DNA of 62,885 bases, the filler included, from Stramenopiles sp. TOSAG23-2 (lineage: Eukaryota): NCBI GenBank assembly GCA_900128395.1. It is 45 parts of 45 records of this genome, joined end to end, with 100 filler letters (N's around TTAATTAATTAA, not from the genome) between each part and the next. Parts side by side here need not be neighbours in the genome. Positions count along the whole stretch, not along the records: positions 5,635 to 6,941 come from LT653210.1; positions 7,042 to 8,348 come from LT653211.1; positions 8,449 to 9,754 come from LT653212.1; positions 9,855 to 11,160 come from LT653213.1; positions 11,261 to 12,566 come from LT653214.1; positions 12,667 to 13,972 come from LT653215.1; 39 more parts are not named here. One strand, given 5' to 3'. Positions 1 through 62,885 of this stretch are shown piece by piece. Under the pieces are notes generated by a model. It was not told the origin of the DNA. It saw only the letters and a list, made by a program, of their open reading frames with translations, and did not search any database. The position numbers were made by a program, and so were the translations under genes. Each line of letters starts with the position of its first letter. The stretch's first letter is position 1.

Positions 1-126
1 AAAGGAAAAAAATAAAGAAAGAAATATATAATACGAAATAAAAAATAATCTCATTTAATACTACAACGAAAATAATTTATATATATATATACATATTAGT
101 TTAAAAAAATTAAAACTAAATACGTC

Positions 127-1309
127 ATGGCAAATAGTAGCAGTTCAAATCATCGATTGCTTTATGAATTAAAGCAAATCAAGAAATATAAAACATCATT
201 ATATGATGTTTATTGCATTGAAGACGATATTAGAAACTGGCACATAATCTTTTATTCAAATAACGAAGAATTCAAGTTGGGCGGCAGAGATGCAAAGATA
301 CATGCAAATGTTAAATTTTACATGGGATATCCAAAAGTTCAACCACGAATAACAATTTTGCATAGATTACCACATCCAAATGTTAATATAAATGGAAACC
401 TTTGTATGGATGTCTTAAACTCGTCTCCGTCATCTTCTGGAATTCCATATGCGGGTTGGTCTCCAGCAATTTCCATGAGTGTATTGCTGATTCAGATACA
501 TTCGGCATTATTTGATAATGCATATTTATATTGTGAAAATAAAATTCCTATACAAGATGCATCATTGGAAATTTTAACACATCAATGTGACATATGCCAA
601 GAAAACAATTTTGAAAAATCATCATCCGTAATGTATACTAGTGATTTATTAGTGGATGGTGACGATGAAGAAATATTGCACTTGCCAATAGTAACACGAG
701 TAACTTGCTATGACATCGATAATTGTGCAGTATCATCCCAGAAGAAGATAGTAAAAGATACTAAAAATGCGGTTGATAAACTCGAACAAAACAATATGCG
801 AAGGTGGAAAAGATTAAATAATCGTAGTAACAATAATAACCATAACAACGAAAACAATAGAAATAAAAAATGCTTGAAAAGGAATATGAATTGTAGTAGG
901 AATAACTATAACAATTCAAAAAAGAACTTTCAACAACGTTATTATAGCAAAGAAAATATGCCAATTCAAGAGCAGACGACCAAAAAACCCCCATCATCTT
1001 CAAAAAACTCGTATTGCATGTTACTAGACGAATCATCGTCGTCGTCGTCTGATGATGATGATGATGAAGAAGAATCAGATGTTGATATGGAAGTTACTCC
1101 ATATGTTGATCCATGGTCAAAACTTTCGGAAAATGAATTTATGTTAATCATGATGTACTTAAATCCAGCAGATTGCCTAACCATTGCATGCACTTCGAAA
1201 GCTGGTAATATTTTAGTTAAATATGGAATTATGTGGCGCCAATATTTAAAAAGGCATTTTAAAGATAGACCATCATTTAAAGCAAACATAAAAGATTGGA
1301 AACGATGTT
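127..1309 (+). CDS. Ubiquitin-conjugating (E2/UBC) domain protein with Asn/Ser/acidic linker and F-box-like motif; 3' partial
   Basis: RLLYELKQI...WHIIF...YPKVQPRI...HPNVNINGNLCMDVL (catalytic Cys)...GWSPAISMSVLLIQI; then WSKLSENEFMLIMMYLNPADCLTIACTSK...WRQY (F-box-like). Confidence 0.8.
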
Positions 1310-1409
1310 NNNNNNNNNNNNNNNNNNNNNNNNNNNNNNNNNNNNNNNNNNNNTTAATTAATTAANNNNNNNNNNNNNNNNNNNNNNNNNNNNNNNNNNN
1401 NNNNNNNNN
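1310..1409. other. Artificial contig linker (N44-TTAATTAATTAA-N44); first of 44 such linkers, one about every 1.4 kb
   Basis: The same 100-nt spacer recurs throughout the window, and contig lengths shrink from 1309 to 1291 bp. Confidence 0.99.
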
Positions 1410-2217
1410 TTGATGCTTTTTGGACAAAAATAAAATTTATTGTTGTTGTTGTGCAACTTGTTATTTGGTATTATTAATTATTATTAGATCTGTATTCTGT
1501 ATTTTATCCACTTATTATTGTGGTGCTAGCTGGCTAGCTAGCCCAGCCAGCCCAGCCAGTACGCCTCGTAGTCCTGGTAGTCGTCCATTATTTTTTTTTC
1601 GAACCCTCCTTAGGTGCTTATTAATATAGTAGAAAGGATGGCCTGGCACAAGGATGATAATATATACTATAATATAGCCAGATAGGGGGGAATATGGTAC
1701 TAGGTAGAATATAGGAAGAATTAATTAGCATCCCCCGCGTAGAAATTTATCGTTTGCGCCCTTTGTCCTTTGGTCTTACCCTTTCTTTATTTTTCTTATT
1801 TGGTAATCTAATAAGTACAAATAACACAATGCTGCACATTTAAGAAGAACACTTCTTCTTCTTCTGATAGTGCTATACCAGGTATATACCCTTCTTTGAA
1901 AATGTTGTTGTATAGACGACCTATATATATATGGTTATAAGCACGTAATTCCAAGTAATAGAAGAAGCCAGTAGGTGAAAAGAAAACAAAAAATACGAAA
2001 AGAAATACGGATTCATGTTACGTTTGTATACTCCAACAACATTACGTATTTTTAAACATCTGTATATATATAGATATATATGATACTTAAAATAATTAGT
2101 TAATATAATATTATTTTTTAACAATATAAAATATAACTATACCATTATTAAACTGGTATAATAATATCTTGATAATAAAGTGAAAACAGTGTGCTACAAT
2201 AATAATCTGGAAATATC

Positions 2218-2718
2218 ATGTCCGCATTAGCTAACCGTTTAGGTAAACATGTTCGCTTCGTAAATAACAATAATAAAACGTTTGTTGGTTTAAGATCTAT
2301 CTCCACAACTGTAGCAACGAAGTATGCTGAAATTAAAACTGATCCACCTTTTAACAAAGTGATGGCAGCTAACCGTGGTGAAATTGCTGTAAGAATTATG
2401 CGTGCTGGTAATGAATTAGGATCAACTACCGTTGGTATTTATAGTTTTGAGGACAGGCAGACGGCGCATAGGTACAAAGCAGATGAAAGTTACATGGTGG
2501 GTACAGGTTTAAGTCCTGTAGCCGCTTATTTAGGTGTGGATGAAATTGTTAAAGTAGCAAAAGAATCAGGAGTAGAAGCAATACATCCTGGATATGGATT
2601 TTTAAGTGAAAGAACTGATTTTGCTGCTGCATGTGAAAAGAATGGCATAAAATTTATCGGACCAACGGTTCAAAATTTAAGAGAATTCGGGGATAAAACT
2701 AGTGCCAGGCAATTAGCA
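2218..2718 (+). CDS. PC: Pyruvate carboxylase, biotin carboxylase N-terminus, with probable mitochondrial targeting peptide; 3' partial
   Basis: KVMAANRGEIAVRIMRA, HRYKADESY, AYL, IHPGYGFLSE, FIGP, GDK motifs; Arg-rich N-terminal extension lacking acidic residues. Confidence 0.9.
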
Positions 2719-2818
2719 NNNNNNNNNNNNNNNNNNNNNNNNNNNNNNNNNNNNNNNNNNNNTTAATTAATTAANNNNNNNNNNNNNNNNNNNNNNNNNN
2801 NNNNNNNNNNNNNNNNNN

Positions 2819-3648
2819 GTCAATAATCCAATATAGGTCCCATTCTTAAGTTGATACTTTCCTTTAAATCCATAATTTTCATTTACATGATTGCAATAAT
2901 TTTTACTTACAACAACCCGTTGGCCAATAAACTCACCAGTATTTATATTCATTTTATATATCTTTACTGGCGGCATGTAGGAAGCTGAAATAGCATATGA
3001 TTTTTTTTCTGTAGAGTAAGTATAAATTATTGTTCTTGCCGCAATTCCAATCGATGATGGTTCTTGCTTTAGTTTTGCTTTCCTAGATTTCTGTGATAAT
3101 AAATTATAATTTATCATATTAAGTCCATTTCCGGTACCTAATTTCAAATCGTTATAAAAGTAAACTGTGTTATTAACTTCGAAGACCTTATTCATCGATC
3201 TTATATGCCCCCCATCAATTGTAACTTTTTCGGAGCAACCATAAGACGTAGCAACATCAATAAATGCATTTATCTCAGGGCAAATGTTCAAAGTAAAGGT
3301 TTCTTCATGTATATATGATTTGATATTAGTATCCTTATGAGATTTTTGACCCCACATTATGTCTTCATCGATTTTATTACTTTCAGGTTTATACTCCCCG
3401 ACTAAACACCCATACTTTGAAATACACATTGCTGATATATTTCTGCAATTTCCATCGCTAATTAATTCAGTCTTTGTTTGTGTGGTTGGAAATACAGTGT
3501 AATACATTAATATGGTATAACATATTACAATAATTGGAAAAAATATAAATGATATCAATGCACCAAAATTACTTTTTTCGATTAAAGTGGTTTGGAACAA
3601 ATCTTTTCTCTTCGCAAATCGAAGCGTTTTAGCACAACATTCCTTCAT
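2819..3648 (-). CDS. Hypothetical protein with one N-terminal TM helix; 3' partial
   Basis: Long ORF with hydrophobic stretch FGALISFIFFPIIVICYTILMYY. Confidence 0.55.
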
Positions 3649-4742
3649 CGTGTTGATAAGTTGAATTTCCTTTCAATATAATATTGCATATCCTTGCACT
3701 TCTTCTACAACTACTCGTATAATGTAGTACTATGCATATCTTTTTTGAAATCTATGAAAAAAAGCAAAAAGATACTACTACTAGTCACTTATACCACCAC
3801 GAGCTTACCGTATAGTAGCTGCTTATACTAAAAAAGGGAAAAGCGCGCAAAAAATGTCAAATTTTCCTTATTATTTTTTTAACACTCCTTAAAAATTAAA
3901 CGGTTCTTGTTATACCTATCTTATGAACATAGTGTTAGTTTGTACTTTATTGTACTTTTTAACTTTTTAAAATATTTTAATAGCGTAAATAATGTTCAAT
4001 AATACTACAAAAATATTTGTACTTAAAATATAAATGGATTTTTTATTAATATCAATTTACAGTGTATATTGGAATTATTTTTATTTATATAGAGCCTTTT
4101 TTCCCCAGTTTGATTGAAACACAATTNNNNNNNNNNNNNNNNNNNNNNNNNNNNNNNNNNNNNNNNNNNNTTAATTAATTAANNNNNNNNNNNNNNNNNN
4201 NNNNNNNNNNNNNNNNNNNNNNNNNNTTTTTTTATATTTACATTTTATGTCTATATACTAATAAGTACAATATGCTATGTAGATTTTATATGATTTTAAT
4301 TTGTTCATTTTTACATTTTTCATCCAAATGCAAATCTGGTCTTCCACACCACTTTTTTTTATATTTACATTTTATGTCTATATACTAATAAGTACAATAT
4401 GCTATGTGTCTTTTATATAATTTTATTTGTTCATTTTTACATTTTATTATATTAAAAAATACAATAGTGTGCCATTATATTTTATATCTTTTTTTTTCAA
4501 TTTTGATGACATATTTTTTATTAAATTTTGATGCAATAAAATAAATCGGCTAAAACTCAAATATTAATATATATATTACTTCCGTACGAACTCGTACTAA
4601 AGAAGGAGAAATAACTTTTACGAGTTCGTATTATTTTTTTTTTCATTTTTCACATTTTTTTTTTTTAAAGAGACTCTACTACAGTAATTGAACTAATACA
4701 CACACACAGACACACGCACGCAGGGTTCAGTTCTCTCTCCTC

Positions 4743-5510
4743 TCAATCCTCCTCCATTAAATTTCTACATGTATTGACTAAATTTTTATATTCTTCTAAT
4801 AATTCACCAACATCTACCACTTTCAATTCATTCACATTTAAATGTGCAAATCGAAAACGTTTTGCTTTCCATTCAATAATATCTTTCGCATCTATTTTGC
4901 TTTTATTACCTTTAGCTATTAATTTTGGTTGCAATTTATCAGTTAATTTTTTATTATTTGTTATTATTTTTTCATTTTGTTGCATGAAGTTATTCATTAA
5001 ATTTTGTTCATCCATTAATGCACTTTTATTTTTTCTAGATTCAGCATATAATAAATTTAAATCCATCCCTTTTTTCTTATCCTTATCAGATGATGATGAG
5101 GATAGCAATTCATTATTCATTTCCGCAAAATCAAATGACGTGGAATGTTTTCGTTTTGCTACTTCCATTTCACGTTTTGCAGCATTCATCCCACTTTCAA
5201 ATTCATCTTCTGTAATTGTCAATGAATCATGTTGTACATTTTCAATAAATGTCACTGCAGAATATAAATTTGTATACCAATATCCAGGTTCAGATAACAT
5301 TTTATCTGGATTACGAAAACAATCAATGTATTCTAAATTGGATTTCAAATTCGATGGATTTGCTTTTAAGACTACATATATCAATGCCGGTAAGAATTCA
5401 TCAGCACCTGGTAATTTTTCATCCGCATTCGTTCTAGCATCACTTAATAATTGACTAATAACTTTACAACAATTTAATAAGCAAACCATTTTATCACGTG
5501 GTGCTTTGTA
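4743..5510 (-). CDS. VPS9: VPS9-domain Rab5 guanine exchange factor; 5' partial
   Basis: KAPRDKMVCLLNCCKVI, GADEFLPALIYVVLKANP, GYWYTNLYSAVTFI, and C-terminal ELKVVDVGELLEEYK. Confidence 0.9.
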   Translation of the reverse strand, partial: YKAPRDKMVCLLNCCKVISQLLSDARTNADEKLPGADEFLPALIYVVLKANPSNLKSNLEYIDCFRNPDKMLSEPGYWYTNLYSAVTFIENVQHDSLTITEDEFESGMNAAKREMEVAKRKHSTSFDFAEMNNELLSSSSSDKDKKKGMDLNLLYAESRKNKSALMDEQNLMNNFMQQNEKIITNNKKLTDKLQPKLIAKGNKSKIDAKDIIEWKAKRFRFAHLNVNELKVVDVGELLEEYKNLVNTCRNLMEED

Positions 5511-5636
5511 TATAATGGGAAAGTGTAGATATTGNNNNNNNNNNNNNNNNNNNNNNNNNNNNNNNNNNNNNNNNNNNNTTAATTAATTAANNNNNNNNNN
5601 NNNNNNNNNNNNNNNNNNNNNNNNNNNNNNNNNNAA

Positions 5637-6941
5637 ACGACATTATTATGTGGTCCACGTGAATTTGGTTTACCAACCAATGAAGCAATACGTTTATGTG
5701 AATTATTTTATCCATATGAACATATGTTATCAACATATTATGATGAAGTGAATGCACTATTGGAATTCTTGCAACGTAGAAGAAGAAGACGTAGAAGAAG
5801 ATTGTTCGGAGTATGGCCAAGTATTCGAGATGGTTTTACAAATTTAATAAATAGTGCAAGTGGGGTTGTATTTGGTAAAGATGAGGATGATAATCATGAA
5901 AACGATGAAAGTGTTGATAACGATGATGGTCATGTCGATAATAGTGGTATGCGAAAGTTGGAGGATGAAGTTAAGATGTTAGCAGCAGAAGTTAAGCAAT
6001 CGCGTAATGAAGCTAAGCAATCGCGTAATAAAATAGCAATGTTAACAGAAGAAGCTAAGCAATCACGTAATGAAATAAAGCAATCGCGTAATAAAGATGA
6101 GGATGATAATCATGAAAACGATGAAAGTGTTGATCTCGATGATGGTCATGTCGATAATAGTGGTATGCGAAAGTTGGAGGATGAAGTTAAGATGTTAGCA
6201 GCAGAAGTTAAGCAATCGCGTAATGAAGCTAAGCAATCGCGTAATAAAATAGCAATGTTAACGAATGAAGCTAAACAGTCACGCAATGAAGCTAAGCAAT
6301 CGCGTAATAAAATAGCAATGTTAACAGAAGAAGCTAAGCAATCACGTAATGAAATAAAGCAATCGCGTAATGAAATAAAGCAATCACGTAATCAAATAAA
6401 ACGTTTAGAAAAGAAAGATACCATTGTACAAAACAACACTGCCGAAATCAACACCCTCAAACAAACAACCAATAAAACCAACCATTTCCTTGCCATTTTA
6501 AAACAAAATAATAAACAAAAACAACGTCGATTAGGTGATGGAAAATAGCAATGTTAACAGAAGAAGCTAAGCAATCGCGTAATGAAATAAAGCAATCGCG
6601 TAATGAAATAAAGCAATCGCGTAATGAAATAAAGCAATCACGTAATCAAATAAAACGTTTAGAAAAGAAAGATACCATTGTACAAAACAACACTGCCGAA
6701 ATCAACACCCTCAAACAAACAACCAATAAAACCAACCATTTCCTTGCCATTTTAAAACAAAATAATAAACAAAAACAACGTCGATTAGGTGATGGAGGTT
6801 CCCCATTAACGGATGAACTATGCCCAGTAGTGACAATGAAAGATGTAGAAGAATATCAAAAAGACTTGGATCTGTTTTGTACTGGATATGCTCATATTGA
6901 TTTAAATCCTCGAGATACAGTTATTAATTTAGCTGTTATGA
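5637..6941 (+). CDS. Unnamed RRL-family protein with 7-aa-repeat coiled coil; partial at both ends; frame broken near 6545 by an internal duplication
   Basis: Open from the contig start (LLCGPREF...RLCELFYPYEH); RRRRRRRRRLFG; 21-nt repeat encoding (E)(A/I)KQSRN; QRRLGDG; DELCP...FCTGYAHIDL. Confidence 0.7.
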
Positions 6942-7043
6942 NNNNNNNNNNNNNNNNNNNNNNNNNNNNNNNNNNNNNNNNNNNNTTAATTAATTAANNN
7001 NNNNNNNNNNNNNNNNNNNNNNNNNNNNNNNNNNNNNNNNNTC

Positions 7044-7130
7044 TGGTATACTCGCAAGCAACTGATTCGACTTGCCAATACCCAATTTCGACGTAACACT
7101 CAATACAAGATCTATATTCCCCCTTACTGA
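7044..7130 (+). CDS. 3' end of hypothetical protein (virus-like contig)
   Basis: Open frame WYTRKQLIRLANTQFRRNTQYKIYIPPY* from the contig edge. Confidence 0.35.
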   Translation, partial: WYTRKQLIRLANTQFRRNTQYKIYIPPY

Positions 7131-7205
7131 TTCCATTAGTCTTGATGCCTACAAGTATATTCTAAAATCAATTTATTTAAACATTAACAAAGTACTATAG
7201 TAAAG

Positions 7206-7577
7206 ATGCGCTTCAAGGATCGACTAGTATTTTTTTGGAATCTTACAATGGAATACATATACACTCTCTTTAAACCAATCGTACGTATCGAAGAACAAGT
7301 AACGTTACATAAATCATCCGATTACTCGATTATTGGTGTAACCAAAAATAATGAAACAATCAAGATTATCCGACGTGTGTCCACAGACCCCGATGTACTT
7401 TGTATATACGATAATGATCACAAACAAGATCTTACACTAAAATTCAAACAATTCATTCACTATTATAACCCAAACACACACACTTTTCAACACCTAGACA
7501 TTATTAAACATTATTATAATACAAGTAGTAATATAACCCTGATCTATGAAGATCTTACTGAACACAAATTACATTGA
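7206..7577 (+). CDS. Hypothetical protein (virus-like contig)
   Basis: 123-aa ATG ORF, tightly packed with its neighbours. Confidence 0.6.
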   Translation: MRFKDRLVFFWNLTMEYIYTLFKPIVRIEEQVTLHKSSDYSIIGVTKNNETIKIIRRVSTDPDVLCIYDNDHKQDLTLKFKQFIHYYNPNTHTFQHLDIIKHYYNTSSNITLIYEDLTEHKLH

Positions 7578-7962
7578 TCTACTATTTTATGATTTCATTA
7601 CCACAAATCTCAATTGTGATCCCACACACAATAGATTCTCACACAACACACCAAACAATGACCGGTACAAGTTTTTTTCAAATCAACAAAAATTATACGC
7701 AGTATATGATGAATTACTCGTACATTTACCATTCATTGACGAACCATCAATGTCACCATCACCACCACTCGTAACAAAACTAGAACTAGGTCTATCCAAA
7801 GAAATTGTTTTGAATCTTCCATTCATGCAACAATCACATATTGTCAAGTGTTTTTTAGATAACCACGGTCATCTGATTGTACAAATGGATTCCAAACCAA
7901 ATTTTATCGTTTTTTATATTGATACCTTACAGAATGTCTTTTGCAATCTTTACAGAGAATGA
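7546..7962 (+). CDS. Hypothetical protein (virus-like contig)
   Basis: 138-aa ATG ORF overlapping both neighbours by about 30 nt. Confidence 0.55.
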   Translation: MKILLNTNYIDLLFYDFITTNLNCDPTHNRFSHNTPNNDRYKFFSNQQKLYAVYDELLVHLPFIDEPSMSPSPPLVTKLELGLSKEIVLNLPFMQQSHIVKCFLDNHGHLIVQMDSKPNFIVFYIDTLQNVFCNLYRE

Positions 7963-8348
7963 AGGGACTGTTTTAGAAGGTAACGTATCAATTCAACCAT
8001 CACAAGATATTGCAGGTCAAAACGCATCATTAGAAGTTCTTGGTAATATTTATACAAACAACCTCACAGAATATAATCCAGGTTTCGGTTTACACATCTT
8101 TAATACGCAAAATGTTACCGGAGATACCAGCGCTGCCGTAGTTTTTTATGGGGGATCTAGATTTCAAAAAGAATTGTCCATTAAAACATTTCTAGATATC
8201 GAAGGAACTATTACACCACCCAACCCAAGTAATAAATATCTTCGATTATTCTTCAACACAACGGGAAATACACTTCAAACACTCGATTCATCTGGTAAGC
8301 TAAATATATTAAATCCGCTTACTAGTAAAGGTGACTTGCTAACACATT
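7934..8348 (+). CDS. Putative viral structural/fibre-like protein; 3' partial
   Basis: Rich in Gly/Asn/Thr beta-type sequence; TSAAVVFYGG and PLTSKGDLLTH resemble motifs of viral fibre proteins; ATG at 7934. Confidence 0.5.
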
Positions 8349-8448
8349 NNNNNNNNNNNNNNNNNNNNNNNNNNNNNNNNNNNNNNNNNNNNTTAATTAA
8401 TTAANNNNNNNNNNNNNNNNNNNNNNNNNNNNNNNNNNNNNNNNNNNN

Positions 8449-9600
8449 TACTGCATCCAATCCAGTACGTTCCTTGCCACTTTTAACAACTACTTCCCAT
8501 TCATCATCTTTCCCTTCCCGTCGCTTTGCATCAATTGCTAATACGGTACATTGTCTGCCAACAACATCAGATAATTCGGTTAAAAATGCAGGTCGTCGCA
8601 CAGCAGCTGTATTAATGGAAACTTTATCTGCACCAGCATTTAATAGTTTCTTCGCTGCATCTACATCTCGTATTCCCCCACCAACGGTTAATGGAAAAAT
8701 AGTTTTCGAATTAATATCACGTACCGTTTGTATTGCAGTTGCACGACCATCTGGTGTAGCAGATATATCTAACATAACTAGCTCATCTGCACCTTGCCGT
8801 TCATATTCCACAGCAAGTTCAACAGGATCTCCAGCATCCCTTAAACCTTGAAAAGATACACCTTTCACCACTCGTCCATTTTTTACATCTAAGCATGGTA
8901 TAATACGTCTTGTTAAATTCGATTTGACTGCTATACTGCTGTTTGCATTGTTTGTATTTGGAGTCGAAGAATCAACTGATTTTGTAATCCATTTTTGTAA
9001 AATACTTTGACCAACTTCACCACTTAATTCAGGATGAAATTGACAAGCTAATATATTCCCTTTTTCCAATGCAGATACAAATTCTATACCATGCAACGTC
9101 GTCGCTACTTTCCATCCCCCTAATGGTATGGAAGTCAACGCATAACTATTAGAAAAATATACATGCCCATCTTTTAAATACTTATATTGTATCCGTTTTC
9201 CTGCTTCGCGTTGTATTTTATTCCATCCTTGCTGCGGTACTAATATTTCACCATTTGGATTTGGTATTCTTTGTATTTTACAACCTTTTAATATATCTAA
9301 TCCCGTACAATTTTCACTTTCCTCTGAGCTACCAGCAAGTATTTGCAATCCGACACATACAAACATGGTTGATAAATTATTGTCAACCCGTGTTTTCAAT
9401 ACATTCACTAAATCATTTTCTCGTAAATTATCCATAGCACTGCCGAACGTCGCAACGCCAGGTACTACCACACACGTTGCATTCTCAACGTCTATTTTAT
9501 TTTTTGTAATTTTTGGTATACACGTTGGACATGCTTTTTTCAATGCAGCAACCATCGATGCATTATTTGATGTACCAGTATCAATAATATATATTTCCAT
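8449..9600 (-). CDS. hisHF: Bifunctional imidazole glycerol phosphate synthase, HisH-HisF fusion; 3' partial
   Basis: His[27 protein letters not shown]. His[58 protein letters not shown]. Confidence 0.95.
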
Positions 9601-10184
9601 TGTATTATTAATTTTTTTTGTTTATAAATATATATATATAATATGAATCAGATATATATATATATATATATAAATGAAAATATATATCTTACTTGTATTG
9701 TTTTATCTATATATATTGCTGTTGTTTTATTATACTATTTATAATTATTTTGTTNNNNNNNNNNNNNNNNNNNNNNNNNNNNNNNNNNNNNNNNNNNNTT
9801 AATTAATTAANNNNNNNNNNNNNNNNNNNNNNNNNNNNNNNNNNNNNNNNNNNNCGTGAATCACTTCGTACTTATGGCTATACTAAATACCTGTAATATA
9901 TCTATCAAACATTTACAATGGTATGTCTATCTTGTATGCTATATCCATTGTATATATAGCAGCTGAATACGATGGACCAGGTTTTTGCACCCCTATAGGA
10001 AGATCTTTTTAAGGAAATGGCCAATAATAATATATATTATGCACCATATATAGTAAATAGATCCAACGATCCAACCAGAATATATATATATCCGGATATA
10101 TATATTCATACTAGTTATTAACACAACTTTCTACGTTATTTTTAGTGAAAGGTTGTAGAACAAATTACATACATATATGACACC

Positions 10185-11160
10185 ATGTCCTCTACATCAT
10201 CGGATACTTTCATTTCGTATTTATTAAATATATTGAAAACGCTAAATATTAAAACATTACAAATACAACATGTGAAAAACAAGCAACAGCAGCAAAATTC
10301 GAATCTTTCTTCGGATATCAATACGATTTGGAACGATGTATTTTACAATAAAGCAATGGTAAATCAAATATTTAAATATTTAATAGATGATGATAGCGGG
10401 ATGATGGATGAAAATGGTGGATTGGAGCATGGTGATGGAAATCATTTTGATGATAGTAACAATACTTTAAATAATAATTTAATCACTTCACAAGTTGAAA
10501 GACGTATTATTAAAATCATTATATATGATATTATTAAATTTTGTCCAACAACCGATATTAATAAATGGGATATTATATTACAATCAAGTAAGTTTGGTCA
10601 ATATATATATAATACAACCTGCAATAGATAGATATATATAGATATAGAAACTAACAATATTATTATCCCACCATATATATATGCACATCAGTTAAAATTG
10701 ATTTATCACGTGCTGATCATACGGATCATACAATTGCAGCCTTATCCGTATTAAATACATTACCATCCAATTTATTATTAAATTTCATCACAACAACTGA
10801 TATTGAAGGGCAATTATTATCCTGTTTAGAACATGATTCATGTTTTGCCATACAAATTGCAACAATTGATAATTTAGTAGATTTATTTTTACGTGCATGT
10901 TATAAATTAGAAAATAGTAATAAAAATACTAGTAATAATCCATTGAAAATTAAGGCACATGAATCTATCATGCATGAAAGAAGGTAGGTGTGAATATATA
11001 TATATATATACATACATTCAATAACAAAACAAAACTAACAATCTCTCTTTCTCTCTCTTCCAACAACAACAACAACAACAACAAACTAAATAAAAAACAC
11101 ACAACAGAATCAAACAAGCAACATTAGATCGAGCATTATTAATATACAAACGTATAGCAA
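10185..11160 (+). CDS. TPLATE: TPLATE-like (TSET complex beta-adaptin-type subunit) N-terminus; exons 10185-10587, 10692-10983, 11108-11160; 3' partial
   Basis: Introns GTAAGT...ACTAAC...CAG (10588-10691) and GTAGGT...ACTAAC...CAG (10984-11107) both splice in frame, giving KIIIYDIIKFC..WDIILQSIKIDLSRADHTDHTIAALSVLNTLP...LLSCLEH...TLDRALLIYKRIA. Confidence 0.6.
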
Positions 11161-11569
11161 NNNNNNNNNNNNNNNNNNNNNNNNNNNNNNNNNNNNNNNN
11201 NNNNTTAATTAATTAANNNNNNNNNNNNNNNNNNNNNNNNNNNNNNNNNNNNNNNNNNNNCTGTTATTTCTATCGTTGTTATGCACTTATTAATATTTTA
11301 AAATAAATCATTTTGTTGGGGCATTCCAACTTTCCTGGCTTTGGCATTTTTCAGCATCATTATCATTGCCAGGATTGCCAAAAAAAAAAGACTGTGGACA
11401 ATATTACTTACACTACTATGTACTAGTTTCCTTAATTAACCCCCACACCAGCTCACTACCTCGTACAGTACGAGAAATACAATAACACACGCACAGCACA
11501 GTACCTGGTAATAAGGTCACAACCGTTATTTTTTATAGATTTAAGATTTATAAAAACTATATACATGTG

Positions 11570-11807
11570 TAGTATCACAAATTATATACATACAAACAAT
11601 ATTAATCAGCGGTGGAAAATAAAAGAAATCAATTTATCTTTAATAATAGCATATTATTATGAAAATAATTGATCTACCAAACGATCTATAGTATCACAAA
11701 TTATATACATACAAACAATATTAATCAGCGGTGGAAAATAAAAGAAATCAATTTATCTTTAATAATAGCATATTATTATGAAAATAATTGATCTACCAAA
11801 CGATCTA
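11570..11807 (+). repeat. Tandem duplication, 2 x 119 bp, spanning the 5' flank and start codon
   Basis: 11570-11688 is identical to 11689-11807. Confidence 0.9.
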
Positions 11808-12530
11808 TTGAATGTTATATTGACCTATTTATTTGAGGATGCTTTTGCAAATGAAGAGCGCAACGCTTTATTAATGCAACAACAGAAGAAGATTCAAGTT
11901 AATGTTCCAAATAATACCTACGTTCGTGAAATGTATTCTTTATATTATATGAATCGTAAAATGGCATTTTACCTTTCTGAGACAAAGATAGGTACTTGTT
12001 TCTTTCGGCATATAACTCCTCCGTTTTTGACAAAACGGGTAGTAAAAAAGAAGAAGAAAATATTTAACTTTTTTAAAAAAAGGTTATTGAGTCACTATAA
12101 CAATAATAGTAATAACTCTAGTGATATGAAAAAAAATGGAATGAAGAAATTTCTATGTACAATTGAACAGAATGATATAGGAATTAAAAGAACAACCCCA
12201 CTTTTTATTCACTTCTTAGTCAAGGCTGCTGATGAAGAGGATAAAGAAAATATTTCAAAAAAAAATTGTATAGAATATGAATTCGACGGATTCAACCACA
12301 GGCTAATTGGTGTTGAGTCTATATTTACTTCAATTAAAACAGGCGAAAAAATAAACATTCCTGCTAAATACTTTTCTGAATGTAGCACAATAAATTTTGA
12401 GCCTACGAAAACCAGAAACAATTTAGCAATAAGTGTTACAATCGATACTCCAGATTTTGAAAGTTTGGATTTACGATTCCGATTACGTGTTCCTTCAAAT
12501 ACATATCAAATGCAAGCATGGGGTTTGTAG
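11778..12530 (+). CDS. F-box-like hypothetical protein
   Basis: N-terminus MKIIDLPNDLLNVILTYL is F-box-like; complete 250-aa ORF. Confidence 0.6.
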   Translation: MKIIDLPNDLLNVILTYLFEDAFANEERNALLMQQQKKIQVNVPNNTYVREMYSLYYMNRKMAFYLSETKIGTCFFRHITPPFLTKRVVKKKKKIFNFFKKRLLSHYNNNSNNSSDMKKNGMKKFLCTIEQNDIGIKRTTPLFIHFLVKAADEEDKENISKKNCIEYEFDGFNHRLIGVESIFTSIKTGEKINIPAKYFSECSTINFEPTKTRNNLAISVTIDTPDFESLDLRFRLRVPSNTYQMQAWGL

Positions 12531-12945
12531 TATCATATAAAGCATATATATCATATAAATATATATNNNNNNNNNNNNNNNNNNNNNNNNNNNNNNNNNN
12601 NNNNNNNNNNTTAATTAATTAANNNNNNNNNNNNNNNNNNNNNNNNNNNNNNNNNNNNNNNNNNNNATGTATTTATTAATAAAGATATATACACTCGTAT
12701 ATCTATATGTACTTTTATATTTGATATATATATTCTTTAATTCATATATATATATATATATCATATAATTTAAATATTTAATAAATATTATCAATATTTA
12801 AATTACAGTTTGACTTTTAAATTATACATTATACACTTTATCATATTTTCAGCGCAACTATCATAAAAAAAAGTTACAATTAGCATGTATTAAATTGGTT
12901 AAGACCGTTTCGATTGCCATGACATGTATGCCTACGTTTTCAAAT

Positions 12946-13971
12946 TTAACATCCTCGTTGTCTAGCGGCCCCTAACAACCGCCTCCTCCTACTCACATGC
13001 GAATTCTCCACTTTATATAGCGTTCCCGTCAACACCACGTCTTTGGAATAATGTTTGTGGCGTTTGTATTTCAATTTTACCATTTTTTTGTCACAGCTAT
13101 TTTCGCACTCCAAGGACATTTGCGAATTCGTTTCATACTGGCATTCCTTGATGCATCTGCTTTTGCATTCATCCGTCAACACCACGTCTTTGGAATAATG
13201 TTTGTGGCGTTTGTCTTTCAATTTCTTTAACTTCTTTGCGCACAAATCTTCACATTCTTTGTAGCCTTTAACATGTTTACAGCAATTTGAATCGTCGACA
13301 TATGCTTTGACTTGAACTTTCGCACCAATTAAGTATTTCCTATCTTCACAAAACGGCAACTCACTTTGTAAATATCCATTTTTATCTTGTGTGTTCAGAT
13401 TCACCACGGCAACCCAATCTTTCTCTTCTCCCAACACATCCATCGCGATATGTTGAATGGAAATGTCGTTTGCGGTAAACAATGGCGCAGCTGGGCATGA
13501 TGTATCATCAATCTCGTAACGTAATGATTGTTTTAAACTAAACATTTTTTTGTCATCATAAGCAATATCATTTTTTAAATAATGAATTGCAATGTTCTTA
13601 ATTTCTGCACTAGATAACTCTAAATGATTGTAACCAGCACAATGTGATTGTTTCAATTCACTTAATTCACCCGGGCCGTAGGTATGACCAACATGTTTAC
13701 ACATTTCTTCTGCTTTTGGTTTAGATTGTCCTGTTTTTGTTTTTATCACTTGTTGCATATTGTTATTAATTTTACCTAAACGTTTTTTTGAATTTAATTG
13801 ACGTTTACGTAATGAACTTTCCATGGATTCTAGGAAAGATGATGATTGTTGTACGTCTATTGGTTTAAAATATAAGTGTTCAATTAAATTATAAAAGTTC
13901 TTCATAGCATGATGATACGGCACAAACAATTCACACAATTTCCTTTCACTGTTTCCAGGGGCATCTACAAT
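12946..13971 (-). CDS. Unnamed RRL-family Cys-containing protein ending RRRRLLGAARQRGC; 5' partial
   Basis: Open from the contig edge (RKLCELFVPYHH); EEMC...HCAGYNHLEL; internal repeat KRHKHYSKDVVLT x2; C-terminal RRRRLL motif. Confidence 0.75.
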   Translation of the reverse strand: MVDAPGNSERKLCELFVPYHHAMKNFYNLIEHLYFKPIDVQQSSSFLESMESSLRKRQLNSKKRLGKINNNMQQVIKTKTGQSKPKAEEMCKHVGHTYGPGELSELKQSHCAGYNHLELSSAEIKNIAIHYLKNDIAYDDKKMFSLKQSLRYEIDDTSCPAAPLFTANDISIQHIAMDVLGEEKDWVAVVNLNTQDKNGYLQSELPFCEDRKYLIGAKVQVKAYVDDSNCCKHVKGYKECEDLCAKKLKKLKDKRHKHYSKDVVLTDECKSRCIKECQYETNSQMSLECENSCDKKMVKLKYKRHKHYSKDVVLTGTLYKVENSHVSRRRRLLGAARQRGC

Positions 13972-14072
13972 CNNNNNNNNNNNNNNNNNNNNNNNNNNNN
14001 NNNNNNNNNNNNNNNNTTAATTAATTAANNNNNNNNNNNNNNNNNNNNNNNNNNNNNNNNNNNNNNNNNNNN

Positions 14073-14242
14073 AGTTGATTGAGTTGTTATTAACTAATAT
14101 GTCTCTTACTAGCATTAATAAGAAGACAACGAGGGTGTTCGACGGATACACTCCCCTGGACTGGGCATATAATAATACTAGTCCAATTCAACAAGCGATC
14201 ATTGATCTTATACGTTCAAAAGGTGGAAAACGTAGTAATTGA
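14073..14242 (+). CDS. Ankyrin-repeat protein C-terminus; 5' partial
   Basis: LIELLLTNMSLTSINKK...GYTPLDWAYNNTSPIQQAIIDLIRSKGGKRSN*. Confidence 0.75.
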
Positions 14243-14702
14243 ATTGTAAAATGCAGATGGTAGAAATGTAGGAGTAACGCAAAAATTAAATGATGTCATT
14301 GATGCATTAAATGAAAAACAAACGAATAGTAAATTGAAAGATGTTGTTCAAGACGAACAACTAAATGGAAAAGAGGAAGAGGAAACACATAAAAAATGAG
14401 AAAACAATTAACACTCTGTGTGGAGTGTGAATGTGAAAATATAAAAAATATTTTATAAAACATGGAATACTGAATGAAACATACGCATACAACACCTGGA
14501 ACTCTCTAAAGCGTAAATATTATTTGATCTCCTATAGTCACATCATCTCTCTCATTTTTTATGTTTCCACGCGTTTCCCCTCTCTCTATCGTTCTTTCAT
14601 TTCAATGCGGGGGTTGTTTTATGTCAATTGAATTCCATTTGAACTAACAACAAATAGAAATAATAGAAATAATATTGAAATAATGTTGAAGTATACATAA
14701 CA

Positions 14703-14738
<36 letters not shown>

Positions 14739-14742
14739 CAAC

Positions 14743-15376
14743 ATGGCATCCATCACAGAAAAAGAAGATAAAGTGGACGACGGTGAGGATGAAATTAAAA
14801 ACATATACGATATATGTGGTATACCAGGTTTGTTTAAACATATTTTAATATTTTTAAAAGTTAAATCTATATTAAAATTGAAAGAGTCTTGTTTAGTGAA
14901 AAATTTAAATCATACAAGTTTTAATGAGTGTGTAACTGCAGCAATACGTGGACCAAAACAGTTGTTTGAGTTATATCGAAGATATAGATTGGAATTTGAA
15001 GGGAAGTCGACATTGGTATGTGCATGTGAAAAAGGACGTATGAATGATGTGATGTTATTTGTGAATTTACATCGTTTTCATAAATATATTGAGATGAAAG
15101 GTGTGAAAGAAGGTAATATGACATTGAAAGAATACGTGAATCAAGTAGGTACAGATAGTTATGGTTTTGATGGATGGACACCTTTAATGGCAGCTGCAGT
15201 GAACGAACATTTCCAAATAGTTAAATATTTGATTGAACAATGTGAAGCTGATCCTAATATTGCAAAGAGTAGTACTGGAGTGAATGCATTACATTTAGCA
15301 GCATATAACGAAAAGGATACAAAGTTGATTGAGTTGTTATTAACTAATATGTCTCTTACTAGCATTAATAAGAAGT
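14743..15376 (+). CDS. F-box-like plus ankyrin-repeat protein; 3' partial
   Basis: IPGLFKHILIFL; GWTPLMAAAVNEHFQIVKYLIEQCEADPNI; GVNALHLAA. Confidence 0.85.
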
Positions 15377-15512
15377 NNNNNNNNNNNNNNNNNNNNNNNN
15401 NNNNNNNNNNNNNNNNNNNNTTAATTAATTAANNNNNNNNNNNNNNNNNNNNNNNNNNNNNNNNNNNNNNNNNNNNCAAGGAACCAGACATGGAACTGGA
15501 CAAACATTTTAA

Positions 15513-16780
15513 GTGTCTATATATATAGAATGTTTAAAACGCATTGTCTGTGCAAATCAATTTAATGGCGGGCCATTGCAATATGTCAACGTGGCAACGG
15601 AGTTAGTTGCCTTGAGCTCTTTCCAAGTAAGGGCATCCACACGTAAAAAAAATAACACCTTGGTACAGTTAGGTACATTATCATCAAATGTATGTGTAGG
15701 AGCAACAGTTAAAACAATAGATTCTATTGTACAAAATGTAGGAGAGACAAATGTAAGCATACGTCAACATATTCTAGACAACCCTGTTGTTGATAAAGTT
15801 GAGCTTGGATTTGTTATGCTTACCAATACCGGTACCAAAGAAGAATCATCACGTACTATATATGGGAACAACCCGGATATGTCAACAATCCAGACCCATA
15901 TTAAAAAATCTCGTGCACAGGGTGAACCATCTACAAATACATTTTTATCCATACTTGGTACGGCATGTAGTGGAACCGCTGGTAAAACAGCAAACGTTGC
16001 AGACGTAGGGGTTACAATACGATGGGGGGAGGATGACGATATCAAGTTGATGAGTACAGTGGCAAATAACAACAGCCCAAACGGTAGTATTAATAGCAAT
16101 GTTGGTACCGCTGATAGTAATTCCAATGATGAAGAACAAATCGATGGAAATGTAGATACAATTGTCAAAACTACATCTGGAATGCAAACATGTATTGTAA
16201 ATGCAAACAATATAAATTGGATTGCGATTACATTTGATTCCACTGATATAAAAAGTCGGTCTAATAAAATTGCATCCTGGTTCCATGCATTACCATCGTT
16301 TCATTCAAAAGTCTTCACATTACCAAAAAACTGGAGAGGGTTCAAACAGCGTTTTAATAAATTTGGTTTCAACACAATAGTTGCAAACAACAAGGATGGT
16401 AAGAAAACGTTGTTTCTTCAACATTGCTGTTTCTCGAAAGAACATCAGCATTTATGGAGGTATATATGCAGTAATCCTGTGAAAAAAATCAACGAGACAA
16501 TGTCCGGGTTGAATCTCAATGAAGGAAGTACTCGAAAAAAAAGCAAAACAAATGTTAACATAGTCAAACATGAACATTGCCTTGGTAAATTAGCGAAATA
16601 CAAGAATTATGAACCTGTGTCGATTTCCAGAAATTTTTACAAATTCCAAGCAACGTGTCTTGATCATAACACATTTAACATTTCATTTGACCAGGATGAT
16701 GCAATTGAGAAACATTTAAAAACATATGCGAAAAGTGGTAATCGCATACATGGAATTGGAATAAAATTATTATCTGCAAT
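15513..16780 (+). CDS. Hypothetical protein; 3' partial
   Basis: More than 420 open codons in AT-rich DNA; no family recognised. Confidence 0.6.
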
Positions 16781-16880
16781 NNNNNNNNNNNNNNNNNNNN
16801 NNNNNNNNNNNNNNNNNNNNNNNNTTAATTAATTAANNNNNNNNNNNNNNNNNNNNNNNNNNNNNNNNNNNNNNNNNNNN

Positions 16881-18183
16881 CGGTAAATTCGAAAATCATT
16901 AAAGTATTTCCTGCAATTTCACAAGTTTGTCCACTAATGCTGCTTAGCACTATCTCAACCGTAACAGTATTATCGGTCTCCGTCGCTGGATTTGAAGTAG
17001 CTTCGCAATTGCTACCAGACGGAGAAGTAATCGAAACTGCTGGAGCTTGTGCAGTATTAAAAATATCAGGAGAATCAAAGGTTATAGTGACCATATTACC
17101 AGCTGTAAGATTTCCTTGGGAAGATGTTTTTGCTTTTATTGTAATTAAACTAGGTGTTTCTCCGACATCTGTTTTATCACCGTAATATTCTAATTCAGTC
17201 AATATATACCTTTGCAATTGATAACCTGATTGAACGCTGGTATAAATGTAATCTTTTTCCGTTCTAATTTTGAAACTAACAATCCCATCTTCTGTATGAA
17301 TTGAATTTACGGCAGGATTAGTCACCAGATTACTTGTTATCGAAAATTCAATATTCTCCAATGCGCTAACTTGGCAAGAAGCACCAGACAATGTAATTTC
17401 GAGAAGGTCATGAATGTCTACAGAACTACTAAAATCGCAATTGTCAAAACCAGACTGCCCAGCAATTGTCGGTTGGCTCAATACTTCGAAAACAGATGGA
17501 AATGTCTTCAAATATATTTTATCGCCACTTGCAAGGTTATTCAACGCGAAAAAAGAAACTGTAAGTGTTCCTGGTGGTTCATTATACATAGTATTGGATG
17601 CTGATATTGCTGGAGCAAACAATTCTTTAGGCCAAAATTTATACCCATCGTATTCAATTGGTGCATCATTATCAGACGTCGTTTCAATAGTGTATCGGAC
17701 GGTCGTTTTCCTTCTTTTCACGCATTCTACTTCCGTGTAGTAACTTGAATCAGAGCATGAGCCTGCCGACCATATATTTGTTGCTGGTGTTACATGACCA
17801 TGATCAATATGATTAATGTTACTTACTTTAAATGAAAATGCTGTGCTAGACGCTACAACGCAATTGCTTAATGTTACAGTTAAAATCTTGTTGCTTACTG
17901 AACCACTTAATGAACATGACCCACCTACGAATCCTAACTCTTTTGTTATTGTAATAGTGTTTTCAGTGAAAATTCTAATATTGGTTTTCAAAATTATTAC
18001 ATCCCCATTAGATATTAAGGATCCTGTACTAGATGTTTTACCAGAAACGGTTACAGTTAGAAGATCGCTCTCTAACTTTGTATCTGTTACTTGTTTTTTC
18101 ACAATAGCATCCCCTTCCATCCAGCAACATGATAAATGTGTTGCGATAGATATGTATATGTCAAAATCACGCTTCATTCGAAT
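16881..18183 (-). CDS. Large extracellular Ser/Thr-rich beta-sandwich repeat protein; internal fragment
   Basis: Three repeats of about 130-140 aa of the form LTVxF...(L)xxGDxIxL..F...C....L.ITL...C....FxI. Confidence 0.65.
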
Positions 18184-18895
18184 NNNNNNNNNNNNNNNNN
18201 NNNNNNNNNNNNNNNNNNNNNNNNNNNTTAATTAATTAANNNNNNNNNNNNNNNNNNNNNNNNNNNNNNNNNNNNNNNNNNNNTAGAGGGTTTCTAGGTC
18301 TCAGTTTGAAATTCCGCCACTTGAGATTTTCCTTCTCATGTTGCTGATCATTCACATCTTGGTCCGGGGGTCTAATTTTATCTACTTTTTGAGAAATAAG
18401 GAATTGAAAACGACATCTGGACGTTAAAAATCGATGAAAATAAAAGGAGACTTGATAAATTGAAAATGAGCGGTGTGAAATTTCAGGCCTTAGGCAGGCG
18501 GTTCAGGAATTTATTTATTTATTTTATACTAATAGAATATGAATATATTGCTATCAAAATAATTGTATATTTTTTTGACATGGAAATAGCATGACACGCA
18601 GAAACTGGAAAAAAGCAGCAATTTAAATTATTTTAAAATCAAAGGGTACCATCCATCTTAATTATAAAAAAAGGAGGAGGTATTTTTTATTTACCCAGAA
18701 GTATTGTGTTTATATTGTTTCCTTTTTGGTTCTTTCAATGCGAAACTCTCAAATTTGCTCTATGGAGGATGATCTCTGTTTTTCTTGTTTTATTNNNNNN
18801 NNNNNNNNNNNNNNNNNNNNNNNNNNNNNNNNNNNNNNNNNNNNNNNNNNNNNNNNNNNNNNNNNNNNNNNNNNNNNNNNNNNNNNNNNNNNNNN

Positions 18896-19586
18896 TGTTT
18901 CATTTTCATTGAAAAAGTTTCATCTTCTACATCCTTCGATGCTGTTCCAGTTTCACGATAAATATTTCCAGTAGCAAATATCATCAATTCCGTTTTTTTA
19001 TCTTTAAACAGTGTATATATACCAGTCATACCAAATAATAAAATTTGTATAAAAACTGATCGTTTCGTGGAGCGTTTCATTATTGTATATTCTTCACCTT
19101 GTATTGTGTAGTTAAATAATATTTCACCATTACCCCAAACTCCAAATGTATTTCCATAAATGCAATACAAGTTTAATAATGTGAATATACTTCCATAAAC
19201 AATAATAAATATACGACTTTTTAGTTTTATTGCATCCATAAATACAAAACCACTTACTACTAACACATATATTATTCCCATAATTGGACCAAATATGGGG
19301 TTCTTAATTGATTGTCTAATATCAATAATCATATTACAAAGACTTAATATTACAATAACAGCAACATTCATTTCTCGTAATAATCGTTTCATAACCACTA
19401 ATGATATATTTTTGTAATACAATATACCAATAAATACAAATGTAATCACAGAAGATACAATGGCAGAAACTAGTCCTCCCACCTGTCTTCCACCAGCTAC
19501 AACATAACTCATCAACGCAATGAGAGCAAATAAACTCATTCCACGTTGTGCCCATTTCACCCGCCATTCTAACGATTTATCCATGA
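18896..19586 (-). CDS. Multi-pass membrane protein; partial, runs into an internal N gap
   Basis: About 6 hydrophobic segments. Confidence 0.65.
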
Positions 19587-19690
19587 NNNNNNNNNNNNNN
19601 NNNNNNNNNNNNNNNNNNNNNNNNNNNNNNTTAATTAATTAANNNNNNNNNNNNNNNNNNNNNNNNNNNNNNNNNNNNNNNNNNNNAAAA

Positions 19691-20332
19691 ATGAATAAAG
19701 TCATTGCTTTGCTTTGTTTAATTGGCCTTAGCCTTGTTGCACCATCGTTTTCAAACGGTGCGGAGTGTAATGAAAAGACAGGTCAAAATTGCAAATGTGG
19801 TTATACTGCATATAGTAGGGAACTTGCCTTTGTAGCAATACATCATTGGGGGGCGTCGAATGCAGCAAAAATTCCAGATGCTGGGTATTGTTCATGCGAT
19901 GCAGAGACGGAAATTAAATCATATTGTGCGATTGGAAGCAACAAAATGCACGTATGCTGCATCAAAAAAGGTACGTCTTGTAAAGAGTTAAAAAGTAATG
20001 CTGAAAAAATGTGCAAAAAAGGACATATGTTCTGTAAAGCACAGCCAGCTTTAATTGACGCAAAAAACGTTAAAGTATGTGGTTTCCTTGGCTTACCAAA
20101 GGAAGATCCAGCACATAAAGCATGTTCTGGTAACTTCTTCGATCGTTGCATATGCCCAGAGGGACAAGAACCATTCTTCAGAGAATACTTCACAAAAACG
20201 AAGAAAACTGGTGAATCGATAACCTATCTTCAACCAGATTGCCGTGAGGTTGAAAAAGTTACAACTGGTCCAACCAAAGAACCAAAGCCAAACCTTCGTA
20301 TTGAAAAACCTTTATTAAAAGAGAATGAATAA
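19691..20332 (+). CDS. Secreted Cys-rich protein
   Basis: Signal peptide MNKVIALLCLIGLSLVAPSFS; many Cys; complete ORF. Confidence 0.75.
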   Translation: MNKVIALLCLIGLSLVAPSFSNGAECNEKTGQNCKCGYTAYSRELAFVAIHHWGASNAAKIPDAGYCSCDAETEIKSYCAIGSNKMHVCCIKKGTSCKELKSNAEKMCKKGHMFCKAQPALIDAKNVKVCGFLGLPKEDPAHKACSGNFFDRCICPEGQEPFFREYFTKTKKTGESITYLQPDCREVEKVTTGPTKEPKPNLRIEKPLLKENE

Positions 20333-20587
20333 ATTGTTCGTCCATATATATATATAATGTGTATAATATTTAATATATTGTAATATATATATATATATTA
20401 ACAAGTCCATGTTAATCTCGTGTGTACTGGTCCAACCAAAGAACCAAAGCCAAACCTTCGTATTGAAAAACCATTATTAAAAGAGAATGAATAAATTGTT
20501 CGTCCATATATATATATAATGTGTATAATATTTAATATATTGTAATATATATATATATATTAACAAGTCCATGTTAATCTCGTGTGT
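20264..20587 (+). repeat. Tandem duplication, 2 x 162 bp, of the CDS end and 3' flank
   Basis: 20264-20425 versus 20426-20587, with one visible substitution (cct/cca). Confidence 0.9.
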
Positions 20588-22492
20588 TATTATGTGATGT
20601 GTGAGAAATTAGAGATGTATTATACCGGTTGTCGTATTTTCCTTGTCAGAGTACTATGATAGCAAGGAAAATCTCTGGGGTCCAGAGTACGGTTGTTAAA
20701 GTGTGTGTATTAAAAAATATTCGTGTACTCTTTCGTAAAAGATTATGATATCATTGAAAACAGTTTTATCATATATTTCTAGACTATATATTATTATCTC
20801 ATACGAACGTATATATTTCCAATATATTATTCCTGAGATTGAGTATTGAGCATTTACACGTTCGTATTATTTACCACTGGAAAGTATAAATTATTTTTAG
20901 TAAAAACTTAGATTTTAACCATCACACACACACACTCTCTCATTTTCAATCGCCTTTCACTAAATGCACATTGTATGTGGTATCATACANNNNNNNNNNN
21001 NNNNNNNNNNNNNNNNNNNNNNNNNNNNNNNNNTTAATTAATTAANNNNNNNNNNNNNNNNNNNNNNNNNNNNNNNNNNNNNNNNNNNNACAATATGTTG
21101 ATGTAATTGTCGATAAATGTGATACATATACTGTAATAATAAAATATTGATAATTAATAAAAAAGGCACAAAGCACACACAGACAGAGAGAAAAAGAGGA
21201 AAAATATATTATTTGTAGAGAGCGGGGTAAGCATGAGGTAAAAAATAAAAACGAAAAACATAAATGATGTGTACACACGCGTGGTTTTACACCAATAAAA
21301 TTACAAGTATTATATACGAACGTATATTTTTACGGTCTTCCCCCCGTTCAAGCTGATTAAACTAAAATCTAAAATCCATTTTAAGTACATTCCTGGCATT
21401 ACCAAGTATACCAGGTATAATGAAAGTGATAGATGGGAATTTTAAAATCGATGATGCGATGAGTTCCTTCGTACGTGCGTACCTCGTAATAATACCTGGG
21501 CTATATGGATTCGTAGTTATTCGGTATACTTGTTATAAAGAACATACCTATATACGAATTTTACGAACACACACTTTACCATGTGTGATATTTATGGCCA
21601 AAGCATTGATATTTGCTTTCTATATAGATTTATATATCAAAGTATGCTTTCATTATTGATTTCAGCCGCTATCTCAACGTTTAGAGGACGGACAGATAAT
21701 TTATATTTTTGTAATGCAAATATTTATAGATCAACTGGAACGATTCGTCAAAATGACATCAATACTTTTTACGTTAGAGACATGAGGGTTGAACAAACAA
21801 GTAGTAGAAGTAATAGAAATCTACAAAAGAAAAAAATAAATGACGGCGAAGAAGAAGAGCTAGGAGAAGAAGAGGCAGGAAACCAGACTAAGTCAGTGGT
21901 TGCATAGACAGTCCCCGGGTATATATCTTCTTTCAATTTATGAGAGGGGACACCTTGAGGTGGTAAATTATTAATTACGAGGCGTATTAATTTTTTCTTT
22001 TTTTTAAAATTAATAATAATATATACTCGTAAAATATGATGATATGTGGACATGAATTAAACTTTTAGCGAGCTCGTAGTATAATATTTTTAGTAAAACT
22101 AGGGAGTATTAATTTGTGATACGACGTAAATACTAGATATTTTTTAAAAAATAATCTCATTATGATATTATACACATCCATTTTTTAATATATTTTAAAT
22201 TTTTATTTATTTTATATATATATATCATATAAGTTATATCACGAGACGTACATGTATATATTATTATATATACGCTTCGTATGATGTGTCTTATTAATAC
22301 CCACCTTACAAAGTAGATGATACCTCATAATTTGCCGCAAACAAATTTGAATTGTTATAAAAAATAATATCAGGGTGAACAGATAATAATGNNNNNNNNN
22401 NNNNNNNNNNNNNNNNNNNNNNNNNNNNNNNNNNNTTAATTAATTAANNNNNNNNNNNNNNNNNNNNNNNNNNNNNNNNNNNNNNNNNNNNA

Positions 22493-23793
22493 GAAATTGA
22501 TTTATTAATTAAAAAACATGAAGAATTATATGCCAAATTTTTCCATGGTGGAAATTTAGATTTAGCAAAAGCAGAGTTGTTGATAAAACGAAATAGTAAG
22601 GAAAATTTAATACGAAATACTGGTGCCAGATTTTGTCTATATGGCGTTGTATTGATTTTGGCAATATGGATATTATGGGATATTGTTGTTGATGTATCAA
22701 TACGACAAGGTGGAAGTTTAATTGGTCCACAATATAAACCAGTAAACATGTCAAATGCATATGCAATTGATTTGTGGAGAAAAAATGAATTTCCTGTTTA
22801 CCGTGGCATGGCTATGATTGTTTTATGGATTTGGTGCTGGGCATTATCGATTCATATATGGACGGAAGGACGAGTTAATTATTTATATATGTTAGAACTT
22901 GATCCACGAGATGCACCGGAATCCACTTCCATTTTTGAAACTGCTGCTAGGCATACGATTGTCATATTTGGAATGTTTCTATTTCATTTTAAGATCATGT
23001 CCAATAGCTTAGGATTAAGTGATAATGAGTCACAAAATAGTGTGTTGCAACCTGGATATGTCACATTATTTTTGATTATATACGGATTTTGGCATGTTGC
23101 AAGAACATGTTGCAAACCTTCAAAGGTTATTTGGCGTGTATTGTATCATACAGTAACACCATGTTTTCGACCAGTTTCTTTTATTATGAATTATACTGGA
23201 GATGTTTTATGCTCATTATCGAAACCGATGGTTGATCTGTTTTACATTAGCTGCTATACCACTACTGGAATGTGGGTTTCAAGTGTCATTGAACCTGGAA
23301 ATACATGTTTAGATACACCGATTGTGTCACAAATAGTAACTCCGCTCGTCTTAGTTGCGCCATATATGATACGCTTTGCCCAATGCGTTCGACGGTATTT
23401 AGATTCTGCAGATAAATCAATGTTACGATCAAGAAACATTGCAAATGCTATTAAATATGCATCCGCATTAGTGGTACAATTGTATGCTATTTTTTCAGAG
23501 GTAAAGAAGGATAAATATGTCGATGATAAACCATGGTTTTATACATGGCTTATTTTAATTGGTTTAGCAACGCTATATATGTTTTTTTGGGATGTATGCA
23601 TGGATTGGTCCTTATTTACAACAAAACCAAACCTTGCCATACGTGAGAAACGATTGTATACACGTAGATATTTCTATTTTTGTGCAATTTTTGCCGATTT
23701 CGTATTGCGTTTTTTCTGGATCTCTACTATTATACCAGCAACGGTTCAAAATCCAATTTTAAAATATAGTCAAGGATTTGCATGGATTAGTTC
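22493..23793 (+). CDS. XPR1: SPX-EXS phosphate exporter (XPR1/PHO1/SYG1 family); partial at both ends
   Basis: ELYAKFFHGGN...AKAEL (SPX end); RVNYLYMLELDPR; FIMNYTGDVLCS; PYMIRFAQCVRRY; NAIKY; YMFFWDVCMDWSL; DFVLRFFW. Confidence 0.9.
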
Positions 23794-23927
23794 NNNNNNN
23801 NNNNNNNNNNNNNNNNNNNNNNNNNNNNNNNNNNNNNTTAATTAATTAANNNNNNNNNNNNNNNNNNNNNNNNNNNNNNNNNNNNNNNNNNNNAACTTAC
23901 TTTCTAATTTTATTTATTACATTTAAA

Positions 23928-25076
23928 ATGGCGAATACAGTAAGAAGAGTATATTTTGGTGCATCAGGTTTATACGTTGCATATAAAATTGCAAATTATT
24001 TTATGGGTAATGGTGGTGATAAAAAAGAAGAAGAAAAAGATCCGGTACAAGAATTTGCAGATAGTATTCAAGGTGCTAGTGCACAAGCTATGTGGTTGAA
24101 TCTTGTTGGTATTGGCGATGAATTGGGTTTGTTTCAAGCTTTTATTGATAAAGGTGCAATGACGTCGGATGAACTCGCTGCTGCAACTGGTATGGATGCA
24201 AGATATGCAAAAGAATGGTGTCTAACCTTAGCTGCATTTAAAACTTTGGATTATGAGGAAGCTACGAATAAATTTTCATGCCCACCACCAGTAAAAACAA
24301 GTGTTGAAAGTGATACAAACCTTTGCTTGGCATCAGCTACTTGCGCTCTTATCTTGCAACGGAACAGATTGAAAAAATGTTTCATGGATGGTACAGGAAT
24401 TGGTTGGGGTGAGCATGATGAATGTTTGTTCAGTGGCACCAGAAGGTTCTTCAGACCATTTTATGAAGGGGCCTTAGTGTCTGTTATTCCAGATGTCATT
24501 AAAAACATTATGGCAAACCCTAACGGTTGTTTGATGGCTGATGTTGGATGTGGGCAAGGTTTATCTTGCCGTGTCTTGAGCAAAGCATTCCCAAATATGA
24601 AAATCAAAGGTTATGATCTTCATCAGCCTTCAATTGACGTGGCAAAAGAATTATCGGAAGGTTTTGACAACATTGAATTTCAATGTCAATCAAGTGAATC
24701 ATTTTACAATCGTACAAAATTCGATGTTGTATGCTTCTTTGATTGTTTTCATGATATGGCAGTTGCTGGCGAAGCTGCTAAACAAGCATACAATATGACT
24801 GGTCCAAATGGAAAAGTTTTCTTAATTGAATTGTTAGCAGCAGAAAACGATTCAGTGTCAGAACAACTTGCATTGCCAACTTGTGGAATGTATGGTTGCT
24901 TCAGTTGCCACGTATGTTTAGCTTGTTCAAAATGCAACAATGGTGATGCTCTTGGTACCTTGTGTCCAACGTCCAAACATCGTGAATTGTTTCAAGCTGC
25001 TGGTTTCAAAACTTGCGAATCGCTTCCATCTCCAGCAAATGGAATGGGCTTCAGAGTTATCGTTGTGGAGAAATAA
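23928..25076 (+). CDS. Class I SAM-dependent methyltransferase with winged-helix N-domain (Rv2258c-like) and N-terminal hydrophobic anchor
   Basis: GDELGLF...TSDELAAATGMDARYAKEW; GIGWGEH; RFFRPFY; ADVGCGQG (motif I); GYDLH; FFDCFHDMA. Confidence 0.88.
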   Translation: MANTVRRVYFGASGLYVAYKIANYFMGNGGDKKEEEKDPVQEFADSIQGASAQAMWLNLVGIGDELGLFQAFIDKGAMTSDELAAATGMDARYAKEWCLTLAAFKTLDYEEATNKFSCPPPVKTSVESDTNLCLASATCALILQRNRLKKCFMDGTGIGWGEHDECLFSGTRRFFRPFYEGALVSVIPDVIKNIMANPNGCLMADVGCGQGLSCRVLSKAFPNMKIKGYDLHQPSIDVAKELSEGFDNIEFQCQSSESFYNRTKFDVVCFFDCFHDMAVAGEAAKQAYNMTGPNGKVFLIELLAAENDSVSEQLALPTCGMYGCFSCHVCLACSKCNNGDALGTLCPTSKHRELFQAAGFKTCESLPSPANGMGFRVIVVEK

Positions 25077-25294
25077 ATATAATCTTCTTGCTCAGTTTAC
25101 TAAAAATAGGAAAAAAGGATCACATAAAATGTATATTTTTTTCTGTTTTTCTCATAATCATACCAAAGGTAGCAATGTTCGGATATTGGGTACGNNNNNN
25201 NNNNNNNNNNNNNNNNNNNNNNNNNNNNNNNNNNNNNNTTAATTAATTAANNNNNNNNNNNNNNNNNNNNNNNNNNNNNNNNNNNNNNNNNNNN

Positions 25295-26595
25295 GCCAGA
25301 ATTGCAAAATTAGAAACAAATGCTATAGAAGATAAGACTGGAAAGCAGAAGAAGTCCGTAGAAGTCGTCTCTAATATAAGTGGGTTGGCGCCAGAAGAAG
25401 TACTTTTGGATGAGAAGACTTGCTTGCCTAAAGAGTCTATGGAAATAACTAAAACGGACGATTTTAAGATGGAAAAACACAAGGCGGCTAACGAAACTAT
25501 ACAAAACTTGACAATTTGTAATATTTTAGGATGTCGTGGAATATTAATAGCATGGCTGATCATTTTCGTTATTGTTATACATTCCATGGCTTTGTATATA
25601 TACACAGTTCAACTAAACAATATGAATCGTGAAGGTATATGGTTATTTTTCTTTTTCTTAATTGTATATTCGCTTTTACTTATATATTTTCTATTGCGAT
25701 GGAAGAAAATTGTCATCGATTGGTTAAAACAGCAGTATCCTTCATCATTTTCTGACGATGAAACTAAAACCAAAAAGTCCAATAATGCCATTTTGAGACT
25801 AGTTGCATTTTCTGATGAATATTTTAGTCTAGAAAAGGGCAAACTTTACCTAATACAAATGTATATATTTGAAATAATGGAAGATTGGGTGCAATTTTAT
25901 AATATGATATATATTCATTTGTGTACGCTTCCATTAGGATGGACAATATTTTTCGCATGTATTTTAATAACAGAATCAACGTATCGCGCAATTTTTATAA
26001 GCAATAAAATATGGTTTTCTGGCAAGAAAGATATCACTGTTATCAATCGAAATACACAAGTTGCTTTAGACATTGCTATTGATATTTTTTTCCTTCTATT
26101 CCCAATATTAATTATAACGTTCAGTTTCGACATCTGGACAACATTAGAAGAAACCACGTGGATGTTATTAACACCATCCATATCCTTGTTTGGAAAGTTA
26201 TACAATATCATGCTAGAGAATATGAATCAACATGCTGAAAAAATGTTGCAGCAAAAACAACTACATATTTCGTTAAAGATTGCACGGAGAAAACATAGCA
26301 TTTTTGAAGTAGAATTTAATGAGTCAGTGGCAAAAATTCAAAATAAATATTTTCCCCGTTGGGCTAAATTCCTTGTCTTCATTTTTAGTTCTATATACAC
26401 AATAGTTGTTTTTATTCTTATTATATCACAAATACTTGCTGTTGCAAACGTAAATCAAAAATGCGACGATTACATTAGCATGTATTATCAATATTGGAAA
26501 GATAGTTGTCTATTAAAGGTTCCACTATGCAAAGATTTGTTTTCACCTAGTTGCAATTGTGCAGTCATTGATATTAAAAATCATAAAGATCGGAA
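25295..26595 (+). CDS. Multi-pass membrane protein with Cys-rich extracellular tail (possibly LRRs follow); partial
   Basis: About 7 hydrophobic helices, then C..KVPLCKDLFSPSCNCAVI. Confidence 0.65.
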
Positions 26596-26858
26596 NNNNN
26601 NNNNNNNNNNNNNNNNNNNNNNNNNNNNNNNNNNNNNNNTTAATTAATTAANNNNNNNNNNNNNNNNNNNNNNNNNNNNNNNNNNNNNNNNNNNNCGTAA
26701 AAATTTTATATATATTAATAAAATTTTACATTCGGTGATGAAATACTAATGCTCAAAATACGTATCATACTAATTTTAACGTGTGGTTTTTTATTTTATT
26801 TAGATAATACTGGTGTGTATTCATACGGCGCGGGTATTTTTTTTCAATATTTAATTGT

Positions 26859-27503
26859 TCAAATATCATGATACAACTTCCCCAAATTCATATTTACATC
26901 CCATCCATATTTAATTTTTGCAATAATAGTAGCAATAGACATTTTATCAGAGAATGTTATCATATCTATATCGTTTGTATTAAATGAAATCTTCAATTCT
27001 ATCTTCGCATTATCCGGTACTATTATAGTTTTAATTTTATTTGTTTCATGATCCAGTACATAATATACATGTTGCTTTCTGTTACGAATCGTATTGTATT
27101 TCTCATTTATGTCAACAAAAGCATATTCCATGTTCTTGTTTAATATAATTTGTCTTAGGTCATGTTTATATTTTAATAAACGATTTCTCCATGTATTTAA
27201 CCATATTTCTTTCCATGTTCCGACACACTGTTCTGCCTTTGCCGTTTGTACCCGGTTTGAAATATAATTATAATTCAATTCCTTCCTCAATTTAAAAATC
27301 GAATTGAAGATACAATTGAATCCATTTATTTCCTTTTCATTTTCCATCTTTGTATTAATTATACCACCATTATTATTTTTCTTGTTATCGTTATACATTA
27401 ATAGGCTTGGGTTTTTGTAAAGTATATTATTTTTATTGAACGCTTCGTCTCTCCAAATATAATAAGTTTCAAATAGTGTCCGGTTAATTGATATTGCATA
27501 CAA
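26859..27503 (-). CDS. Hypothetical protein; 5' partial or chimeric
   Basis: 214-codon ORF; upstream is interrupted by a 55-bp duplication. Confidence 0.45.
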   Translation of the reverse strand: MYAISINRTLFETYYIWRDEAFNKNNILYKNPSLLMYNDNKKNNNGGIINTKMENEKEINGFNCIFNSIFKLRKELNYNYISNRVQTAKAEQCVGTWKEIWLNTWRNRLLKYKHDLRQIILNKNMEYAFVDINEKYNTIRNRKQHVYYVLDHETNKIKTIIVPDNAKIELKISFNTNDIDMITFSDKMSIATIIAKIKYGWDVNMNLGKLYHDI

Positions 27504-27647
27504 ATGTTGTTGTCTATATTGATATATGTAATAATGCGAGAATAAACATTAATAGGCTTGGGTTTTTGTAAAGTATATTATTTTTATTGAACGCTTCGTC
27601 GTGATACCAAAATAAAATATATTTTCCGTTTTCTCGCAGGGTATGAC

Positions 27648-27974
27648 ATGGCTACTGGGTATCCACTACCACAGCCAATAAAAGGTGTGTGGAAAAATCC
27701 AAAAAACGCATTATCGTTCCAACAAGTATTTGGCTACTCAGGTGCTGCTATGGCTACTTTTGTTGTTTCTTACGATAATCTGGTCAAGATGGTTGCCGCA
27801 GCTGGAGTTACAGAGAAAACATTTGCGACAAGTGCAGATGGTGCTCTCGCACAAGCATATGCTGCTGGAATGAAACAAGCTCAATTCCCCCTTGGTGGGG
27901 CTTATACATGTAAAAGAATGGTGGGATTGATTTTACATACACAATGTGGTTTGGGCCTGCACAACGACAAATGA
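27648..27974 (+). CDS. Hypothetical protein or exon
   Basis: GC-richer 108-aa ORF preceded by a polypyrimidine-CAG acceptor-like site. Confidence 0.4.
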   Translation: MATGYPLPQPIKGVWKNPKNALSFQQVFGYSGAAMATFVVSYDNLVKMVAAAGVTEKTFATSADGALAQAYAAGMKQAQFPLGGAYTCKRMVGLILHTQCGLGLHNDK

Positions 27975-29496
27975 CCATAAAAAAAGAAAAAGACGTNNNN
28001 NNNNNNNNNNNNNNNNNNNNNNNNNNNNNNNNNNNNNNNNTTAATTAATTAANNNNNNNNNNNNNNNNNNNNNNNNNNNNNNNNNNNNNNNNNNNNATCT
28101 AATTTAAAATGGTTATTAGCTTGGAGTGTGAGGGGGTTTTAATCTCTCTCTGTGTGTGTGTGTATAGAACTTATTTATATATGAGATTATATTTACGAGT
28201 ATGAGTACATATATATTATATATATATATATATTGATGCATATATATATCTTATATCATAAAATCTTTAAATTATAAATAAGAGAATTTTTTATAAATAT
28301 TACGTATATTAATTCAGAATTTTTAGCATTTGTAAATAATGGGGTATCATAATTAATTATACACCTTTTTTCAAAAATATTTTACGAATTAATTATAAAT
28401 AAATTATGCGTAAACTAAAGAAATTATTTTTTTTATAAAAGAGAAGAGATTAAACTAAATTATTCAATAATACAAGCAGACTCTTCTTTTACTACGACGT
28501 ACTTTTTTACCTTTTAATTTCTTTTATTATATCTCCCTTGCTAGTGACTTCATGTATTGTAAAGCTCTTTGCTGAAGATAATTTTGGTGGATCTAAATTT
28601 GTATTTGGTGCAACGTCATCATGTGTATCTTCCACTATTTCATCGACATAAGATGACATTTCTAATGATGGTGATGATCGCTTTGCTTTGATTTCACGAG
28701 ATCCTTCTTGTCTTTAAAACTGTCCTTTTTCTTCATCGTTGTCGGTATATATTTATATTTATCTGTATATTAATGTTAATATAAATAAATGTATGTATAT
28801 ATATATCGATGTTTGCAAGAATGACGTGTAATGTGATATGTATATATATGTTTGTAGATGTCTATGCATGTAGTTCATGTGATTAATTTATGGATAATAT
28901 GGCTTAGTTCATTCATTTATTCATTCTTTTATAGTAGAATTTAGGTGCATTATTATTTTCATCTTCTCCACTTTAAAAATTTGGATGCAAATTACTATGG
29001 CTTTACCATTATAAACTGTATTTTAATCTTAGTCAAATCTTTGTGGCACGTTTTACAGTACCATGCACCAGGTGTGTACTGAAGCTGAACACGAATCATC
29101 TAATACCACCAGTACATGTACACATTTAATACATGGTCGAAAAACCATGATAGGGCGAATATTCTACGGTCACGCTCAGTTTATGTACAGTACAACGTGC
29201 GAGCGTATTTTCGGCCTTGCACTCTAGAACACCACAAGGTTAATTTAAAAAAATAAGGTTTTGTACTATAGTACTAGTATTAATAAAATTAATTTTTATA
29301 TCTTGTTGCTCTTCTTAATGATGATTATTTTTTATTTTTTGGATTCTTTTTTATTTACTTCGACTCTTTTGATACTCATCAGAAAATCCATTATCANNNN
29401 NNNNNNNNNNNNNNNNNNNNNNNNNNNNNNNNNNNNNNNNTTAATTAATTAANNNNNNNNNNNNNNNNNNNNNNNNNNNNNNNNNNNNNNNNNNNN

Positions 29497-30794
29497 CTTT
29501 GTCTTCACATAAACATGGTCGATACGGATCAACGCATTTCCCCTCGCATTTTGTACCTTTCGTTAGTTGAGGCTGCGGACAATTAGAAGGAGATGGAAAT
29601 GGTTTTATTAATTTGCGTCTCCATCTTTGCCGACCCGTACAAGATTTTTTCTTAGGCTTTTCACCACGTTTCAAACATCTCTTCTTGTCCGTTTTAAGTT
29701 GTCTTGCCATACATGTACCAACTTTTTCCCACGGCCCTAAACACTCAGGACAATCACAACATATTTTCCTACACTTTTTATCTGGACATGGAGGTTTACA
29801 TGATCCATCATCTACAGTTGCTCTAGGATTATAATTACAGTAATCTTTACGCGTACAACCCTTGATTTGACATGGAGGATGTCTACACGATCCATCATCT
29901 ACAGTTGCACTAGGATTATAATTACATGCATCTTTACGCGTACAGCCCTTGATTGGACAGATACATGACACAAATTGTTCTTCTCGCAAAGGTTCCTTGT
30001 CAGAATTTGGACAATTATTTGGAAAAATGCATTTTTTCACTTGTTTTTGTTTCCCGGCCGGACAAACACAATCACCCTCATCCTTCCAGTTTGTTTCTGT
30101 GCAATCTTCTTCAACACATTCAGCGCAACATGGCATTACACGTGTATGTGGAAAGTTATTTGTATCATGCAACGGGCAGTGTTTCATCAGACCTTCCGGT
30201 TCGCTCCATGTAACTTTGAATGTTTGAAACTGTAATCCTTTAAGTTTACCTTGACCTTCACAGTCTGGTAGTTTGATTTCACAATTAATAAATGATTCTT
30301 GGTGTTCTTCGCCACCGTTATCCGGAACAGTACATTCACTATCGTTCTTCCATTCACCACCGCATTCACATCGGTTTTCACATGGTTTCTGTTCTGTCAT
30401 TGAGTGTTCCACACATCTTTTTTGATGTGGTTCACACTTACACTTACGTGTCCTTGTTCTCATCTTGGGGCCTCCAGGACATTCCAACGTTGACTTCTCT
30501 TCTGCACATTGTGGTTGTTCATGATTATGTATTTGTAAAAATGAAGCTTTGGATGTATGATCACCATCAACAATCTCTCCACGATCAGCAACTTTGCATC
30601 CCCCCCATCCACCCCATGCTTCCCATTTGCACTTATCAGGGGGGCAGGGTTCACATTTACAAGGTCTTTTCCTAAATATGTCTTGCTCTTCAACTACACA
30701 TATCTGTTTTTTTTGCCCTTCACATTTACCATCCCTTGTTCTACCACAATTTTCACATTTTATAGGCTGTACATCGCGATAATCTTTGTCTTCA
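29497..30794 (-). CDS. Cys-rich extracellular protein with thrombospondin type-1-like repeats and two GCT..CNYNP.ATVDDGSC motifs; internal fragment
   Basis: WEAWGGWGGC...RTRTRKC, WKNDSEC, WKDEGDC, WEKVGTC...GRQRWRR; frame open across the whole contig. Confidence 0.75.
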
Positions 30795-30894
30795 NNNNNN
30801 NNNNNNNNNNNNNNNNNNNNNNNNNNNNNNNNNNNNNNTTAATTAATTAANNNNNNNNNNNNNNNNNNNNNNNNNNNNNNNNNNNNNNNNNNNN

Positions 30895-32192
30895 TCTTAC
30901 TTTTGATAATAAACGTCGTCTTTGATCATTACCTGTATTTGATGTTTTACTAAGAATATATTCTTTTAATCCTATTTTAGCTAATTCACTTGTACATTTA
31001 AATGTTTTTGTACGATCTTTAGTACCTTTTTTCCAACATTGGGATGGAGATTTTTCTCTTACTTCGTTGTAAAACCAGTTTTCTGGTTTATTCCTTAGGT
31101 GTTTTATTTTTCGGTCGTCCAGAGTATGATTATCCCTATCATCTTTTACATATTTTGTACCTTCCAATATATATTTCCCTATGTTATGTCCAAATTTCGA
31201 AACTGTAGCTACTGCTTTGGATGCTTTGACCGTGTTACTGGCATAAATCTTAAAGAGTCGAAGTCGAATATCTTTTAAAATTCCTCTTTTTGAAGTTATA
31301 TCCTTTTGAAATATATTTACTGCTCTTTGACAAGAATCGTCACATTTTGCTTTTTGCTTCATCTGTATTTTTTTCCATATTTCATCAATCTCAGTTTTTA
31401 ATCTTTCCTTTGCTTTTCTTAATTGACTGTGTCTTCTTTTCGCAAGCATTTTTGATACTTTTTTCCCTTCGTTTGACTTAATAACAAGGTCCATAGTATC
31501 ATACTTAGCATCATGCCTAGCTTTCGATAGTTCAATAATTTTTTCCTCCATAGCTGCCCCTTTTTCTTGAATTGTATTTTTAAGTATGTACTCTTCCTCA
31601 TATAAATTTTCCAATCTCTTTTCCAACTTCCTTAACTTCTTTTTTGACTTGGCAGTTTTTATCTGCTTCTTTGTATTTGCTTGATTAATCCGTAACTTTT
31701 CAAGACTAGGAGCTTCATACAAGTTGCGTAATTCTTTCCGTTTTGCTAGTAGTTTCTCATTTATCGTGATTTCAAGATTAAATTTTTGCAATAGTTCCTC
31801 ATTATTTGCCCATTTTTTTCGTGAAAACTTCAAATTTCCGATCTTTGTTTCTGCATATTTTATTTTTGAATCCAATTTTTTTCGTTTTAAATTAAACTCC
31901 CAGATTTGATCGTTGTTTCCAAACTCATAAAAGTCATCATATTCTCTATCAATCTGCTCTATTTCTGCGTACATTTCGTCTTTCGTTAAAGATGGGTCCG
32001 CCTGAACATCTTTATAAAGACTTTTCAATTTTTCTTGATTATCCAACATTTTCTGATTTTCTAAAATTAGATTTTCATACTGTTTTCTTGTTGCAACATC
32101 AAGGTCTGGATTTTTCTTCAAAAATTCAAGATTTTCAATTTTTTTCTTTGCATATTTGACATTTGCATCAGCCTTTTTGTATTTGAGATCAT
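30895..32192 (-). CDS. Long coiled-coil protein with RRRLL motif at the truncated 3' end; partial
   Basis: K/E-rich heptads; ends ...GNDQRRRLLSKVR at the contig edge. Confidence 0.7.
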
Positions 32193-32292
32193 NNNNNNNN
32201 NNNNNNNNNNNNNNNNNNNNNNNNNNNNNNNNNNNNTTAATTAATTAANNNNNNNNNNNNNNNNNNNNNNNNNNNNNNNNNNNNNNNNNNNN

Positions 32293-33590
32293 CCCCAACG
32301 ATCTAAATAGCGATTCATTTCTGCAACTTTTTCTAATTCTTCGCGAGAACATGAATGATTTGTTTTACATCTTGGTAAAATTAGTAGTGATAGAATGGCT
32401 AGAATGATGGGTGGGTTGTAAAGAAAGCTTAGATATAGGGACCAGCGTACGTAAGCGACGATATTCCTTGCATCGCTACCCTCAATACTCTCTTTGTATT
32501 CTTTTCCCTGTTCTTCAAAAAAAACAAACAGACTAACCAATAGAAATATCAACCCTCCAGCTAAGAGGAACAAAAACAATTGCAATCGTTTCCAAGAATT
32601 CGCCTTTGTTTGCAGTATTATCATTATCCATTTCAGACACTTTTTCTGATTCCCAACAGCCATCATAACAACAGCAATTCTTACACTTGCAATCACGGCA
32701 ACATATTGCACAACCTCTTATGCAACATATTTGGCAACATATTTTGCAGAATTTACAATCTTTGCAATTCTTGTTTGTACTGCATATTGGTTTCCACACA
32801 CAGCAAAACCCGTCTGTACAACGTCTACAACATTTACAATGTTTAAAACACCCTATTATATTATTTTTTTGTTTCAATTGGATTTGGATTTGCTGTTCTT
32901 GTGCTAACACATCATTTTCTGTACATTCTTGGGCAGGTACGTAAGGCCATTTGCAAACATCTATACCATATGCATTATCAACAATGTAAATAGTTGGAAA
33001 AATGATGAAAAATATTGTGTATATGACCATTGGAAATAAACTATACACTACAATAGCACCACAAGCAACGGCAGGATTTTCGTCCCAAAGTCCAATAGAT
33101 CGTTCCGCATCATCATCATAACTGAATGTACAGTCAAACGGTGTCAATATCTGGTTTAAAACTAAAGTGTATATATTTAATATGTATATATGCCAAAATA
33201 CTGCATATATTCGATCGTCGCCTTGTCGTATTTTATCCACCTTATCAAACAGTTCTGGATTTTCCTTCCACTGCCGAGTATATTTATGTCGCAAGCATAT
33301 TCTCCAAAGAAAACATACACATACTAAAAGTATCGGAATCAACATACTCAGATGAATTTTTGTTGCTTTATCCATTTCCAATGCACATTCCGGTGCAGTT
33401 ATCATGTTGGAAATATCAATAGATAAAAATGTGAAAATATTCTTGATTTGGATTTTTATCTCTATCGGAATATGAGGCAACGTAATAGTTGGCATGATAA
33501 TATTAATTATCAATATATGTGTAAGTACTATTCCAATTCGAGCTAAGGAGCCACCTGATTTTTTTTGCTCTTTGGTTGTCATAATGTTAA
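32293..33590 (-). CDS. Multi-pass membrane protein with Cys-rich loop; frameshift near the poly-A tract at about 32520-32535
   Basis: TM helices, PFDCT...WDENPAVAC, CxxC-rich loop; the hydrophobic C-terminus continues in a second frame (ORF 32241..32711). Confidence 0.6.
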
Positions 33591-33690
33591 NNNNNNNNNN
33601 NNNNNNNNNNNNNNNNNNNNNNNNNNNNNNNNNNTTAATTAATTAANNNNNNNNNNNNNNNNNNNNNNNNNNNNNNNNNNNNNNNNNNNN

Positions 33691-34215
33691 ATGTATTTCC
33701 TGAATTCTTCTATAATCATTTGGAAACCGGGCTTTCTTTTTGCTTTTATGTCCATATGGGGCAATCCGGCCAGATCCTCTTGGAAGCCACTCATCCCATT
33801 GACTTCCATGATTTGCATAGTGTATAAAAACGTTGTGTCTATCTACTCCAATTACTTTTGCTGCTAAATATCTATTTTGTTTTGGATGTGTATCAAAAAC
33901 ATCTATTCGATGTCCCTCTTCTAAAAGTTTCCCCGGCATCCATATTTTTGATAAATGGGGCGAAAGCCTATTGCTGGTAGGTCTTAACCATTCATCGTAT
34001 ACACAATCCCAGAAAAAATAATGTACAAGGACACGTTCAATATTACCATGCATATCACAATCCACATCTTTAATTTCACCTTCATACCAAGTGCTTCTCT
34101 CATCTTGTATATCAATAAGGTCATCAATTTTAAATTTTCGAAATGAACGTTTTGTTTTTGGTGGACGATTTTCCGATCCATACCGATTGTTTCGATTGTT
34201 TCGTTTACTTGACAT
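33691..34215 (-). CDS. Tandem MBT/chromo-barrel (Tudor-like) domain protein; 3' partial
   Basis: Two repeats: IDIQDERSTWYEGEI..VLVHYFFWDCVYDEWL..RLSP and IDVFDT..YLAAKV..FIHYANHGSQWDEWL..RIAP. Confidence 0.8.
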
Positions 34216-34323
34216 GTATCAATAAGGTCATCAATTTTAAATTTTCGAAATGAACGTTTTGTTTTTGGTGGACGATTTTCCGATCCATACCGATTGTTTC
34301 GATTGTTTCGTTTACTTGACATG
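34110..34323 (-). repeat. Tandem duplication, 2 x 107 bp, of the gene 5' end
   Basis: MSSKRNN...DDLID is encoded twice, out of frame. Confidence 0.9.
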
Positions 34324-35528
34324 GTGTTTGTACATCTATATACGTTATTATTATTATTTACAGATACACATATATATTATATACAGGAAAATGAAAATGT
34401 ATTGAAATGAATTAGTCGTCTACTATGAAGAAATATATTATTATTTTTTTCTAATAGTTTTTTTTTATTAGTTGTTATGCTCTTACTCTTTGCACCTTTC
34501 CTGGGTTCCTGGGTTGTTTCTTCTTTTCCAACTGGCCAACTTAATCATCTCATCAATGATGTGCTGGTGTTAATGTCCTCGTATACTGTATTATAGTCGA
34601 GTGCCTCGCCGCTTTGGTTGCTTTGCGCTTTGCGTTGTCCATAATATAAATACGTGCATAGTGCCATACTTTAAAGCCCGTTCATAGCCATAGTCCTACG
34701 GCTTAAGGCTGATACACGTTTGCTTAAAAGTTAAAATTTGCCTGCTGTGTCCATAGTAAGATTGAGTGATAATATTGGTGGATCACCGATTATTTGTGTG
34801 ATTGTTGGAAAATCAATGAATTTCCCCATGGACACAGCATGGCTTTCCGGGAATCACGGAAGGATAAATGCAAAAAAATGAAATGAAATAAATGTCTAAT
34901 TTTATCGGAGATTTTACACTCATAAATACACGATAATGATATTCCCCTATTGTTTATTAGCCCTTTTTTACCTTTTTTTTTTCTTTTTNNNNNNNNNNNN
35001 NNNNNNNNNNNNNNNNNNNNNNNNNNNNNNNNTTAATTAATTAANNNNNNNNNNNNNNNNNNNNNNNNNNNNNNNNNNNNNNNNNNNNGTTCACACTCAC
35101 TATTCACACGTTCTTTTTTTGTATTTTTGATATATTTAGATTTGAATTTTTTTTCGATCGGTGCGATCGGTTTGATCTTATACTTACTGTCATTAATGTA
35201 TATACTTTAGAGCCGACAGATACCTATATATATTGAATCAAATTCGGGATTTTTTGATTTTTTTCTGGTGGAAAAAAAATAATAGTAATGCAACTAATAG
35301 GCTTTTGAATTGATTGAATATATAATGCTAATGTATGTGATGAAATAAAATAGTACTAATGTTAATGTTTGTATATAAGAAGAGAGGTTGTTAAATATCA
35401 TACGTATAGTAACTAATCGAAATCGTAACAATTCATATATAGGTATAAGTATAGGTATATATAATAATAAATATTATTTATTTATTTTTGTATTAAATTT
35501 ATTTCGAAAAAGAAGTTGTGGTGTAGGA

Positions 35529-36386
35529 TGAAATCATCACCAATATCACCTACACACCCATCTTCGACAAAATCTGTGAATACATATCAATTACATAGAG
35601 ATTTGCAAAAAGTTGAAGGTTTGGAACGCTTGAAAGAATCAGAAGTACGAACACCTACGTTTAAAATTAAACTTTTGGTTTTTACTGCTTTATTGGAGTT
35701 GAATGACATCACGTCATGTTCAGATTTAATGGCATCAAGGGAAGAGGAGCGACTTAAAGAAAAGCGGGAAGGAAAATCATTAGAGCAAAGACGAATGTCT
35801 GAGCATGCATATAGGCGTATATATTCAAAAATTGTTGCAAAGACTCTTAAACGTATGAAAGGTGAAGATGATAGTGTTTCTCAGGTGCAACAATTAGCAT
35901 TAGATTTATTTGGAAAACAGTCCACTCCAAAACAATGTCATCGTGCAATGAATTTCCTCTTTCGCCATGGTATGCGCCATGTAGAACAAGTAGAAGAGGA
36001 AGAAGATAAAAGAATAGCTGAGCGTAATGAAAGTAAAGTTATGAGTCCAAAGTCTTTAAGAACACCAGGAACAAATAATATTGGTAGTAGTAGAAGTAAT
36101 AATAATAGAAGAATAATCAATAATGATAGAAGGCAAATACAATTGCAACAACAGCAACAATCACAATTTTTCAATAGTAATGTAAATAATAATACAACAA
36201 ATAGAAACAATATGAATCAAAATGATTTATCACAATCATTTATTGGTGATCGTTCAATGGAAATTTTAAACCCAGATGTAGATAATAGTAATAATAATAT
36301 TCAACCACAAATTAATAATAATGATAAACCACCTCAACAACAGGAAATTATACAACAAGATCGTGGATTGTCTTTATTAGATTTTG
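35529..36386 (+). CDS. Hypothetical protein with N/Q-rich low-complexity C-half; 3' partial
   Basis: Long ORF with a helical N-domain. Confidence 0.6.
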
Positions 36387-36841
36387 NNNNNNNNNNNNNN
36401 NNNNNNNNNNNNNNNNNNNNNNNNNNNNNNTTAATTAATTAANNNNNNNNNNNNNNNNNNNNNNNNNNNNNNNNNNNNNNNNNNNNAAATAACCAGTGCT
36501 GTGTAGGCGCATCACTTTTATGGATAATGGACCCGATTAGGCCATCAAAATAAGAAGATCGAAAAATAAGAAGAGAGAGAAGAAGAAGAGAAGAAAAGAT
36601 CATCATCTTAATCCTTAATCTTCTTTCTCTTCTTTTTTTTTTCTAATTGCAATTATATTATTAATTTAGTATACTAAATAAAATAAATAATTTTATATAT
36701 ATATAAAAAAATAATATTTTGATCTTATTATTTAGAATTATGATGACATTGAATTCAATTAAATGAATCAAAAAATGGTATAGGTTTACATCATATTTTT
36801 TACTATATATATGTTTTTGATTTGAATATTGCCATTGTTCA

Positions 36842-37784
36842 ATGAGTAGCATAATGACTGAATTCTTCAATTTTTGTCTTTATTTCTTTTTCTCTCTCTT
36901 CTTTTATCTCGTTTTTAATGTCGTAGTAGCAGAGAAACCCATTTTAAAAGCAAATTGTAATAACTATCAAATAGATGTAAAAAATTTTTGTACAACGCAT
37001 CAAATTGAAGATGAATGCTTGAAATTAATCAACGTTGTTCAAGAAAAATGCCGTTCGTGGTCAAATAGTGGTGATGGGAATGGAGGTATAGTAGAAATAC
37101 CCATTGAATTGCAGTCCTCCTCCACATGTATTTTTCCAATAGTAGTAGATAATATACCACATTGTGTAATTGATAGGGAAGACTCAAAGCTATTAGTACA
37201 TGATGATAAACCTGAAATAATTGCTAGTAAAACATGTCAAACGTTTAACATGAACGAAAACGATTGTTCCACACTAGCAAACGCAGCAAAAACGCATTTA
37301 AATCAATTGATTGTTGATAGGATTCAAGTTGCTCATCGTGATAGTGGTATTATGAATCACAATGGGTCAAATCCATTTTTAATAAATTTACAAAACAATA
37401 ATTACAACAACGTTGCTCATACAAATGCATTATTAATTATGGATAAATGGCGTGTAAAAAGCAAATTAAGTCAAACAAGGTTGGACGACATCGAAGAAAT
37501 GAATGATGATAATGTACTTTTTCCAAATTTTTCTGTTCAATTAGTAAATGGTGTAAAGAATATCAACCGAAGTGATAATCGAATTTATGTAAAACATACA
37601 ATTAAATTAATGATCAAATTTAATAAAACGAAGATGAAGAAGTATGATAATATATATACATGCTTTCATATAAATAGTCCGTATAAATCTAGTTTTTACA
37701 CATCGAATGGATTAGATTTAGGATGCGAATCACTAATGGAAATGGAAAGCATTAATGAATACATGTTTCAGATACAAAATATAC
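36842..37784 (+). CDS. Secreted or signal-anchored hypothetical protein; 3' partial
   Basis: N-terminal hydrophobic segment; repeated FC..H.I...C..L / TC..F.M...C..L modules. Confidence 0.6.
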
Positions 37785-37884
37785 NNNNNNNNNNNNNNNN
37801 NNNNNNNNNNNNNNNNNNNNNNNNNNNNTTAATTAATTAANNNNNNNNNNNNNNNNNNNNNNNNNNNNNNNNNNNNNNNNNNNN

Positions 37885-39179
37885 GAATTATAAATTGCCC
37901 CACCTTCAATGTTTGCTTCATTATTTGTGAATTCACATGAGACTATTTCCAACACTGCCATTACTTCAGTCTGTGTTTTAAATCCATTTGCATAATAGAT
38001 CGCCCCACCATAATAAGTTGCAATATTTCCAATAAATTTCGTATTTATAATTTTTATCGATTTTAACGTTTCACGCATGGTTATGGCACCACCCTTTCGC
38101 TTTGCCACATTGCCTTGTAATAATGAACCTGACATGAAAAATGTGACAGTCTTGGAGGAGATGCCTATCGCACCTGAATCCGATTTGGCATAATTATTGA
38201 TGAATTTACTATTGATTACTGTTCCAGTAGAAGAATCGTCTAGTTGAACCGTACCACCCGTTGCAATATTGTTTTGCAAAGTTGAATCTATTATCTGAAC
38301 AAATGCATTTGCTCTTGCATCAATAGCACCACCATTGACAGCGTTTCCATTTTCAAATAAACAATTTGCATATGTACCATTTGTACTACTGGAATGAAAC
38401 ACCGCGCCTCCACTACTCCTAGCGGTGTTGTTTATAAAATGACAATTGTAAAATTGTGTTATTGTCTTTGAAAATCCATAATAAGCACCACCATAATTTG
38501 CTATGTTATTTTTAAAAACACAATCTACATATTTTGTTTTTGCATTGGAGCCATCGTCAATCGCACCACCATATGGTCCTTTGCATTTATTAAATATGCA
38601 ACGATGAAATTGTGAAGTTGAATCACTTTCAGGTACAACGGCACCCCCAAAACCACCATAGCCACCACCTAATTGATTTTTACTATTTGTTTCTGAATTA
38701 TCAAACAAACAATCATTAAAGATTGGTGATCCACCTTGTATCCAACCTGTACCACCTTGCCCTGCACGAGCCCTTATAAATTGGCATTTATTAAATGTTG
38801 GGGAGGAATTTTCAATATAAAAGACACCACCTTGTATACCAAAACCAAAGCCACTAAGCGTTGAGTTGGTAAAGATTATATTTTCCAAAATAGCAGTAGT
38901 ACCACCAATCAAAATTAAGGACCCGCCTTTTGAATTAAATTTTTGACTAATTATTGGATGTGTACTTGAATCAATACCTGCACCATTTTTAATATGTAAG
39001 TTTCGTAATATAATATTTTGAATTCCATCAATTATGATAAAGCATGATTTACGTTTTTGTAAATCAATAATTGTGTCACTATTTGTTGTTCCTTCTATAA
39101 TTATCTTGGATGTGTGTTGTTGTGATAATAATATATTGGAATAATTACCTATTGGATAATATGTACCAGGATGATATTG
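37885..39179 (-). CDS. Parallel beta-helix protein (polymorphic membrane protein/pectin-lyase-like, GGA(I/V)-FxxN repeats); internal fragment
   Basis: Many F..N.A..GGAI repeats; upstream PGTY motif in the same frame. Confidence 0.85.
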
Positions 39180-39573
39180 AANNNNNNNNNNNNNNNNNNN
39201 NNNNNNNNNNNNNNNNNNNNNNNNNTTAATTAATTAANNNNNNNNNNNNNNNNNNNNNNNNNNNNNNNNNNNNNNNNNNNNTTTCCAGAGTGCGTTTATG
39301 ACATCTTCTTGGATTTAAAAATAAAAATGTCTGAAATTTTCCAAAAATTCATGATTTTTTGCAAGATCTTAATCTAGGAATTATAATGCACGAGGTTTGA
39401 TAGTAAAATATGTGTAAATTGTACGAGTACTTATTAGTATATTAAAATTTTATTCATCAACTGCAAGTCTCTCAGAAAAACCGGGTCATATTTTACACTT
39501 ATATGATGGACATATCCGTATAAATAGAATAAAATATTTTGTAACTTCTTAATAATCATTGTATTTTTTATAT

Positions 39574-40098
39574 TTACTCATATAAACTGCATATGAAGTC
39601 ATTTAGATGCTCTATTGGTTGCGGTGCTGGCACATTTGGTGCTATGAAGTTGCTCAATCTGCCAGCAAAATTAACCAGGTCATCCACATTTAAATTACTT
39701 GTACTAGGACCTACAGAGGCATCATTATAACCATTTTCTTTTTTAATTTTATCCAATAAGTGATCTAACTTTAATTTGGAACTTTCAATTGTTTCTAAAC
39801 TTTTTAAATACACATCTTCACTTTCTTTTAAATTATCATTTACATCTTGCAATTTTTTTTCATTTTTTTTGTATTGATCTAGCGTCTGTATTAAATCCTT
39901 CAGCTCCTTATTGTTTACTAAACCATCACTTCGCAAGATATTAATTTTATCTACAGTATCATTTCTACGAATTTCATTTAATATTTGCTCTCGTACATCT
40001 TGTATTTTCTCACGTTGCACCTTTACTTGTTCTCCAATGTGGTAATTCACCGGGTTGGTCCGTAACTTTCTGCGCTTATTTACGCGGGTTGTAGTCAT
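39574..40098 (-). CDS. MED4: Mediator complex subunit 4-like
   Basis: Coiled coil followed by VDDLVNFAGRLSNFIAP...PQP, matching the Med4 'LL.YA.RIS..P...P.P' pattern. Confidence 0.65.
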   Translation of the reverse strand: MTTTRVNKRRKLRTNPVNYHIGEQVKVQREKIQDVREQILNEIRRNDTVDKINILRSDGLVNNKELKDLIQTLDQYKKNEKKLQDVNDNLKESEDVYLKSLETIESSKLKLDHLLDKIKKENGYNDASVGPSTSNLNVDDLVNFAGRLSNFIAPNVPAPQPIEHLNDFICSLYE

Positions 40099-40678
40099 GA
40101 TTGAGTGGAATATATGTATATATGTATATGCACATTAAGTTATATCTTGTATACTAAAATATTGTGTATACATATAGACGACTATATATTTATATGTTAC
40201 ATTTTAAATTACTGATGAGTTGCATGATGGTTCAAATTTCAACAAATTTTTTAATATCATTTTAAGGTATTTAATAGCTTGATGCTGCTGATCTTAAATA
40301 GTGTGTGCAAACTATTTTACTATACTAGAATATATCAACCTTATTATATAATGTATATTATGATTATTATTATTATTATTATCTTCCAGCACTACATTTC
40401 TTGCCCTATGCTAAATCCATATAAATTTTCTTCTACAAGCTAAAAAAAAATTATGAGCTTAATAGCATCGTCACAGCGTTAGCCACTCATCAAGCTATTT
40501 GGCGATTTACAAAATCCGTAGCAAGTTCCCAAAAAAAAAATAGCTTCCAGCACTACATTTCTTGCCCTATGCTAAATCNNNNNNNNNNNNNNNNNNNNNN
40601 NNNNNNNNNNNNNNNNNNNNNNTTAATTAATTAANNNNNNNNNNNNNNNNNNNNNNNNNNNNNNNNNNNNNNNNNNNN

Positions 40679-41244
40679 AGTTTCTTTTTGGTAATCATTT
40701 CCAAATATTTTTTTTCACTATTCTTGATACGTATGTCTCGTAGCAATTGACGACGTTTTTCTTCATCGGGTAAATAATATTTGTCTTTAGGTGTATCTAT
40801 GAATTGGGCAAACCATAACCAATACGATAATGGTTTGTTGTCATAATAAACTTCGTTCATACCAGATGAGACATTTTTTTTAAATACTTTTTTTACAAAT
40901 CCTTTCGGTGAATAACCAATACGTTCATTCTTGTATATTAATTCACCATCATCAGCTACGTCGCAATAATACCATTTAACAATCCGTTTATTATTATTAT
41001 CTGCTGGTTGACGGACATCTTTAATCCCTAAGACATCAGTACCTGGTACAAATATATTTAATTTCTTTAAATATAACAATACTGGCAATTTCCCATTATA
41101 TGGTCCATAGGATATAGTAGAATCTCTTTTCATAATTTTATTAGATTCATCAGCATTATGATCTCTTTTGCGTTTATTTTTTTTATTATTCACAGCATTG
41201 TTTTCATTCGTAGTAGTTGTCGTAGTTGTGGTTGAAAAATCCAT
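40679..41244 (-). CDS. RAMA-domain protein (MPND-like putative modified-DNA reader); 3' partial
   Basis: LKKLNIFVPGTDVLGI...YYCDVADDGELIY...YSPKGFV...SGMNEVYYDNKPL; NLS-like KKNKRKR. Confidence 0.65.
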
Positions 41245-42075
41245 ATTCCTGTTTCGAAACTGTCGTAAAGATCCCAATATGCATCCTATATGTTAATATA
41301 TATATATATATATATACAAATGTACATACAATCATTCAATTGAATGATTTAGAGTTTATTCTATTCTATATACAATATTATAATCTATATTTCCAATATA
41401 TATGATATATATGATAGATATATATAATAATGTAATAAAATAAAACAACACACTACTATTGATTTTATATACACATGTAATATAGCTTTACTATAACCCA
41501 CGGAGCACAAACTTTATTTTAATTTATGGAAACTGTATGGTCTTTCACGAAAAGCGGCTTTTGGGATTATTTAAGGTATCTTTCTCCTTTTTGTATGTGC
41601 TGCGTAGCTGCTATTTATATTAGTTGAATGAGAAGAAGCCAAATCCTTAATTTGTTTTGAGAGTCCTCCTCTCACATTCTATAATATACAGTAGTAACTG
41701 TTATCCCGACAAATATATATACAAATATTTTATTATTTAATTATATTATAGTACAGGAGAAAATAGGAAATATACATTTTTATAGTAAATGGTGTTTATG
41801 TTTATATATGCAATTTTAAAAGACAAAGTGTCGAACGGAACATTATTATACGATTTAATAAATCAATTGATCAGTATTAATCATATTGTGTGATTGAAAC
41901 TATATATAGTATATTGTAACATTTATAATCATTTTTGTAAACGACCTCATTTTTTAAAATTAATCTTTTAGTTTTNNNNNNNNNNNNNNNNNNNNNNNNN
42001 NNNNNNNNNNNNNNNNNNNTTAATTAATTAANNNNNNNNNNNNNNNNNNNNNNNNNNNNNNNNNNNNNNNNNNNN

Positions 42076-42662
42076 TTGAAACGTCAATTGTAAAACAATT
42101 TACTGATGAAAAAAAGTGGTACATTGATACTCAAGAATTTGTTGAAGATTTAGTAAAAATGCATAAAGCAAATATTTTAGAAAATATCGACAATAATATT
42201 GAACAAAAGTATGGTAATGAATGCAATAGTTTTATAGTTGCAGCGGAATTTGCTGATAATATTAATATCACTGATATGATGGATTATGATAACCAGCAGC
42301 AAACGTTTTTAGATATTCTTCTAAACCGCGATGATAGTGACAGTGCCTTAATAAAGCAATTAGTTAAATTTGTTTATGATAAAGGAGGTTGTCCTGCTAA
42401 TGAGCGCAACATGAATGAATTACAAATTGCCGTTTTTCATGAAAATGTTGAAAAGGTCAGGGAATTGTTACTGCTTGAAAATGCAGATGTTGGTGCGACA
42501 TTCGAGCATATATATGATTACGACGAAAGAGAAAAAAACGCAATTCAAATCGCAATGCAATTTAATGAATCAAAAGAAATTTTATTGATGTTAATTGCTC
42601 ATAAATCATGCACAAAGGAAGTCATAAGAAAAATGGAAGAGCAGATGTATGACACATATTAA
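42076..42662 (+). CDS. Ankyrin-like repeat protein; 5' partial
   Basis: QTFLDILL..KGG; MNELQIAVFHENVEKVRELLLLENADV; KNAIQIA. Confidence 0.6.
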
Positions 42663-42707
42663 AAAATAAGAAACAAATAGAAAATAATGCGCATCTATCT
42701 AGTTCAG

Positions 42708-42740
<33 letters not shown>

Positions 42741-43471
42741 AATATATATGATACAATATAATAATATGATGGTTAAAATAAGTTATGATAGACATTATAT
42801 ACGAAGCGTATTATATGTAACACTCTTAAAGAGAAAATTGGAGATTACGTTTATTTGTTCCATTACGGTTGAAATTACTGATATTATAAAATAAAAATTC
42901 GGCTTTTAACAAAAATTACAACAAAAAAAGATTTTTATGATACACTGGACTCTGATATTTAGTTTCTAGTATAGTGAGTAGTGAGGTCGTATCTGATAAA
43001 TGTTTAATAAAAAAGAAGTATGGACGCGTGTAAAAAAAAAAATAACGTTCGTACCGTTTTTCGTGTGTTTTTTACTCTACTTAATTTTTACCCAACGCTT
43101 TTAACAACTCTTCATCCCATATATTGATCAAAAAATATTTGTTGTGCTTCCGGTGCCCACCTTCCTTCCTCTGGTGCATCCAATGTATTTCCTAAATTAA
43201 ATACCAAGACCCATTTTTTTTTGCATTTTTCTGCTGGTGTCAAGAAATTCGTTATACTTTTGCCATCAATAATATCAGCGCTTAGACCAAATATTCAACG
43301 AAATTTTAATTTAACGCGCTCTTTTTATATAACACACATCATATTTTAAAATCTAATTGTTTTTTTTTACCNNNNNNNNNNNNNNNNNNNNNNNNNNNNN
43401 NNNNNNNNNNNNNNNTTAATTAATTAANNNNNNNNNNNNNNNNNNNNNNNNNNNNNNNNNNNNNNNNNNNN

Positions 43472-44767
43472 TTTTAAGTGCCTTACGTTTAATATCCAAC
43501 TTTTTCTTGTTGTTATTATTGCTGTAGTTGTTCTTGTTGTTGTTGTCATTGCTATCCGCTGCATCCTCGTCCTCATCAACAATAACACGTTTTAAAAAGA
43601 AATTCAATAATTTAACATCATAATGCCTTAAATTCATTTCATCTTGTCCAATTGCAAGCGATATTATCATTTGAAACATAAATGCTAAAATTTCAGTTTC
43701 GGATAATTTGTCACGACCATTATTACCAATGGCGACATCATCTTCGTTACGTAAATATGTTTCTAAATCACCACCATCACATAATTCCATACGAATGTAC
43801 ATATGGCAACTTTTGTCTACTTTCGGTTTGTACGTTTTTATCTTTCGTTTCGTTTTAGTATTAGTACGTTTCGTATTTTTTTTCCTACTAGTAAGATTAT
43901 TATTATCATGTTCTTTTGTTGCAGTATTAATTATGAAATCTTTTTCATATTTACATGTTGATGATGCATCCATTTTCCATAATGTTTCCGGTGGTGCATA
44001 TGCAAATTGAAATACTTGATACGTTTCGATAAAATTTGGGCATTTATTATCAGTAACTAATTCCGATAACAATGTGCTGACTTGAACTTCTTGTCGTATA
44101 ACTTCTTCATTTCCCATTTCAAGAATACTTTTTACATCCATCACCGATATTGCTTCCATACGTTTTTTAGTATTATTCCATACTTTATAAACACTTTTAT
44201 AAGCACCTTCGGCAAGGAAACATCCCCATGGAAATGCCGTTTGCATACCTTTCCAATTTGTCAATAGATTTTGAGAAACGGATATAATATCATTGATATT
44301 ATTCAAAGTCAAACTTTCCGATGCAGAAACCCAGCTAGCTACTGTATTTGATGTATGTGACCATAAATGAGAAACTGACATTGTGCTTAACAATAAATCT
44401 TTTGCAGATAAAAATTCAAATGCTAAACGTAATACGGCTGCAATATTAGAACTATCTCTTTCTTCGTCGCTATTGTTATTATCGTTGTTGTTAATATCCA
44501 TCGTTAATGTTTTTGTTGTTGTCATTGATGTAGATACAATTAACTTTTCCATACCATCTGTTAATGTATTTACACTATCTTTCTTCTGTTCCGTCATTAT
44601 TATCGATTTGACTGGAGCTAAGGATGGTCGAAATTTATTATTTGTATTTTTACTACCATTAAGAATAATACTTATACTATCACGACGATAATCATTGTTG
44701 TTGTTCTTGTTCTTGTTGTTACTATTGCCATTACCATTATTACTTAAACTTTGTCTACCTTCCATAA
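43472..44767 (-). CDS. Ser/Thr protein kinase (haspin-like/atypical) preceded by an F-box-like segment; partial
   Basis: FLAEGAYKSVYKV, CPNFIETY, MELCDGGDLE, LRHYDVKLLNFFL; LRLAFEFLSAKDLL..MSVSHLW upstream. Confidence 0.8.
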
Positions 44768-45257
44768 NNNNNNNNNNNNNNNNNNNNNNNNNNNNNNNNN
44801 NNNNNNNNNNNTTAATTAATTAANNNNNNNNNNNNNNNNNNNNNNNNNNNNNNNNNNNNNNNNNNNNACAATAATTCACATACATCTAAAATTACCATAT
44901 AAATACATAATATATACATTTAAAGAAGTGATGATAGATGAGAAGACCAACCCGAAGAAGAAAACGAAAAAAGAATAAATAAAAACAAAAAACAAAAAGT
45001 ACAACAGTAAGTAGAAAACATATATATATAAATACTTTATTCAAAAACAAATCAAAATACATGATTCTTTTGACCTCGTTCGCTTTGAACACAAATGTTA
45101 TATTCGTGTTCAAATGCCATCGAGATATTCTGGTAGATTTTCCTACTTTTTTATACCACAATATGAAACATTATAATTATATTTTAAAACAACTAACATA
45201 AATATCGCCTTTCTATTAGAGCAAATAATATTTTAAACACAAAACAAATATAATAAT

Positions 45258-45662
45258 ATGTCAAATTTGAACGTAAAATACGACACCATCAAAGATGCCG
45301 CTAATACCTATATCGACGAAGAAAGTGAACGCCAAATCGTTGAATCAGGCCGATCCATTCATAAAAAGGATGAAGCGAAAGGCATCTTTTATGTACAGGT
45401 GCGAAAGCATTTAAAGGTGAAAGGTGAAAAACCTTTAACTTTAAAAAGTGCTGAGCTTCTCTGCAAAGACAGAAGCGGCACTGCAAAATTTATGTATTGC
45501 CAGCAGCGTTACATTAGATGTGACCCGGCAGCTGCTGCCCGTGTAATGCGCGCTGGTCGCGGAAACACTTTATTGTCTTCTCGACAACTAGTTGCAAAGG
45601 TTTTAAAACCTTTGTATCCAAATGTAAATTTGGACGAAATATTGTCACGTGTGTTTGATTAA
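45258..45662 (+). CDS. Hypothetical protein
   Basis: Complete 134-aa ORF, GC-richer than its flanks. Confidence 0.55.
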   Translation: MSNLNVKYDTIKDAANTYIDEESERQIVESGRSIHKKDEAKGIFYVQVRKHLKVKGEKPLTLKSAELLCKDRSGTAKFMYCQQRYIRCDPAAAARVMRAGRGNTLLSSRQLVAKVLKPLYPNVNLDEILSRVFD

Positions 45663-47659
45663 ATATCATACACACGTCAATATGTGAAGACGATGGTATA
45701 AGGGCCATGTCAACAACCTTGTCGCGATATTGTTTTTATATATATAGTAGGTGCACAACTCCGCAAGGGTTTGAAAATTCGTGTTATTAGTTTAAGAGTC
45801 TTATGAAGTGTAAGAGTCTTATGGACGAGACAGAATTAGTGCACGAACTACATGATGCCAAAAATATCCAAATAACCTCGAACTACTAGTATACCGCTGG
45901 GTAAAAATAGGAATCCGTACACATATCATACGAAGTATGCATACGACGTATAAAGAATTATCATATGATACCGGTAACATAATATATGTGTTTTTTCATA
46001 CGTATTTACGAGTATATATATATTTGCACCCTTCCAACTGATTATCAATATATATGTATATATATATTATAATAATAAAATACGACGTATTTAAAAACAA
46101 TTCACAATTACTCCTCGTAAGACATGAAATATTTTAAATGATACACTATTTTGATAGGGAGGCNNNNNNNNNNNNNNNNNNNNNNNNNNNNNNNNNNNNN
46201 NNNNNNNTTAATTAATTAANNNNNNNNNNNNNNNNNNNNNNNNNNNNNNNNNNNNNNNNNNNNCGATTTAGATTGACTAATTTAAGGAAATGTGTACTTC
46301 TTGTTTTTTAAACTTCATAATTCATCATCAAAATAAGGTTAATTGGAACTGGAAAAAAATTCAGACGACTCTTACGCAGACTAATTCAGATGAGTATATT
46401 TTCAGAGAGAATCTCTGATATTTTTTGATATTGTGTTCTAATTTGCCTTATACGTCGCTTCGCTCCTTGCTTCATTTTAAAAGAAGAGAAGCGAGACGTA
46501 GAAGACGAAGACACCATTAGTGTGAAGGGACCGAGTAATCTAGCTCTACTGGTAGCTCTGCCTGGCCGTGGAGTGGAGATGGGAGATATAGCATAGCATT
46601 ATATATATTAATATTTTAGCTATACAATCCCAAGGCAATCTATTTATACAATAAAATATTTTCGAAACATCTAATTATTTTATATTACGAAGTATATAAT
46701 GTAATAATATATATACCTATATATATACATATATATTGTTCGTATGCATACTTCATTTTAAGTTTTTATTTATATATATTTTTCTTTATATACCATAGAC
46801 ATAATTACTTCTTGGACTTTTTGCTTGCTCTAATATGGAAATTAATATTTCCGGTTATGGATTAGAACTTAACGCAATTATTATTCGATTACAAAGTAAT
46901 GTTTTGATATGATCTTATGTATAATGTTTTCACAGATGTGATCACAGATGTGTGTATATTTTAATAATAAAATATACACATCACAATGAGTGGTATTTGC
47001 ACATTTGCACATTTCATATATGTGCATATTATATGCGTTTGTTATACATAATAATAATATAATAGCTATACGTTATACCTATGTATATAATAACAGCAGT
47101 GCGGCAGGGCAGGCCTGATGTATCCAATGGTGTGTCCCTTCTGGAATTTCACTGTTGTTCTTTTTTTCTTTTTCACTCCTCTTGGTGCCCTTGCCCGGCT
47201 TGCTAAGGCTTGCCCGGCTTCTTGCATGAATTGCAACTGCACAACTCTTCTTAATAAAAATAATAAATTACTGTATCGATACCAATGGTGTGTCCCTTCT
47301 GGAATTTCACTGTTGTTCTTTTTTTCTTTTTCACTCAACTCCTCTTGTCTCTTGTTGCTCTTGCATGATGAATTGCATGCAACTGCACCAACTCTTCTTT
47401 ATGTGCTTATTAAAAATAATAAATTACTGTATAATATATACGACGTATGTGTGTATATATAATAGTATTTCCAAACAATTCATTTGTAAACCGCCTGCAA
47501 CAACAAAAAATTGCTAAAGAAATTAGTCAGGTTTTTCATTTTAGCGGCATTTGGATTCANNNNNNNNNNNNNNNNNNNNNNNNNNNNNNNNNNNNNNNNN
47601 NNNTTAATTAATTAANNNNNNNNNNNNNNNNNNNNNNNNNNNNNNNNNNNNNNNNNNNN

Positions 47660-48752
47660 TTGGGTTCCGTGGATTCAAAATCAACAAAGGAAAATGATAG
47701 AGGTGGAAGTAATGGATTTTTGAAAAAAAGTAAAGATGGAAATATATACAATAATAATAATGTCACAAATGCAGCATATTCCTCCGATGATGATGATTGG
47801 TCCGACGGGGAAATCCATGAAGTTACTGATGTGCTGAAAGAAATAGGAGAACTTGAACCAACAAAACGTTTTACGTTTAACATGACACACGAGAGATTGA
47901 AGACGGGTATTAAAGTTCGTAACGCTTCATGCTTAAACGAAATTTTAAATTTTGCGTATGGCAATATAGCTGAACAAAATCGTTTGGATTATATGGAAGA
48001 CCGGCATGTAGCTATCGTCGATTTTGTCTCCGGTACCGAAAATGGTGAACAACGTTCAATGTCTTATTTCAGTGTATACGATGGGCATGGTGGCGACGAA
48101 TGCGCGCAGTTTTTGAAGCTGTCTTTACATGATGAAATACATTCTCAAGAATGTCTGTGGAAGGATCCAACAAAGGCATTGAAAGAATCATTTAAATTAG
48201 TCCAAGAGAAGTTTGTTAAATATGCTGCGGAACATTCTATTTACTCCGGGTCGACAGCATGTGTCAGTTTAATCTATCCAGACAAGTACGTTCTAGCAAA
48301 TGTAGGAGATAGCAGAGCTGTTTTAAGTCGACTTGGGCGTGTTGTTGAAATTACAGTCGATCATAAGCCAGCACTGCAAGCCGAGATGGAGCGAATTCAT
48401 CATAGCTGTTTCTAGAAGTTTTGGGGATATCGAATATAATTATGTAAAAGAGCAATCGTGGGGGAAATCATTTGACGATGACTTAATTATTGCAACGCCG
48501 GATATTTTTATTGAAAAACGGGTGCCTCAAGAGGATGAATTTTTAATAATTGCAAGCGATGGTTTATGGGACGCTTTTCCATCTCAAAAAGTGGTAAATA
48601 TGTTTCGCAAATTTTTGGTAGATATGAAAGGCAGTATAGATGACGCACTAACAAAAATTGTAGAAGAAGCGAAATTACATTTAAAAGCACCCGATAATAT
48701 TACTGTTCAGGCAGTTGTATTCAATTCAGAGAGAGGTTCATTTACGTCATAA
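47660..48752 (+). CDS. Protein phosphatase 2C (PPM family), with an internal deletion/frameshift at about 48403
   Basis: MEDRH, FSVYDGHGG, SGSTA, ANVGDSRAVL, DHKP; second frame AVSRSFGD, FLIIASDGLWD, DNITV. Confidence 0.92.
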
Positions 48753-49430
48753 ACAATTAAAATATAGCGTGTAAAATTATATTAAACACACTAGAGAGTG
48801 CGAGATACGAAGTACGAAGTAGATATTATCATATTGCCTCTCAGTGTTACATTTATTCTTTTGAAGAGTATGCATAGGAATTATCACACATGTGAGTAAA
48901 AATTAAAACACACATTAAACACGCATAATTTATATCATATATATAAATTATGCGNNNNNNNNNNNNNNNNNNNNNNNNNNNNNNNNNNNNNNNNNNNNTT
49001 AATTAATTAANNNNNNNNNNNNNNNNNNNNNNNNNNNNNNNNNNNNNNNNNNNNAAGGGAAAATAGATATGGACGGTAAAAATTTTGGTAGTTGTATTGC
49101 AGTGCTATCATCTATAAAAACAACAAAATTTTTTATCAAAACACACTAATTAGACAATTATAGACTATTACCAGACGACTAATCTATGGGCATTTGAGTG
49201 CATGAGGTTTTTTTGTAAGAACGAACTAAAAAACTAAAACAAAATGTAAAACTACCTAGGTAAACATCAAAGAGATACATGTCCGCGTACAATCATAGTC
49301 AAGCTCTGTATTTAATTAATCATAATTCAACTATAAATTTTCTAATTATACACCCAAAACAACAAAAAAAGAAACAAACAAGACTGATTAACTATATTTA
49401 TATAACGATTAGCTACATTTATAAAAAAAT

Positions 49431-50087
49431 ATGGTAGCAGCATCAACACTCATCCTGGTACCAATCAGCTACTTCGTAGGGTGCAGGATTGGTTATAATG
49501 TGGCACGTCAGCAGTACCTACATCAACATCAAGTTGTTATTAATACGCTACTTGTCCAAGTGCAAGCAGAAAAGCCGTTTGCAACGGTTGGTGACTTTGA
49601 TAACTTCACGCGCCATGAGGTAAAAGAGTTGATCACTAATTTCAGTCGACTTAAAAGATTGTATAGTGAACATGTTGAAAATCTACCACCTGATCATCGT
49701 TTACATCTTCGAGTGGAAGAAAACGGTAACTACAACTGCGCCATCTGCTTCAATGACAAAATGCTGGAGGAGTTTACAATCTTCAATTGTGGACATGCCA
49801 CGTGTACCGATTGCGACATCCAAGCTATTGTTGCAACAATGCTTGCACGTTATGATATCCGCAGGCATATGTATAATGTTGATGATGATGTCATGCCAAT
49901 TTTAGGCAAAATTGTTGATGAAGTTATGAAAGAAGTAACAGCTCCAATTGAAGGAGAGCAAGAAGGAGCTGATTTTGATGGTGAACATTTTATTCCACAT
50001 TGCAATACATGTGCATACGGAAGGTGTCATATTACACAACGTTATAAAGTTGGAAATGATGCTGCGACTGTTGAAAATGTTGTATAG
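49431..50087 (+). CDS. RING-finger protein with N-terminal hydrophobic segment
   Basis: CAIC...CGHATCTDC, with distal HCNTC..GRC. Confidence 0.7.
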   Translation: MVAASTLILVPISYFVGCRIGYNVARQQYLHQHQVVINTLLVQVQAEKPFATVGDFDNFTRHEVKELITNFSRLKRLYSEHVENLPPDHRLHLRVEENGNYNCAICFNDKMLEEFTIFNCGHATCTDCDIQAIVATMLARYDIRRHMYNVDDDVMPILGKIVDEVMKEVTAPIEGEQEGADFDGEHFIPHCNTCAYGRCHITQRYKVGNDAATVENVV

Positions 50088-50449
50088 TGTCATTTAAATA
50101 TTGATGTACTGTAGTAAATCAATGGTTCGTAAGATTTTTCATCTCACAAATTGTTACGATAATTACAGAAATAATTACGGCTTCGTATAATTATTCGTAA
50201 AAAATTACGAAGCTTCGTATTTTTTAAATATATATGCGCGTGTATGTAGACGTAAGATATAATATATTACGATTTTTTTTTTAAATTTTGTCCTCTCTCT
50301 TCCCTTCTCTACCAATTCTCATGTTCCACAAAACTACCACTATTGCGGCNNNNNNNNNNNNNNNNNNNNNNNNNNNNNNNNNNNNNNNNNNNNTTAATTA
50401 ATTAANNNNNNNNNNNNNNNNNNNNNNNNNNNNNNNNNNNNNNNNNNNN

Positions 50450-51743
50450 GAGATTTCTAAAAAAAAAAAAGATTTTGGATTGATACTAATAAAAACATCT
50501 TCAAACAATGTTGATTCAAAATATCCAGCAAATCCATGACATATTGTATTTACAGTTGCTTTGAAGACGAGCTTTTTAAAACGCCTATTATCTATAACTT
50601 CATTATCCCAATTAGGATGTACAAATGTGAAGCATTTTTTTGCATCTGCTATTTCAAAGAAATCATGCAGTCGTACAACATATGGTATCTCTAAATGTTT
50701 ACCATTATCTTTATATTTGTTTCCTTCGTTCCAAAGTTTATTCGTAGTAATTGGTGAAAGAAATGACGTAGAGTCGCACGGAATACTGATACCATCCGGT
50801 TTTTTCAAAAACTTTTGTGCGCCATCTAAGCATTCTGGAGACAATTCGTTATCCCCAAATGATCCAAGTAATTCTGAGACGAGTATATCTGCTTTATGCT
50901 CCGGTTTATATAATCTCATATCGGATGCAATGACTTTCACATTACTATGTTTCGCAAATTTTGCTCGTAATGTAACAACTGCATTCGGATTTTTTTCTAC
51001 TGCCACAATATTCAAATTGGTAATACCACTTATCTTTGCTGCATTTAAAGCGCACGTGACTAATGGACCACGACCTGCACCTACAACCATCAATGTGAGA
51101 GGGTCATCGACAGTATTAGTCGTTGCATAACTGCTTAATTTATATTGAAAACAACGAGAAATTGCTTCTTCATATTCTCTGTATTTAACAGGGCATTGTT
51201 CAAATACATTATACGTCGCACTTTCAAGATTATGAAACAATGGTTGCAACGGTTCTTGTAAATAATCGTAATATGGACGTTCGTTTATTTCTTGAAACGT
51301 CTCCGGTGGCATTTGATCTTTTAAATATCTTAAATATTGCAGATATGGAAGTATGCCAAGCTTATGTTTTGCTCTACCAGTTAAAATAAATTGAACATTA
51401 TGTTGTAATAATTCTTTTATATAAATTTGATGTAATTTCGGCAACACAGGATAACCTTGCTCATTAGGTAAAAATGCATCAACATGTATTAATGCTGCCT
51501 TGACAGGCTCACCAAACCAACGTTTTAGTAATAATGGATTTGATGGAACGCTTTTGCCAATAAAAAGACAAACACTTAGGGATGGTATAAAACTGCATAG
51601 TGAACGAACACGATTCCATATGCTCCATGCATTGTCATCGCTGCTATTTTTCTCCTCCTCATCATCATTCAGATCATCATGAAACTCTCTATCTTTATCC
51701 ATTTTTGTAACCTGATCATTTGATGGTCCTTCAAGTGGTACAG
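50450..51743 (-). CDS. PRMT5: Protein arginine N-methyltransferase 5; partial
   Basis: RWFGEPV, GYPVL, DYLQEPLQPL..NLES.TY..FE, VVGAGRGPLV, AVEKNPNA, SDMR, DILVSELLGSFGDNELSPECL, HGFAGYF. Confidence 0.96.
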
Positions 51744-52330
51744 NNNNNNNNNNNNNNNNNNNNNNNNNNNNNNNNNNNNNNNNNNNNTTAATTAATTAAN
51801 NNNNNNNNNNNNNNNNNNNNNNNNNNNNNNNNNNNNNNNNNNNAAAATCAAAATGTTTCATTCCAAATATATTCTCTTTCATACAGGGGTGTAATAAATA
51901 TATATATTTTATTATATATTATTGAATACAATCAGATAACGGTTTTGGTTGTTGGGTTTTGATGATGGAGAAGAATTGCGATAATGCTAGAGTATAGGAT
52001 GGACACAGCACTATTTAATACTTAACATCATATTTCCACACTATCATAGGGAGAATTGGGAATGGCAAGTACAATATTTACGTGCTTTTCATATCCAAAA
52101 TTTATACTTAGCCTTAATTTTAGTTGTTATATTTTCCATTTTTATTATGGAAAAATTATCTACAGTAGTCTGGTAGTATATAAGTATTTGGCAACGTGCT
52201 TTGCACATTTTTTTCGAATTTATTAATTTTCAAAAATACTATATACTAGTATATCTGGGATGTGTATTTATAATTCCGTAGTGGTGATATGCAAACGACA
52301 AAAGAAGGAAAAAGAACAAGTACCCAAGAT

Positions 52331-52429
52331 ATGACAATCGTTGTTCGTAAATATGAAAAAAATTCAGATAGGGAGGAAGTATTGAAAATATTTCGTGATG
52401 GTATGATATCAACAATGACAAGTAAATAA
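52331..52429 (+). pseudogene. NAT8-like GNAT N-terminal fragment
   Basis: MTIVVRKYEKNSDREEVLKIFRDGM matches the IR.Y..SD...V..LF..GM start of NAT8-family enzymes. Confidence 0.5.
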
Positions 52430-52504
52430 ATATTATTTAATAATATGGAAATAAATGTGTTTTAGAGTGTAACTAATACGAACGTCGTATTAAATATAAG
52501 TGTA

Positions 52505-53137
52505 TTACAACTCTAATTTAAAATATTTGATACTTAACAATCCATTCCAATTGATGATTTTTTCTATTTCAAAATTATACGAATCACTATACATTTTGCA
52601 TGCAACTTTTTGTAACTCGGATGTAGAAAGTACAATTCGTTTGTATTTTTTTTGTTGACAAAATTTTTTTAAATTCAAAAACAATTGACGAGATATACCT
52701 TTACCTCTACATGTTTTTTTAACACTCATTCTTCTTAATTCCCCATCTCCTACTTTCCACCCTTCCTTATTTCCTTCTTTTATTTCATCCAAAGCAATAG
52801 TTCCTACTACTTCTGTGCCTATACATGCCACCCAAAACATACTACGTTTATTTTCAGTTTGTAGATAATATTTTTCAATATTTTTCAAATCTTTTTCAGT
52901 AATAGATTCAACAACATATCCATCTGCAATTTTATATGATAGAAATGATATTGCAATATATGGTAATACAGAGGAAGCGAGAATATAACATATCCAATAT
53001 AATATATTGTTATTATTTGAATTCATACCATTTTCATCATCATAAATCGTATCCTTCGGCGATATTGTTAAAGAAGATGAATATACTATATAGTTATAAT
53101 AAAAAAAGATAGATGAAATTAGACAAAAATAGGCCAT
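52505..53137 (-). CDS. NAT8/camello-like membrane GNAT acetyltransferase; 5' partial
   Basis: TM region, DLKNIEKYY, FWVA..EVVGTIAL, ELRRMSV..CRGKGIS, IVLSTSELQKVA. Confidence 0.85.
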   Translation of the reverse strand: MAYFCLISSIFFYYNYIVYSSSLTISPKDTIYDDENGMNSNNNNILYWICYILASSVLPYIAISFLSYKIADGYVVESITEKDLKNIEKYYLQTENKRSMFWVACIGTEVVGTIALDEIKEGNKEGWKVGDGELRRMSVKKTCRGKGISRQLFLNLKKFCQQKKYKRIVLSTSELQKVACKMYSDSYNFEIEKIINWNGLLSIKYFKLEL

Positions 53138-53340
53138 NNNNNNNNNNNNNNNNNNNNNNNNNNNNNNNNNNNNNNNNNNNNTTAATTAATTAANNNNNNN
53201 NNNNNNNNNNNNNNNNNNNNNNNNNNNNNNNNNNNNNTTTTAAACTTTCAACTTTTAACACAATTGAAGTTTAATCACAAAGCTGGCACATTTACTCTCT
53301 TTCGTCTCTTTTTAATAAATTCGTTTCTCTTAAATTTGAT

Positions 53341-54531
53341 TTATATACGATACCATTCGCCGTTATCCCTCCTTCTCCATCTCCTTCCCTGATAGACATA
53401 TCCACCATTATCTACAGGGAGACCATTTGGATATGGTAAATCATCTTGTCTACCCTGCCTTAAAAATCCATAGTTGTTTTGTGCTTGGCCTGGTAGTGGT
53501 GGTTCAAATCTAGGTTGGTGTTGGGGTGGTCCTAACCTTCCATGTGGAGCTGGTGCTCGTCTTCTTCGCGTTATTCGCCATGGTGCAACTGGTTGTAGTG
53601 CTGGTGGGTATATTTGAATCCATTGCGCATCAAATCCGCCTTCATCATTTGCAACAGGTTGAAAATTTCCATGATTTTGTCCCTCAAACCATTGACATCA
53701 AACCTGTTTCCATTTACTTGAATAAATAATCTGGAATTATAAAAGTCTTCCATATATTCTGCTACCAATACATTGTTATTAATATTGAAAGATTACTGTT
53801 GGAACTACTACAGTATTTTGGGTAACAGTAGTAGTTGTAGCTTGTGCTGGCATTTGCATTTGAGGACTTTGACTGACACGTAGATGATTACGGATTCTAT
53901 TTGGCATAGTAGTACCATCTTGCTGCCACCTAATGGTATAAGTTTTACCATCTGAACTCATAGCTGTTATAAAAGCTACCCCCCACTCAGATCTGCCATT
54001 ATTAAGCCAAGTTGCATCAACCTGAGTTCCAATTGGATAGGTTAGCATTTTTTGGTCCAATTGTCTTGGACGTAGATGAATTCGGTTAACATTAGGAGTT
54101 CTGGTTTTATCATCCCAGAGAAGATTGTAGGTACCATTTGTATTATCTTGTTCAATCCAAGCTGGATGCCACTCAACTTGACCATTATTATTCCATCTTG
54201 CATCAACTTGCGTATTTATTGTATATGTTGAAAGATTTCCTACTACTAATTGATCCCAAACAGCAGGCTGAGGTGCATTTACTGCTCTACGAATGGCATT
54301 CATATCGAAATGTTCCCTCCATATATCATACTCCCCTCGATTAGCAGCAATTTCATCAATAATTTCACGTTGAACATTTTCATTTTCTTCTTGTTGTAAT
54401 AAATGAATTATTTCACGTTGAACACGTGGTGCATTTACTCTTGGCGCAATGTGCCTTGCATGATAATCCCCATGCACTTGTAAACAATGAGCATGTGCAT
54501 CACCGCCAACCCCAGCATCAAAAGCACATAT
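53341..54531 (-). CDS. Multi-Tudor/Agenet-like domain protein with upstream HxxC zinc-finger remnant; third domain broken by two frameshifts (about 53790 and 53690)
   Basis: YTINTQVDARW..WHPAWI...TYNLLWDD and YPIGTQVDATW..WGVAFI...TYTIRWQQDG; third copy FNINNNVLVAEY..FY..I...RFDV/WFE; Pro/Arg-rich tail to TAA at 53341. Confidence 0.6.
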
Positions 54532-54631
54532 NNNNNNNNNNNNNNNNNNNNNNNNNNNNNNNNNNNNNNNNNNNNTTAATTAATTAANNNNNNNNNNNNN
54601 NNNNNNNNNNNNNNNNNNNNNNNNNNNNNNN

Positions 54632-54974
54632 ACATTTCCACGTAGTTAAATATTTAATTGAACAAGGTGAAGCTGATCCTAATATTGCACGTAGTGATGG
54701 ATTTAATGCATTACATTTAGCAGCAGGTAATAACAGAACAAATACTGAGTTGATTGAATTGTTATTAAATCATTTGACAATTGATAGTATTAATAAGATT
54801 ATTAATAACAGGGTGGGATCCACTCCCCTGGACTGGGCATATTATCATAATAGTAGTCCAATTCGCCAAGAGATCATTGCACTTTTACGTTCAAAAGGTG
54901 GAAAAGCAAATAATTATGATGAAAATGGTAGATATGTAGTATGTAGGAGAAGGTAATGGTGATTTAAATCATTA
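54632..54974 (+). CDS. Ankyrin-repeat protein C-terminus (paralogue of 14073/14743); 5' partial
   Basis: HFHVVKYLIEQGEADPNI, GFNALHLAA, GSTPLDWAY..SPIRQEIIALLRSKGGKAN; a 7-nt TATGTAG duplication shifts the tail GEGNGDLNH*. Confidence 0.8.
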
Positions 54975-55214
54975 AAACAGAAAGAGAGATAATATAAGAG
55001 TGGTGTGTGTAAATGTGTTCGCATTTCATGCATGTTGCTTGTACATTTAGTTTAAGAAAATATTATTAAAACACATATATATATATATTATGTTTTACAT
55101 TCTGTACATGTTTTATCACCCTCTCTGACTCTTTTTCAATCTTCTACACTCACTCTCAGGAAGAAAAGGAAGAAGAAGAGAATTAAAAAAAAAATATATT
55201 TTTGGGGAATTTTA

Positions 55215-55924
55215 TCACACATCAACCTTGTTCTCAATTTCCAGTTTTAATCTCTTCAAAAGTGTTTCAATTTCCATCGCAGTTGGTCGTTTTGATTGAT
55301 CGTCATGCCAACCATTAATGAATAAACTTTTTAATTCTTTATAAATTATATTACCATTTACTGTTTGTTCCATTTCTCCCTCTCCCTCTACTACTATGTC
55401 CTCTACTGGTTCCAACAATGGCCGTAAACCATCTTTAATTTGTTCAGATATATCTGAGATATTATCAATATAATCAAATGGTTGCATTCCAGGGTTTAAT
55501 ATTTCCCAAAACACTATGATTAAAGAAAATACATCACTTTTTTCTGTGTGCACTTCTCCACGCAATACTTCTGGTGCAGCCCAAAGCAAACTAAATTCAG
55601 ATTCTTTTTCATTATCATTAGTATCCATTATGCTTTCTCCAGCTAATCCTAAATCAGCTAATTTTATTACACGATTTCTTGACATTTTGTCTTTAAAACA
55701 ATTTAATGGTATACTACTACTACTTGCTTCTCCTTGATGTCGTTCAAAAGTTATAGTTGTAGAAAATATATCATCATTATTATTAGTTACAGATGTGTGA
55801 TCATATTGGAATATTCCATTTTCTTGTTTTGACGTTATATGAAAATTGGAAAAACTTTTTGTACGGTTGTTATTTTGATAGCTTGTATTTCTTCTTTGTT
55901 GGATATTTTCACCTGATGATATCG
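55215..55924 (-). CDS. Tyrosine-kinase-like protein kinase C-lobe; 5' partial
   Basis: IKLADLGLA, LLWAAPEVLRG, TEKSDVFSL..FWEI, GLRP, GWHDDQSKRPT. Confidence 0.88.
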
Positions 55925-56635
55925 NNNNNNNNNNNNNNNNNNNNNNNNNNNNNNNNNNNNNNNNNNNNTTAATTAATTAANNNNNNNNNNNNNNNNNNNN
56001 NNNNNNNNNNNNNNNNNNNNNNNNCCAGGGTCATTCAAAATAACACTAGTATTCATTGTCAAAGATGCCATAGTTATAAATAAGTTATGATAAGCAAAGG
56101 GGGTAGTTGCTTTTGTTACAATAGTTAATGTAATTATTAGAAATCGTTGGATGTAAGTGTTACTTTCAGGACACGCATAAATATAACTTTGTGCGATATA
56201 GTATAAATATTAACCTTAGTTGAAATTTTACATCATTTATTCATTATTCATTATAGCAAAAAAAGTTAAGTCCTCATAACAAGTAAATAATCAACAAGTC
56301 GTCAAGTGCATCAATAACCTAAAGTCGTCAAAAATTAGTTCTGCAATAAGTGGTGTTTACGTACTTGTTAGTGTAAGGGGTTGGCTTTCGGTATAAAATA
56401 TCATCCCTTAAAACCTCAAATAGGATGGAATAGCATTGTCGATATTCATATCTTGATGGTTCAGTCCATCTTCTTTATTATCATCTTATAACCGGTATCC
56501 ACACATATATAAATGCATGCCTTGCATGGTGCCGTGATGGGCTATGAGAGAAAGAAAGATATGGAATCGATAAGAAATATTGTATTATATGATACTAGTA
56601 AAGAGCAGGATTAGATCATTTACAATTATTAAACA

Positions 56636-57238
56636 ATGGACACGGCATTGACATTCGTTGCAGGCGCTGCGTTGGCAGTATATTTCGTTGCAAAAAACAG
56701 GACAACAACTACATCATCAAATGAAGAAAAAAAAGCAAAAAGAAATAATATCAAAGGATTGGAAAAAAAAGTATTAAGTGGTGCGAATTATCGTATTGGT
56801 ATCATTAAAGCTCGATGGAACTCAGATATTACCGATTCACTTTCCAATGGATGCAGACAAGCATTGTATGATTGTGGTGTAAAAGAAGAAAATATTATTG
56901 AACTACAAGTACCTGGTAGCTATGAATTAGTTAGTGCAACCAAAACGTTGCTTGATTCCGGTAAAGTCGATGGTGTTGTGCCAATTGGTACTTTGATAAA
57001 AGGTGAAACAATGCATTTTGAATATATTTGCGAATCAGTTTCATCTGGCTTAATGCAATTAAATTTGGATCAAAAGTACTCAAAACAAGTAGTGTTGTTT
57101 GGTGTATTAACATGTTTAACTGAAAACCAAGCTATTGTACGCTCTGGTTTAATTAAAGGTGGACATAATCATGGATCTGATTGGGGTTATGGTGTAGTCG
57201 AAATGTTAAATTATCAAGATCAAGTTAAAAGTTTGTAA
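56636..57238 (+). CDS. ribH: 6,7-dimethyl-8-ribityllumazine synthase with N-terminal hydrophobic extension
   Basis: RIGIIKARWN, VPGSYEL, IGTLIKGETMHFEYI, FGVLTC, HNHGSDWG. Confidence 0.95.
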   Translation: MDTALTFVAGAALAVYFVAKNRTTTTSSNEEKKAKRNNIKGLEKKVLSGANYRIGIIKARWNSDITDSLSNGCRQALYDCGVKEENIIELQVPGSYELVSATKTLLDSGKVDGVVPIGTLIKGETMHFEYICESVSSGLMQLNLDQKYSKQVVLFGVLTCLTENQAIVRSGLIKGGHNHGSDWGYGVVEMLNYQDQVKSL

Positions 57239-57625
57239 AAACACCACCATTATTATATTTGAAATAATATCTTTGCGAGATATACGATATATGGTTATAC
57301 GAGACGAGAGATTTGATNNNNNNNNNNNNNNNNNNNNNNNNNNNNNNNNNNNNNNNNNNNNTTAATTAATTAANNNNNNNNNNNNNNNNNNNNNNNNNNN
57401 NNNNNNNNNNNNNNNNNTCACAAAAGAACACATTATTTTATGTACTTTTCCTCTCTCGTATGAACCTCTTTTTACCTCTCGTGGTACAAAAAACATTACG
57501 AAATATAAATATACATATCATGCTTTCGTATAATAACAATTTCTATATTATATACATTTGCGTGCGTATACATGTACAAAACCACATACACACACACACA
57601 CTTTTACTTTATACAAAATTGCTTT

Positions 57626-58027
57626 TTAATAATCATTTGAAAAAAATGCATCATTTCTTTGCGAAATTTGTACTACAGGAGGATGGGTCGAGCGCTGTCT
57701 ATATGGTGATTGGTATGCATATTCTTTTTTCTTGTCTTGATTTTTTTCTTTAGATGGACTTAAATTTTGTTGTTTATATGGACTGATGTAGTTGTTTGTT
57801 TGTGGTTGTCTTTCAGGCGATCTTTTTTTTACAGCATCTTTTGTTGCAGTTGATAACAATCTTACAGATTTCATAAAGCCTGTCATTGTTTTCTGCAAAC
57901 TTAATAATTGTTCGTCTCTTTGTTTTAATTTTTTCGCAACTTGACGATTTACTTGAACCATAAGTTCTTCAATTTCGTCTTCCGTCAATGAAACATCATT
58001 TTCATCTTCTTCTTCATATGTAGACAT
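57626..58027 (-). CDS. Small coiled-coil hypothetical protein
   Basis: Complete 133-aa ATG ORF. Confidence 0.5.
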   Translation of the reverse strand: MSTYEEEDENDVSLTEDEIEELMVQVNRQVAKKLKQRDEQLLSLQKTMTGFMKSVRLLSTATKDAVKKRSPERQPQTNNYISPYKQQNLSPSKEKNQDKKKEYAYQSPYRQRSTHPPVVQISQRNDAFFSNDY

Positions 58028-58228
58028 TGTTGTAAATAACGGTATGATGATTCGTTAAAAGTTTTATTGAAACGATATATGTTGTGAGTGTCGTTGTATG
58101 ATAATTCTTTGTATAATTATAAATATACTGTTAATATGTATTTGTGTTCGCCTGGTTCGGTATTATTATTCGGTAGTAGTACTTTTTTTTTTTTTTTGGT
58201 AACGTTCCAGTTCCTAATTTGTTGTGTA

Positions 58229-58448
58229 AGCGTGGTAAGTAAAGCTTCTATAGTCTGATGAATATAAGTTGCCTATTAATATTAATATTTATTGCAGACG
58301 GCAGACGTGCATAATAACTAAAACTTTAAAGTCAAAGTAGCGTGGTAAGTAAAGCTTCTATAGTCTGATGAATATAAGTTGCCTATTAATATTAATATTT
58401 ATTGCAGACGGCAGACGTGCATAATAACTAAAACTTTAAAGTCAAAGT
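58229..58448 (+). repeat. Tandem duplication, 2 x 110 bp, non-coding
   Basis: 58229-58338 is identical to 58339-58448. Confidence 0.9.
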
Positions 58449-58810
58449 TGCAACAAATTATAGTGTGCGTGTTTTAAGTTTATAAGACTTCAGACTTTTT
58501 AGAATTTAGAAACCACCTCTTCTAGTAAAAACACTGTGGTACATCTAGTAAAACAGTAAAATTAACACGGAGGTAGCATTAGCATTGAATTTATTCTAAT
58601 GGTACGCAGTGCTAATGTAGTAAACGAAAAAGATATATATATTTACTTTTACTTTTATACAAAAAAATAATTGATATAGAAGAAGGAAACATGTAGAAGA
58701 TGGACATATTNNNNNNNNNNNNNNNNNNNNNNNNNNNNNNNNNNNNNNNNNNNNTTAATTAATTAANNNNNNNNNNNNNNNNNNNNNNNNNNNNNNNNNN
58801 NNNNNNNNNN

Positions 58811-60102
58811 AAAAAAAGAACACCCGGTACCGGTGGCATTACAGAAGTAAATAAAAAAAGAACACCCGGTACCGGTGGCATTACAGAAGTAAAGAAACAA
58901 AGAGAATACGGTACCGGTGGCATTACAGAAAAGGGTGGGAAATATTTAGCAAAATTAAAAGGTAAATATGTTGGCTCATACCAGACCTATGCAGCCGCGG
59001 ACGAAGCACTTGCCAAGGCAGCAGCATTTTCCTCCGCACTAGCTGATGACAACATTGCCATTCCAACTAAAAGCTATCGAGAAGAACAAAATGCATTGGA
59101 AATCAATAGCCCCCCTGATAATGACCAAAAACCTGCAACTAGACTAAATCAGTCCGTTGTATATTGTAGCTCTTGCTGTAGTTATATCCATACAAATTGC
59201 TGCAATGAAAGTTATTTAAAGCAGTATTGTAGTATTAAAGGCCACGTTGATGTCAAATTTATCAATCGTGATACAGAACAAACTAATGAATCTAACGAAT
59301 CACTACGTGTTATTATATGCAAACCTTGTATGGTTGAAAACTATGAAACGTGTTTAAAGCATCTTCGTAAATGCGATTTGCATTCATATTTCACATTGAA
59401 TGTCACAAGGGATATTGCCCCGACATATTNNNNNNNNNNNNNNNNNNNNNNNNNNNNNNTATTTTGATGTTATTAAAAAGCCAATGAGTCTAAGTATGAT
59501 GGCAGATAAATTAGAATCGAAACGGGAATGGTATGCATTGATTACTGAATTCATTTATGATTTTGAATTAATATGTTGCAATGCCTTTCGATTCAACGTC
59601 CCGCATACGAAGTTGTGGAACCTTGCATGGAAATTCTACGAAGACGGGCATAGAATTATAAAAGAACATATTTTTTTCGCCTTTCATGGAATACTAAATG
59701 AAGAGTATGTATATAAAATTATGGAAGGCACAGATGTCTATGTGCATATACATACTAAAATAGAAAAACCACGTTTATTTTCGGAAAAAGAACGACTCCG
59801 ACGCCAAGTGAGGGAAGAAAAAGAAAAAAAAGAACAAGTAGAATTATTGAAGGAAACCGAAAACCCATGGATATTAAAACTTTCCCGTGAATCTATTATT
59901 ACGCCTTACACTCCATATACACATGTGAAATACCAAACTTATAAAGAAGCGATCAATTTGGCATGGACAGATATGTGTGCCCTATGTGGTAGTGGTGGTT
60001 CACATGAAAAAGATAAAATGATTTTCTGCGCTGATTGCGGCGAGTGTTTTCATCATTATTGTGCCTCATCTAATAGTGGCATTCATTTGTCCTTGGAACA
60101 TT
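58811..60102 (+). CDS. Chromatin protein fragment: AP2/integrase-type DNA-binding motif, partial PHD, bromodomain, PHD
   Basis: REYGTGGITEKGGKYLAKLKGKYVGSYQTYAAADEAL; CSSC..IHTNC..CKPC; IAPTY/FDVIKKPMSL..DFELICCNAFRFN; CALCGSGG..MIFCADCGECFHHYC; the 30-N gap is flanked by an overlapping TATT. Confidence 0.75.
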
Positions 60103-60461
60103 NNNNNNNNNNNNNNNNNNNNNNNNNNNNNNNNNNNNNNNNNNNNTTAATTAATTAANNNNNNNNNNNNNNNNNNNNNNNNNNNNNNNNNNNNNNNNNN
60201 NNAGGGAAATATACCATATAAGCATAGATAATGGTACTCTAAAGAAACCCTGTGGCCGTTAAGTATAAACTTTCAGTATATAGTCTTCGTAATAGATTTG
60301 CTTTATAGTCTTCAAGAAATTCTTATATCTATTATAGTTGCTATATCTTTTTATTGGGATAATCTTTAATATTATGGCAAATTTTTGACACCCTGAAACC
60401 TCCACGCTATTCACATGCTTTAGTAAACCAGGAAAAAAATTGACTGGGGTGCACTGGGCCA

Positions 60462-60844
60462 GCCCAGTCAATTTTTTTCACAGGACGATACTTTAGCATG
60501 GGAATAGCATGGATGTCCAAAATATCGCATGAAAAAGTATCGTCCTGCCAAATGTTCCAATTTTATGGCACAAATGAAATATACTATAAAAATATCCGTA
60601 AAATATTAAATATAACAAATTATCATTAACCTTATAAAAACTTATAAATACTATCATTATTTCCATATTAATATTTTCAGATTCCCAAAATTTATAACAA
60701 TTTTATCGAACTATAAATCTCATTTTTTCATCTTTTATCTAGCATAGACACAGCATCACAGGACGATACTTTTTCATGCGATATTTTGGACCTCCATTCT
60801 ATTCCCATGCTAAAGTATCGTCCTGTGAAAAAAATTGACTGGGC
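60462..60844. mobile_element. MITE-like element: 86-bp inverted repeats (2 mismatches) around an AT-rich 211-bp core
   Basis: 60462-60547 is the reverse complement of 60759-60844; each arm has an internal 14-bp IR CAGGACGATACTTT...AAAGTATCGTCCTG. Confidence 0.5.
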
Positions 60845-61494
60845 CAGCTGGGGGGGATATAGTATACTCTGGACACCAGAGATTTTCCTTGCCAGTAGGA
60901 AAACTATTATAGGTTAAGGTGTAGTAGTTACTTCTGGCAAGCGCAGAGTCTTCCCGTAGTATTATATATTATGCATATCATCTGCAGATTTGGATCTTGT
61001 ATGTAAGTTTTTTCATTGCGTTCAGTGTATATGTTAAAGTGGATCTCCTATAATTTCTTTCCTCCTTAACAACTTTTTTTACCTGGATCGTACACGTTAC
61101 TTTTTTTATAAGGAACATCAAACGCTGGTATATAGATCAACATATGTATATCAACATATAATTGATAAAAAAGATTTATCACATCTATAATAATCTACAG
61201 TTTTTATTTTCAGGTTTTTTAAAAAATATGGCATCAACAACGGCAAAATCATTTCTATCATTCTTTGCCAGTAAAATCGTAAAAAATCTACCGATTATCG
61301 GTCAAATAGCTAAAGCATTTACAGAAGTAACTACTACACCTTAACCTATAATAGTTTTCCTACTGGCAAGGAAAATCTCTGGTGTCCAGAGTATACTATA
61401 TCCCCCCCAGCTGGCCCAGTCAATTTTTTTCACAGGACGATACTTTAGCATGGGAATAGAATGGAGGTCCAAAATATCGCATGAAAAAGTATCG
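60764..61494. repeat. 173-bp perfect inverted repeat (60764-60936 / 61322-61494), running to the contig end
   Basis: Direct reverse-complement comparison. Confidence 0.9.
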
Positions 61495-62885
61495 NNNNNN
61501 NNNNNNNNNNNNNNNNNNNNNNNNNNNNNNNNNNNNNNTTAATTAATTAANNNNNNNNNNNNNNNNNNNNNNNNNNNNNNNNNNNNNNNNNNNNGTTGTT
61601 TTTCGTTGTATAAACCTTGTTTCAATAACAATATATGTATATATATGTTCCGTTGTTGTATTGAATTTGCACACACAAACAAACTCGCTCCCATCCGCTC
61701 TCCCAAATTCTTTGTACAATTTTGTGTTGTCAAAATTGCTAAGATGATTGTTGAAAAAAAAATGTTGTTGTTGTTTTTACAGAAATCAGTAGGTGTGTTT
61801 ATTCGTAGACTAAGAATTAATATATATACAACAGGTAAATGGATAAAATTAGTTGTACTTGCAATATTGATGTCATTTCTCTTTATTTCGATAAATGGCA
61901 TCGGGGTTGATCGAAAGTTTATAGAAAGATAATCGTCTTAAAAAATTCACAAGGAAAGTTTAAGGTGGTTATTATGGAAAAATTGTGTATATTAATACTA
62001 TTTATATCTTATTATCGATATTTATAGTGTAAATGAATATTATATAACAATAGCATTGTTGATCCGGCGAGGATGGAATATTTATAATATAATATCCTTA
62101 AAATGAAATGTAAATCTCACCACCATATAAATCCAAGAATCCAACAAGTTTGGCGAGGTTCAATATGCAATGGTATGTCAATAGTAATACAATTCGGATA
62201 TTTCATGATATAACAAAAAGATATTATATATACGAAATGGAATTTTGGAATAATAATTGATTTCTGTTGTTTTTAATACCTATTATGTATGTAGTAATGT
62301 GTGCCGATAGCTACATCCACGATTTATACCTGTTGTGTGGATCGTTATAATTTGGAATATTTAGTAAAAAAATAATGTATCCTGACCACCGTGTTTTGTC
62401 GTTTTCATTTGTTATTATTTGATATTCTAATTTCCCGTTCAAGTATAATTATGTATCATTTGATAGGTAAAATTGAGATTTTGATTTTTGGTTTTAAGGT
62501 TTTTGGTTTGGGTTTTGATATTGTAATTTCCCATTCAAGTATAAATTATGTGTCATTTGATAGGTAATCTTCTAAATAAATATAATAATTGATGTGAATT
62601 ATTTAATTATATATAATTCTATTTGGAAGTGAATTTATTTAATTTGTTTTTTTTTTTTTGATGATCATTTTGTATCATTTTTTATTTCGTCAGATATATA
62701 TGGTTTGTATATCTTAATCTTTTTTTTTTCTTCTCACATTGTTGTTGATAATAAAACATTTTTTCAATTTTTTTTCCCTCTCATCATCATCATCATTATC
62801 ATTATTATAATTATCACCAATAATTAATATTATTATTATATCTATCGAACCAGCAGCATTTTTAGCTGGTTTATGTAGTGGTGTG

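Follow-up and report, generated by a model that had tools for sequence, protein, structure and literature searches.

Two fragments from a stramenopile genome belong to a large unnamed paralogous family of probably secreted proteins with candidate cleavage motifs like those of malaria-type parasites

Several described protein systems resemble parts of the family analysed here. Diatom silaffin and frustulin proproteins are stramenopile secreted proteins with Arg-X-Leu-like motifs. Collectins, ficolins and the C1q family are collagen-stalked secreted recognition proteins, and ZP-module proteins combine a signal peptide, variable N-terminal domains, a two-part module with a linker, and a basic site before a C-terminal propeptide. 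Ciliate trichocyst and mucocyst matrix proteins are stored, cut proproteins that pack in the granule and expand on discharge. The RRL and SphiXE (Ser, hydrophobic, any residue, Glu) signals of aspartyl proteases have so far been characterised in apicomplexan parasites. According to a passage of PMC4764566, RRL is cut by Toxoplasma ASP5 at N- and C-terminal positions. Passages of PMC5595437 describe the cutting of SFVE and SFTE by ASP3 at SphiXE sites, state that an obvious consensus for ASP3 sites was not found, and name SphiXE as a mark of proteins stored in rhoptries.

The window, i.e., the whole 62,885-nt stretch of Stramenopiles sp. TOSAG23-2 DNA that was analysed, contains two fragments of interest: contig A (positions 5635-6941, + strand, subfamily B) and contig B (12667-13972, - strand, subfamily A). 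As judged by sequence comparison, both belong to one large unnamed paralogous family and encode probably secreted proteins; by analogy, the family proteins probably undergo cleavage at short sites that resemble the maturation sites of secreted proteins in malaria-type parasites. An earlier note on this DNA, whose quoted motifs were all located where it had placed them, described two conserved Cys-containing blocks on the contigs. Compared directly between contigs A and B, both blocks match weakly (block 1, E=4e-6, 12/29 residues identical; block 2, E=0.023). The homology is firm because full-length members bridge the weak pairwise blocks (P0003 vs. L153, E=6e-19; P0003 vs. L068, E=9e-18), and the contig A N-core end and C-core start (P0001 and P0002) are 78% identical to full-length L153.

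Family matches were counted on 75 contigs of the TOSAG23-2 genome (our own count from the search tables), and block 1 was present at 45 places. The expanded, Cys-rich stramenopile family proposed earlier is thus much larger than first stated; the true gene number is uncertain because many copies are fragmentary or near-identical and may be alleles or assembly bubbles. Outside this genome, 285 clusters of a 1.84-billion library matched the family, and other assemblies contained 54 family loci (55/133 candidate stretches). The 18S of the TOSAG23-2 genome matched the MAST-4 probe site exactly, and all named database matches were environmental or single-cell-genome proteins. In agreement with an unnamed family, scans of 92 C-core and 78 N-core members returned no Pfam-A family above the curated cut-off on either core; the strong matches in these scans were Collagen and Ephrin_rec_like only, both from flanks of longer rows. 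The proteins of the window gave nothing above the Pfam cut-off.

Full-length members have a common order: a signal-peptide-like start, a variable arm, a coiled coil, an N-core, an insert, a C-core, RRRRLL and a short tail, and the two blocks are merely the inner edges of the core domains. The N-core (~220 residues) is helical in the model at moderate confidence, with a 57-residue helix preceding it, and the C-core (~190 residues) is modeled as beta-rich (pLDDT 89, pTM 0.83). Each core holds 8 conserved Cys; as this number is even, no disulfide between the halves is needed, which weakens the earlier description of the halves as disulfide-linked. Signal-peptide-like starts were found in 54/67 full-length members (20/25 in the TOSAG23-2 genome, 34/42 elsewhere) compared to 16/74 controls, using our own hydrophobicity rule, not SignalP, which fires on those 16 controls and misses 13/67 members. 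By this rule, most full-length N-termini resemble those of secreted proteins, as had been anticipated. None of the 25 TOSAG23-2 members had a membrane-spanning stretch past residue 100. An Arg run followed by Leu (RRRRLL type) was present at 194/204 member ends and in 1/74 controls; the tail behind it comprised 3-20 residues (7 residues in 91/194) and contained no hydrophobic span.

The N-terminal arms are 88-912 residues long and carry Ephrin_rec_like Cys repeats, RCC1, Kelch, alanine zipper and DUF4214 modules (Pfam). Arms were exchanged between members: 8/82 pairs whose cores are at least 80% identical had unrelated arms. The insert between the Cys blocks, correctly described before as variable, spans 32-922 residues in 146 linkers. 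Gly-X-Y runs (Pfam PF01391 Collagen), which imply triple helices, occurred in 9/146 inserts, and one collagen-containing insert was common to cores of distant clades.

With collectins, ficolins and C1q the family shares, in these nine inserts, a stretch of collagen Gly-X-Y that leads into a short coiled coil and then a globular domain at the C-terminal end. Here, however, the collagen is optional and internal between the cores and the variable modules are N-terminal; C-type lectin, fibrinogen and C1q domains had no Pfam match in the cores, with the fold searches leaving unlisted families possible. The likeness to ZP-module proteins is one of layout only (signal-peptide-like start, variable N-terminal domains, two-part core, C-terminal cleavage-type site): the N-core is predicted, at moderate confidence, to be helical and not Ig-like, no transmembrane or GPI anchor follows the terminal site, Zona_pellucida had no Pfam match in the cores, and the ZP2 rows of the fold search were at noise level. 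Silaffin and frustulin proproteins have the stramenopile host and the Arg-X-Leu-like motifs in common with the family, but here the cores are folded and Cys-rich, with neither Ser/Lys-rich silaffin repeats nor a frustulin match.

The reading we favour, with a probability of about 0.55, is that the family consists of secreted, soluble, modular proproteins, strongly expanded in MAST-4 flagellates. Each core would be closed by four likely disulfides of its own, and together they would form an assembly scaffold, probably a trimer, displaying two exchangeable cargoes: the N-terminal arm, with binding-type modules on a coiled coil, and the central insert, which consists of coiled coil, of Cys modules, or of collagen joined to a small globular module. 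The trimer, to which the collagen inserts point, stays conditional because collagen is found in a minority of inserts only. In the secretory pathway, RRL-type or SFLE-type sites would be cut at three places: behind the N-core, ahead of the C-core and just ahead of the C-terminal tail. Aspartyl proteases of the plasmepsin V or IX-X kind are more likely than furin to make these cuts. Cutting would free an end of the insert, and the chains could then assemble into a fibre or surface coat for contacting prey, particles or viruses. MAST-4 are uncultured and among the common marine grazers of bacteria. The family, with its dozens of copies in each genome and its exchangeable arms on a conserved core, provides concrete, expressible candidates for prey recognition or holding; its profile allows members to be tracked in ocean RNA data, and the C-core, confidently folded in prediction, is a worthwhile structure target.

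The proteins could instead form the stored matrix of an extrusome or secretory granule, the proproteins being cleaved to give N-core and C-core subunits, which would pack in the granule and expand on discharge; we regard this as unlikely. The size of the paralog family, the signal-peptide-like starts, the halves split by a basic or cleavable linker, and the cleavable tail lacking a membrane anchor would all suit such a matrix, as would the marking of rhoptry-stored proteins by SphiXE (passage in PMC5595437). Large, exchanged, binding-type arms, however, suit display better than a crystalline matrix, and ciliate matrix proteins gave no link in the Pfam scans.

The candidate cleavage motifs were enriched in the linkers. 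SF[LIV][EQ], the S-hydrophobic-X-E form of Toxoplasma ASP3 and plasmepsin IX-X substrates, was found in 83/146 linkers (shuffles, maximum 2), and R[LIV]G in 102/146 (shuffles, maximum 14). At the insert start, 95 linkers had an SFLE-type motif only, 28 an RRL-type motif only, none both and 23 neither, as counted in motif windows of 32 and 22 residues on related sequences that are not independent events. The claim that basic R(R/K)L sites bound the insert thus applies to the subfamily of contig A, whereas most linkers start with the SFLE type. At a second homologous site, in a C-terminal extension domain, RRRRLL was present in 4/15 and S/phi-phi-E in about 10/15, so that one motif type stands in for the other at two homologous positions. 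The combination of a signal-peptide-like start with RRL is that of ASP5 substrates, and RRL and SF-X-E at internal and near-terminal positions recall Toxoplasma dense-granule and rhoptry proproteins, a likeness at the level of motifs. Unlike the Toxoplasma substrates, the family has a free-living stramenopile host, and within this one family homologous sites carry either one motif type or the other. The exchange offers a direct test of whether Toxoplasma and Plasmodium maturation signals work in free-living stramenopiles. Among other ORFs, the 17 with a signal-peptide-like start showed no enrichment of RRL or SFLE motifs over the 110 without one, which gives no hint so far that the organism uses them as a general secretory signal.

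Eleven aspartyl-protease matches were found in the TOSAG23-2 genome. One of them, L162, a candidate for the maturing protease, has a signal peptide and a C-terminal hydrophobic stretch; its best solved relative is plasmepsin V (E=1.7e-16), with chymosin nearly equal (3.3e-16). That the motifs are cut by an enzyme like furin or kexin, or by another subtilisin convertase, with the rest of the favoured reading unchanged, appears quite improbable. The genome has 9 subtilase (Peptidase_S8) matches, the poly-Arg runs are compatible with R-X-K/R-R, dibasic-plus-aliphatic motifs occur in 59/146 linkers (shuffle mean 29, maximum 41), and subfamily-A inserts carry LRKR too, which leaves room for a basic-site protease. 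The proprotein-convertase cleavage proposed in the earlier note is nevertheless weakened: the furin consensus R-X-K/R-R was found in 23/146 linkers (shuffles, mean 9.7, maximum 17) and occurs in the terminal Arg runs and in subfamily B but is not conserved at the insert borders, P_proprotein (PF01483, the furin P-domain) had 0 matches in the incomplete genome, and furin specificity would explain neither the conserved Leu behind the Arg run nor its replacement by the SFLE type. As a whole, we suggest only tentatively that the family is an undescribed, MAST-4-centred scaffold of two domains, at least one of them with a new fold, forming dozens of secreted recognition fibres per cell, which would be matured through RRL and SphiXE as two interchangeable aspartyl-protease signals and whose arms and inserts would be shuffled between paralogs as a combinatorial repertoire. 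If true, a free-living ocean bacterivore would possess the two maturation codes together with a diversified system for contact with prey or viruses.

Many arms have the Cys-rich repeat of Chlamydomonas Mst1 and other Ephrin_rec_like (PF07699) proteins, but the likeness ends at these repeats and the cores are without match. A component of flagellar hairs (mastigonemes) or of their terminal filaments is very unlikely: the host is a stramenopile and Mst1 is the sole solved sequence matching a 1605-aa member (E=1.4e-13), but that match is confined to the arm repeats (residues 421-487) and does not cover the core, and hair proteins would be expected across flagellated stramenopiles, unlike the environmental and single-cell-genome matches obtained.

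Cleavage that exposes an amphipathic N-terminus ahead of a heptad coiled coil is a feature of class I fusion proteins or lytic-peptide precursors. Subfamily B has a similar arrangement, in which the 18 residues behind the Arg run carry no charge, form an amphipathic segment (mean hydrophobic moment 0.38) and precede heptad repeats; 11/16 related segments, all from close relatives, beat 95% of their own shuffles (contig A, p=0.056). That a cut at the Arg run would release a membrane-active effector, with the arm targeting prey membranes, has nonetheless a very low probability in our view: the segment belongs to one subfamily only, 15 other RRL-type inserts and the short inserts of SFLE type (mean hydrophobicity -0.45) lack it, and a transmembrane anchor is absent.

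Table 1. Positions of family features on contigs A and B.
Contig	Feature	Positions	Strand	Basis
A	N-core, last 46 residues; block 1 LCELFYPY at 5694-5717	5637..5774	+	78% identity to full-length L153
A	Nine Arg then Leu; candidate cleavage site 1 (RRL type)	5775..5804	+	motif counts
A	Uncharged Gly/Ala/Ser-rich amphipathic segment right behind Arg run, typical of subfamily B	5805..5876	+	shuffles, p=0.056
A	Insert: acidic spacer and 21-nt (7-residue) KQSRNE-type repeats, predicted coiled coil	5877..6524	+	repeat analysis
A	First RRLG copy, then frame break and TAG 6546-6548	6525..6548	+	translation, C8164 comparison
A	Private tandem duplication, 254-nt spacing, frame-shifting	6543..6796	+	repeat and junction comparison
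A	Second RRLG copy, in block 2 frame; candidate site 2	6779..6790	+	translation
A	C-core start (DELCP ... CTGYAHIDL ... VINLAVM), ends at contig edge	6812..6940	+	sequence comparison
B	N-core end; block 1 LCELFVPY at 13915-13938	13861..13971	-	82% identity to full-length P0004/L120
B	SFLE at start of short insert; candidate cleavage site 1 (SphiXE type)	13828..13839	-	translation
B	Basic stretch LRKRQ ... KKRLG in short insert; candidate site 2	13774..13812	-	translation
B	C-core, beta-rich, 8 conserved Cys, with private 147-nt-spaced repeat	12991..13701	-	model and alignment
B	Terminal RRRRLL (12973-12990), 8-residue tail ending GC, stop codon	12946..12990	-	194/204 member ends

Contig A had been read as one ORF, the break being passed over without mention. 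It contains two frames: the first runs from 5637 to a stop right behind the first RRLG, and DELCP and FCTGYAHIDLN lie in the second (6539-6940). A 207-nt segment is duplicated in tandem (6336-6542 and 6590-6796, 100% identical), and the frame breaks because the 254-nt spacing is not divisible by 3. The junction 24-mer was absent from every other locus (168 loci compared). The continuing form was found in L153 and in the sister contigs C6542 and C8164, the latter having the same first and last 70 nt as contig A and both blocks in a single frame. We attribute the 254-nt duplication either to a broken gene copy or to an artefact of assembly or amplification. The insert of contig A also holds a 216-nt internal duplication.

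Contig B reads through in a single frame of 341 aa (13971 to 12949). Its in-frame repeat near the end (13026-13110 and 13173-13257) has a junction that is also private, and the motif was doubled in 1/63 members scored. The SFLE motif of contig B had been missed in the first reading.

The window is a chain of contigs of about 1.3 kb with spacers between them, and the two family fragments lie on contig A (positions 5635-6941; subfamily B) and contig B (subfamily A). The direct pairwise match between the fragments was modest (E=4e-6 and 0.023), and the homology proposed in the earlier note became firm through full-length relatives. The motifs which that note had quoted for contig A were all present, and were spread over two frames rather than one. 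The frame is broken by a duplication with a spacing of 254 nt and 207 identical bases. The duplication junction was found in 0 of the other 167 loci compared and the continuing form in three, and the sister contig C8164, which has the same two ends as contig A, carries both conserved Cys blocks in one frame. We regard the break as probably an artefact of assembly or amplification; a truly broken gene is the less likely reading. Contig B had an in-frame repeat near its end, which was private to this contig.

Features of the two family fragments on contigs A and B
Feature	Position	Strand	Description
Contig A, first frame	stop at 6546-6548	plus	motifs upstream of break
Contig A, second frame	6539-6940	plus	carries block 2
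Contig B	12667-13972	minus	holds a single open frame, 341 aa, ends RRRRLL + eight residues
Contig B, SFLE motif	13828-13839	minus	insert start

Full-length members were single open frames of about 570 to 2128 aa. A signal-peptide-like start (hydrophobicity rule) was present in 20/25 members of this genome and 34/42 other 5'-closed members vs 16/74 neighboring ORFs, and several of the misses were broken frames or had their Met outside the scoring window. No membrane-spanning stretch lay further along the chain in 25/25 members of this genome. One was flagged in 4/42 members from elsewhere; in our reading, two of these are late signal peptides, another is a low-complexity contig end and the last is a broken frame. 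The variable arms (88-912 residues) contained Ephrin_rec_like repeats, RCC1 or Kelch propellers, alanine zippers, or DUF4214. In the arms of L045, L047, L049 and many further members, an unnamed Cys module (T..EC..AA.YN ... PPGC ... Y.WN ... C ... C.CK), for which Pfam gave no match of its own, alternated with the Ephrin_rec_like repeat.

In the predicted structure a long helix precedes the N-core. Eight Cys are conserved in the N-core and eight in the C-core, and neither core had a match in the Pfam scan. The C-core modelled alone was confident and beta-rich (pLDDT 89, pTM 0.83). The inserts between the cores measured 32-922 residues (≤69 in 102/146), and 9/146 contained collagen runs. In the inserts of L066, L067, L069, P0014 and P0081 a repeated globular module with a GDYV-type motif breaks up the collagen runs, and those of L069 and P0014 have a further unnamed module ahead of these runs; Pfam returned Collagen and no other match for these five inserts. 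The unnamed modules presumably resemble small carbohydrate-binding and crystallin-like modules. Some clades had an additional extension domain of ∼130 residues. This unnamed domain follows the C-core in L064-L067, L069, L070, L081 and L140 and has its own RRRRLL or SLLEV-type site inside. Near the C-terminus, 194/204 member ends vs 1/74 controls had an Arg run with a Leu after it and then a tail of 3-20 residues. Cys was present in 140 of these 194 tails; 71 ended in GC and 43 in RL (e.g. CRL, NRL, ERL).

The RRL borders ascribed to the insert were typical of subfamily B and were not family-wide: in counts taken on related sequences, 95 of 146 inserts started with an SFLE-type motif and 28 with an RRL-type motif, none with both and 23 with neither. 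The extension domain showed the same motif exchange (4 RRRRLL vs about 10 S/phi-phi-E, n=15). In the reading we prefer, with a probability of roughly 0.55, a secreted proprotein would be trimmed at these RRL- or SFLE-type candidate sites, and its disulfide-closed core would assemble, probably as a trimer, and display its variable arms and inserts at the cell surface or further out. A granule or extrusome matrix protein is the leading alternative, and an unlikely one.

RXL/KR sites in diatom silaffins and frustulins are, according to the earlier note, proprotein-convertase signals. A convertase in place of an aspartyl protease appears rather improbable here. The furin consensus occurred in 23/146 linkers and an R[LIV]G motif in 102/146, and a search of this incomplete genome for the convertase P-domain gave 0 matches, beside 9 subtilase and 11 aspartyl-protease matches. 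One of the aspartyl-protease matches (L162:1228-3993, G000:C1361), 922 aa long, has a signal peptide, a pro-region rich in Arg and a hydrophobic stretch at its C-terminus; its best solved relative was plasmepsin V, by a small margin. Toxoplasma ASP5 cleaves at RRL near either end of its substrates (PMC4764566). The SphiXE sites cleaved by ASP3 include SFVE and SFTE, although the authors of that work noted no obvious overall consensus for ASP3 (PMC5595437). RRL and SFLE motifs showed no enrichment in 17 further ORFs with a signal-peptide-like start compared with 110 ORFs lacking one, which counts against a general signal. In subfamily B, an uncharged amphipathic segment follows the Arg run and precedes heptad repeats, so a membrane-active role is conceivable for that clade. 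Among the alternative readings, a membrane-active effector is very unlikely, and a component of the flagellar hair equally so.

Searches of this genome gave 84, 14, 47, 79 and 87 matches on 75 different contigs (hand count), and block 1 alone matched 45 places. The gene number is perhaps 45-75 and is uncertain because some matches are fragments or near-identical pairs. With a core profile, 285 clusters reached E≤0.001 in a library of 1.84 billion representatives (150 of the 285 were listed), and metagenome contigs contained 54 family loci, many per assembly. The names of the matches listed, which carry no taxonomy, were 'hypothetical protein', automatic gene numbers, two automatic domain labels and one containing 'MAST'; no cultured organism was named among them. 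In the 18S of this genome the site of the MAST-4 probe NS4 is a perfect match, and the MAST-7 probe site is absent even when up to 3 mismatches are allowed (probe sequences from Table 1 of PMC9303649). The family is likely restricted to MAST-4. Flanking genes were ordinary eukaryotic genes. Two members shared a contig in three cases (L069, G000:C1838; L061, G000:C4799; L118), and most others found were single, among unrelated genes.

A tree of 137 cores contained one large radiation of 95 (subfamily A, contig B included), a tight clade of 16 (subfamily B, contig A included) and several deeper clades. Among 82 pairs with cores ≥80% identical, arms were without detectable similarity in 8, some of which could involve chimeric database proteins. 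One collagen-containing insert was common to a subfamily-A and a deep-clade member (50% identity, 327 columns), and collagen inserts were scattered over several clades. These unrelated arms on similar cores and shared, scattered inserts suggest that arms and inserts have recombined while the core stayed stable.

The family resembles known modular secreted proproteins, such as collectin-like stalked proteins and ZP-type layouts, in its working and is by sequence a member of none; the same holds for apicomplexan secretory proteins. Among solved sequences, Mst1 alone matched a long member, and did so through arm repeats. The family is real and of an ordinary kind, a lineage-expanded modular secreted family; new are its core and the exchange of two maturation-type motifs. 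Literature searches turned up no description of it, including in passages of PMC8163842, PMC5778133, PMC8237690, 10.64898/2026.04.17.719054, PMC9303649, PMC8167364, PMC4764566 and PMC5595437; MAST genome orthogroup tables may hold it unannotated.

Other contigs of the window carried a gene cut by the contig end (8449-9621, minus), with fused glutamine amidotransferase and His_biosynth domains, whose predicted product is a HisH-HisF type imidazole glycerol phosphate synthase. The contig at 7042-8348 (plus) carries three short ORFs that lie close together and had no Pfam match; their compact layout, unlike that of host genes, gave the impression of possibly viral or contaminant DNA. Fragments of a VPS9-domain protein (4746-5534, minus) and of an ankyrin-repeat protein (14701-15375, plus) were also present.
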